64,000 nucleotides of DNA from Eledone cirrhosa (lineage: Eukaryota). The notes under the pieces were generated by a model. That model did no database searches. It had not been told where the DNA came from and was given only the letters and a program-made list of their open reading frames with translations. Location of the stretch: the NCBI GenBank assembly GCA_964016885.1, contig OZ024756.1, positions 12,214,001-12,278,000 on the forward strand, in the 5' to 3' direction. A program made the position numbers and the translations under genes. Below are positions 1-64,000 of the stretch, piece by piece; the first letter of the stretch is position 1; the number at the start of each line of letters is the position of its first letter.

Positions 1-457
1 CTAACAAAATACACCACCCCCACCCCATCCACACCGCCCCTTTCAATGTAAAGTTATGTTGGTGCCACAACATCCAGGCCGAAACAAATGAGATCGTGTA
101 GGTGTCACGACAAAAAAACACACAGTCCACGCTGTAATGTGGCCGTGTAGGCAACACGGTAAAAACCTCCCAGCCCCACACTGTAAATGTGGTTGGTGTT
201 AGGAAGGGCATCCAGCTGTAGAAAACCCGCCAGACAGTCCACGCTGTAATGTGGCCGTGTAGGCAACACAGTAAAAACCTCCCAGCCCCACACTGTAAAT
301 GTGGTTGGTGTTAAGAAGGGCATCCAGCTGTAGAAAACCCGCCAGACAGTCCTATGCGAGCAAGACAATCACTCTTGCCTCAAGTGGGAAAACCCCCGTC
401 CAAACCCATGCAAGCGTGGAACACGGACGTTAAACGTTGATGATGATGATGATGATG
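1..457 (+). mobile_element. RTE LINE 3' UTR fragment with internal ~110-bp duplication and (GAT)n tail
   Basis: Matches 2027-2368 and 53687-54043. The segment ACAGTCCACGCTG...GCCAG is present twice, and the fragment ends AAACGTT(GAT)n. Confidence 0.85.
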
Positions 458-817
458 TTGTTTATTATGCTATTAAATAGCTCTGTACAATACATAGAAC
501 ACTCTTCGTTCCTTTACCTTTTCTATGGAAATATATATAATAATAATGAAATTATTGTGTACAGTGCTCAGGTGCACTACAACTCATCAAAGATGCATGT
601 ATAGTACATAGAATAATGTACAATTGTCAGGAAAATGAACAGTGCATGAGTCATGATATAATAATAATAATAATGAAATATTGTGTACAGTGCCCAGGTG
701 CACCACAATATATATATATAAACTGTAGGAATTTAGAGTAGAGACTTTCTGTTATTTTCTTTACTATTTGTTATGTTCTCCAGCAAATTTCTAACACATT
801 GCCAACCATTATGTTCT

Positions 818-1005
818 GGTGGATTGGCAGTATTGGTAGAGAGTCGGACACCATTCTTTGCAGCAAAGGGTTACGTCCCTTTATGGTTTGAGTTCAAATC
901 CCGCCGAAGTTAACTTTGCCTTTCATCCTTACGGGGTCGATAAAAATAAAGTACCAGTAATGTACTGGGGTAATTGCTGGCCTTGTGCCTAACGTAGAAA
1001 CAATT
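818..1005 (+). mobile_element. tRNA-derived SINE with Nin/Deu-like central domain
   Basis: A-box-like TGGCAGTATTGG, B-box GAGTTCAAATCC, then ACTTTGCCTTTCATCCTTACGGGGTCGATAAAAATAAAGTACCAG. Many copies occur in the window. Confidence 0.8.
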
Positions 1006-1159
1006 ATGTTCAGCTTCCATTTCTACCATATTGTCTCTTATATAATCTAGCAACTTCCATGAGAGTCTACAAAGTTATCAAAACTAAAACTCGCAAGATA
1101 GAATCTCCTAGAACGACTGCATTACTAGATTTCTATTTAATATTCTGCCATGTAAGCAA

Positions 1160-1418
1160 ACATACACATGCATATACACATACACATATATACACATACA
1201 TGCATATATACATATATGCATACACATACATACACATACATGCATATATACATACAAGCATACATACATGCATATACACATGCACACACATACATGCATA
1301 TATACATACACATACATACACATATATACACATATATACACATATATACACATATATACACATATATACACATACATACACATATATACACATACATACA
1401 CATATATACACATATATA
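1160..1418. repeat. (CATA/TACA)n microsatellite
   Basis: Direct reading; it produces the spurious HIY/YTH-rich ORFs. Confidence 0.95.
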
Positions 1419-1423
1419 CCTGG

Positions 1424-2368
1424 ACGTTACCTGGGCGATAAAATCAGCAGTGGGGGAGGGTGCTCTGAAAGTACAGTAGCTAGAGTCAGAACTGGTTGGA
1501 AAAAGTTCAGAGAGCTTATACCACTATTAGCTGCTAAAGGGTTCTCCCTAAAAATGAAAGGCAGGTTGTACGATGCCTGCATACGAACAGCAATGTTGCA
1601 TGGCAGTGAGACCTGGGCATTGTGTGCAGAGGATATACGCAGACTAGAGAGGAACGAAGCTTGCATGCTCCACTGGATGTGTAACAGTAATATACGTGAA
1701 CGGCAAAGCATAAACGAACTAAGGAAAAAATTAAAAGTAAGAGGGATCAGATGTTGTTTACTCGAGAGAAGGCTACGTTGGTATGGACACGTGATGCGCA
1801 TGAAAGTCGATAGCTGTATAACAAAGTGCAGGGCAATAAAGATAGACGGTAGCCGCGGAATAGGCAGACCTAGAAAAACCTGGGACGAGCTGATAAACTC
1901 CGACCTCACACACTTACACCTCTCCAAGACAATGTCACTGGACCGAGACCTTTGGCGGTACTCAGTAACAGAGAAGACCCGCCTTACCTAAATACATAGT
2001 AAAACCTACTACAGCCAGTAGGCATCTCTAACAAAATACACCCCGTCCCACCCCCACCCCATCCACACCACCCCGTTCTATGTAAAGTTATGTTGGTGCC
2101 GCGCCATCGAGGCCGAAACAAATGAGATCGTGTAGGTGTCACGACAAAAAAACACACAGTCCACGCTGTAATGTGGCCGTGTAGGCAACACGGTAAAAAC
2201 CTCCCAGACCCACACTGTAAATGTGGTTGGTGTTAGGAAGGGCATCCAACTGTAGAAAACCTGCCAGACAGTCCTATGCGAGCAAGACAATCACTCTTGC
2301 CTCAAGTGGGACTACCCCCGTCCAAACAAGCGTGGAACACGGACGTTAAACGTTGATGATGATGATGA
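1424..2368 (+). mobile_element. 5'-truncated RTE-clade LINE (RT C-terminus plus 3' UTR)
   Basis: YLGDKISSGGG...MLHGSETW...RRLRWYGHVMRM...GRPRKTW motifs; near-identical to 53114-54043; (GAT)n tail. Confidence 0.92.
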
Positions 2369-2460
2369 TATACACATACATACACATATATACACATTTG
2401 AAGACACACAACTCCCATAATAATTTATTAACATTACCTGTTTACTGAATATCTGTTAAC

Positions 2461-2872
2461 TGGTGGTGATGATGATGATGATGATGGTGGTGATGGGGGC
2501 GGGGTGATGGTGGTGGTGATAGTAGTTGTGGTGGTTGTGGTGATGATGATAGTGATGGTGGTGGAGGTGGTGGTGGTGGTGGTGATAGTAGTTGTGGTGG
2601 TTGTGGTGATGATGATAGTGATGGTGGTGATGATGGTTGTGGTGGTGGTTGTGGTGATGATGATGATAGTGGTGGTGGTGGTGGTGATGATAGTGGTGGT
2701 GATGATGATGGTGGTGGTGGTGATGATGATAGTGGTGGTGGTGGTGGTGGTGATGATAGTGGTGGTGGTGGTGATGATAGTGGTGGTGGTGGTGGTGGTG
2801 ATGGTAGTGATGATGATGATAGTGGTGGTGGTGGTGATGGTAGTGATGATGATGGCGGTGGTGGTGGTGATT
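2461..2872. repeat. (GGT/GAT)n trinucleotide low-complexity repeat
   Basis: Direct reading. Confidence 0.95.
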
Positions 2873-3666
2873 ATGTCTGATTACCTAACGGTGGAGTTTG
2901 TGGAGGTGAGGTGCTGGTTCCTAATCAACTCCTCAACAGGTGGTCACTTCTCAGGTACATGTTGCTACAGCTCACAACCAAATGGTTGACAACTTCACTT
3001 TGTAACCAAGTCTCAAGTTTAATTCCACTTGTCACATTTTGGTCGTCATTTACTGTAGCATCAGGTTGACCTCTGTATTGTCACAGAAATTTGGTAGACA
3101 GAAACTGTTTGGAAGTCCATCGATCGACAGTACAGGACCATCTTTGTCGCACTGAATCGTCTTACGTTGAATTTTCCATGCTGCCATGGGTTGGATGGGA
3201 CTTTTTGAGGCAATATTTTATTGCCCAGTTCCCTTCCTAACACCAACCCTTTTAGTCATCTTAGGAGACACAGGAGACAGTGTACCTATTCTAAACTGGA
3301 TGTGCATAGTGAATCTCCCTGAGAATTACATTATGGGTTCATGTGTATATGGAATACTCAGCCACTTACAGGCTGATTTGATGAGAAGTGCAACACTGAT
3401 CATTGAAAGCAACAGATGTCCACATAGCAACAGCTGTAGCCCCAGTGAGGTCAAACAAACCCAGGATCACCATTTCGCCCCTTTTTTTTTAATCATGCCA
3501 CATTTTGTATCTAATTATATATACATACACACACACACACACATAATTGGAAATACTTTCTAAGTAGAAAATTGAAGAGTGACTTCGAAGTTTCAGCTTC
3601 GCTGCTTCAACTGTGTCCCCATGTCTAAATGAAGTAACCAAACTGAAACTTCGAAGTCATCATCAC

Positions 3667-4177
3667 TTTTGTAGCAGAATCTCGCTCTTTTCTGGCAGAA
3701 TCTCACTCTTTTCTGGCAGAATCTTGCTCTTTTCTGGCAGAATCTCACTCTTTTCTGGCAGAATCTTGCTCTTTTCTGGCAGAATCTCGCTCTTTTCTGG
3801 CAGAATCTCACTCTTTTCTAACAGAATCTCGCTATTTTCTAGCAGAATCTCGCTCTTTTCTGGCAGAATCTCACTCTTTTCTGGCAGAATCTTGCTCTTT
3901 TCTGGCAGAATCTCGCTCTTTTCTGGCAGAATCTCACTCTTTTCTGGCAGAATCTCGCTATTTTCTGGCAGAATCTCACTCTTTTGTAGAAGAATCTTGC
4001 TCTTTTCTGGTAGAATATCGCTCTTTTCTGGCAGAATCTCATTATTTTTGTAGCAGAATCTCACTCTTTTTTTGGCAGAATCTTGCTCTTTTCTTGCAGA
4101 ATCTCGCTCTTTTCTGGTGGAATCTCACTCTTTTCTGGCGGAATCTCACTCTTTTCTGGCGGAATCTCACTCTTTTT
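3667..4177. repeat. 21-bp minisatellite (GCAGAATCTCGCTCTTTTCTG), ~24 copies
   Basis: Direct reading; its ORFs show 7-aa periodicity (SGRISLF). Confidence 0.95.
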
Positions 4178-4607
4178 CAGTGTGCCTAATTACATCACAT
4201 GGCACACATGCGCTTACATAGCATGCCAGTGGACTGAGGTGAACCATTGTACTGAGATGCACAATTTCAGTGCCACTGAGATAAAATGTTATTAATATTT
4301 TTAAACCTTATGGCAGATAACCATCCACCTACTGCTGCTGATAATATATTGCAAGTATTATTAGAATATCTGCTAATAGAATCTACTTTGGGATTTATGG
4401 TTGGGTTTTTAAAGCCTTTAAAGAAGAAATTAGCTTTATTAGGACTTATGGAAAACTGCTTTCTCTGACTATCTGCTGAACACTCTGAATAATTTGCTAA
4501 TTCACATCTTAATGGTTACCAAGTGGCCGCTTTAGATGGTAGGGTTCTACTCAATTACGATGAATGAATCTAAATAAATTGCATGTCATTATCTGTGTGT
4601 CACTGGG

Positions 4608-4672
<65 letters not shown>

Positions 4673-6399
4673 TACACACACACACACTCTCTGCCGTATC
4701 TGGAGTGTTTCTCTCTCTCTTTCTTTGTTTTGTGTGTGTGTCATTGTATTGTTTCTATATATGCCACTGTCTGTATATGTCACTGCATGTCTGTATATGC
4801 CACCGTGTGTCTGTGTATGCCACTGTGTCTGTGTATGTCCCTGTGTGTGTATAATATTTCTCTATTTTTGTATATCTTCCAAGGTTCCTTTTTTTATTTA
4901 ATTAATTTCAATGTATATATGCTTATATATGCATGTGTGCATATATATATATGTGTGTGTGTGTGTTTGTATGCACACACACACACATTTTATATATATT
5001 GTATCCTGCAACATCTCTATCGTTATACCATGTTTTATTTCCATTTTCCCCATTACAGGCTTCTATCTTGCTCAGTCCCCCCACCCACTACCTCTCCCCA
5101 TATTTCTACATATGCCAGATATTTAGTCAAGAATTAAAAGTGTACAACTTGCATATTTTCATGTATTATCTCCCTTGCCAACTCTTCAACCAACTTCCTG
5201 AGTAAAGAATTAAAATGTACACTCTGGTGTTTGATGGAGGGAATATAAAGTTAAGAGTACTCTTTAGTCTTGCTACGTACATGACAACCTCCCTAGTGTT
5301 GGTACTACAATGAAATGTATCCAATACACACTATAAAGTGATAGTACTGGTGCCACGATAAAAGCATCCAGTCCATTTTGCAAACTTGATAGGTGTTAGA
5401 ATGAACATTCAGTCATAGAAACTTTGTCAAATTATGGAATGTATTAACAAGACCTGGTTCTTCAACCTTATCTAACTTTGAGCCATGATTACCTATCCAA
5501 CTCACACCAGCATGGAAAACACTAAAATTAGTCTCTGATGTGTCTTAGCACTTTCTTCCTCAAATGGTTACCTGTACTTCATTTTTGTATGAACCTGTAA
5601 CTGGTGAGATATATGGTTGTCATAGTGACATACAGCATATCAGGTATTTTAATTCTGGCAGAACACTGCGATTTCTTTCAAAGAAGAAGAAAGAGAGGGA
5701 AAGATATAAAGGAAGAATCGACCCCAGTACACAACTGATACTTATTTATCAAACTCAAAAGGATCAGAGGTAATGTTGATCATAGCAGGTTTTGAACTCA
5801 AAGTGCAGCAAGCCAGAACAAATACCCCCAAAGCATTCTATCCAATGTTCTAACAACTCTGCCAATTTGCCACATGTTGTTCCGGTCTGACATATATCTA
5901 AAACCCTGTTTTCAATATTTGACCTTCATTCTAGTATGTCTCCTAAATTCTGCCGATGTTGCCTGATAATCCATAATCTTTACCAAGATTTACAAACAAA
6001 CCTCTTAGAATTTTCTATAAGATTCCAATTTAATTAGAAACTTTTCCTTTGTTCTCTGTGCTACATAAATGTAGATTAATTTTCTTAATCCTTCTTTTCT
6101 AATCCTCGTTCCTTCCAACTCTATTTCCTATCACCCAATATTTAAATGATTCCGATTAACGTTGCATTCGCAGTCTGGTTTTTACTTTCCTCTACTTTCC
6201 ATATCTACTTTGCTAAGCTATAATGCTTGGATATAGCTTAGGAAATGGTGACGGGATTAAATAACTTACAAATAATGCTATTAGGGAATTCTTCTACTTA
6301 CCGTTGTTGTTGGGCTTATTGTTGTTACTTTAGGCAGATCTGAAGGACTTTGCTAAAATTGATTATGCTATATGGAAACTCCTAGAATAGAGACCATTC

Positions 6400-6444
<45 letters not shown>

Positions 6445-7156
6445 CATACATTCACACACATGTGTACATCTTTATATATGTCTGTTTGTGTGTTTCTTTG
6501 TCTCTGACTCACTTAAGCCTTCTGTAAAATACTATATATTCTCTTAATGTGATTTTCAGTGTTGTTCTCTATAAAATGCTTATTGTTACATCAGAATGTA
6601 TGTCGTACATTATCTGGGAACCATTGTATAAATCTGCAACTATACAACATACAGAGATATAGATCAATATCATAATCTTTCTATAACTTCATCGATGGAT
6701 CTTAGCAAATATAATAATACAATATAATGATATGATATAATTCATTTGAGTTCTAGACATCCCAGAAACTATAAAGTCTAGGACAACAACACTGAGCAGG
6801 TTTAATGTTGAGCAACATATGATTTATTCCTCAAACATTTGTCAACATTATAACACTAATTCACAGTATATATTGGTAGTTTCTGGAATATTTACACCTC
6901 AGTTGGCATCTAATATTTTGAAACGCCCAGTATAACCCTTTAATGGTCAAACCGGCCAAAACCGGCCAGAATTCTCTATCTTTTTCTATTGAAACTGGCT
7001 GTAACTGGTCGCTCGAACTGATATTAAGATATTGTTTTCAAAATAAATACTTTCAAAATCTCATAGATTCGAAATTATGTGAGATAATTATGTGAGGTAA
7101 AGCCTTTACCATGAAAATATAATAGTATATATAGAGTAATGTGAATGTTATGTGAG

Positions 7157-7379
7157 ATACACACAGTCCACGCTGTAATGTGGCCGTGTAGGTAACAAGG
7201 TAAAAACCTCCCAGTTCCACACTGTAAATGTGGTTGGTGTTAGGAAGGGCATCCAGCCGTAGAAAACCCGCCAGACAGTCCTATGCGAGCAAGACACCCA
7301 CTCTTGCCTCAAGTGCGAAATCTCCCGTCCAAACCCATGCAAGCGTGGAACATGGACGTTAAACGATGATGATGATGAT
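7157..7379 (+). mobile_element. RTE 3' UTR fragment nested in the MITE
   Basis: Same sequence as the RTE 3' UTR at 2152-2368; (GAT)n tail. Confidence 0.85.
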
Positions 7380-8562
7380 ATGTGAGGTAAAGCCTTTACC
7401 ATGAAAATATAATATTATATATAGAGTAATGTAAATGTTATGTGAGATATTATGTGAGGTAAAGCCTTTACCATGAAAATACAATAGTATATATAGAGTA
7501 ATGTAAATGTTATGTGAGATATTATGTGAGGTAAAGCCTTTACCATGAAAATATAATAGTATATATAGAGTAATGTAAATGTTATGTGAGGTAAAGCCTT
7601 TACCATGAAAATACAATAGTATATATAGAGTAATGTAAATGTTATGTGAGATAAAGCCTTTACCATGAAAATACAATAGTAAATATAGAGTAATGTAAAT
7701 GTTATGTGAGATAAAGCCTTTACCATGAAAATATAATAGTAAATATAGAGTAATGTAAATGTTATGTGAGATAAAGCCTTTACCATGAAAATACAATAGT
7801 AAATATAGAGTAATGTAAATGTTATGTGAGATAAAGCCTTTACCATGAAAATACAATAGTAAATATAGAGTAATGTAAATGTTATGTGAGATAAAGCCTT
7901 TACCATGAAAATACAATAGTAAATATAGAGTAATGTAAATGTTATGTGAGATAAAGCCTTTACCATGAAAATATAATAGTAAATATAGAGTAATGTAAAT
8001 GTTATGTGAGATAAAGCCTTTACCATGAAAATACAATAGTAAATATAGAGTAATGTAAATGTTATGTGAGATAAAGCCTTTACCATGAAAATACAATAGT
8101 AAATATAGAGTAATGTAAATGTTATGTGAGATAAAGCCTTTACCATGAAAATACAATAGTAAATATAGAGTAATGTAAATGTTATGTGAGATAAAGCCTT
8201 TACCATGAAAATACAATAGTATATATAGAGTAATGTAAATGTTATGTGAGATATTATGTGAGGTAAAGCCTTTACCATGAAAATATAATAGTATATATAG
8301 AGTAATGTAAATGTTATGTGAGGTAAAGCCTTTACCATGAAAATATAATAGTATATATAGAGTAATGTAAATGTTATGTGAGGTAAAGCCTTTACCATGA
8401 AAATACAATAGTATATATAGAGTAATGTAAATGTTATGTGAGATATTATGTGAGGTAAAGCCTTTACCATGAAAATACAATAGTATATATAGAGTAATGT
8501 AAATGTTATGTGAGGTAAAGCCTTTACCATGAAAATATAATAGTATATATAGAGTAATGTGA
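7380..8562. repeat. 60-bp tandem repeat (some 72-bp variants), ~19 copies
   Basis: Successive 60-base lines are near-identical (AAATATAGAGTAATGTAAATGTTATGTGAGATAAAGCCTTTACCATGAAAATACAATAGT). Confidence 0.95.
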
Positions 8563-8579
8563 ATGCTAAAGGGTTAATG

Positions 8580-8795
8580 CTTTCTGAATTAGGCACAAGG
8601 CCAACAATTTTTTTTTTTTGGTGGGGGGGTCAATTAAATCAACCTCAGTGCGTTACTGGTACTTTATTTTATTGACCTCTTAAGGATGAAAGTCAAAGCT
8701 AATCTCGTCAGGATTTGAACTTAGAATGTAAAGGCATGTAATATGTCATAAAGCCTGTTGTCCGATGCTCTACCGATACTGTCAAGCCTCCACCC
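8580..8795 (-). mobile_element. tRNA/Nin-domain SINE, degraded
   Basis: Reverse complement of the SINE at 818-1005 (CTGGTACTTTATTTTATTGACC...GGATTTGAACTT). Confidence 0.7.
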
Positions 8796-8999
8796 TTACA
8801 ATAATTCATTGATGGATCTTAACAAATATGGGGCTCAGGATTTATTTTTTATAGTTACCCTTTTGTTACCATAATTCAAATAAATTATTTTCAAATATTT
8901 TGAAAATAATTAAAGATTCAGAGTTATTTAGTAATATATCAATTTATACATTTTGATTTGCTTTTATTCATTTTAATACATTTTTGTTGCTATTTACAG

Positions 9000-9123
9000 A
9001 ATGTTGTTGTGGAACATGTCCGTATGGTCATTGACCTGCTTTGTAAGGATATAAAGAGTGCATATGAACCCCTCTGGGAAATGCCAAGTCACACAAGAAT
9101 ACTGAAAGACGCTCTAATGGAAA
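9000..9123 (+). CDS. Host gene internal exon (NVVVEHVRMVIDLLCKDIKSAYEPLWEMPSHTRILKDALME), phase 0 to 1
   Basis: T-rich tract plus TTTACAG acceptor, GTAAGA donor at 9124, open helical-looking frame; joins in frame to 12451. Confidence 0.8.
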
Positions 9124-9144
9124 GTAAGATACAAAACAGTTCAT

Positions 9145-9198
<54 letters not shown>

Positions 9199-9199
<1 letters not shown>

Positions 9200-9598
9200 C
9201 GTTTCTGAATTTGTTTAGCAAGATTCTTTATCTGAAATCGTGTGTTGAAACCGATATTGTTATACTTTGGGAGGGTCATGTTGCCAATAAGAAACACACG
9301 CACCAGTTGCTTTCACTTCAATTTAATTTAATATATATTTATAAATTTACAAATAGAAGGATAGAAGAAAGGAAAGGCACAGAAACGAAGAAAGAAATCC
9401 CCAGTCACTGAAGAGGTCACAGAGTGTGTGACGAAAGAACTATGACTATATATATATAAACAACTATCTGGTTGTGGAACCAACCAACCAACCAGAAATT
9501 TATAAATTTGTAAATTTATAAATATATATTAAATTAAATTGAAGTGAAAGCAACTGGTGCGTGTGTTTCTTATTGGCAACATGACCCTCCCAAAGTAT

Positions 9599-9606
<8 letters not shown>
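9199..9606. mobile_element. Fold-back non-coding element in (TA)n: ~100-bp inverted repeats (9254-9353 / 9506-9606) with a hammerhead in the spacer
   Basis: Arms read as exact reverse complements; flanked by TA tracts on both sides. Confidence 0.75.
9403..9447 (+). ncRNA. Minimal type I hammerhead ribozyme
   Basis: AGTCA-CTGAAGA-G-GTCACA gagtg TGTGAC-GAAA-GAAC-TA/TGACT. Stem I is AGTCA/TGACT, stem II has 6 bp, stem III is minimal, and the predicted site is CUA (after 9442). Confidence 0.75.
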
Positions 9607-9633
<27 letters not shown>

Positions 9634-9637
9634 CATA

Positions 9638-9669
<32 letters not shown>

Positions 9670-9770
9670 AATACATATATATATACATACATCCAGATAT
9701 ACACATACTCATACATACATATATATATACATACATATATATACACATACATATGTATGTACATACATAC

Positions 9771-10151
9771 ATGGTGGCTGCCAACTCGTTTTCGAGTACG
9801 GCCACTACTTTATATCCATGTAGGAGAACCCCTACCGATGCACTGAACGAGTGTGACTTTTTAGTCCAGCCAGCGACTTGAAAACTCTGGTACAAACACT
9901 ACACCTGTGACAATTATTGACACATAGTGCTGGGCCCATGGTACCATGTGACGACAAGTGCAGAGAGATCTCCAGATATAAAGCAATGCCTGTGCCGTGA
10001 AGCTTTTATAGTGAGCAAAGGCACTGCACAAAGCCAGTCCCACTCTCTTAACCAAGATGATATTTACCAAAAAGAAGAATAAGTCAACATCATTGGATAC
10101 CATCAGGGTTGCAGGTGTTATATCAGAGTTTTCCTTCTCCTAGAATTCTGC
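9771..10151 (-). mobile_element. 5'-truncated copy of a non-coding retroelement with (ATGT)n tail
   Basis: Near-identical to 54126-54506. Confidence 0.75.
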
Positions 10152-10226
10152 CTATGTATACATACATATACACATATATATATACATACATATATATATT
10201 TCTTTTAATTTTTTTTTATTTTTTTA

Positions 10227-11085
10227 ATTCACCTTGATCACCTTGACCGACCAGTCTGTTGGGCGTCCATTCAGCGCCGCTGGTCACAGCACGCCGTCCA
10301 TTCCTCTCTCATCGTGCTTTCCTCATCCATGTATTCCCAATCATATTCTTAAAATCGTAACTCCCCCCTCATGGAGGCCTTCCGAGTGGTCGTTTCTGCT
10401 CACGCGGGTACCACTCGGCAACTGCGCGGATCCACCGATTATCGGTGAACTGGCCGACGGGTCCAGCCCATCTGAACTTGCGCATATATTCCGTGATGAC
10501 GTCCCTCACGCCGGACTTCTGTCTGATGACTTCGCTCCTGATGTGCACTCTCAACGAGATTCCTAGCATTGATCTCTCCATGGCTCTTTGAGCCGTTACC
10601 AGTCTCTGCTCTTCTCTCTTCGTTGTAGCCCAAGTTTCACTGCCATATAACATTGCAGGTAAAACTGTGCTATTGAAGAGGTTGGCGTGAGTGGTCTTGT
10701 CCAACCTCCCCTTGAGCACATCCCTTATGCCGTTGAACGCCTTCCATCCGGCCCTTACTCTCCGCGAGATCTCCCTCTCAATGTCTCGGCGCATGTTCAC
10801 TTCTTGTCCCAGGTAGACGTATTTCATCACCACCAACCACCATTCGACCTGTTGGTACGTTGTCGGACCGCATGAACTTCGTTTTCATGCGGTTCATCTT
10901 GAGGCCTACTGCAGAGCTTTTGATGTCGAGCTCCGTCAGCATGGTCTGAAGCTGATCCGTGGTTTCAGCGATGAGTACGATGTCATCAGCGAAACGGAAG
11001 TGGGTAAGTATCTCGCCATTGATGTTGACACCGCCTTACCATTCAATGCCTCTGATGATCTGCTCGAGACATGCGGTGAAAAGTT
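10227..11085 (-). mobile_element. RTE-clade LINE 3' fragment (distinct family)
   Basis: LRFADDIVL, YVYLGQ, AMLYGSETW, KFRWAG, RPLGRPP motifs; frameshifted. Confidence 0.88.
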
Positions 11086-11496
11086 TTTATTACTTTTAAT
11101 TATTTTCAATTATTTTTAATTATTTTTTTAATTATTTTTCTTAAAATTTTTTTTTTTTTAATTATCTTTAAGTGCTTATGATTGCTTGTGTGTGCCTTCA
11201 CATGCCTCAGTCTCTTGTGAGAAAATTTGCCTGTATTATTATGTTGTCTAATAAACCCAGTACGCATTCTCTCCATCCTTCTCATATCCAATCTCCCTCA
11301 TGATATCCTGTACTGTTTCTCTACTGTTCTGGAGACCAGGCTTGGTAGAGTTTATATTCAGCACTATATTTTTATTTATTGCGCTCTGAGAAACCCTGCC
11401 CCACGGTATAGATGAAACATTGTTAGCGAATAAAAATTGTATAAGTATGTAGACGTTCTTTGATTTATTTTATCTATGTATATATATATATATATA

Positions 11497-12310
11497 CTAA
11501 CTGAGGCACTCGGCTTCTCCCGAGAGAACGGTTAAGAGAAGACGGATAAAAGAGAAAACGACTGTATTGGATGTGTTGTCTGGTTTACAGTATGAGGTGA
11601 GACTGTAATGTGTGTGTGAGAAAGATATAAAACAAAACAATCATAAAACTTCCTTATTAGGCATTTGAGTAAACTGCCAATTAAAATATAGAATTGGCCT
11701 TGGATTTTAAATGTTGTGAAATAACCATAGTCAGTATGATCTTTTTCAGCTCCAAAAGACATTATATTAAACACAGCAATATACCGCATAACATTGCTTC
11801 TGAAGTGTTTAGCTTCGTTAGTCCGGTCTGTAAGTAGTATATGAATAAAAGCCGGATGGTCCTCTATCAGTGGAAGTCTGACCTTTCCTCCTAAGCAACA
11901 CATACCAAATGTAATATCCATGTTACCAATCGCGACTTTAGGTTCATTTCTATAATTCTTCGATGGATCATATGAAAACGCAGCTCTTAGTCAGTTTATT
12001 CTGCCTTGAAGAGTCGTTTGTGCTCGTAGAGTTAGCATCACAACTGTCATTGCCTCTTGGTGATTTTCACATTGAACCTCTGTTTGTTGCAATAGTCTTT
12101 CTTCTTGCCTTAATCTTTCTGTTTCCTGTCTCAGGTTTTGTATACTTTCAGAAAGTTGCAATCGTCTTTCTTGTTGTCTTAACATTTCTGTTTCCCGTCT
12201 CATATTCTGCTGAATGTCACAATGTTGACTTGTCCTTTTATTCCCAAGTCTTTTTTTATATCGTTCATGAGTTTATCTTTCGTTTGAAGATTTCAGTACC
12301 ATTCAGTACT
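11497..12310 (-). mobile_element. Helitron Rep-helicase N-terminal remnant (deletion derivative)
   Basis: GMCCLGGKVRLP...AKHFRSNVMRY...MSFGA...TTFKIQGQFYILIGSLL is the RepHel N-terminal signature. Upstream are RQETERLRQ-type repeats, and a 3'-end-like hairpin with TTAGT lies near 11497. Confidence 0.8.
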
Positions 12311-12450
12311 TTTTCTCCAGTTCATTGAAACCAATTGATATTCATACTCACACACACATACATGCACATATACACATATTGAATTGTGTTTGTCTATATA
12401 AAACTTTCTGATCGCCAACTAATTCTTCACCTTGCTCTATTTTTGTTAAG

Positions 12451-13302
12451 GTATTGGAGATGCCTGTGTTCAAGTCCGAGAACTTTTCAAAGAATCAGAT
12501 CTACAAGTGCCAGAGTTCAAAATTCCTCCGAAACTTTCTGATTTGCCACCTCCTATTGTTCCTGAAATTCCTAAACTTGAATCCATGCAATCAACCAATC
12601 TGCCTTCATGTTTGAAGTATCCTCCAAACAGTAATGAATTCCACCAACAGCTTGTTGAGACACTTACAAACCAGCAACAACAACAGCAGCAGCAACAGCA
12701 ACAGCAGCAGCAACATCATCAACAGCAACAGCAGCAACAACAACAACATCATCAACAACAACAACAGCAGCAACAACAGTCTGTATTACAAGCAACACAG
12801 GCCATGAATGTGGGAAGTATTCCAGGCATAAGACCCCTGGGTATACCACAGCTTGCCATGAACTCTCTACCCCAGGTGCAGCAAAGTACTGCATCTTTAC
12901 CACCGCCTTCACATGCCTCGCAACAGTTCTCACATCATCTCCAGCAATCACAACAACAGCAAGTGGTTGCACATCAACTGCCACCACCTCCTCATCAACA
13001 ACAGTCACAGATGCAGCACATGCAGCTTCATCCTAATGCACCACCTGGTATATCATGGCCTGCTGTTGTCATCAAGAAGGAGCCCGGTCTGTCTGAGCCA
13101 GTCCGAACGAATGTCGGTAATAACCTTGAGTCTAGTTTCTCAATGCCACAGTCTGAACAACAGTCAAACAACCAGGTCCCATGGCTCGCAGATAATGGTC
13201 AACATCAAAGTCTGTTTACTTTGCAACAACAGCTGCGACCACCAGCACACGAACGTCCTCATTCTAACCCACAGTTTGCTGCCCCTGTCCCTCCATTCCC
13301 AG
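12451..13302 (+). CDS. Host gene exon: (S)IGDACVQVRELFKESDLQVPEFKIPP... polyQ, VVIKKEP motif; phase 1 to 1
   Basis: TTTTTGTTAAG acceptor, 852-nt open frame with mixed CAA/CAG polyQ, CAG|GTTTGT donor. Confidence 0.85.
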
Positions 13303-13665
13303 GTTTGTAGGGTTCTCTTCCTTTTTTTAACCCTTACAAGGTTATTATTGTTATGTTTATTATGTTTCCAGGTGTAGTAGTAATGTGTGTCTTTTATTTT
13401 TTTTTTTTTTTTTTTTTTTTGCCACGTTGATGCGTAACAATGATTTTACTGGGTGATGTTTCTTTTACCACAAGTTGGATACAATTGATATAACTGAAAC
13501 TATTAGACTATGTCAGGGACTTTAAACATATGACACCGGCGTCATTCAGGATAGTGAAGCATGACCAATGTCACTGAATAACTTGCATCTTAATGAGTTA
13601 GAAATTGTTTCACAATCCTTCGCTAGAGTTATGCAATCTAAATAATAAGACAGTAAGCATGCACA

Positions 13666-16600
13666 TACATGTACACCAGGTCCTGAGAAACAGAGGAGCC
13701 AAACTCCCACTGTCATCACCTCCATCTCTCTTGCCCTCCCCATCTTTCTCATGTACACCAGGTCCTGACACAGAGGAGCCAAACTCCCACTGTCATCACC
13801 TCCATCTCTCTTGCCCTCCCCATCTTTCTCATGTACACCAGGTCCTGACACAGAGGAGCCAAACTCCCACTGTCATCACCTCCATCTCTCTCGTCCTCCC
13901 ATCTTTCTCATGTACACCAGGTCCTGACACAGAGGAGCCAAACTCCCACTGTCATCACCTCCATCTCTCTTGCCCTCCCCATCTTTCTCATGTACACCAG
14001 GTCCTGAGAAACAGAGGAGCCAAACTCCCACTGTCATCACCTCCATCTCTCTCGTCCTCCCATCTTTCTCATGTACACCAGGTCCTGACCACAGAGGAAC
14101 CAAACTTCCACCGTCATCACCTCCATCTCTCTCGCCCTCCCCATCTTTCTCATGTACACCAGGTCCTGACACAGAGGAGCCAAACTCCCACTGTCATCAC
14201 CTCCATCTCTCTTGCCCTCCCCATCTTTCTCATGTACACCAGGTCCTGACACAGAGGAGCCAAACTCCCACTGTCATCACGTCCATCTCTCTCGTCCTCC
14301 CATCTTTCTCATGTACACCAGGTCCTGACACAGAGGAGCCAAACTCCCACTGTCATCACCTCCATCTCTCTTGCCCTCCCCATCTTTCTCATGTACACCA
14401 GGTCCTGAGAAACAGAGGAGCCAAACTCCCACTGTCATCACGTCCATCTCTCTCGTCCTCCCATCTTTCTCATGTACACCAGGTCCTGACACAGAGGAGC
14501 CAAACTCCCACTGTCATCACCTCCATCTCTCTTGCCCTCCCCATCTTTCTCATGTACACCAGGTCCTGACACAGAGGAGCCAAACTCCCACTGTCATCAC
14601 CTCCATCTCTCTTTCCCTCCCCATCTTTCTCATGTACACCAGGTCCTGACACAGAGGAGCCAAACTCCCACTGTCATCACCTCCATCTCTCTTGCCCTCC
14701 CCATCTTTCTCATGTACACCAGGTCCTGACACAGAGGAGCCAAACTCCCACTGTCATCACCTCCATCTCTCTTTCCCTCCCCATCTTTCTCATGTACACC
14801 AGGTCCTGACACAGAGGAGCCAAACTCCCACTGTCATCACCTCCATCTCTCTTTCCCTCCCCATCTTTCTCATGTACACTAGGTCCTGACACAGAGGAGC
14901 CAAACTCCCACTGTCATCACCTCCATCTCTCTTTCCCTCCCCATCTTTCTCATGTACACCAGGTCCTGACACAGAGGAGCCAAACTCCCACTGTCATCAC
15001 CTCCATCTCTCTTGCCCTCCCCATCTTTCTCATGTACACCAGGTCCTGACCACAGAGGAGCCAAACTCCCACTGTCATCACGTCCATCTCTCTCGTCCTC
15101 CCATCTTTCTCATGTACACCAGGTCCTGACACAGAGGAGCCAAACTCCCACTGTCATCACCTCCATCTCTCTTGCCCTCCCCATCTTTCTCATGTACACC
15201 AGGTCCTGACACAGAGGAGCCAAACTCCCACTGTCATCACGTCCATCTCTCTCGTCCTCCCATCTTTCTCATGTACACCAGGTCCTGACACAGAGGAGCC
15301 AAACTCCCACTGTCATCACCTCCATCTCTCTTGCCCTCCCCATCTTTCTCATGTACACCAGGTCCTGAGAAACAGAGGAGCCAAACTCCCACTGTCATCA
15401 CCTCCATCTCTCTCGTCCTCCCATCTTTCTCATGTACACCAGGTCCTGACCACAGAGGAACCAAACTTCCACCGTCATCACCTCCATCTCTCTCGCCCTC
15501 CCCATCTTTCTCATGTACACCAGGTCCTGACACAGAGGAGCCAAACTCCCACTGTCATCACCTCCATCTCTCTTGCCCTCCCCATCTTTCTCATGTACAC
15601 CAGGTCCTGACACAGAGGAGCCAAACTCCCACTGTCATCACGTCCATCTCTCTCGTCCTCCCATCTTTCTCATGTACACCAGGTCCTGACACAGAGGAGC
15701 CAAACTCCCACTGTCATCACCTCCATCTCTCTTGCCCTCCCCATCTTTCTCATGTACACCAGGTCCTGAGAAACAGAGGAGCCAAACTCCCACTGTCATC
15801 ACGTCCATCTCTCTCGTCCTCCCATCTTTCTCATGTACACCAGGTCCTGACACAGAGGAGCCAAACTCCCACTGTCATCACCTCCATCTCTCTTGCCCTC
15901 CCCATCTTTCTCATGTACACCAGGTCCTGACACAGAGGAGCCAAACTCCCACTGTCATCACCTCCATCTCTCTTTCCCTCCCCATCTTTCTCATGTACAC
16001 CAGGTCCTGACACAGAGGAGCCAAACTCCCACTGTCATCACCTCCATCTCTCTTGCCCTCCCCATCTTTCTCATGTACACCAGGTCCTGACACAGAGGAG
16101 CCAAACTCCCACTGTCATCACCTCCATCTCTCTTTCCCTCCCCATCTTTCTCATGTACACCAGGTCCTGACACAGAGGAGCCAAACTCCCACTGTCATCA
16201 CCTCCATCTCTCTTTCCCTCCCCATCTTTCTCATGTACACTAGGTCCTGACACAGAGGAGCCAAACTCCCACTGTCATCACCTCCATCTCTCTTTCCCTC
16301 CCCATCTTTCTCATGTACACCAGGTCCTGACACAGAGGAGCCAAACTCCCACTGTCATCACCTCCATCTCTCTTGCCCTCCCCATCTTTCTCATGTACAC
16401 CAGGTCCTGACCACAGAGGAGCCAAACTCCCACTGTCATCACCTCCCTCTCTCTCGCCCTCCCCATCTCTCATGTACACCAGGTCCTGACACAGGGGAGC
16501 CAAACTCCCACTGTCATCACCTCCCTCTCTCTCGCCCTCCCCATCTCTCATGTACACCAGGTCCTGACACAGGGGAGCCAAACTCCCACTGTCATCACCT

Positions 16601-16938
16601 CCATCTCTCTCGCCCTCCCCATTTCTCATGTACACCAGGTCCTGACACAGGGGAGCCAAACTCCCACTGTCATCACCTCCCTCTCTCTCGCCCTCCCCAT
16701 CTCTCATGTACACCAGGTCCTGACACAGAGGAGCCAAACTCCCACTGTCATCGCCTCCATCTCTCTCGCCCTCCCCATCTCTCATGTACACCAGGTCCTG
16801 ACACAGGGGAGCCAAACTCCCACTGTCATCACCTCCCTCTCTCTCACCCTCCCCATTTCTCATGTACACCAGGTCCTGACACAGGGGAGCCAAACTCCCA
16901 CTGTCATCACCTCCCTCTCTCTCGCCCTCCCCATCTTT
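13666..16938. repeat. ~80-bp minisatellite (~41 copies) with a 1361-bp higher-order duplication
   Basis: Unit CATGTACACCAGGTCCTGACACAGAGGAGCCAAACTCCCACTGTCATCACCTCCATCTCTC.... Identical ORFs and the rare TACACTAGG variant recur at a +1361 offset. Confidence 0.95.
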
Positions 16939-16939
16939 T

Positions 16940-17150
16940 ATGAGCAAATGGGATCCACGTGCTGGCCGCCCCACAGCCCCGGCGGACAAAAAGGAGAAGG
17001 CGTTTCCCCAGAGGATTGTAAGAGAGATGCGCTGGAAGAGCCATTCCATCTCGCGAGGCTCATACTTGTGGCTCGCCAGCTCAGCGCCTATGGTGGTAAG
17101 TAGGGAGGTAGCCCTAGGGCCAAGGACACCAGAAGTTTCCTGTTTCTTCA
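16940..17150 (-). mobile_element. Remnant of a CRE-like (RLE-endonuclease) non-LTR retrotransposon C-terminus
   Basis: ETSGVLGPRATSLLTTIGAEL...EPREMEWLFQRISLTILWGNA resembles the ETxGxxG...LxQRxSxAIQRGNA end of CRE-clade ORFs. Confidence 0.7.
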
Positions 17151-17357
17151 ATTGCAAATAGGTGCCCCAACTAAAAAAAAAACAAATAATTTCTGACAGC
17201 TTTGAAGGCCATATTCATTTTTTTTTAAATAGGAAGTAAAAAAATTCCATCTCCAAAGTTACCATAGGAAAAGCTAAAAGTAGAACCTCCACATGGTTCC
17301 TCAACCTGTTGTAAATAGCAGCCAAATTTGCCTCAAATCCAATTCTACCATCTTTAA

Positions 17358-17561
17358 CCCTTTTCTTACCATTTTTCTCACAAAAGACACTACATTTAAT
17401 TTACAAATAATTTTGAAAATAAACAAGAATTTATTAATCTGGTATTAGGAATATACCAAAGTTCTTATATAAAATTTTGATGGAATGTTTTTAGATAAAT
17501 ATAAACACAGTTCAGTATTGTAGAACCAGGAGCAGTTTCAGGCTGTTTGGTATCAAAAGGG
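17358..17561. mobile_element. Second TTAA-flanked piggyBac-type MITE family
   Basis: TTAA|CCCTTTT...AAAAGGG|TTAA; related partial copies near 8857 and 21218. Confidence 0.65.
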
Positions 17562-18114
17562 TTAATCTATCAGCCAGTTTAGCAAAGTCTTGTGAGTGTA
17601 ATTTAGTAGAGCTGAAACTGTATAAGTTTGTCCAAGAAACCATTCTGGCTTTTCAGCAGTACACTTAATCCATCACCTGGTTTAACATCCCACCATCTTT
17701 CTCTTTGGTGCCTTTAGTGGAAATCCTATCTGTTGCACAAGTATTTTGACCAGGTCTCTGGTTTGTGCCTAACATCTTCACACCAGTCTTGGAGACAATG
17801 GTCATCGGAGCTAGCCATAATATTCTAACAAAAAGGCAACAACTCCAATTTGGAGATGGCTGCTTTCTGTTTAGTTTTGGTGGTGTGAGGTGTGTAGCCT
17901 ACCAGTCATGGCCTTGGGTTGGGGGAGGTTATTTTGGTGATGTGAGGGGTGGAGCCAACCAGGCTTGACCGTCGGTTGGGGAGGTGATGTGAGGAGTGGT
18001 GCCAACCAGGCTTGACCATCGGTTGGGGGAGGTTATTTAACCCATAGTTAGGAGGAGTATATGTTTTGATAAATATCCCATGCATGCCTTATGTTAGTAT
18101 AACTACTATTACTC

Positions 18115-18301
18115 GAGGAGTGAATTGGCAGAATCAGTAGAGTGTCAGACAAAATGTTTTGTTTCCAGCTCTGTTGTGAGGTCAACTTTGCCATTCATCC
18201 TTCCATGGCCGACATTATAAAGTACCAGTCAAGTACTGATATAGTCATCTTTCTCTTTCCCCGAAAGCTGTCTGGCCTTTTGCCTAACTTAGAAAGTATA
18301 G

Positions 18302-18362
<61 letters not shown>

Positions 18363-20062
18363 CTACGGTGTCAATAAAATAAAGTACCAGTAATGTACTG
18401 GGTAATTGCTGGCCTTGTGCCTAAAGTAGAAACAATTATTATTATTATTATTAGAAGGGCGGTGGATTGGCAGAATCAGTAGAGCGTTGGACAACATGCT
18501 TAGCAGCATAGAGTTATGGCCCTTTACGTTCTGAGTTCAAATCCCGCCGAGGTTAACTTTGCTGGCCAAAAGTAGCAACATTATTCCGCCATGCTTTGAC
18601 GCATAGAGTTACGGCCCTTGCCATTCTGAGTTCAAATCCCGCTAAGGTTAACTTTGCTGGCCAAAAGTAGCAACATTATTCCGCCATGCTTTGACGCATA
18701 GAGTTACGGCCCTTGCCATTCTGAGTTCAAATCCCGCTAAGGTTAACTTTGCTGGCCAAAAGTAGCAACATTATTCCGCCATGCTTTGACGCATAGAGTT
18801 ACGGCCCTTGCCATTCTGAGTTCAAATCCCGCTAAGGTTAACTTTGCTGGCCAAAAGTAGCAACATTATTCCGCCATGCTTTGACGCATAGAGTTACGGC
18901 CCTTGCCATTCTGTGTTCAAATCCCGCTAAGGTTAACTTTGCTGGCCCAAAAGTAGCAACATTATTCCGCCATGCTTTGACGCATAGAGTTACGGCCCTT
19001 GCCATTCTGAGTTCAAATCCCTCCGAGGTTAACTTTGCCTTTCATCCTTACAGGAGTCGATGAAATAAAGTACCAGTAATACACTGGGATAATTGCTGGC
19101 CTTGTGCCAAAAGTAGAAACAATTATTATATTACGGGGTCGATAAAATAAAGTACCAGTAATGCACTGGGTAATTGCTGGCCTTGTGCCAAAAGTAGAAA
19201 CAATTATTATTATATTACGGGGTCGATAAAATAAAGTACCAGTAATGCACTGGGTAATTGCTGGCCTTGTGCCTAAAGTAGAAACAATTATTATTATATG
19301 TAATACATATATATATATATATAAAAACCTAGCATTTCGAGCCACTATTTCCATATAAAACAGAAGTAACATTCGAACACAAACCAGATGCGAGAAAGAC
19401 CACAAACCTTCCATAGAAACAATTATTATTAGAGCGGTAGGTTGGTAGAGGTGTTAAAGCGTTGGACAAATGCAAAGCAGTTTTTGTTCGGGATTTTTAC
19501 ATTTTGAGTTCAATTTCCACTGAGGTCAACTTTGCCATCCTTTCGTAGTTGATAAAATAAAATACTAGTAAATTACTGGGGCGTCAATATATTTGACTTT
19601 CCCCCCCCTTCTCCTAAATGACTGGCCTTGTGCCTAAATTAGAAACAATTGGTGGATTGGCAGTATCGGTAGAGGGTCGGACGCCATGCTTTCCACCATA
19701 GCTACGTCCCTTTACGATCTGAGTTCAAATCCCGCCGAGGTTGACTTTGCCTTTCATCCTTACGGGGTCGATAAAATAAAAGTACCAGTAATGCACTGGG
19801 TAATTGCTGGCCTTGTGCCAAAAAGTAGAAACAATTATTATTGGTGGATTGACAGTAATCAGTAGAGCTTCAGACAACGTTTTGCAGCATAGAGTTACGT
19901 CCCTTTACGTTCTGAGTTCAAACCCCATCGAGGTTAGCTTTACCTCTCATCCTTACAGGGTCGATAAAATAAAGTACCAGTAATGCACTGGGGTTGATTT
20001 AATCGACTTTCCTCGCTCCCCCTTCAAATTGCTGGCCCTTGTGCCTAAAGTAGAAACAATTA
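18115..20062 (+). mobile_element. Cluster of head-to-tail tRNA/Nin-domain SINEs, one with internal 95-bp tandem amplification
   Basis: A/B boxes and the Nin-like core recur at ~18115, 18457, 19432, 19651 and 19843, separated by (ATT)n tails. Confidence 0.8.
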
Positions 20063-20327
20063 TTATTACTACTATAGGAAGGGCATCCAGCCGTAGAAAA
20101 CCTGCCAGACAGTCCTGAGCAAGACAGCCAATCTTGCCTCAAGTGGGACAATTTCCGTCCAGACCCATGCTAGCGTGGACGATGGACGTTAAACGACGAT
20201 GATGATGATGATGATGATGATTACTTTTTTTTTTATTATTATGTCTGCTTTGCTTTGGTTAAGAGTGGGCCTTTAGTATTCACTTGTGCCACATTACTGA
20301 CCAATAACATCTGTTTATTCCTTCCAG

Positions 20328-20399
20328 GGCTTCGTTTAACAGCAGTTAGGCCTTATAAAAACAGAGTTTTTTTGCCAGAATATGAAAAAAACATTTCAA
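20328..20399 (+). CDS. Candidate 72-nt symmetric cassette exon (GLRLTAVRPYKNRVFLPEYEKNIS)
   Basis: ACTGAC branch-like motif, TTTATTCCTTCCAG acceptor, GTGAGA donor; phase 1-1 and stop-free in the host frame. Confidence 0.55.
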
Positions 20400-20529
20400 G
20401 TGAGAGGTTTTTACCAAATTGTTTCGAATAAACCAACCAAACAAACAAACAAATTATTCTGAGTCTCCCTAAACAAGTTGTCTGACATTACCAGTATTAC
20501 TGTCGTTGTACTTACAATTAAAACTATTA

Positions 20530-21182
20530 TCATTATCACCGTTATCATCATCACCGCCACCATCACCATACACCATCATCACCATAATCACCATCACCAC
20601 CATCACCATAATCACCATCACCATCACCACCACCACCATCATCATCATCACATCACCACCATAATCACCGTCCCCATCATAATCACCATAATCACCATCA
20701 CCACCACCATCATCATCATCATCACATCACCACCATAATCACCGTCACCATCATAATCACCATCATCACCATCACCACCATCATCACCATCACCATAATC
20801 ACCATCACCATCATCACTGTCACCATCACCATAATCACCATGGCCATCACCACCATCACCATAATCACCGTCACCATCATAATCACCATCATCACCATCA
20901 CCATCATCACCATCACCACCATCATCACCATCACCATAATCACCATCACCATCATCACTGTCACCATCACCATAATCACCATGGCCATCACCACCATCAC
21001 CATAATCACCGTCACCATCATAATCACCATCATCACCATCACCATCATCACCATCACCACCATCATCACCATCACCATCACCATCATCACCGTCACCATC
21101 ACCATAATCACCATGGCCATCACCACCATCACCATAATCACCGTCATAATCACCATCATCATCACCATCATCATCATTATTA
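20530..21182. repeat. (CAT/CAC)n low-complexity repeat with internal ~141-bp duplication
   Basis: Direct reading; the ATGGCC variant recurs at 20840, 20981 and 21113. Confidence 0.9.
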
Positions 21183-21634
21183 TAATTAATAGCTTGATTC
21201 AAAAGACACATATTTAACCCCTTCATTATCATAAATCAAATATAAAAACACTGCCTCTGATTTTCCAATAAGTTTGAAAATAACCAAGAATTTGGAGGGA
21301 TTTAGTAATATAACTTTCTCATTTTAATCTGGTGCCAGTATCAGCAGATCATTGGCCAAAATGCTTTGCTGAATGTAGTTAAGAATTTCTACGTTTTGAG
21401 TTCAAATCCTGTTACGGTCAAGTTTTCTTTTCATCCTTCCGGAATTGATAAAATAAAGTACTACCAGTTGAAATAATTGATTTTGCCCTTACCTTCAAAT
21501 TTGCTGGCCTTGTGCTTTAATTAAAAATTATCATTAAGCTGGTGTTTTAAAATAAAATACTGAGGTCAATTTAAATTAAATTTCCCTGTACTCCAAATTG
21601 CTCGCCTTCTGCCTAAATTGGAAACCATTATTAA

Positions 21635-21855
21635 CCGTTTAGCCTTTAAACTGGCCGTATCCGGCTAGAATTCTCTCACCCCTTTATGTTCAAACCGGCT
21701 GAAACTGGCTGCTCATATCTACATTAAGGTATTATTTCCAAAATATATAACATCAAAATCTCATAGATTCGATATTATGTGAGATGATTATGTAAGATAA
21801 AGCCTTTACTGTGAAAAAACAATAGTAAAAATAGAGTAATGTAAATGGTAAAGGG
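21635..21855 (+). mobile_element. piggyBac-type MITE
   Basis: TTAA|CCGTTTAG...TAAAGGG|TTAA. Confidence 0.75.
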
Positions 21856-22188
21856 TTAAGCTGTGGTTTAGAACTTCACAACAGTTCTTACATAAAATTA
21901 TGGTAGAAGGCTTATAGATAAATAAAAGCATCCTTCTAGGGTTGATAATATAAAATAAAAAGTACCGGTCAAGTACTGGAGTTATTTAATCAACTTTCCC
22001 CTTTCCCCCCAAATTGACTGGTCTTGTGTCTATATTAAAAATCATTATATAGTAATGGAAACTTGGAAGATAAATAGGAGTATCCTACATTTATAAATAA
22101 AGAGTACCAGCAGGATTTAAACTATCTTGTTTAACTCTTAATATTTTGTAATGATTCAGCTGAATAGTTCTAAAAACAGGCTTGTTAA

Positions 22189-22470
22189 CCCTTTAATGTT
22201 CAAACCAGCCAGAATTCTCTACCTTTTTCTGTTGAAACTGGCTGTAACTGGTCACTCAAACTTATGTTAAGGTATTGTTCTCAAAATAAATACTTTCAAA
22301 ATCTCATAGATTCGATATTATGTGAGATAATTATGCGAGGTAAAGCCTTTACTATGAAAATATAATAGTATATATAGAGTAATGTGAATGTTATGTGAGA
22401 TATTATGTGAGGTAAAGCCTTTACCATGAAAATATAATAGTATATATAGAGTAATGTGAATGCTAAAGGG
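22189..22470 (+). mobile_element. piggyBac-type MITE
   Basis: TTAA|CCCTTTA...TAAAGGG|TTAA, with two copies of the internal ~60-72-bp unit. Confidence 0.8.
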
Positions 22471-23125
22471 TTAAATCAAAATGTGTATAGTATCTTTACT
22501 AGTAGACAGATTGTTGTGAATATTTGCAGAAGTAAAGACATTATGCATTGTGCTGTTCTGAACTTTTCAAAAATATCTTGCTAACTCTAACCATTGGAGT
22601 AGTGTTGATATAGGCTGCTGAAATTACATCATCTGTTGATACACACACAAAGTATTTCCATTAAAACTTTATACTTACAAACATTTCATGAAATATAAGC
22701 TACGATAATTTCATCCTAACCCTATTAAATAGAACCAATCCAATGAATTTTATCAATTGAGAAGTAAAGTAAAATTTTATTGTGAACAGCAATATTCTGT
22801 AAATTTACTCTGTGCTGGAGTTTAATGTTGTTTTCTCTGCTATTACAGTATAAATCTATTGCCACTTTCTTAACCTCATTTCCTCTTACTCTTTCTACAA
22901 CACTTTATTGTTTTTATATAGCTTTTTCTCACATCCTTGAAATTCTAAAGTGAATATATGCCTACATGTGTTCTGTGTATGTGTTGTGTTTGCTACTGTG
23001 ATGTTTAGTGTTTGAGTTGTTGTTTGGTGTGTGTTGTGTTGTGTATGTTATGTCTGCGTTGTGTATGTGTGTAAACATGATTTCAAGCAGTTAATATACA
23101 AATATATCTCTAACCTTTTATTTAG

Positions 23126-24139
23126 GTGCTGTCCAAATAAAGCGAGAGCCGACAGATTTCTCCTGTTCCACAAATCAAGGTAACTCCGGGCCTCTCGGCA
23201 GCCTTGCTGCATTAACGGCCCAAGTGAGTTCAAGCCAAACATCTTCGATGAATACTCCAACATATCTTCCAACCTCTCAGGCCATCCAAACGTATCCACC
23301 GGCCACTGTCGTTGCACCCCCACCCATCAAATTGGAGCGTATGTCCCCAGGTAACGGCCCTTTTAGCTGCATGCAGCCAGGAGGTCCACCGTCCCAGGCC
23401 CAGTTACAGTCAGTGGCACTCCATGGTAACCGTAGTGACTGTCGTTATCCTGGAACTAACACGATGGGGAGTCTGAACATGTATGCTCAAATAACAGGTG
23501 CACAACAGCATGCTGCCAACAGGGGGGAGTTCTTTAGAGAGATAGACAACCTGCAGGCTGCCCAGGCACAAGCTGCCCAGGCACAAGCTGCTCAGGCACA
23601 AGCTGCACACCAGAGGACATCCCCATTTCGAAAAACTGGCAGCAACCCACTGAAAAACCTTGCCCTCATGACCAAATCGTCACCCCCGTTGTTTGTAGCC
23701 CCACAGCCACACCCTGCTGCCGTACAGATCAAACAAGAACCCGTCGATTCATTAATCGGGACCTCTGCTGTTGTTACGGCAGCAGTACAGCGAAATCAAG
23801 GGTCTCACGTGATGAACCCTGAACTGTTTGCTCCCCAGGCCACAGGCTTGCCGCGAGGATCAATACCAGGTGGAGCTTTCCCTCCCACTGGCAGCGTCAG
23901 TCCTGCCACATTACAGCAACAGATGACACATTCCCAAATATCATCACACCAACAACAGCAACAACAAATTCAGCTGCAACTACAGCAGCAGCACCTCCAA
24001 CAGCAGCATCACATTCAACAGCAGCTGCAACATCAGCAACTGCAACACCAACAGCTACAACAACAGCATCAACATCTACAGCAGCAACTGGAGAGTCGGC
24101 GGATACGAAGACCATCAAGTGCTGAGAGGAGACAGTATT
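23126..24139 (+). CDS. Host gene exon: (G)AVQIKREP...VQIKQEP...Q/H-rich...RRPSSAERRQY; phase 1 to 1
   Basis: CTAAC branch plus CTTTTATTTAG acceptor, 1014-nt open frame, T|GTAAGT consensus donor. Confidence 0.87.
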
Positions 24140-24185
24140 GTAAGTATATTGTGGTTTATGACAATAATAAGTACACGGGGGAATG

Positions 24186-24790
24186 AGGTTGGTGTTGAGA
24201 AGGGCATCCAGCTGTAGAAATCAAGCCAGAATCAGTTCCCGTATGAGCAAAACATGTTCACCTAACGTGGCACTGCCCACAAGGGCAGGCGAGCATTTTA
24301 CCACTGAACCACCGAATGGAAATAATGAGCAGGAGTGGTAACAGTACGCACACCTCGTGGTGTCAGACTCGCACATTGAATGGTTTCGATTTTGAACTAT
24401 TTATCCGAACACAAATTCTTGGGCATTCGCATAAAGACATCAGGGGTAGCAAGAAACTGACCACCGATGCCATACTCCTGTAGAACCTTCCACAGCAGGT
24501 CCCAAGGAACATTGCCCACAACAGGACAACCTGTCTAACCCATGCTAGTGTGGAAGAATGGACATAAAACGGTGATGATGATGATGATGATGATGGAGTG
24601 CAGTGGGAATGAGAAAGAAATACACACAATGACAGATCATCATCATCATCGTTTAATGTCCATTTTTCCACGCTAACATAGATTAGATGAGTTGTCCGAG
24701 GCAAGTCAGGTCAGATGACTATGTCTTGCTTGGTTTCTACGGCTGGATGCCCTTCCTAATGTCAATCACATTTACAGTGTGTACTGGGCA
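24186..24790. mobile_element. Two tail-to-tail RTE 3'-end fragments/SINE tails
   Basis: GAAGGGCATCCAGCTGTAGAAA...(GAT)n on + (24186-24594) and the reverse complement at 24637-24790. Confidence 0.65.
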
Positions 24791-24810
24791 CCCTATTTTT
24801 ATTAGAATAA

Positions 24811-25286
24811 CTAGCAGAAAAACCACCCTTCGGATGGTTTTCTGCTACCATGTGTAGTGTGTATATTGATATTACACATAAATATATATGCATGTAAATA
24901 AAACTGTAATTGACAATATACACAGAGATTGAACGAAGACTGTGTTACACTGTCTTCTGTAATCAGTAACGTAATCCATGATACATTTTAAAAAAGACGA
25001 TATTATATATAAACTGCATTAGGAGAAAATTAGCGACGGAAATATATGCGATTATAAGTGTTATAATATAACGGCCGTTAACCGGAAGTGATATTTGACA
25101 ATTTTAAAGAAGTGAATCTTTAAATAAGCTATAAAATATATTTAATCAACAGCCACGAAATTTAGTAGATAAATTATGTAATATTGATTCATTATTTATT
25201 CAAAGTAATCCAACTTATTTTACAAACGGGGTAAAAAAATATATTCTGGACGCAGTCCCACACTCCTTTCTTTATTATAGTTAAGA
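24811..25286 (-). mobile_element. Non-autonomous Helitron
   Basis: On the minus strand: A|TCTTAACTATAATAA...subterminal hairpin (AACCATCC GAA GGGTGGTT)...CTAG|T, inserted between A and T with no TSD. The same 3' terminus occurs at 34764. Confidence 0.7.
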
Positions 25287-25890
25287 TAATAATAACAACA
25301 ATCTCTAATAATAGGTACACTGGGAATGATGAAAAGAAAAACACAGAGACAGATCCATAATCAAACCCCCAAGACTTATAAATATATACAACATACAGAA
25401 AATAGTGTTACTAGGCACTGTACACATATTACAAAGTACTTTCACTACAATAGAAATAAGATCACCAAACACAACACTGCATATATCGAAGGCTTACACA
25501 GCTCTGCTGAGTAATGCAACAGAAATAAGAGTAATAAAAATAGTAGTAGCAGTACAAACAATTCTGTTAGCTTTAATTATTATTATTTAATAGGAACCTC
25601 TTAAATAGACACATGGCCTCAGATCTATGAGCCACTAAATAGGATGTTGTAGCATTCATGCCTTTCATATCAGAAAGTTAGACATGATTCCAAAGGCTAC
25701 AAATAAAGTAGCAGTCACATACTATTTATATTCCTGTAAGACAGGAGTAAGATGTGGAGTATTGATTTCAACTAAATATAACAAATATGGGGAGTTAACA
25801 TATACCAGTCCCTACTCTAGAGAAGGGAGAGAGAGTTAACATATACCAGTCCCTACTCTAGAGAAGGGAGAGAGAGTTATAGCTAATTAG

Positions 25891-26098
25891 CCCTTTAGCA
25901 TTTAAACCGGCCATATCCAACCAGAATTCTCTCACCTCTTTCTGTTCAAACTGGCTGTAACTGGCCACTCATACTAATATTAAGGTATTATTCTCAAAAT
26001 GAATAACATCAAAATCTTGTTGATTTGATATTATGTGAGATAAAGCCTTTACCACAAAAATACAATAGTATATAGAGAGTAATGTAAATGGTAAAGGG
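25891..26098 (+). mobile_element. piggyBac-type MITE
   Basis: TTAG|CCCTTTAG...TAAAGGG|TTAA. Confidence 0.75.
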
Positions 26099-26940
26099 TT
26101 AAATCAGCTTCCAATATATCACTGGTATTTGTTTTATCAACCTCCACAGTGTTGCAAAGCAATTGGACCGTAATGGAATCTGAATGTAGACCATAGAATT
26201 TTGGAAGAAGGCAAGGTTGTTTACTATGAAACACAAGAAAGAATATAGTCAGTCGATTGACTTGCTAGATATAGCAGCCAGATTTCCCCCAAACTACACT
26301 CTAAGGATTAGAAATGACAAACACAGATAATGGGGTTTCGAGTGGGCTGTGCCTACAGGGTTATCTTTGATTATGTCTCCTCGATCAAAGCAAGCCTAGA
26401 GTTAAAAAACTCCATATGTTCACTACTGTTATGTCTGCTTAGAGCCAACCAAGGGCTAAACAAGAACAACAGTTACATATGTCTACTACCATTTCTGTCA
26501 CCTGGTTGCTCTGATTTCTTATTGCAACTGAAAGATTTCAACCTAAGTGACTGTAAAACTAAGATTGCCATTAGTTGCAATCAAGTATGACTTGGTAGTA
26601 TTTACCATGGTTTCACTAAGGGCTTTATAGGAACCCATGCAGTTACTAGCAGACACTGAGGCTTTTTCAGCTCCTTTTCTCCAGCAGAACATCCAAGGTT
26701 CAAAGGAGAGGGGATTGCACATGTACTGGGCTGGTACTTTTTTTTTATTGGCCTTGAAAAGATGAAAGGTAAAGTTGATGGGATTTAAACTCAGAATATA
26801 GAGACCTAGAACATACATCCAACACGCTGACAAATCGACCGCTTTCAATGGATGTAAATAGTTTTTAAATAACTGATGACTCACAAGGAGGGTAATGAGG
26901 TGAAGTTAAGATAATTATTGTAAATTTTAAACTAAATTTA

Positions 26941-27088
26941 AAAAGAAAATTTTTTGCTTGTTAGTTCGGTTTAGAACCCTCTAATAAATGGAAATAGATC
27001 AATATTGATGTACATGTATGTCAATATTCATCTTTTTCCATTTCTTAGAGGGGTCTAAACTCCACTATCAGGCTAAAATTTTTCTTTT
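26941..27088. repeat. Imperfect ~150-bp palindrome
   Basis: AAAAGAAAAT...TTAGAACCCTCTAATAAATGGAAA...AATATTGA pairs with TCAATATT...TTTCCATTTCTTAGAGGGGTCTAAA...ATTTTTCTTTT. Confidence 0.75.
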
Positions 27089-27129
27089 AGTTAAAATCCC
27101 TTTAGTCAAAAAAATACGGCGAAAGCTTC

Positions 27130-27962
27130 TATTTCTAATTTCAAACTCAGGATATTGATTCTTTCTTCAATGCACAGCCCTCAAGACGGATTCCCATTTC
27201 CATATGGCTTAGTCATAGTAATAACTTTACATTGAATGGAGTAATCTATGCCTGCGTTGTTGAGGGACCATATGTGGTTCCCGAGCTACATGGACAATCA
27301 TTTGTCCGAGTATTTAAAGGTCGACTTATGATTCAGAAGGCATTCCTTAAATCGGCCCTCCACATAGGATTTAATCTCTTGTTGGTTTGGTCGGTTAGAA
27401 GTGACCACAGCTTCGTAAATTACAATTGGTGTGTTACATTGTTGTTGAAGGGGACAAGCTTCAGGCCTTCAACAAGAGCATCCTAGTGGGGTTCTGCTCT
27501 TAGGGCTGTTGGTGATGTGGGTCTTTATATTCTTAGCACAGGAGTATCCTAGTTTCAACCTGTGTCTGTTAAAGATGGAGCAGTATTTGTGACCTATGGG
27601 GAAGTGTCTATCTAAGAGAGTTAAAAATCTTTTTCCTACATTAGTTTTAACGTTGAGTGAGAAGGGGGGGGGGGGGGGGGGGGAGAACCAAATTGATTTT
27701 CTATTAGCACGATTTCTTTTCTTGTTGGCATTGGTTGTGAGAAGTCACTGTTAGCTAATGCCACATTGTAGTAGGGTGCCGCTCTGTCAAAGATTGCTTT
27801 ATTAGAAGAGAGGTTAGAGATTCTAGTGCCAATATTTTTCACGAAGTTTCTAAAAACTGTAGGTGGGTGGCATGAGTCCTTGTGTATGTAATTTAGTTAA
27901 TGGAAGGGTCTAAACGTGTGTGTCTGTGTGAAGATTTAAATTTATGTCTAAGTAATTTACGC
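27130..27962 (-). mobile_element. Penelope-like element (Neptune-type) remnant: RT thumb, linker and GIY-YIG endonuclease
   Basis: VNYLDINLNL; YIHKDSCHPPTVFRNFVKNIGTRISNLSSNKAIFDRAAPYYNVALANSDF; CPLQQQCNTPIVIYEAVV...KSYV..FKECLLNHKSTF; LCIEERINIL. Stops and frameshifts are present. Confidence 0.85.
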
Positions 27963-28271
27963 TGTAGGATGTGCATTGAAGAAAGAATCAATATCCTGAA
28001 AAGCTTGCATAATAGCATTTGTTTAAATTCAAGAAATGAACTTTTTTCACGTCCACACGTCTGAAAACATCTATTATGTAGTTACAAAGCTCCAAATTGA
28101 CTAACATGAACAATCTATAATATTCTGAACTGAATAACATAAATATTTTTCTGAGTATCGACAGTCGTCTCCCTTGCACAGCTGTATCATGGGTTTACCT
28201 CTCCTTAGGAACTGATTGTTTCTGCGCATGCATATTCGTACAGTTGTTTTGTTCTGTACAACCTCATTTAA

Positions 28272-28314
28272 ACCGAGCTGATGATCCGAATAAGGTAAAA
28301 AAATTGTTCTCGGT
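28272..28314 (+). ncRNA. Degenerate type I hammerhead beside the Penelope remnant
   Basis: ACCGAG-CTGATGA-TCC GAATAA GGT-AAAA(for GAAA)-AAATTG-TT/CTCGGT. Stem I is perfect but G12 is lost. Confidence 0.5.
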
Positions 28315-28400
28315 AACTAACTCTTGTGGAACTATTTCTACCAAAGCCGTCCCATGGGTGAGTGCTATACTACTACGGATATAACCCACCAGTGTTCTAC

Positions 28401-28459
<59 letters not shown>

Positions 28460-28647
28460 GGTTTGTTGGTTCACCACTGGATAGAACTGGTCATTCCGTA
28501 TGGTCAACCTTGATGTAATATTAGGGAGAGCACTCGACGTAATGCAACTCACCTGTCTTCATTTGTGTTGTTGGCGGTGCGAGTACGGAGTTAATTATTA
28601 TAAAATAACAGGAGGCTGGACTGGTGTAATTCCTTAAAAGGTTTATT

Positions 28648-28705
28648 ATACTATGATCATTTCAGTGACTGGGTTCAGTATGAATCCGGTGACATCATCA
28701 GGTAT
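28648..28705 (-). ncRNA. Type I hammerhead ribozyme with palindromic stem III
   Basis: Reverse complement: ATAC-CTGATGA-TGTCACCGGATTCA TAC TGAACCCAGTCACT-GAAA-TGATCA-TA/GTAT-AATAAA. Confidence 0.7.
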
Positions 28706-29003
28706 TCGAAAATTTAACAAAGGAATATAATAGACAAAATCCATGGGGCTGAAAAGCAGAGACAGGAGGGCGGCCGAACATTTAGCAGCTTCTAGCCCGG
28801 TCAGCCGCCCTCAATATATACCTATATATATATAGGTATTAATACCTATATATATATATATATATATAGGTATTAAGGTGCAAATTAACTGTCTATAGGC
28901 GGTATGCTGGATGAGTCCTCGATGCTCTTGAGGAGCAGAGTATCAATAGTATTAATATATAAGGGACCAAAGAATCAGTGTTGCATTATATATATATTTA
29001 ATT

Positions 29004-29095
29004 ACATATTACATATGTTTCACTGTCGATCAGCTCGAAGAACGATCTCTTAACGATCGAAACTGACACTGGAATCGGTAGCTCCTCAGATATGT
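29004..29095 (-). ncRNA. Type I hammerhead, long-stem-II family
   Basis: Reverse complement: ACATAT-CTGAGGA-[61 nt]-GAAA-CATATG-TA/ATATGT. Confidence 0.75.
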
Positions 29096-29388
29096 TTTAA
29101 CATGTAGACTCGCGTCTGGGAGAGGTTGAATCCCGATTATTGTCCGCTGCTATATTGTTTGAAGTATGCATTAATACTTACTTCAAACAATAGGCAGACT
29201 GGTCGCATGGATACATACAACAACATGACCAATAGCCGCTAAATGATAAGAAGACCCCAGCTGTGATGTGACCGAAAACAAACCAACAAGTAAATACGGT
29301 GTCACACCCCTATGACAATCTGTGGTAGCATACAAGAAGAAATTGGGGATAATATTCAATCAGTCTCAGACATAAGTCTACATGTTAA

Positions 29389-29645
29389 CCCTTTAGTATT
29401 CACATTACTCTATATATACTATTATATTTTCATGGTAAAGGCCTTACCTCACATAACATTTACATTACTCTATATATACTATTATATTTTCATGGTAAAG
29501 GCTTTACCTCACATAATATCGAATCTATGAGATTTTGAAAGTATTTATTTTGAGAACAATACCTTAACATCAGTTTGAGTGACCAGTTACAGCCAGTTTC
29601 AACAGAAAGAGGTAGAGAATTCTGGCTGGTTTGAACAGTAAAGGG
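29389..29645 (-). mobile_element. piggyBac-type MITE with demonstrable TTAA TSD
   Basis: TTAA|CCC...GGG|TTAA. The inverted paralogue at 29090-29110 shows the empty site with a single TTAA. Confidence 0.88.
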
Positions 29646-29649
29646 TTAA

Positions 29650-29741
29650 ACATATCTGAGGAGCTTCCTATTCCAGAGTCAGGTTCAATCATTAATAGAT
29701 CGTTCTTCGAGCTGATCGACAGTGAAACATATGTAATACGT
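29650..29741 (+). ncRNA. Type I hammerhead, long-stem-II family (inverted partner of 29004-29095)
   Basis: ACATAT-CTGAGGA-[61 nt]-GAAA-CATATG-TA/ATACGT. Confidence 0.7.
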
Positions 29742-29822
29742 AATTAAATATGTATCACTTCTCTCTACTTTCATAATACATTGTGTTTTTATTTATATAT
29801 TATATATATATATATACATATA

Positions 29823-31109
29823 CGAGGTGTGTCAGAAAAGTTCCAGGACTGATGTCACAAAAGATTTATTTCAAACTCAAACTTCACACTAAGAGTTTTC
29901 TCCTTCAAAGTAATCCCCCTGGAGTCTAATGCACTTTTCCATCCTTTTCTGCCACGCTTGCATGCACTCCTGGAAGGATTCTTCCGGGATCCTCCGCAGT
30001 TCCGTCGTCACGGCCTTTTTGATGTGGTCCACATTTTCAAAACGGGTCCCCTTGATGACCCCCTTGAGCTTGGGGAATAGGAAAATATCACACGGAGCCA
30101 GGTCGGGGGAGTAGGGAGGTTGCTCCAGCATGGCGATGTTCTTCTCGGCCAGGAACTGTCGGATGCTCAGGGCATTGTGAGCAGGCGCGTTGTCCTGCCA
30201 CAACTCTCGCCTCTTCTCACGCACTGAACGAAGCAAATGCTGCAGTATCTCTTTGTAGACATGTTGGTTGATCGTCTGGCCCTGTGGCAAGAACTCGCAG
30301 TGGAAGATCCCCCTCACATCGAAGAATGTGATCAACATGACCTTAACTTTGGACTTCGACTGTCGTGCTTTCTTCGGCCTTCTCGACGACGGACTCTTCC
30401 ACTGAAGGCTCTGGCGTTTGGATTCCGGGTCGTACTCGAAGATCCATGACTCATCACCGGTGATGACTGTCCCTAGCAAGTCTGGTTCGGTTTCAAGATG
30501 CTCGAGGATGTCCTGGCACACTTGCATGCGTCGACCCTTCTGATCTTCGTTCAGCAGTTTTGGCACCATCTTCGCGCAGACTTTCTGCATGTCCAAACCT
30601 TCAGTGAGAATCTTCCAGACGCTGTCCCGATTCATGCCCAGCTCATTTGCCATCAGTCGAACAGTCAGCCGAAGATCACTACGCACCATCTGCTTGACGC
30701 GCTCAACGTTGACCTCAGTCCTGGTTGTTGAGGGCCTTCTGCTCCTGGGGTCATCTTCCACGTCCTCGCGTCCTTCTTTAAACCTCTTGCACCACTCAAA
30801 AACACATGAGCGTGACATCGTCTCATCTCCATACACTTGCTGCAGCAATCCCAGTGCTTCTGACGGAGTTTTCCCCAACCGTACCAGAAACTTCAAGTTT
30901 GTTTGTTGCTCTGTGCTCATTGCCTGACGACCTGAAACAGGACATGTATATAAAATTAGGAAGAAAAAAGTTTGATCGCTGCAGAGAGCTAAGATTACAG
31001 TTACATACGCCAGAGGGATTACTTTGAAGGAGAAAACTCTTAGTGTGAAGTTTGGGTTTGAAATAAATCTTTTGTGACATCAGTCCTGGAACTTTTCTGA
31101 CACACCTCG
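29823..31109 (-). mobile_element. mariner (DD34D) transposon, 1287 bp, TA TSD, ~100-bp TIRs
   Basis: TA|CGAGGTGTGTCAGAAAAGTTCCAGGACT... at the left end and its reverse complement at 31010-31109|TA. Confidence 0.95.
29889..30920 (-). CDS. mariner transposase (343 aa, open but probably with a short in-frame deletion)
   Basis: HTH N-terminus, MVPKLL linker, ITGDESW, DNAPAH, YSPDLAPCD; 34 residues lie between D2 and D3. Confidence 0.92.
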   Translation of the reverse strand: MSTEQQTNLKFLVRLGKTPSEALGLLQQVYGDETMSRSCVFEWCKRFKEGREDVEDDPRSRRPSTTRTEVNVERVKQMVRSDLRLTVRLMANELGMNRDSVWKILTEGLDMQKVCAKMVPKLLNEDQKGRRMQVCQDILEHLETEPDLLGTVITGDESWIFEYDPESKRQSLQWKSPSSRRPKKARQSKSKVKVMLITFFDVRGIFHCEFLPQGQTINQHVYKEILQHLLRSVREKRRELWQDNAPAHNALSIRQFLAEKNIAMLEQPPYSPDLAPCDIFLFPKLKGVIKGTRFENVDHIKKAVTTELRRIPEESFQECMQAWQKRMEKCIRLQGDYFEGENS

Positions 31110-31167
31110 TATATATTTCTTCTCTCTACTTTCATCACACATCTTTTTCATTTATTTCTTTTCACAG

Positions 31168-31183
31168 AATGCTCCTGGCACAG
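31168..31183 (+). other. Candidate 16-nt micro-exon that creates a split stop codon
   Basis: Long pyrimidine tract plus TTTTCACAG|AATGCTCCTGGCACAG|GTAATA. Confidence 0.4.
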
Positions 31184-31444
31184 GTAATATTTAAATTTAT
31201 TTTTATTATTTTCATTATTACAGGAAAAGGTGTCAGACTGGTAGAATCGGTAGAGCATCAGACACAATATTTTGCAACATTTAGGTTCAGCCCTTTAGTT
31301 CTGAGTTCAACTTTGCCTTTCTTCTGGGGTTGTTAGAATAAAGTATTGGGTTTGATATAACCGACTTACCCCTCCCCACAAACTGCTCGCCTTGTGCCAA
31401 CAATAATATTATTAAGAAGGTATTTGTAGTTTATTTGAAGCATT

Positions 31445-33795
31445 GTATATAGTATAAAGAATTCAAAGTTTGGTATATGGTATAAAGAATTCAAAGTTTG
31501 GTATATAGTATAAAGAATTCAAAGTTTGGTATATAGTATAAAGAATTCAAAGTTTGGTATATGGTATAAAGAATTCAAAGTTTGGTATATAGTATAAAGA
31601 ATTCAAAGTTTGGTATATAGTATAAAGAATTCAAAGTTTGGTATATAGTATAAAGAATTCAAAGTTTGATATATAGTATAAAGAATTCAAAGTTTGGTAT
31701 ATAGTATAAAGAATTCAAAGTTTGATATATAGTATAAAGAATTCAAAGTTTGGTATATAGTATAAAGAATTCAAAGTTTGGTATATAGTATAAAGAATTC
31801 AAAGTTTGGTATATAGTATAAAGAATTCAAAGTTTGGTATATGGTATAAAGAATTCAAAGTTTGGTATATGGTATAAAGAATTCAATGTTTGGTATATAG
31901 TATAAAGAATTCAAAGTTTGGTATATGGTATAAAGAATTCAAAGTTTGGTATATGGTATAAAGAATTCAAAGTTTGGTATATGGTATAAAGAATTCAAAG
32001 TTTGGTATATGGTATAAAGAATTCAAAGTTTGGTATATGGTATAAAGAATTCAAAGTTTGGTAGATGGTATAAAGAATTCAAAGTTTGGTATATAGTATA
32101 AAGAATTCAAAGTTTGGTATATAGTATAAAGAATTCAAAGTTTGGTATATGGTATAAAGAATTCAATGTTTGGTATATAGTATAAAGAATTCAAAGTTTG
32201 GTATATGGTATAAAGAATTCAAAGTTTGGTATATGGTATAAAGAATTCAAAGTTTGGTATATGGTATAAAGAATTCAAAGTTTGGTATATGGTATAAAGA
32301 ATTCAAAGTTTGGTAGATGGTATAAAGAATTCAAAGTTTGGTATATAGTATAAAGAATTCAAAGTTTGGTAGATGGTATAAAGAATTCAAAGTTTGGTAT
32401 ATGGTATAAAGAATTCAAAGTTTGGTATATGGTATGAAGAATTCAAAGTTTGGTATATAGTATAAAGAATTCAAAGTTTGTTATATAGTATAAAGAATTC
32501 AAAGTTTGGTATATAGTATAAAGAATTCAAAGTTTGGTATATGGTATAAAGAATTCAAAGTTTGGTATATAGTATAAAGAATTCAAAGTTTGGTATATAG
32601 TATAAAGAATTCAAAGTTTGGTATATAGTATAAAGATTTCAAAGTTTGGTATATGGTATAAAGAATTCAAAGTTTGGTATATGGTATAAAGAATTCAAAG
32701 TTTGGTATATAGTATAAAGAATTCAAAGTTTGGTATATAGTATAAAGAATTCAAAGTTTGGTATATAGTATAAAGAATTCAAAGTTTGGTAGATGGTATA
32801 AAGAATTCAATGTTTGGTATATAGTATAAAGAATTCAAAGTTTGGTATATAGTATAAAGAATTCAAAGTTTGGTACATGGTATAAAGAATTCAAAGTTTG
32901 GTATATGGTATAAAGAATTCAAAGTTTGGTATATAGTATAAAGAATTCGAGGTTTGGTATATAGTATAAAGAATTCAAAGTTTGGTATATAGTATAAAGA
33001 ATTCGAGGTTTGGTATATAGTATAAAGAATTCAAAGTTTGGTATATGGTATAAAGAATTCAAAGTTTGGTATATGGTATAAAGAATTCAAAGTTTGGTAT
33101 ATGGTATAAAGAATTCAAAGTTTGGTAGATGGTATAAAGAATTCAAAGTTTGGTATATGGTATAAAGAATTCAAAGTTTGGTATATAGTATAAAGAATTC
33201 AATGTTTGGTATATAGTATAAAGAATTCAAAGTTTGGTATATGGTATAAAGAATTCAAAGTTTGGTATATGGTATAAAGAATTCGAGGTTTGGTATATGG
33301 TATAAAGAATTCAAAGTTTGGTATATAGTATAAAGAATTCAAAGTTTGGTATATAGTATAAAGAATTCAAAGTTTGGTATATGGTATAAAGAATTCAAAG
33401 TTTGGTAGATGGTATAAAGAATTCAAAGTTTGGTATATAGTATAAAGAATTCAAAGTTTGGTATATAGTATAAAGAATTCAAAGTTTGGTATATGGTATA
33501 AAGAATTCAAAGTTTGGTATATAGTATAAAGAATTCAAAGTTTGGTATATGGTATAAAGAATTCAATGTTTGGTATATAGTATAAAGAATTCAAAGTTTG
33601 GTATATAGTATAAAGAATTCAAAGTTTGGTATATAGTATAAAGAATTCAAAGTTTGGTATATAGTATAAAGAATTCAATGTTTGGTATATTGTATAAAGA
33701 ATTCAAAGTTTGGTATATAGTATAAAGAATTCAAAGTTTGGTATATGGTATAAAGAATTCAAAGTTTGGTATATGGTATAAAGAATTGGAGGTTT
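31445..33795. repeat. 28-bp minisatellite (GTATAAAGAATTCAAAGTTTGGTATAT[A/G]), ~84 copies
   Basis: GAATTC recurs every 28 bp. Confidence 0.97.
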
Positions 33796-34070
33796 GAAAG
33801 CCACGACATTGCAGGTTGGATGGAGAATAATTGAATCGTAAGAAACGGGGGGTATTTTTTTACCTTAATTTATTCATATGTCCTGATATTTTGGACACTG
33901 GAATAGTTCCTTTATTTTCCTCGGAAGGAAGAAGAGATATTAATCTCGAAATATCAGGACATAACAATAAATTAAGGTAAGAAAATACCCCCTGTTTCTT
34001 AAGATTTAATTTATTCTGTCCAAACCCGCATTGTCATGGCTTTCAAACTTGGAATTTTTGATAATCATAT
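33770..34070. mobile_element. Degraded fold-back element/MITE (~125-bp arms, ~50-bp spacer)
   Basis: GTTTGAAAGCCA...TACCTTAATTTATT...TGTCCTGATATTT pairs with AAATATCAGGACA...AATAAATTAAGGTA...TGGCTTTCAAAC. Confidence 0.75.
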
Positions 34071-35386
34071 TATTATTAGTTAGATACCTTACCATTTATG
34101 TTTTCTGTGCACCCTCTTCCCTAGACCATTTCTCTTCTTTCATCACTTTCTCTCACCATTCCATCTAATACTATATCTCTTCTCTTACACCCTACACTTT
34201 CTCTCCATTATACTGTTGCTCTCTCTCTGCCTTCACTCCACTGCTCTCCCCCGCCCCGTCTCTCTCTCTTCTATTCACCCTCTTTGCCATGTTAACTTGA
34301 ATCAATGGAGCACTTTTTAATCTTGCAAGATTAAAGACAACCTCACTAGTGGCAATGCTACAATAAAATGTACCCAGTATACTCTGTAAAGTGGGTTAAC
34401 AATCAAACAGTGATAATGTGGGGCCTTGTGGACCCTTCAGTTCTGTCCAGGACATTATTAGGGCAGTGGATGACAGAATCAGTAGACTCACCTCACTCCA
34501 CCCCCCCCCAAAAAAAATTAATTGTATTCTGAGGTCAACTTTGTTCTTTATCATTTCGGGGATAATAAAGAAAAAAGTACCTCTCCTTTGAGTAGCCACT
34601 CGTCCTGCTGCTGACCCCTCTAACACTTGCTAGTAACAGGTATATAACTATGTAGTTGGGATGTTACTAGACCAGTAAGATCCATTATTCAGCTTAGTAC
34701 TTAATACTTAAGAAAGTAGAGTATAGGTATTGTAAGGATTTTCTGCACAATCATTATAATATACTAGCAGAAAAACCACCCAGCCGTTTCGGAGCTCCAA
34801 GAGGGCGTTTGAAGCTTTGGGGGATGCTGGAAGCCCCTTTAGTTTTTTAGTTTGGTAAGTTTTATAAGTCATATTTGTATGTCTCTTAGACAGCCAGTGT
34901 GAGTGCATGTGAATGAAGAAAACGCAGAAAATAAATAAAAAAAGCTTGTCAACGAATTCCCTAGGGAGATAAACCCCCCCCCCCCCCCCCCCCCCGAAAG
35001 AAATCAAAGAAAATGAACATAAGGACATCAACTTTGACAACAGTTACAAGAACAACTTCAACAGAAATGACAACAAAAAGAAGCAACGGTGATGAAAGGT
35101 GTGTGTGTATACATATACATACATACAAACATACATACATACACACACACGCATATATACACACACAGGCCTGTGTTAGTGTTTGTTGAGGTTGAGAACC
35201 TGGTCAGCTTTCAGGCAGAGCTGTTGTATTTAATCTCCCAAGGTAATAAAATCTGGAGACAGAATTTTCTCCTTACCAAAAAGAAAAAATATATATATAT
35301 AAATGCATGTATATATACAAATGTATAAATGCATAGCTATATACATATGTAAATGTATGTATGTATGTATATATATATATAAATCT

Positions 35387-35421
<35 letters not shown>

Positions 35422-35506
35422 AATCTACATACATACATTTACATATGTATATAGCTATGCCTTTATATATTTGTATATATACATGCATTTATATTTAAGT
35501 GTGTAA

Positions 35507-35558
<52 letters not shown>

Positions 35559-35723
35559 ATAATATATATACATATATATAATACACACACGCACATATAT
35601 ATTTTCTTTTTTCAGTCATGTTTGAGCCCCTGTTGGAGATAGGTAGATACATAGACGTTTACCAAACACACACACACACACATTTCTTACTCTCTCTGTC
35701 CCCCGCCTCTTTCTCTCTTCATT

Positions 35724-35757
<34 letters not shown>

Positions 35758-36903
35758 TATAAGTGTGTATATATATATATATGGTGTTGTTGAAAAGAGC
35801 AGTGGCCTTTGACCTGGCAATAAAAACTGGAGACAAAATTCTTTCTGTACCAAAACCAAGGCAGACACACACAAGTTTGTGTGTGTATGTATGTGTGCGT
35901 GCTTGCGCATTTGTGTGTGTGTGTGTGTCTGTATATATATATATATATATATATATAAGGGTTACAGATATTGCTTTCTCAGTCACCAAGCTTCTCAATT
36001 CATTCCTTGCTACTAAGTATTTTAATTTGCTACGAGGTATATTATTTTGCAAGGTACTATTTTTCTAAAGAGTTTGTGATTTCAGAGAAAGGTAAGAAAT
36101 TCTTCATATTTTGTATCTTTTGTATTTTGACTTTACAGTTTCAGTTGTCTATCCACTCAAAATATTACAACAGCTAACAGTGAAATATAGAATTTTAAAA
36201 AAAAAAGCTTTTTCGACTGAGATCAAATCTTTTCTTTTTTATTTCAAAAATATATAATTTGAAATTGCTTGCTTTTGTTTTGGACTGAAACTTTTTTGTA
36301 TTTAATTCGTACAAGTATTTTTTAAAGATTCTAAGATAACTTGATTTGGCCCAGTAATCTACTGATATCAAAATCAGTAGTATATTGAAAAATGGAAAAA
36401 TAGGGGCCGTTTCGTGATTTCGAGGGGCAAAAGGGGGCGTTTGGCCGAAATGAGTTGAGAACCTTTGGTTTACACCAAAGCCCTCACCTCTAACCTAGGT
36501 TAACCTACTTTCCTTATTTTTTTCTTCATTTTTCTTTTTAAACCCCACCCTTAATACAGCACCTCACTCTTTCATCTCCCATCATGTACAGCCCATAACC
36601 ACCTCCACACCCATACCCAACACCCTCACCATCACGTATAACCACCTCCACACACACCCCCACCACCTCCACAGCACAATGTCTATGAAACAGCCAAAAC
36701 ACCACACCCCCACAACTCCCACCAACCATCACTCCCCACCACCACCACCTCTTCATTATAATCCTCCTTCCCATCCATCACACATACCAAAACATTCCTT
36801 ATAGTAAAACCCCCAACCAAAACAACAGTAACTGACCCCCATAAATGAATGTGAATCGTTATAGACCTTTCTAAGTCCTACAGGTTCATTCTGTCATTAC
36901 CAC

Positions 36904-36997
36904 AGCAGAGGTCTGATGAGCTTTTGATTCCAGAGTCAGGCTAGATCAATACAGATCGAACCTTGAGCTGATCAATAGTGAAACACATGTCACTGCT
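36904..36997 (+). ncRNA. Type I hammerhead, long-stem-II family, GUC site
   Basis: AGCAGAGGT-CTGATGA-[60 nt homologous to the 29650 copy]-GAAA-CACATG-TC/ACTGCT-CAATAAA. Confidence 0.72.
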
Positions 36998-37029
36998 CAA
37001 TAAACATAATGAAGACATAACAAATCTCT

Positions 37030-37064
<35 letters not shown>

Positions 37065-37162
37065 TATATAACAAAGGAAGTGTGGTAAAGAACCAGATGG
37101 ACCATAACGCACCAGAGTACTCAATACTTAGGGGAGTAGAGTGGATAATGGGAAATAGGAAA

Positions 37163-37802
37163 ATGTGTGTGTGCTTGTATTATATGATGATGATGATGAT
37201 GATATATGTATAATAATTAATGTTAATTTATGTGCGTGTGTCTGCATGAATTTCCGGTTTCGGCATTTTCCTGTGTGTGTGTGGTATATTATATATAACG
37301 ATTTTGTGCCCAAATATTACCTTGTTAGAGCTGAAAAGGGAAGTAACTCTTTGAAGTAGCATAACTCATGTCAACCTACCAATTTGATAAGGTTAATATG
37401 TAAATTAAGTACTTGGGGTATTCAATTTAATTGGTTCAAATCCCTTGAAGGCAGTGCCCCAGCATGGCCATAGACTAATAACTGGAACCAATAGCTTACA
37501 ATTATAATACATATTTTTTTTACATGACTGGAGAACTTAAACAGTGTGTGATTTTGTAGTTTATTCACTTTCTTATGTATACATACAGTAAAATTCTTTA
37601 TAACGATATCGGCCTGATACATTGAGTGTGTGGCCGGGGTTGAAATAAATTTCATTATACTGAAAAATTCGTTATAATGGAATTTTATCTGTAATACATA
37701 TATTTGCCGAAAGCAAAAGTTCATGCAGACACACGCACAGAAATTAACATTAATTATTATAGATGTATCATCATCATCATCATATAATACAAACACACAC
37801 AT
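37163..37802. repeat. ~105-bp inverted repeats enclosing a SINE fragment and a Tigger/pogo-like MITE (37586-37691, TA TSD)
   Basis: 37163-37267 matches the reverse complement of 37703-37802; TA|CAGTAAAATTCTTTATAACGA...TCGTTATAATGGAATTTTATCTG|TA. Confidence 0.65.
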
Positions 37803-37849
37803 ATAACGAGAAATACAAATGTTAAATGATGTTTATATATACATACATA

Positions 37850-39470
37850 TCATCATCATTTTACGTCCGCCTCTCCCTGCTTGCAAGGGTGGGACGGGTC
37901 TTATTCAGCACAGCATCTCTCCACTTGTCACGGTCCTTCGTCATCTCCACTGTGAGCTTCAGCGATCTGAGGTCTACCTCTACCACGTCTTCCTTCAACT
38001 GGCATTTCCTGGCACTTCTTCACCCATCGGTCATCCTCCATGCACATCACATGTCCATACCACCATAGTCTCCTCTCTCAGACACAGTTTCTCTCTCAAC
38101 ACATCCATGCTGGGTCGTTCACACACATTGACATTGCACATCCAACGGAGCATGCTTGCCTCATTTCTCTCCAGCCGTCACATATCCTCTACAGTTGCTG
38201 CCCAAGTCTCACTACCATGCAGCATCGCGCTCCTCACACAGGCATATAACCAGCCTTTCGTACACAGGGAGAAACCCTTCTTCGTCAACAGAGGAAGCAG
38301 CTCCCTAAACTTCTTTCAACCCGTCCTTATTCTAGATACTATGGCCTCGGAACACCCCATACTAATCTGATCTCCTAGGTACCGGAAGCTATCCATCACT
38401 TCTATAGAACCTGCATTTGAAAAATGTGTCTATCAATGCGACTTCTACTGTCTAATTTCCCTGTACATCTACTGCATACGTATTTCTCTCTACCTGTTAG
38501 TTTGCCTGCTATCCCACTACATCTCTTGTGTACCCAGGATCTGCATTGTGTGCATTTTATAGAATTTATGCCAGTTCCTTTTCTGCATATCGAACATGGC
38601 CATTTCCCTGACGGAATCAGAGTATTGTCCTCTCTTCTACTTATCAACACCTTTGTCTTAGCTAGGTTCACTCTCAGTCCTCTTGCTTCCAACTGCTGTT
38701 TCCATAGCCAGAATTTATTCTCTAGCTCCTCTACTGATTCTGCTATAAGAACCAGATCGTCAGCATAGAGAAGTTCCCATGGACAGCCAGTCTTAAACTC
38801 CTCTGTTATGGCTTGGAGGACTATAATGAACAAGAGCGGGATGAGGACCGAACTTTGATGTACTCCTACTTGTATCTGGAATTCCTCACTAAACTCCATT
38901 CCTACCCTGACTTTACTGACAGCACCTCTGTACAAAGTTTGCACTGTCCTCACAAGCCATTCCTCAACACCTAGTTTCCTTAGGGACCACCAGATGACAG
39001 ATCGGGGTACCCTATCAAAGGCCTTCTCTAGGTCAACAAAGGCTATGTATAGTGGCTTATTCTTCTCTAAGAACCTCTCTTGTAATTGTCTCACCAAGAA
39101 GAGGGCATCTGTTGTACTTTTCCCAGGCACAAAACCCAACTGCATCTCATCTAGTTTGACCCTTTCTCTAATTAGTTGTGCTAATATCCTTTCTGCCACT
39201 TTCATAACCTGATCCATCAGTTTTATACCCCTATAATTGCTCCTCTCCAGAGCATCGCCTTTAACTTTGTAGCAATTTATGAGAATACTGCTGCACCAGT
39301 CTTTGGGTATGACACCACCATATATAGCCTGATTGATGATGCGTGCAACCAGTTTAGTGCCTACATCCCCTGATGCCTTCAGCATCTCAGCAACTATCCC
39401 TGACGGTCCAGCAGCTTTACCATTTTTCATCTCCTTAATCGCCTCTTGGACCCTATATTCGTCAATCTCA
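37850..39470 (-). mobile_element. RTE LINE fragment (RT with YADD, PHD-like finger, degraded 3' part)
   Basis: MKNGKAAGPSG, FVDLEKAFDRV, ELLYADD, CSICRKG...CTQCRSWVHKRC...CSRC. Confidence 0.92.
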
Positions 39471-39490
39471 ATATATATATATACAATAAT

Positions 39491-39735
39491 ATATAATAAA
39501 TGTAATCTGAGTTTTTCGAATATCAATAATAACATTCGATTCGTTTGCAATTATGCAAACAAGCCTCAATTTTATAGCCATGTCAGTAGAATGAACACTT
39601 CATTCTTGATCTTGTGTTGGAATGAAGTGTTTATTCTACTGACATGGCTATAAAATTGAGGCTTGTTTGCATAATTGCAAACGAATCGAATGTAATTATT
39701 AATATTCGAAAAACTCAGATTACATTTATTGTATT
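39491..39735. repeat. Near-perfect palindrome, ~115-bp arms, 14-nt loop, in (TA)n
   Basis: 39491-39605 is the reverse complement of 39620-39735. Confidence 0.9.
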
Positions 39736-39764
39736 CAGCCATGTAGAGCGAAATTTTCTTTTTT

Positions 39765-39801
<37 letters not shown>

Positions 39802-39884
39802 CACACACATACACATATATATACACATACATATATGCATACATACATATATACACACACATATACATATATATACACACACAT

Positions 39885-42056
39885 ATCATCATCATCATTT
39901 CCATTTAATGTCAATTTTTCCATGCTAGCATGGGTTAGATGGGTCATCCATACTGGGAGGCAAGTCTGGCCAGAGTTGGCCATGCGTCGTACCTTGCTCC
40001 AGCGAGGACTGTACATTTGGCCTGGTATTTTACAGCTGGATGCCCTTCTTAACACCAACCACGTTGACAGTATGGAACTGGATGGCTCCGTTATGAGGAG
40101 AGACAGCCCAGCTGGCTGCACCAAACCCGTCTCACTACGGAACCATGTTTTCAGAGCCCAACCCATCTGACCACGTAGCCACAGTTTTGGGGTCTGGTAC
40201 ACTGGGTGGCACCACTTTGAGAAGGGACTAGTGATACCATTACGAGGAGGAACTAGTGATACCATTACGAGGAGGAACTAGTGATACCATTACGAGGAGG
40301 GACTAGTGATACCATTACGAGGAGGGACTAGTGATACCATTACGAGGAGGGACTAGTGATACCATTACGAGGAGGGACTAGTGATACCATTACGAGAAGG
40401 GACTAGTGATACCATTACGAGGAGGGACTAGTGATACCATTACGAGGAGGGACTAGTGATACCATTACGAGGAGGGACTAGTGATACCATTACGAGAAGG
40501 GACTAGTGATACCATTACGAGAAGGGACTAGTGATACCATTACGAGGAGGAACTAGTGATACCATTACGAGGAGGGACTAGTGATACCATTACGAGGAGG
40601 GACTAGTGATACCATTACGAGGAGGAACTAGTGATACCATTACGAGGAGGAACTAGTGATACCATTACGAGGAGGGACTAGTGATACCATTACGAGGAGG
40701 GACTAGTGATACCATTACGAGGAGGGACTAGTGATACCATTACGAGGAGGGACTAGTGATACCATTACGAGGAGGGACTAGTGATACCATTACGAGGAGG
40801 GACTAGTGATACCATTACGAGGAGGGACTAGTGATACCATTACGAGGAGGGACTAGTGATACCATTACGAGGAGGGACTAGTGATACCATTACGAGGAGG
40901 GACTAGTGATACCATTACGAGGAGGGACTAGTGATACCATTACGAGGAGGGACTAGTGATACCATTACGAGGAGGGACTAGTGATACCATTACGAGGAGG
41001 GACTAGTGATACCATTACGAGGAGGGACTAGTGATACCATTACGAGGAGGGACTAGTGATACCATTACGAGAAGGGACTAGTGATACCATTACGAGGAGG
41101 GACTAGTGATACCATTACGAGGAGGGACTAGTGATACCATTACGAGGAGGGACTAGTGATACCATTACGAGGAGGGACTAGTGATACCATTACGAGGAGG
41201 GACTAGTGATACCATTACGAGAAGGGACTAGTGATACCATTACGAGGAGGGACTAGTGATACCATTACGAGGAGGGACTAGTGATACCATTACGAGAAGG
41301 GACTAGTGATACCATTACGAGAAGGGACTAGTGATACCATTACGAGGAGGGACTAGTGATACCATTACGAGGAGGGACTAGTGATACCATTACGAGGAGG
41401 GACTAGTGATACCATTACGAGGAGGATACCATTACGAGGAGGGACTAGTGATACCATTACGAGGAGGGACTAGTGATACCATTACGAGGAGGGACTAGTG
41501 ATACCATTACGAGGAGGGACAGGCCAGTTGGCCGCACCAATCTCTTCTCACAGCGACACCTCATTTCAAAGCCGGGCACTCTCCATGCAACGAACCCTTC
41601 TCAACATGGAACCACCTTTTGGGATCCTAGAACTGGATGGCTGCACTATATCGAGAGACAGGCCAGTTGGCCACAGTAGACCCTCAGTTCAGGTTCAGAG
41701 CTCTGCGATGGCTGACCTGGCCACTCTCCACATGATGAACCCTTCACGAGATCACATTCACTTCAGGAGCCCCACACTGGATGACCGTGATAAAATTCTC
41801 GTGGACCTGTCATTGACTTTCTTTGCGGTGTGGGGCTGGGTGGTGTCATTTTAATCTGAGTCCGGTGCTGAGTTGTTGGAACAGGTCTTTTGTTGAACAT
41901 AATAGCGCCAGACTCGGTCCTGTGTCATCCCCATTAGGAAATTTATTCAGGTCTGCCCTTATTGTTTCATCCCACGTCTTTCTGGGTCTTCCTCTCTTGG
42001 TGCTCCCCCCACAACTCTTAAAGCCCTACACTTCTTTAAGCAGCTGTCATCCTTCA
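39885..42056 (-). mobile_element. RTE LINE 3' end whose 3' UTR contains an expanded 25-bp satellite
   Basis: RGRPRKTWDETIRADL at ~41950-42000 (-); RTE tail GAAGGGCATCCAGCTGTAAAA and (GAT)n at ~39885-40050. Confidence 0.7.
40222..41520. repeat. 25-bp minisatellite (GACTAGTGATACCATTACGAGGAGG), ~52 copies
   Basis: Direct reading. Confidence 0.97.
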
Positions 42057-42134
42057 TATATTTATATATATGTGTGTGTGTGTGTATATATATAATAAAT
42101 AAGAGAGATGGTTTTATTCGTATATCTTCATTTT

Positions 42135-42220
42135 ATTACATTATTCTATTATACGTATTTCAAAGATGTCAGAGTGGTTATATAATAACCCCCTGGCATG
42201 TTTTCATCAGATAATGTAAT
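42135..42220 (-). ncRNA. Type I hammerhead with long hairpin stem II and palindromic stem III
   Basis: Reverse complement: ATTACATTAT-CTGATGA-AAACATGCCAGGGGGTTAT TAT ATAACCACTCTGACATCTTT-GAAA-TACGTA-TA/ATAGAATAATGTAAT. Confidence 0.72.
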
Positions 42221-42304
42221 GTATTTTCCTAACTATTGATATGCTACTGGTTTTTCGTGGTGTTTACATCACTGACCAGTAGACATACCAACTTTCATCA
42301 ACTG

Positions 42305-42359
<55 letters not shown>

Positions 42360-42362
<3 letters not shown>

Positions 42363-43583
42363 GCTCCGTTGGATGTGCATGAACGAACAAGCATAGATGA
42401 GTTGAGAGAGAAACTGGGTATAAGAGGGATAAGTTGTGGTGTGTGGAAGAGAAGACTGAGATGGTATGGACATGTGATGCGCATGGAGGATGACCGCTGG
42501 GTAAAGACGTGCCAAGAAGACACAGTAGAGGAAGACCACGAAAATCATGGGCGAAGGTGGTAAGAGCAGACCTCAGACTGCTGAAGCTCACGGAGGAGAT
42601 GACGAAGGACCGTGACAAGTGGAGAGATGCTGTGCTGAATAGGACCCGTCCCACCCTTACAAGCAAGGAAAAGCGGACGTAAAATGATGATGATATATAT
42701 ATATATATATATATATCACCAAACTCTGGGAGGGCTCTGTAGAAACAGTAGACAGCTTCTGCTACCTAGGTGACTGAATTAGCAGCAGAGGAGGGTGTTC
42801 GGAAAGTACAATAACTAGGGTAAGAACGGGATGGAAGAAGTTTAGGGAATTACTACCACTGCTAGCTGCAAAAGGCTTCTCCCTCAAAATGAAAGGCAGA
42901 CTGTATGATGTGTGTATCCGAACAACAATGTTACATGGTAGTGAGACCTGGGCGCTGTCTGTGGAAGACTTGCGTAGATTAGAAACGAAGCCTGCATGCT
43001 CCGATGGATGTGTAATAGTAATATACGCGAACGGCAAAGCATAAACGAATTGAGAGAGAGACTGAGCATAAGAGGAATCAAATGCTGTGTGCAGGAGAGG
43101 TTGTTGCGCTGGTATGGACATGTGATGCGTATGAAGGATGACAGCTGCATAAAAAGGTGCAGAGCAGTAGAAGTCGATGGAAGCCGCGGAGTGGGGAGAC
43201 CCAAAAAGACCTGGGATGAGGTGATAAAAGCCGACCTTACCCAATTACACCTCTCCAAGGCGATGACACACGACCGTGACCTCTGGCGTCACGCAGTAAT
43301 ACAGAAGACCCGACCCCCCACGAGTACAAGCCAAAGCTGAAGCATATAGACAATATGCCCCCACACCCTCCCACTGCAAAGTGGTCGTGGAGGTGCCTTG
43401 GCAAAAAAGCACCCAGCCCACACTGTAAAATGGACGAGTAGGCGCCACGAAAAAAAGCCAGAATCAGTTCCCGTATGAGCAAGACAAGGTCAGCCGACTG
43501 GACACTGCTCACAACAGGACAACCCGTCTAACCCATGCTAGCGTGGAAGAACGGACGTAAAACATTGATGACGATGATGATGA
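42360..43583 (+). mobile_element. Two adjacent RTE 3' fragments (42360-42694; 42716-43583)
   Basis: RLRWYGHVMRM and GRPKKTW motifs; (GAT)n tails. Confidence 0.88.
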
Positions 43584-43967
43584 TATCATATATATATGTG
43601 TGTGTGTATATATATATCATCATCATCATTTTACGTCCGCTTTTCCCTGCTTGCAAGGGTGGGACGGGTCCTATTCAGCACAGCATCTCACCACCTTCGC
43701 CCATGTTTTTCGTGGGCTTCCTCTACTGTGTCTTCCTTCTACTGGGATTTCTTGGCACATATATATATAAGTGCCAAGAATATATATATATATATATATA
43801 TATGTGCCAAGCATATATATGTATATTTCCTCTGATAGTTTGTAAAATTTTACATAGATCTATATATATATATAAAGAAAAATAAATGAATGAAGCAATT
43901 TCTCATGATTTGTCATATAGTTATTTCACTTTTTATTTTTATTATTTTTTTACTTTCTTTCTTTTAG

Positions 43968-44005
43968 TGAGATTTGCTCCTCGGCTTACAGATGGAAGTT
44001 ACTAA
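43968..44005 (+). CDS. Host gene probable terminal coding exon (LRFAPRLTDGSY*), followed by a long AT-rich 3' UTR
   Basis: ~45-nt pyrimidine tract plus TTTTAG acceptor. The phase-1 join to 24139 gives T|TG AGA TTT...TAC TAA, and TE-poor U/A-run-rich sequence follows. Confidence 0.6.
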
Positions 44006-45589
44006 ATTCATACTTGCTGACAAAAATAATAAGAAACAGCCATGTGATAAAAAGACCACTGCCTGCTTGACTCACTTTGCTGGATGACAAAGTTATATAA
44101 GGCAACAGAACAAAAATATGAGGATCCTACTGGAAGATGAAAGTGGATCAAATACCACCAACGGTTTTTATTTCCTAAAACAGAAATAATAATAAAATAG
44201 GATTTTAAACTGAGAAGAAAGATAAAATAATATTTTTAAAAAAAAATTTTTTTTAATAATTGATACATCTTACTGGTCAGATTAAGCAACTTTAAACAAA
44301 CAACAACAAAAAAAAAGGCTGTGTCCACTGAACTGAGGAAGAATGTATGGACAAGTTTCCTCTGCAGTGATTGGTTGAATATAGTTTGACATGTGACCTC
44401 AGTGATTAAATCTGGAATATCACTTTCACCACCAGCCACATGGCTTTGGTTTGAAGAACAATTTTACAAACACACACACACATATATATATATATATACA
44501 CACACATATATGCATGCATCAAATTACACAAGCATAACAAATCTCTCTTCAGTTTACCTTGATACTCATGTATCGTTGATCAAACCTTTGATCAAAAGAC
44601 TTGTGAAAATTACACAAACCTTATTCTTCAACAACGTTCAGTACAGACAACATGTTAACTGCCCTTTCAACATGTTAAGCCAACATTTCACTCATTCTTC
44701 TGTTATTCTCAACCAATTCTCTTAAAAAATATTCTTCAAAACAATACAAACAAGGAAGAGGAAAATTAAGAGATGGAAGAAATAGGTTTTTAAAAACAAA
44801 CAAAAAAAAATTTACAGAAGAAATGAAAAGAAAAATAATATAAAATCCCCCTCCCGCTTCCACACCATTTTTTATAAGAAAAAAAATTGAAAAAATAAAC
44901 ACAAACATATTTTAAAAGATTTCAAAGAAAAACAAACAACAAAAAACTTTTAAAAGAATGTTTTGGGTGTTGTGCCCCTCCCCACACACTTTCCGTTCAG
45001 GAATCTTGTATTTTTAAGCCATATTGTCTAATCACTGTTGGTGGGTGAGGTGATATTAATTTTTGTTGTGGGGGAAAAGTGAGCTGAATGCTACACAAAA
45101 TAAATAAATCCTTTTTAAATCCATTTTTTTTAAACAAAAAATTGACAACCATCGTTTTTTTTTTTTTTTTTTCATTTTAATTCACAAAGAAAATTTCTTC
45201 TGACCCTCCGCCCCTAAAAAAGGATTCTTTGAATCAAGTGTATTGATTATATTATACTGATGTGATTAAAGATCAAAGTTTGAGACTATCAAATTGATTT
45301 GAGAAGGACGAGAGAATTTTTTAAAGAGTGGTATTGAAGTTTACTTCGGTTACATTTAAAGAAACAAAAAAAAACAACTTCAACACCCTCCATTAACATA
45401 ATGTACACACATGAGTCAGCTGTAGGCATATATGTACATATGTGTGTGTGTATACATACATACATATATATGTATATACACACAGACACATTACTTTATC
45501 ATGAAAATCATTTGTTTGTTGTTGATTCTTTGTCATAAGGATTTTTACTTATTTATTTTTTCACTTTTTTCATGCAATTTATTTTGTAT

Positions 45590-46015
45590 TCTTCCCAGAA
45601 TGTTCTTCCCAGAATGTTCTTTCCAGAATGTTCTTTCCAGAATGTTCTTCCCAGAATGTTCTTTCCAGAATGTTCTTCCCAGAATGTTCTTTCCAGAATG
45701 TTCTTCCCAGAATGTTCTTCCCAGAATGTTCTTTCCAGAATGTTCTTTCCAGAATGTTCTTCCCAGAATGTTCTTTCCAGAATGTTCTTTCCAGAATGTT
45801 CTTTCCAGAATGTTCTTTCCAGAATGTTCTTTCCAGAATGTTCTTCCCAGAATGTTCTTTCCAGAATGTTCTTTCCAGAATGTTCTTCCCAGAATGTTCT
45901 TCCCAGAATGTTCTTTCCAGAATGTTCTTCCCAGAATGTTCTTTCCAGAATGTTCTTCCCAGAATGTTCTTTCCAGAATGTTCTTCCCAGAATGTTCTTT
46001 CCAGAATATTCTTCC
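45590..46015. repeat. 14-bp minisatellite (CCAGAATGTTCTT[C/T]), ~30 copies
   Basis: Direct reading. Confidence 0.95.
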
Positions 46016-46164
46016 CTATTCCTTGTGATTTCCTTTCAAATTTTAAGTATTCGTTTGTTTTTGTTATGGTTGTTTCTTGTTTCTGCCTTTCTTTCTTTTT
46101 TATATATATATATATTTTTTTTTTTTATTATTTTCAATCCCAGTCAAAGTAGAAATCCCCAACT

Positions 46165-46512
46165 GCCCCTCTCTCTATCTCCTCCATTACTCAGTGTCCC
46201 CTCCCCCTCTATCTCCTCCATTACTCAGTGTCTATCTCTATCTCCTCCATTACTCAGTGTCTATCTCTATCTCCTCCATTACTCAGTGTCTCTCCCCTCC
46301 TCCATTACTCAGTGTCTCCCCCCTCTCTATCTCCATTACTCAGTGTCTCTCCCCTCCCTCTATCTCCTCCATTACTCAGTGTCTCTTCCCCCCTCTCTCT
46401 ATCTCCTCCATTACTTAGTGCCCCTCCCTCCCACCCCCCACCCCCTCTATCGCCTCCATTACTCAGTGTCTCACCCCCCCCCCTCTCTCTATCTCCTCCA
46501 TTACTCAGTGTC
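46165..46512. repeat. Variable-length tandem repeat (CTCTATCTCCTCCATTACTCAGTGT plus C/T-rich linker), ~10 copies
   Basis: Direct reading. Confidence 0.9.
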
Positions 46513-47009
46513 CTGTCCTGCTCTGCCCTCAACAATGTGGACCCAATGCAAACGCTACTCTCAATTTTATCCTCCTCTCCTCCCCACCCTAACTCAGTAT
46601 AACAATACCTTACCTTGTTTTGTCTCCTTCACCCCCACCCCCTTATATTGCCAACTATTTGTAAAAAAAAAAAAAAAAAGGGGTTTTTGAGAAACAAAGT
46701 ATATAAAGGTTAAGAATAAAAAAAAAAAACTAACAACAACAACAAAAACATGTTCTGAAAAGAAAAACGCAAAAAAAAAAACAAAAAAAAAAAAAAAAAA
46801 AACTCATTATCCACAGAATTGCTAAGAAGACAAAAGTCATTTTTCTATCTCTGTCATAGTTCTATCCCCCCCCCCTCTCCACTGATATTGATATGAAAGG
46901 GGTGGGAGAGTGGGGTGTGAATCTAGATGAGGTGAGGTACAGCTTCCTTCTCACCCCCACCCAACCCCCACCATTAATTACAAGACAGACAGATAAACTT
47001 ATGTGAAGA

Positions 47010-47646
<637 letters not shown>

Positions 47647-47824
47647 AAGGATGGTTTCCTCTGCAGGTGGACTTGGGCATAAAAAAAACAATGTGTAATG
47701 TACAGAGAGACATATGAAATGATATGGGAAGCGAGGTGTTTGCTGAGTAATTTCTGTGGAGAAATCGTATATTTAATGTAAAAAGCAATGCCAACAGAGA
47801 AATCAAATATCTACAAAATAAGTT

Positions 47825-47875
47825 AATAAATCAACTTTGCCAATAGTTGTGTGTTTGTTTTTTTTTGTTTTTTCA
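47825..47875 (+). promoter_or_regulatory. Candidate polyadenylation signal with GU/U-rich downstream element
   Basis: AATAAA at 47825-47830, then TTGTGTGTTTGTTTTTTTTTG ~17 nt later; TE density resumes right after. Confidence 0.4.
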
Positions 47876-47917
47876 TCAAAACACCATAAACTTTATTGTT
47901 ATTGTTATTACAGGTAA

Positions 47918-48333
47918 ACCTTTAATGTTCAAACCGGCCAAAACCGGCCAGAATTCTCTACCTCTTTATGTTGAAACTGGCTGTAACTGGTCGCTCAAAC
48001 TGATGTTAAGGTATTGTTCTCAAAATAAATACTTTCATAGATTCGATATTATGTGAGATAATTATGAGGTAAAGCCTTTACCATGAAAATACAATAGTAT
48101 ATATAGAGTAATGTAAATGTTATGTGAGATATTATGTGAGGTAAAGCCTTTACTGTGAAAATACAATAGTATATATAGAGTAATGTGAATGTTATGTGAG
48201 GTAAAGCCTTTACTGTGAAAATACAATAGTATATATAGAGTAATGTGAATGTTATGTGAGATATTATGTGAGGTAAAGCCTTTACCATGAAAATATAATA
48301 GTATATATATAGAGTAATGTAAATGCTAAAGGG
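47918..48333 (+). mobile_element. piggyBac-type MITE with 4 internal repeat units
   Basis: ACCTTTAATG...TAAAGGG|TTAA; followed by a 39-bp x4 tandem (48333-48490). Confidence 0.78.
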
Positions 48334-48494
48334 TTAAGGGTAGCAACTTGGTGGAACTGTTAGTTATTATAGTTAAGGGTAGTGACTTGGTGGAACTGTT
48401 AGTTATTATAGTTAAGGGTAGTGAGTTGGTGGAACTGTTAGTTATTATTATAGTTAAGGGTAGTGACTTGGTGGAACTGTTAGTTATTGTTATT

Positions 48495-49445
48495 ACATCC
48501 CAGGTCTTATTGGGTCTCTCCACTCCGCGAGTTTCCATCGACTTCTAGTGTTCTGCACCTTTTTATGCAGCTGTCATCCTTCATACGCATCACATGTCCA
48601 TACTAACGCAACCGCCTCTCTTGCACACAGCATTTGATTCTTCTTATGCTCAGTTTCTCTCTCAACTCATTTATGCTTTGCCGTTCACATATATTACTAT
48701 TACACATCGGAGCATGCAGGCTTCGTTTCTTTCTAATCTACGTAAGTTTTCCACAGACAGCGCCCAGGTCTCATTACCATGCAACATTGCTGTTCATATA
48801 CACGCATCATACAGTCTGCCTTTCATTGTAAGGGAAAAGCCTTTTGCAGCTAGCAGTGGCAGTAGCTCCCTGAACTTCTTCCATCCTGTTCTAACCCTAG
48901 TTATTGTACTTTCCAAACACCCACCTCCGCTGCTAATTCGGTCACCTAGGTAGCAGAAGCTGTCTACTGTTTCTACAGAGCCCTCCCAGAGTTTGGTGGT
49001 ACTTGTTTTCTGTGGCTGTTTGCTGCTTGCTGTCCCAGCACAGCTGCTACATGTGAAGCCTACATTCTTAGTTAAGCTTCCTGAGATCCCGCTACATCTC
49101 TTGTGTACCCATTGTTTGCATTTGGGACAGAGAATGGAGTTCCTACCTACACCTTTCCTACATACTGAGCAAGGCCATTTCCCTGAGGGGATCTGGGTTC
49201 TGTTTTCTCCTCCACTTACAAGGAACTTAGTCTTTGTCATGTTGACTTTGAGACCCTTTCTTTCTAGTCCCTGCTTCCAAGTTTGGAATTTCTTCTCTAG
49301 TTCTACCATAGATTCAGCTATAAGTGTGAGGTCGTCTGCATACAGGAGTTCCCATGGGCATCCGGTCTTAAACTCCTTCGTTATTGCCTGCAGGACTATG
49401 ATGAACAGGAGGGGGCTAAGAACAGAACCCTGGTGGACACCAACC
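48495..49445 (-). mobile_element. RTE LINE internal fragment
   Basis: GVHQGSVLSPLLF, ELLYADD, PHD-like Cys cluster, YLGD. Confidence 0.92.
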
Positions 49446-49967
49446 AAACATATATATATATATATATATATATACGGGATAACAGGTTATCGTTATGGCA
49501 GTCCACTTAGATGTAGTCCAGTTGGAGTAGTTCTTGTAGTGGATAGTATTAACATGTGGCTTAGTTTGACTCAACAAGACATTTCCATAGTGATGTTGAG
49601 AGTTCGCGGTGATTTCTATGTAGTTTATACTTGGAGTAATAATAATTCAAGAAAGAAGAGTGACACGGTTCGCTATACAATAAGGGCTTTATTCACATTG
49701 CTGACAATTGTTTCTTTGATCTGGCAGGTTTAGAGTTCGCTACCAGCCTTATTATGCGCCAATCGTACACCAATACTTTGTTTATAACCAGTCTGTTTCA
49801 TCGGAGCGAGTGAAATGAAGAAAATACATAAGGCATGGTTTTTATATAAGTGTGGTATTAGACCAGAACAATAATATCAATAATAAAATAAAATAACTAG
49901 ATAGCATATATATATATATATATATATATATATGCTATCTAGTTATTTTATATACATATATACATAC

Positions 49968-50006
<39 letters not shown>

Positions 50007-50081
50007 CATATATATACATATACATATATATACATATATATATATATACATACATATATATATATATACATATATATATAC

Positions 50082-50116
<35 letters not shown>

Positions 50117-50121
50117 CATAC

Positions 50122-50229
<108 letters not shown>

Positions 50230-50271
50230 ATACATAAATATATATATATATATATACATAAATATATATAT

Positions 50272-50614
50272 ATCATCATCATCATCATCATCACCGTTTT
50301 ACGTCCGTTCTTCCACGCTAGCATGGGTTAGACGGGTTGTCCTGTTGTGGGCAGTGTCTGGTCGGCTGACCATGCCTTGCTCATACAGGAACTGATCTGG
50401 CTTGATTTCTACAGCTGGATGCCCTTCCTAACACCAACCTCATTTACAGTGAGTGCTGGGTGCTTTTTCGTGGCGCCTACACGTCCACTTTACAGTGTGG
50501 GCTGGGTGCTTTTTTGCCGTGGCACCTCCACGACCACCTTGCGGTGGGGGGGGGGGGGGGGGGCATATTGTTTATATGCTTCAGCATGTACCCATGGGAG
50601 GTCGGGTACCCTGT
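50272..50614 (-). mobile_element. RTE 3' UTR fragment
   Basis: Reverse complement of the 43305-43583 type tail. Confidence 0.75.
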
Positions 50615-50644
50615 CATAAATATACATAAATATATATATATACA

Positions 50645-53600
50645 TAAAACTTCAGAGTTGGTACCATAAATGTAGGCACCCTAAAGGGTCGCGCTAACGA
50701 GGTTGTAGAAATGCTTGAACGTAAGGAGGTCGATGTTTGTTGTATTCAAGAGACCAGGTGGAGGGGTGGGTCTGCTAGATTCATTGAGGGTAAAAAACGA
50801 TGTTATAAGCTTTTCTGGGTGGGAAACGACGATGGGCTGGGTGGAGTAGGAATCATGGTAGCAGAAAAGTTGGCAGATAAGATAATAGACGTAAATAGAG
50901 TGAACGACAGAATAATTAAAATAAGACTTGTCCTCAATAGAACTACGGTGACAGTAATATCTGCGTACGCACCCCAATCCGGACTGCCCGGCACTATAAA
51001 CACTATGAGACACTGTTGCTAACTACCTCCCAAATATCTGACAGTGACTATATAATTATTGCAGGCGACCTAAATGGTCACATTGGACAACATTGTGACG
51101 GATACGACGAAATCCATGGAGGCTATGGGTTTGGTACTAGAAATGAGGAAGGCTCCAGAATCCTGGAATTCTGTGATGCAAATAACCTAACTATCTGTAA
51201 CACTAACTTCAAAAAACGTGACAATCACCTGATCACCTATAGATCCGGGGAACACACAAGCCAGGTAGATTATATCCTTACCAGAAGACGTGACAGAGTG
51301 TCTGTTGTAAACACTAAATCCCTCCCCCATGAAGAATGCACCTCCCAACATAGACTGATAATTAGCGACCTCATAGTCAGGACGAGACGTACTCGACAGC
51401 AGAAGAGGACTATCCTCAGGAGGAAAATATGGAAACTAAAGGACCCCACAGCCAGAAATAAATTTCAAAGCATATTACTTGATGCTTTCGACAGTAAGGA
51501 AGAGCATCTAGAATCGGACAATATAGAGGGACAGTGGGAATTTCTGAAAGCAAACCTGCTGTTGGCGACAGACGAAGTCTGTGGCTGGAGCAGGCCTGTA
51601 GGCAGGAGGAGAGTAACATGGTGGTGGAACAGTAGGGTGGAGGGGTCAATTAAGGCCAAAAAGCAGGCCTGGAAAGTATGGCGGGATGGGGGAAGTAGAG
51701 TAGACTATCAAGTGGCCAGGAGGGAAGCTAGGAGAGAAGTGTACTTAGCAAGAAGGGAAGCTGAGGAAAGAAAGTTCAAGCATGTTCTACAACGCGATGA
51801 CCAAAAACGTGAGGTGTTCAGGATTGCCAGGCAATGCGTCAAGGAAAACCGTGATATTGTCGGGGAGAAGTGTGTACTTAACGATGATGGCATACTTGCC
51901 ATCACCGACACTGATAAGAGGGTAGCTTGGAAGTGTCACTATGAAAGGCTACTAAATGAGGAGAATAAATGGGAGAAAGACAGTCTCCCCCATATCGACC
52001 CGATAGAGGGACCAGCAGTGTTAGTCGAGGGGAGTATAATAAGTAAGGCAATCAAGGATATGAAGACGGGTAAGGCGGCTGGGCCTTCGGAAATAGTTGC
52101 TGAGATGCTGAAGGCATCTGGCACGGTGGGACACACCATGGTCACCCGCATAGTTAACCAAGTCGTACAGAATGGGGTTGTTCCGAAGGACTGGCATAGC
52201 AGCATCATCGTTAACTGTTATAAGGGTAAAGGAGACGCCCTAGATAGGAGTAACTATAGAGGCATTAAATTAATTGACCAGGTCATGAAGGTCACGGAAA
52301 AAGTAATAGCGCAACTAATCAGAGAGAGAATTGACCTAGATGAAATGCAGTTCGGGTTTGTGTCAGGCAAAAGCACCACAGACGCTCTTTTCATAGTACG
52401 ACAACTACAGGAGAAGTACCTAGCTAAAGGTAAACCCCTCTACTTAGCTTTTGTCGACCTGGAGAAAGCCTTCGACAGAGTCCCCCGCTCCATTATCTGG
52501 TGGGCTCTTAGAAAACTAGGCGTTGACGAATGGCTTGTGAGGGCTATACAAGCCATGTATAAAGAAACAGTCAGCAAGGTTAGAATTAACAACGAATATA
52601 GTGAAGAGTTTAGCGTAAAAGTTGGCGTCCATCAGGGCTCTGTTCTCAGCCCCCTACTATTTATTATTGCCCTTCAGGCTATAACAGAGGAGTTCAAGAC
52701 AGGCTGCCCATGGGAACTCCTATACGCAGACGACCTGACACTCATAGCGGAATCAATGGCCGAGCTAGAGAAGAAATTCCAAACATGGAAGCACGGCCTA
52801 GAGTCAAAAGGACTTAAAATTAACCTGGCTAAGACCAAAGTTCTAGTTTGTAGGAAAGAAAACAAGGCGGCGGTCCCTTCTGGGAAATGGTCGTGCTCGG
52901 TGTGTAGGAAAGGCGTAGGTAGAAACTCCATTTTATGTCCTAAATGCAAAGTATGGGTGCATAAAAGATGTAGTGGGATCACAGGTAAGCTAACTAAGAA
53001 CATAGATTTTACATGTGGCCGGTGTTCTGGTGCAATAAGTAGCAGCAAGTGCCCACAAAATACTAGCTCTTTCAACTGCGCAGAGGGTTCTATAGAAATA
53101 GTGGACAGCTTCCGTTACCTGGGCGATAAAATCAGCAGTGGGGAGGGTGCTCTGAAAGTACTGTAGCTAGAGTCAGAACTGGTTGGAAAAAGTTCAGAGA
53201 GCTTATACCACTATTAGCTGCTAAAGGGTTCTCCCTAAAAATGAAAGGCAGGTTGTACGATGCCTGCATACGAACAGCAATGTTGCATGGTAGTGAGACC
53301 TGGGCATTGTGTGCAGAGGATATACGCAGACTAGAGAGGAACGAAGCTTGCATGCTCCGCTGGATGTGTAACAGTAATATACGTGAACGGCAAAGCATAA
53401 ACGAACTAAGGAAAAAATTAGAGATAAGAGGGATCAGATGTTGTTTACTCGAGAGAAGGCTGCGTTGGTATGGACACGTGATGCGCATGAAAGTCGATAG
53501 CTGTATAACAAAGTGCAGGGCAATAAAGATAGACGGTAGCCACGGAATAGGCAGACCTAGAAAAACATGGGATGAGCTGATAAACTCCGACCTCACACAC

Positions 53601-54043
53601 TTACACCTCTCCAAGACAATGTCACTGGACCGAGACCTTTGGCGGTACTCAGTAACAGAGAAGACCCGCCTTGCCAGTAGGCATCTCTAACAAAATACAC
53701 CCCGTCCCGCCACCACCCCCACCCCATCCACACCACCCCGTTCTATGTAAAGTTATGTTGGTGCCGCGCCATCCAGGCCGAAACAAATGAGATCGTGTAG
53801 GTGTCACGACAAAAAACACACAGTCCACGCTGTAATGTGGCCGTGTAGGCAACACGGTAAAAACCTCCCAGACCCACACTGTAAATGTGGTTGGTGTTAG
53901 GAAGGGCATCCAACTGTAGAAAACCTGCCAGACAGTCCTATGCGAGCAAGACAATCACTCTTGCCTCAAGTGGGACTACCCCCGTCCAAACCCATGCAAG
54001 CGTGGAACACGGACGTTAAACGTTGATGATGATGATGATGATG
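50645..54043 (+). mobile_element. Near-full-length RTE-clade LINE (APE endonuclease + RT + PHD-like finger), two frameshifts
   Basis: RVGTINVGTL, CIQETRW, SAYAPQ, AGDLNGHIG, SQVDYIL, SQHR; RT FVDLEKAFD, QGSVLSP, YADD, YLG. ORF pieces are 50711-51022, 51016-53166 and 53241-53690. Confidence 0.96.
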
Positions 54044-54125
54044 ATATACATATATATATACATATATACATACATATATATATATACATATATATATACA
54101 TATATACATATATACATATATATAC

Positions 54126-54736
54126 ATGGTGGCTGCCAACTCGTTTTCGAGTACGGCCACTACTTTATATCCATATAGGAGAACCCCTACCGATGCGCTG
54201 AACGAGTGTGACATTTTAGTCCAGCCAGCGACTTGAAAACTCTGGTACAAACACTACACTTGTGACAATTATTAACACATAGTGCTGGGCCCATGGTACC
54301 ATGTGACGACAAGTGCAGAGAGATCTCCAGATATAAAGCAATGCCTGTGCCGTGAAACTTTTATAGTGAGCAAAGGCACTGCACAAAGCCAGTCCCACTC
54401 TCTTAACCAAGATGATATTTACCAAAAAGAAGAACAAGTCAACATCATTGGATACCATCAGGGTTGCAGGTGTTATATCAGAGTTTTCCTTCTCCTAGAA
54501 TTCTGCGTTGACAAAGGCTAAGGGGTCATCTCTCCCGGTGATTTTGGATGACCATTGACTCTTAAGAGCTCCTTTGCCCTTTGACAGGTTTTGTTTTTAG
54601 TCCTGCAGGATGTCCAAAGTCACCCTCCTCACCAAGAAACCTTGGTGGGGTTGCCAGTTTAGTCGCCAACGACCCGACCATGAGACAGGTTGTACTGGGA
54701 TACATGTTACCAGTAGCACCAACTGGTGACCTGACA
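54126..54736 (-). mobile_element. ~610-bp non-coding retroelement with (ATGT)n tail and a structured 5' end
   Basis: A second copy lies at 9771-10151. It has no ORF, is bounded by microsatellite, and contains GGGTCGTTGGCGACTAA and TAGGAGAAGGAAAACTCTG motifs. Confidence 0.7.
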
Positions 54737-54905
54737 ATATATATATATACATACATATATATATACATATACATGTATATACATATATATATATATACAT
54801 TGCTTCAAGTGGGAAAACCCCCGTCCAAACCCATGCAAGCGTGGAACACGGACGTTAAACGCTGATGATGATACATATACATATATATATATACATATAT
54901 ATATC

Positions 54906-54952
<47 letters not shown>

Positions 54953-54953
<1 letters not shown>

Positions 54954-57900
54954 GCCCCATCTCCCTCACCCCTCCCCGCCCTTCCCACCCACCAAACACA
55001 AACCAAAACTTCAGAGTTGGTACCATGAATGTAGGCACCTTAAAAGGTCGCTCTAACTAGGTTGTAGAGATGCTTGAATGTAAGGAGGTTGGTGTTTGCT
55101 GTATCCAAGAGACCAGGTGGAGGGGTGGGTCTGCTAGATTCATTGTGAGTAAAAAACGATGCTATAAGCTTTTCTGGGTGGGAAACAACAATGGGCTGGG
55201 TGGAGTAGGAATCATGTTAGCAGAAAAATGGGTAGATAAGATAATAGACGTAAATAGAGTGAACGACAGAATAATTAAAATAAGACTTGTCCTCAATAGA
55301 ACTACTGTGACAATAATATCTGCGTATGCACCCCAATCTGGACTGCCTGGCGTTATAAAAGACAGATTCTATGAGTCGTTAATGCTCATTACCTCCCAAA
55401 TAACTGACTGACTATATAATTATTCCTGGCGACCTAAATGGTCACGTTGGACAACACTGACGGCTATGACGGAATCCATGGAGGCTATGGGTTTGGTACT
55501 AGAAATGAGGAAGGCTTCAGAATCCTGGAATTCTGTGACGTAAATAATCTAACTCTCTGTAACACAAACTTCAAAAAACGAGACAATCACCTATAGATCA
55601 GGGGAACACACCAGTCAGATAGATTATATCCTTACCAGAAGACGAGACAGAGTGTCTGTTGTAAGCACTAAATCCCTCCCCCGTGAAGAATGCACCTCCC
55701 AACATAGCCTCATAGTCAGGACGAGACGTACTCGACAACAGAGGAGACCTATCCTTAGGAGAAAAATATGGAAGTTAAAGGACCCCACAGCCAGTAATAA
55801 ATTTAAAAGCATATTACTTGATGCTTTTGACAGTAAGGAAGAGCAATTAGAGTCGTACAATATAGAGGAACAGTGGGAATTCCTGAAAGCTAACCTGCTG
55901 AAGGCGACAGATGAAATCTGTGGCTGGAGCAGACCTATAGGCAAAAGGAGAGTAACTTGGTGGAGGAGTCGATCAAGGCCAAAAAGCAGGCTTGCAAAGT
56001 ATGGCGGTATGGGGGAAGTAGAGAAGACTATCAAGTGGCCAGGAGGGAAGCTAGGAGACAAGGGTACTTCGCAAGAAGGGAAGCAGAGGAAAGAAAGTTC
56101 AAGCATGTTCTACAACGCGAGGACCAAAACCATGAGGTGTTCAGGATTGCTAGACAATGTGTCAAGGAAAACCGTGATATTGTCGGGGAGAAGTGTGTCC
56201 TTAATGATGATGGTGTACTTGCCATCACTGACGCTGATAAGAAGGTAGCTTGGAAGTGTCACTACAAAAGGCTACTAAATGAGGAGAATAAATGGGAGAA
56301 AGACAGTCTCCCCCACATCGATCCAATAGAGGGACCAGCAGTGCAAGTTGAAGGTAGTATAATAAGTAAGGCAATCAAAGATATGAAGGCGGCTGGGCCT
56401 TCGGAAATAGTTGCTGAAATGCTGAAAGCATCTGGAATGGTGGGACACACTATTGTAAACCAAGTTATACAGAATGGGGTTGTACCAAAGGACTGGCATA
56501 GCAGCATCATCATTAACTGCTACAAGGGTAAAGGAGATGCCCTAGATAGGGGAAACTATAGAGGCATTAAATTAATTGACCAGGTCATGAAGGTCACAGA
56601 AAAAGTAATAGCGCAACTAATTAGAGAGCGAATTGATCTAGATGAAATGCAGTTTGGGTTTGTGTCAGGTAAAAGTACCACAGACGCTCTTTTCATTGTA
56701 CGACAACTACAGGAGAAGTACCTAGCTAAAAGTAAACCCCTCTACTTAGCTTTTGTAGACCTGGAGAAAGCCTTTGACAGAGTCCCCCGCACCGTCATCT
56801 GGTGGGCTCGTAGATGAATGGCTTGTGAGAGCTATATAAGCCATGTATAAAGAAACAGTCAGCAAGGTTAGAATTAACAACGAATATAGTGAAGAGTTTA
56901 GCGGAGGAGTTCAAGACCAGCTGCCCATGGGAACTTCTATACGCAGATGATATAACGCTCATAGCCGAATCAATGGCTGAACTAGAGAAGAAATTCCAAA
57001 CATGGAAGCATGGCCTAGAATCAAAAGGCCTTAAAGTTAACTTGTCTAAGACTAAAGTTCTAATATGTAGGAAGGAGATTAGGGCACTGGTCCCATCTGG
57101 GAAATGGCCATGCTCAGTGTGTAGGAAAGGAGTAGGCAGAAACTTCATTTTATGTCCTAAATGCAAAGTATGGGTTCATAAAAGATGTAGTGGGATCACA
57201 GGTAAGCTAACTAAGAATATAGATTTTATATGTGGCCGGTGCTCTGGTGCAATAAGTAGCAGCAAGTGCCCACAGAATACTAGCTCATTCCATTGCCCAC
57301 TATAGAAATAGTGGACACCTTCCGTTACCTGGGTGACAAAATCAGCAGTGGTGGAGGGTGCTCCGAAAGTACAGTAGCCAGAGTTAGAACGGGATGGAAA
57401 AAGTTCAGAGAGCTTGTACCACTATTGGCCGCTAAAGGGTTCTCTCTAAAAATAAAAGGCAGGCTGTATGATGCCTGCATACGTACAGCGATGTTACATG
57501 GCAGTGAGACATGGGCCTTGTGTGCAGAGGATCTACTCAGACTGGAGAGGAACGAAGCTTGCATGCTCCGTTGGATGTGTAATAGTAATATACGCAAACG
57601 GCAAAGCATAAATGAACTAAGTGAGAAATTAGGAATAAGAGGGATCAGATGTTGTTTACTCGAGAGAAGACTACGTTGGTATGTTCACGTGATGCGCATG
57701 AAAGACGACAGTTGTATAAAAAAATTCAGGGCGATCAAAATAGACGGTAGCTACGGAGTAGGCAGACCCAGAAAAACCTGGGACGACTTGATAAAATCCG
57801 ACCTCACACCCTTACACCTCTCCAAGACAATGTCACTGGACCGAGATCTTTGGCGCTACGTAGTAATACAGAAGACCCGCTTTGCCTAAGTACAAAGCGA

Positions 57901-58267
57901 AACCTACAGTCAGTAGGCACCTCTTAACCAAAATACACCCCCGTCCCACTACCCCTACCCCCACCTACATCACCCCTTTCGATGTAAAGCTATGTTGGTA
58001 CCACAACATCCAGTCCTAAATAAATGATGTCGTGTAGGTGTCACGAGAAAAAACACACAGTCCACGCTGTAATGTGGCCGTGTAGGTAACAGTAAAAACC
58101 TCCCAGTCCACACTATAAACGTGGTTGGTGTTAGGAAGGGCATCCAGCCGTAGAAAACCCACCAGACAGTCCTATACGAGCAGGACAACCAATCTTGCCT
58201 CAAGTGGGACAATTCCCGTCCGAACCCATGCTAGCTTGGAAGATGGACGTTAAACGATGATGATGAT
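54953..58267 (+). mobile_element. Second near-full-length RTE LINE, more degraded, in tandem orientation
   Basis: Collinear with 50645-54043; multiple stops, deletions and frameshifts; (GAT)n tail. Confidence 0.95.
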
Positions 58268-58438
58268 AATATACATATATATATATACACATATACATAT
58301 ATATATATACATATACATATATATATATATACACATATACATATATACACATATACATATATATATATACATATACATATATATATATATACATATATAT
58401 ATATACATATATATATACACATATTCATATATATACAC

Positions 58439-58470
<32 letters not shown>

Positions 58471-59174
58471 ACATATACATATATATATATACATATATAT
58501 ACACGTATATATATATATGTATATGTGTATATATATATATATGTATATATATATACACATATATATATACACATATATATATACACATATACATATATAT
58601 ATATACACATATACATATATATATATACACATATACATATATATGTATACACATATATAGATATACATATATATATACACATATACATATATATATATAT
58701 ACACATATACATATATACACATATACATATATATATACATATATATATACATATTTATATATATATACATATATATATATATACACATATATATATATAC
58801 ATATATATACATATATATACATATACATATATATATATATACATATATATATATACACATATATATATATGTATATATATATATGTATATGTGTATATAT
58901 ATATATATATGTATATGTGTATATATATATATATGTGTGTATATATATATACACATATATATATATATATACACATATATATATACACATATACATATAT
59001 ATATATACACACATATATATATATGCACATATACATATATATATATACACATATACATATATACACATATACTTTTTTTTATACACATATACATATATAC
59101 ACATATACATATATATATACACATATATATATACACATATATATATATACATATATATATATACATATATATAT
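58268..59174. repeat. (TA/CATA)n microsatellite
   Basis: Direct reading. Confidence 0.95.
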
Positions 59175-59249
59175 ATACATTATGAAGAGAGAAGAAACAT
59201 TTAGATATAATTAGTAATAAAATGTATCATACCTAAACTGCTCCTAAAT

Positions 59250-59339
59250 TCCTCGACTACGTAGTTTCGTGGCATAAACAAAAACAATACATCATAAAGA
59301 TATAGAGTCCTTGCGAGGTCTGCCGACTTATCAAGAGGA
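59250..59339 (-). ncRNA. Type I hammerhead, U3-A8 core variant
   Basis: Reverse complement of the 60201-60290 motif. Confidence 0.75.
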
Positions 59340-60200
59340 TACCTCATTTTACTAGTCTCAAGAACACGTCTACACGACGTGAGAAAGAATCCCAAAAGGT
59401 GGAGGGGGAGATAGTCACGCGATATAACGGTCGAGAAACAGAGCTGAGCGTCTTATAACCCCCGAAGAAAATACCACGGAGGCGGAGGGGGTATTTATAT
59501 CGAAGCCGTAGAAGAGGTGGTGAAGGAGACGAGAAGTATGAGTAATGGAAGCTTTCCAGCAGTCCCCACACCTCAAAGATTGCTCGACCAGAGGGAGTTA
59601 TTAACAATATATTTAGAAACACACAGATACATGCGGACACACACATATACATGAATGCATCCGCACCCAACCGTGAGTTAAGGGTGCCAACTTCACCGAT
59701 GTTGCTCAATGAATGACTGGGACAGACCAATCCGGTTGAACCAGACTGAACCAGTATCAGAGTTAAAAATACATTATGAAGAGAGAAGAAACATTTAGAT
59801 ATAATTAGTAATAAAATGTATCATACCTAAATTGGTCTGTCCCAGTCATTCATTGAGCAACATCGGTGGAGTTGGCACCCTTAACTCACGATTGGGTGCG
59901 GATGCATTCATGTATATGTGTGTTTCTAAATATATTGTTAATAACTCCCTCTGGTCGAGCAATCTTTGAAGTCTGGGGACAGCTGGAAAGCTTCCATTAC
60001 TCATACTTCTCGTCTCCTTCACCACCTCTTCTACGGCTTCGATATAAATACCCCCTCCGCCTCCGTGGTATTTTCTTCGGGTTATAAGAGGCTTAGCTCT
60101 GTTTCTCGACCGTTATATCGCGTGACTATCTCCCCCTCCACCTTTTGGGATTCTTTCTCACGTCGTGTAGACGTGTTCTTGAGACTAGTAAAATGAGGTA

Positions 60201-60290
60201 TCCTCTTGATAAGTCGGCAGACCACGCAAGGACTCTATATCTTTATGATATATTGTTTTTGTTTATGCCACGAAACTACGTAGTCGAGGA
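60201..60290 (+). ncRNA. Type I hammerhead, U3-A8 core variant, GUC site
   Basis: TCCTC-TTGATAA-GTcGGCA[loop]TGCCAC-GAAA-CTACGTAG-TC/GAGGA. Confidence 0.75.
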
Positions 60291-60527
60291 ATTTAGGAGC
60301 AGTTTAGGTATGATACATTTTATTACTAATTATATCTAAATGTTTCTTCTCTCTTCATAATGTATTTTTAACTCTGATACTGGTTCAGTCTGGTTCAACC
60401 GGATTGGTCTGTCCCAGTCATTCATTGAGCAACATCGGTGAAGTTGGCACCCTTAACTCACGGTTGGGTGCGGATGCATTCATGTATATGTGTGTGTCCG
60501 CATGTATCTGTGTGTTTCTAAATATAT

Positions 60528-61256
<729 letters not shown>

Positions 61257-61358
61257 AGTAATAATAATAAAATTGAAGACTAAAATCCAGAGAGGGCTCG
61301 ATAAGGAAAATATATATCAAATATATAAGAACCGAAGAGCAAATATTTATTAAAATAA

Positions 61359-61432
61359 CAGATTAAAGTTTAAGCAAAGAATTGCTGCTTTCACCCTTAA
61401 CGGGATCTTCTGAAACTAACAAAGTCAATCTG
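61359..61432 (-). ncRNA. Hammerhead-like motif, CAGAAGA core variant
   Basis: Reverse complement: AGTTT-CAGAAGA-TCCC GTTAA GGGT-GAAA-GCAgcaattcttTGC-TT/AAACT. Confidence 0.5.
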
Positions 61433-62078
61433 TAAACGCAGAACTGGATATTTCAAAAAACGTTGCAACCGGAGGAAGACAGGAAGACGATACTTTGGTT
61501 CATGGTGACGTTCGCTGGCAAAGAACGGGAAAAAACGAATAATACGTCATTAATAGGAGCTGTGAAAAACAATTACGTGCAAGGACAGAACCACGTTTAT
61601 GGTATAAAAGAGGTCGTAGACTAATGTTCTCTAAGTGGTGCATAGAGACGTTCTCTGGCAATGAACGACAAAAACGAAGATAATAAGTCATATGTGGAGC
61701 GTGGAGAACAATAGCGTGCAAAGACAAAACCACGTAAATGGTATAGCAGAAGTCGTAGACTAAAAATCTAACTATTAAATGGTTTTGTCTTTGCACGCTA
61801 TTGTTCTCCACGCTCCACATATGACTTATTATCTTCGTTTTTTCGTTCATTACCAGAGAACGTCTCTATGCACCACTTAGAGAACATTAGTCTACGACCT
61901 CTTTTATACCATAAATGTGGTTCTGTCCTTGCACGTAATTGTTTTTCACCGCTCCTATTAATGACGTATTATTCGTTTTTTCCCGTTCTTTGCCAGCGAA
62001 CGTCACTATGAACCAAAGTATCGTCTTCCTGTCTTCCTCCGGTTGCAACGTTTTTTGAAATATCCAGTTCTGCGTTTA

Positions 62079-62151
62079 CAGATTGACTTTGTTAGTTTCA
62101 GAAGATCCATTAAGGGTGAAAGCAGCGATTCTTTGCTTAAACTTTAATCTG
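62079..62151 (+). ncRNA. Hammerhead-like motif, CAGAAGA core variant
   Basis: CAGATTGA..AGTTT-CAGAAGA-TCC ATTAA GGGT-GAAA-GCAgcgattcttTGC-TT/AAACT-TTAATCTG, then AATAAA. Confidence 0.5.
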
Positions 62152-62166
62152 TTATTTAATAAATAT

Positions 62167-64000
<1,834 letters not shown>

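What the first reader, a model, noticed from the sequence alone, without database searches (positions are those of the whole stretch)
59175..60527. 594-bp hammerhead unit integrated as circularly permuted partial tandems in both orientations
Seen: the left part is one full 594-bp unit plus 63 bp of the next. The sequence then flips and runs ~1.2 units on the opposite strand, starting at a different phase and reading through the unit junction. The arms differ by a few substitutions and a ~20-bp deletion, so this is unlikely to be a simple read fold-back. Each unit holds exactly one hammerhead and no ORF. Inference: this is the pattern expected from reverse transcription of a circular or multimeric RNA with template switching/twin priming, as in retrozymes and inverted PLE pLTRs. 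The structure could also form ~540 bp of dsRNA.
Basis: partly seen in the sequence, partly recalled or inferred. Interest (0 to 1): 0.85.

Follow-up and report, generated by a model that had tools for sequence, protein, structure and literature searches.

The report
Two-ended hammerhead retrozyme in TA repeats
This is one of thousands of copies of a 590-base non-coding repeat with a predicted self-cleaving hammerhead, whose inverted copies nearly always end at one each of two fixed sites, likely because a Penelope-type reverse transcriptase primes both DNA strands on one, probably circular, RNA.

Summary
The locus is one insertion of a high-copy family (7,157 exact hammerhead-motif matches): a ~591-594-nt non-coding unit with a type I U3-A8 hammerhead, predicted cut after 60285, sitting in (TA)n. 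3' ends fall at two fixed sites, A and B, 164 nt apart. Of 64 head-to-head insertions, 60 use one A and one B, none A+A or B+B. Older subfamilies (23 of 26) and the neighbouring protein-coding Penelope-like family (21 of 24) follow the same rule. Arms reach 4.9 units. Passes and arms of one insertion differ by about 0.45%, against 2.2-2.5% between insertions, and share private variants. Best reading: a non-LTR retrozyme copied in trans by a Penelope-like RT-endonuclease that primes both target strands on one RNA, probably a monomer circle. Against this: no RNA data, no partner element found, covariation not above shuffles, and 8 of 58 inverted copies, this one included, are mosaic. A known kind of element with an unusually clear record of Penelope mechanism.

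The parts
59177..59831 (-). Arm A: 1.10 units (q1-594 + q1-61); hammerhead strand is minus; its 3' end is site A
59831..60528 (+). Arm B: about 1.2 units (q555-1 with a 20-nt deletion, then q594-430); its 3' end is site B
59250..59339 (-). Type I hammerhead of arm A (U3-A8 core, long helix II, palindromic helix III); predicted cut between 59255 and 59254
60201..60290 (+). Type I hammerhead of arm B: stem I 60201-60205/60286-60290, core 60206-60212, GAAA 60272-60275, GUC 60283-60285
59175..59181 (-). Site A: fixed 3' end with 3-4 nt of TA-like microhomology to the flank; 2,674 exact A-to-TA junctions in the genome
60364..60528 (+). About 164-nt tail between site A and site B, ending at site B in a short TATAT run; q441-480 is conserved in sister subfamilies
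59831..59831 (.). Head-to-head (5'-to-5') junction with a 1-nt overlap, joining phases q61 and q555
58231..59176 (.). (TA)n-rich microsatellite, left target flank
60529..61256 (.). (TA)n-rich microsatellite, right target flank
61257..62167 (.). Separate neighbour: inverted, 5'-truncated 3' end of a protein-coding Penelope-like family with two 3' ends 86 nt apart; same one-of-each rule; no sequence likeness to the unit

Best explanation
This is one insertion of a high-copy non-coding ~591-594-nt repeat with two fixed 3' ends in (TA)n, likely a non-LTR retrozyme whose predicted hammerhead would release a monomer RNA, probably circularised, that a Penelope-like RT-endonuclease would copy by priming both target strands, one at each site. 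Steps: (1) a copy longer than one unit is transcribed (inferred); (2) two tandem hammerheads pair through the palindromic helix III and cut after GUC (predicted); (3) the monomer is ligated to a circle (inferred from uniform multimers and from other animals' retrozymes); (4) the enzyme nicks both strands of a (TA)n tract and starts cDNA at A on one strand and at B, 164 nt downstream, on the other (end pattern shown, chemistry inferred); (5) each cDNA runs a random distance, through the ribozyme site and round the unit up to about 5 times, and the two 5' ends are joined head-to-head by microhomology (pattern shown). If one priming fails, a single arm ending at A or B remains.
For: Ends: 60 of 64 inverted insertions are A+B, 0 A+A, 0 B+B, 4 have an internal fragment; 49 of 50 single arms end at A or B; in the positional C1 sample 24 of 26 inverted are A+B. 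None of the first 100 listed of 2,674 A-TA junctions forms a head-to-head pair within 10 kb (read by eye). Sister subfamilies 23 of 26, neighbouring coding Penelope-like family 21 of 24 (by eye). TA-rich flank at 171 of 178 3' ends. 5' ends spread over all 12 phase bins; junction overlap of 1-12 nt in 39 of 60. In 27 of 60, neither arm is long enough to be the template of the other. One template lineage: 0.44% within arms (143/32233, 63 arms), 0.47% between arms (158/33470, 48 insertions), median 2.2-2.5% between insertions; 24 private variants lie on every pass in 18 insertions. 89 of 178 arms exceed one unit, maximum 2,921 nt. Core q152-158, outside the search motif, is unchanged in 201-203 of 203-205 passes per column and kept in 19 of 20 aligned rows that include ~80% sister copies. 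A circular fold of one natural unit gives -174.6 against -143.0 +/- 7.4 kcal/mol for 30 shuffles. Two internal RT start sites and cleavage and extension of both strands are shown in vitro for a lizard Penelope element (PMC11167929).
Against: No autonomous element sharing sequence with the unit was found. Cleavage, circle and transcription are untested. Hammerhead covariation is not above shuffles (score 0.092 against 0.086; one pair with a two-sided change), and the monomer fold z is only -0.85 and -0.35. Nearest-neighbour insertions differ by a median 0.58%, close to the within-insertion value, so identity alone does not prove one molecule. 109 private variants lie on a single pass and 5 on some passes. 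8 of 58 inverted copies, the window's among them, have 2 or more shared-allele differences between arms, which one circle cannot give. One sister copy looks A+A (L165) and two neighbour-family pairs use the outer end twice (L048, L207). In the lizard system, cleavage was not needed for insertion and priming needed no homology.
Confidence: 0.65

Rival explanations
1. Same two-site twin priming, but the template is an uncut multimeric transcript from tandem copies, and the hammerhead is a passenger.
For: Uncut RNA was the dominant substrate for the lizard element. Few 5' ends lie at the cut (3 of 178). Mosaic copies (8 of 58) fit heterogeneous source arrays. Penelope hammerheads with this architecture cleave poorly (PMC4209133).
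Against: Copies can only shorten on a linear template, yet arms up to 4.9 units with uniform private haplotypes exist (L230, L236, L209), and 24 private variants sit on all passes. The catalytic core is conserved across subfamilies.
Confidence: 0.2
2. The template is a ribozyme-cut linear monomer, and multimers arise because the RT jumps from its 5' end to the 3' end of the same or another monomer.
For: Mosaic arms exist, and all 4 inferred switch intervals include the cut site. It also explains uniform multimers if jumps are to the same molecule.
Against: Those 4 intervals span 429-585 of 594 nt and are uninformative. There is no pile-up of 5' ends at the cut and no rise in arm divergence after it (0.60% against 0.68%). 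The two columns at the cut show no indel among 228 passes.
Confidence: 0.1
3. The inversion arises by fold-back or self-priming on nascent cDNA or antisense RNA, by later recombination, or in assembly.
For: Self-priming on an antisense template was proposed for head-to-head Penelope copies (PMC3846280). The window's junction was not seen in the listed contig joints.
Against: The two 5' ends lie within 20 nt of the same phase in only 7 of 60; in 27 of 60 neither arm can be a copy of the other. Fold-back does not predict one A plus one B end.
Confidence: 0.03
4. The unit is only the terminal repeat (pLTR) of a coding Penelope element, and these are truncated copies.
For: Retrozymes are related to pLTRs in Xenopus (10.64898/2026.07.22.740005); the ends behave exactly like those of the coding neighbour.
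Against: Arms wrap round into the next unit rather than into an ORF: in the 49-locus positional sample none continues into Penelope coding sequence, and the 5' flanks of 50 single arms share only simple or other repeats. A rare coding master among about 7,000 motif copies is not excluded.
Confidence: 0.02

Closest known systems
Non-LTR retrozymes of animals (Cervera and de la Pena 2020, PMC7229834; Li et al. 2026, 10.64898/2026.07.22.740005)
   Same: Non-coding tandem unit with one type I hammerhead per unit; 594 nt lies in the reported 51-972 bp range; monomers to multimers; Penelope-like elements present in the same genome; circle-templated tandem cDNA is their proposed route.
   Different: Here the hammerhead is of the Penelope type (U3-A8, bulged long helix II), and copies are dispersed 5'-truncated insertions in (TA)n, about half inverted, with two fixed 3' ends. 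The words 'inverted', 'target site', 'octopus' and 'cephalopod' do not occur in the 2020 main text, and the parts of the 2026 preprint I read do not describe insertion ends.
Penelope-like element insertions with inverted pLTR and tail (Arkhipova 2013, PMC3846280; Craig 2021, PMC8557442)
   Same: Partial tandems, 5'-truncated inverted copy joined head-to-head, tail at one end only, (TA)n targeting as in Naiad and Hydra clades.
   Different: No ORF; tail of 164 nt instead of 30-40; tail described there as optional, while here it is on exactly one arm in 60 of 64 inverted copies.
PAc Poseidon element in vitro (Frangieh 2024, PMC11167929)
   Same: Hammerhead shortly upstream of two internal RT start sites whose interval is the tail; AT-rich target; both strands cut and extended; predicted dimer.
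   Different: In vitro no difference in start site between strands and no target homology; here the two strands use different sites and ends fall in short TA-like runs.
LINE-1 twin priming (recalled, not read)
   Same: Head-to-head inversion with both 3' ends at the flanks and microhomology at the junction.
   Different: There the second priming site is opportunistic and the arms hardly overlap; here both sites are fixed and the arms overlap by up to several units.

Membership tests
Non-LTR retrozyme | Short tandem unit with one type I hammerhead motif per unit | tested here: met
   24 of 75 arms in the C1 sample hold 2-5 whole hammerheads
Non-LTR retrozyme | No protein-coding capacity | tested here: met
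Non-LTR retrozyme | Dispersed new insertions, no LTR | tested here: met
   thousands of sites on many chromosomes; 114 inspected
Non-LTR retrozyme | Self-cleavage of the transcript | not testable with these tools
   structure prediction only
Non-LTR retrozyme | Accumulates as linear and circular monomer RNA | not testable with these tools
   no RNA holder listed; contigs cannot show a circle
Type I hammerhead, Penelope U3-A8 variant | Core 3-9 with a 3-8 pair, GAAA, NUH, helices I-III | tested here: met
   UUGAUAA, GAAA, GUC; helices I, II, III 95-100% paired in 20 copies; variant described in PMC4209133
Type I hammerhead, Penelope U3-A8 variant | Covariation of the helices | tested here: inconclusive
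   not above shuffles; one pair with a two-sided change in 3 rows
Type I hammerhead, Penelope U3-A8 variant | Palindromic helix III permitting a dimeric fold | tested here: met
   8-nt palindrome, predicted duplex -14.3 kcal/mol; invariant in alignment A1 but largely inside the search motif
Rfam Hammerhead_1 (RF00163) | Score above the gathering threshold | tested here: not met
   no hit in the window; one search hits a different family
Penelope-mobilised element | 5'-truncated partial tandems, head-to-head inversion, tail at one end | tested here: met
Penelope-mobilised element | Sequence shared with the terminus of an autonomous element | tested here: inconclusive
   none in about 50 Penelope-like loci examined; 30 of 10,595 GIY-YIG candidates seen
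Autonomous Penelope-like element | RT plus GIY-YIG ORF between pLTRs | tested here: not met
DNA transposon or MITE | Fixed ends on both sides with terminal inverted repeats | tested here: not met
   5' ends spread over the whole unit; 50 of 114 copies have one arm only

The most novel reading that the evidence does not exclude
One Penelope RT-endonuclease dimer engages a single circular ribozyme-made RNA at two programmed start sites, one subunit per target strand, and copies it by rolling-circle reverse transcription in both directions. The inverted pLTR and the one-sided tail of Penelope-like elements in general would then be the product of this obligate asymmetric double priming, and this 590-nt circle would be the minimal cis substrate.
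Probability: 0.4. Interest if true: 0.8.

Novelty: new variant of a known kind. Interest (0 to 1): 0.55.

Why it matters
How Penelope-like elements make their tandem and inverted insertions and their one-sided tail is described as still undefined (PMC8557442), and retrozyme mobilisation through circles is a proposal (PMC7229834 Discussion). This family gives thousands of young, short copies in which the priming rule can be counted, with the same rule in a coding family next door. A 590-nt RNA with two mapped start sites is a ready substrate for testing double priming and rolling-circle reverse transcription in vitro. It also means the genome holds many long near-perfect inverted repeats in TA tracts.

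Tried and rejected
Rfam on the window: nothing. A Pfam family for the Penelope linker is not in the library. A 70-nt AT-rich query gave no candidates, which shows nothing. Partner search: GIY-YIG loci (30 of 150 listed), the neighbouring coding family, profile search and tblastx, a helix-II variant motif (46 matches; the 30 loci examined were mutated, truncated or older members of the same family) and Rfam hammerhead loci (18, a different family) gave no shared sequence. Template switching at the cut: not supported. The site-B pattern count (3,434) also catches read-through in the main subfamily, about half of the first 100 rows, so it is not a count of ends. A TATA-like octamer at 59492-59499 (minus) is exact in only 6 of 11 copies and was not accepted as a promoter. 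Short caps on single arms: 1 of 50. Sequencing runs: no RNA holder listed. Runs of 16 other organism labels hold 9-37% of the words; of three laid, X5 and X8 gave one or a few contigs at depth 6-11 whose variants also stand in X1, so carry-over is possible and no horizontal transfer is claimed; X6 holds more varied pieces at depth 30-330. Metagenome pattern scan: 0. Earlier scan notes: none.

Full report
Setting. The window is G000:C17:12214001-12278000 in an unnamed 3.0-Gb genome. I number the unit q1-594 = window 59177-59770. The hammerhead strand ('sense') is the reverse complement of this, so it reads from high q to low q.

Observation. Self-comparison gives a 63-nt direct repeat (59175-59237 = 59769-59831, 100%), a 557-column inverted match (59175-59731 with 60365-59831; 9 substitutions, 22 gap positions) and a 226-nt inverted match at 100%. 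The left arm is q1-594 + q1-61. The right arm is q430-594 + q1-555 on the other strand, and they meet at 59831 with one shared base. Both outer ends run into (TA)n.

Ribozyme. Rfam gives no gathering hit. A structural scan finds one motif per arm: stem I UCCUC/GAGGA, core UUGAUAA, helix II with a bulge and a ~50-nt structured loop, GAAA, helix III closed by an 8-nt palindrome, and GUC at 60283-60285. The core is a U3-A8 variant. That variant, and palindromic helix III needing tandem dimers, are described for Penelope-element hammerheads, which cleave weakly (PMC4209133, passages). In 20 aligned copies, 17 of them from a ~80% sister family, helices I, II and III are 95.0, 95.8 and 100% paired, but covariation is not above shuffles. 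The 5' core, outside my search motifs, lies in one of the best-conserved bins against 8 sister copies (q141-160, 0.94; neighbouring q161-200, 0.59). The monomer's predicted fold is not better than shuffles (z -0.85 and -0.35). One whole natural unit folded as a circle is (-174.6 against -143.0 +/- 7.4, 30 shuffles). Cleavage is untested.

Family. An exact 24-nt hammerhead motif occurs 7,157 times, a sister version 410 times, reversed controls 0. I examined 114 insertions. 64 came from three similarity searches, after dropping 26 of 93 loci that overlapped, were cut short, were a spurious short hit or were three of four duplicated copies. 49 came from the first 100 motif matches on C1, a positional sample biased only to an intact motif, and one was a re-fetched locus.

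Ends. Sense 3' ends sit at site A (q1-5) or site B (q423-431). In sense order the predicted cut (q79/78) is 78 nt upstream of A, and B is 164 nt downstream of A. 171 of 178 3' ends have a TA-rich flank, and they fall in short TA-like runs of the unit. 5' ends fill all twelve 50-nt bins (8-21 each); 3 of 178 lie in q70-85. Of 64 inverted insertions, all head-to-head where checked (38), 60 are A+B, none A+A or B+B, and 4 have an internal fragment as second arm. Of 50 single arms, 28 end at A, 21 at B and 1 internally. In the C1 sample, 24 of 26 inverted copies are A+B. There are 2,674 exact A-to-TA junctions; among the first 100 listed I see no opposed pair within 10 kb. Older subfamilies at 74-88% identity keep both sites: 23 of 26 inverted copies are A+B, with L165 (A+A, one end against non-TA sequence), L167 and L142 as exceptions (counted by eye from 34 loci).

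Neighbour. 61257-62167 is an inverted, truncated copy of another abundant family. [quoted passage not shown] It has two 3' ends 86 nt apart, and 21 of 24 inverted pairs use one of each; exceptions are L048, L207 and L281 (by eye). It shares no detectable sequence with the unit, and my scan found no hammerhead in its 3' region. It shows that the rule belongs to Penelope-type integration, not that it is the partner.

Template. 89 of 178 arms exceed one unit, 17 exceed two, and the longest is 2,921 nt. With indel-prone columns masked, repeated passes within an arm differ by 0.44% (143/32,233) and the two arms of an insertion by 0.47% (158/33,470). Different insertions differ by a median 2.5% (2.2% in the C1 sample), but nearest neighbours by only 0.58%. 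The stronger evidence is private variation: 24 variants seen in one insertion only are on every pass covering them (18 insertions), against 109 on one pass and 5 on some. L230 carries one haplotype through about 8 passes on both arms. A variant spread to all units needs a monomer stage, by circle or self-jump, unless later conversion did it. In register, arms differ by 0.60% before the cut and 0.68% after it, against backgrounds of 2.0 and 2.7% (58 insertions), so the cut is no switch point. In 27 of 60 A+B copies neither arm could have been copied from the other, the two 5' ends are within 20 nt of phase in only 7, and 39 junctions overlap by 1-12 nt. Against a pure single-circle model, 8 of 58 show two or more shared-allele differences between arms. 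The window copy is one of them: its arms share five minority alleles and are identical over q430-594 and q1-113, yet arm B's second pass differs. Some insertions therefore used two related templates or a mixed multimer.

Mechanism. Shown: two fixed 3' sites, one per arm; TA targeting; random 5' ends; microhomology joins; shared haplotypes. Inferred: target-primed reverse transcription by a Penelope-like enzyme acting in trans on both strands; dimeric hammerhead cleavage; circularisation. I put Penelope-type double priming at about 0.9 and the circle at about 0.65-0.7.

Comparison. Non-LTR retrozymes, their circles and proposed Penelope mobilisation are known (PMC7229834, passages and Discussion; 10.64898/2026.07.22.740005, parts 1-3 of 5; PMC8969392, passages). 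Inverted pLTRs with an optional tail on one side are known (PMC3846280, passages; PMC8557442, passages). Two internal start sites delimiting the tail, with both strands cut and extended, were shown in vitro (PMC11167929, parts 1-2 of 4). I did not find in print the strict one-site-per-strand count, the shared-template evidence, or these features in a retrozyme. Searches: 'Penelope-like' + 'twin priming' gave 3 listings, none on this by title or abstract start; 'rolling circle reverse transcription' with hammerhead, retrotransposon and circular RNA gave 0. Subscription papers and all supplements, which include published family sequences and a life-cycle figure, were not seen and may bear on this.

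Verdict. A real, young, very abundant retrozyme-type family: a known kind, with a Penelope-type hammerhead, a long tail and an unusually strict and countable end rule. Interest 0.55.

Noticed in passing
window 61257-62167: Inverted truncated copy of an abundant protein-coding Penelope-like family (2,608 candidates) with two 3' ends 86 nt apart and an internal ~130-nt repeat at 79% identity.
   Followed up: partly
window 9402-9457 (+); also L060 near 1035: A second, compact hammerhead-like motif with a C3-G8 core, of another family, also seen in a GIY-YIG locus.
   Followed up: no
window 50941-53166 (+) and 55915-57889 (+): LINE-type remnants: endonuclease + RT + PHD finger in the first, an RT fragment in the second.
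   Followed up: no
L032 and L046, flanks: Another hammerhead family with a long helix II and a 6-nt palindromic helix III.
   Followed up: no
L271-L288: A family with a canonical Rfam Hammerhead_1 motif, often in short inverted arrangements.
   Followed up: partly
L141-L170, L247-L269: At least two older subfamilies (about 80-88% and 74-78% identity) with the same unit length, core and end sites.
   Followed up: yes
L010, L011, L012, L087 (C5, 12.4-13.0 Mb): The same insertion with the same junction four times, probably a segmental duplication; L237 and L208/L209 show smaller local repeats.
   Followed up: no
runs X5, X6, X8: X5 holds one self-closing 589-nt contig of the unit at depth 8; X6 holds varied pieces with TA flanks at depth 30-330. 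Relatives in other species or carry-over; not resolved.
   Followed up: partly
unit columns q71/73, 351-355, 384/385, 396, 566: A few columns vary in many combinations among the youngest copies, suggesting recurrent change or template mixing.
   Followed up: partly
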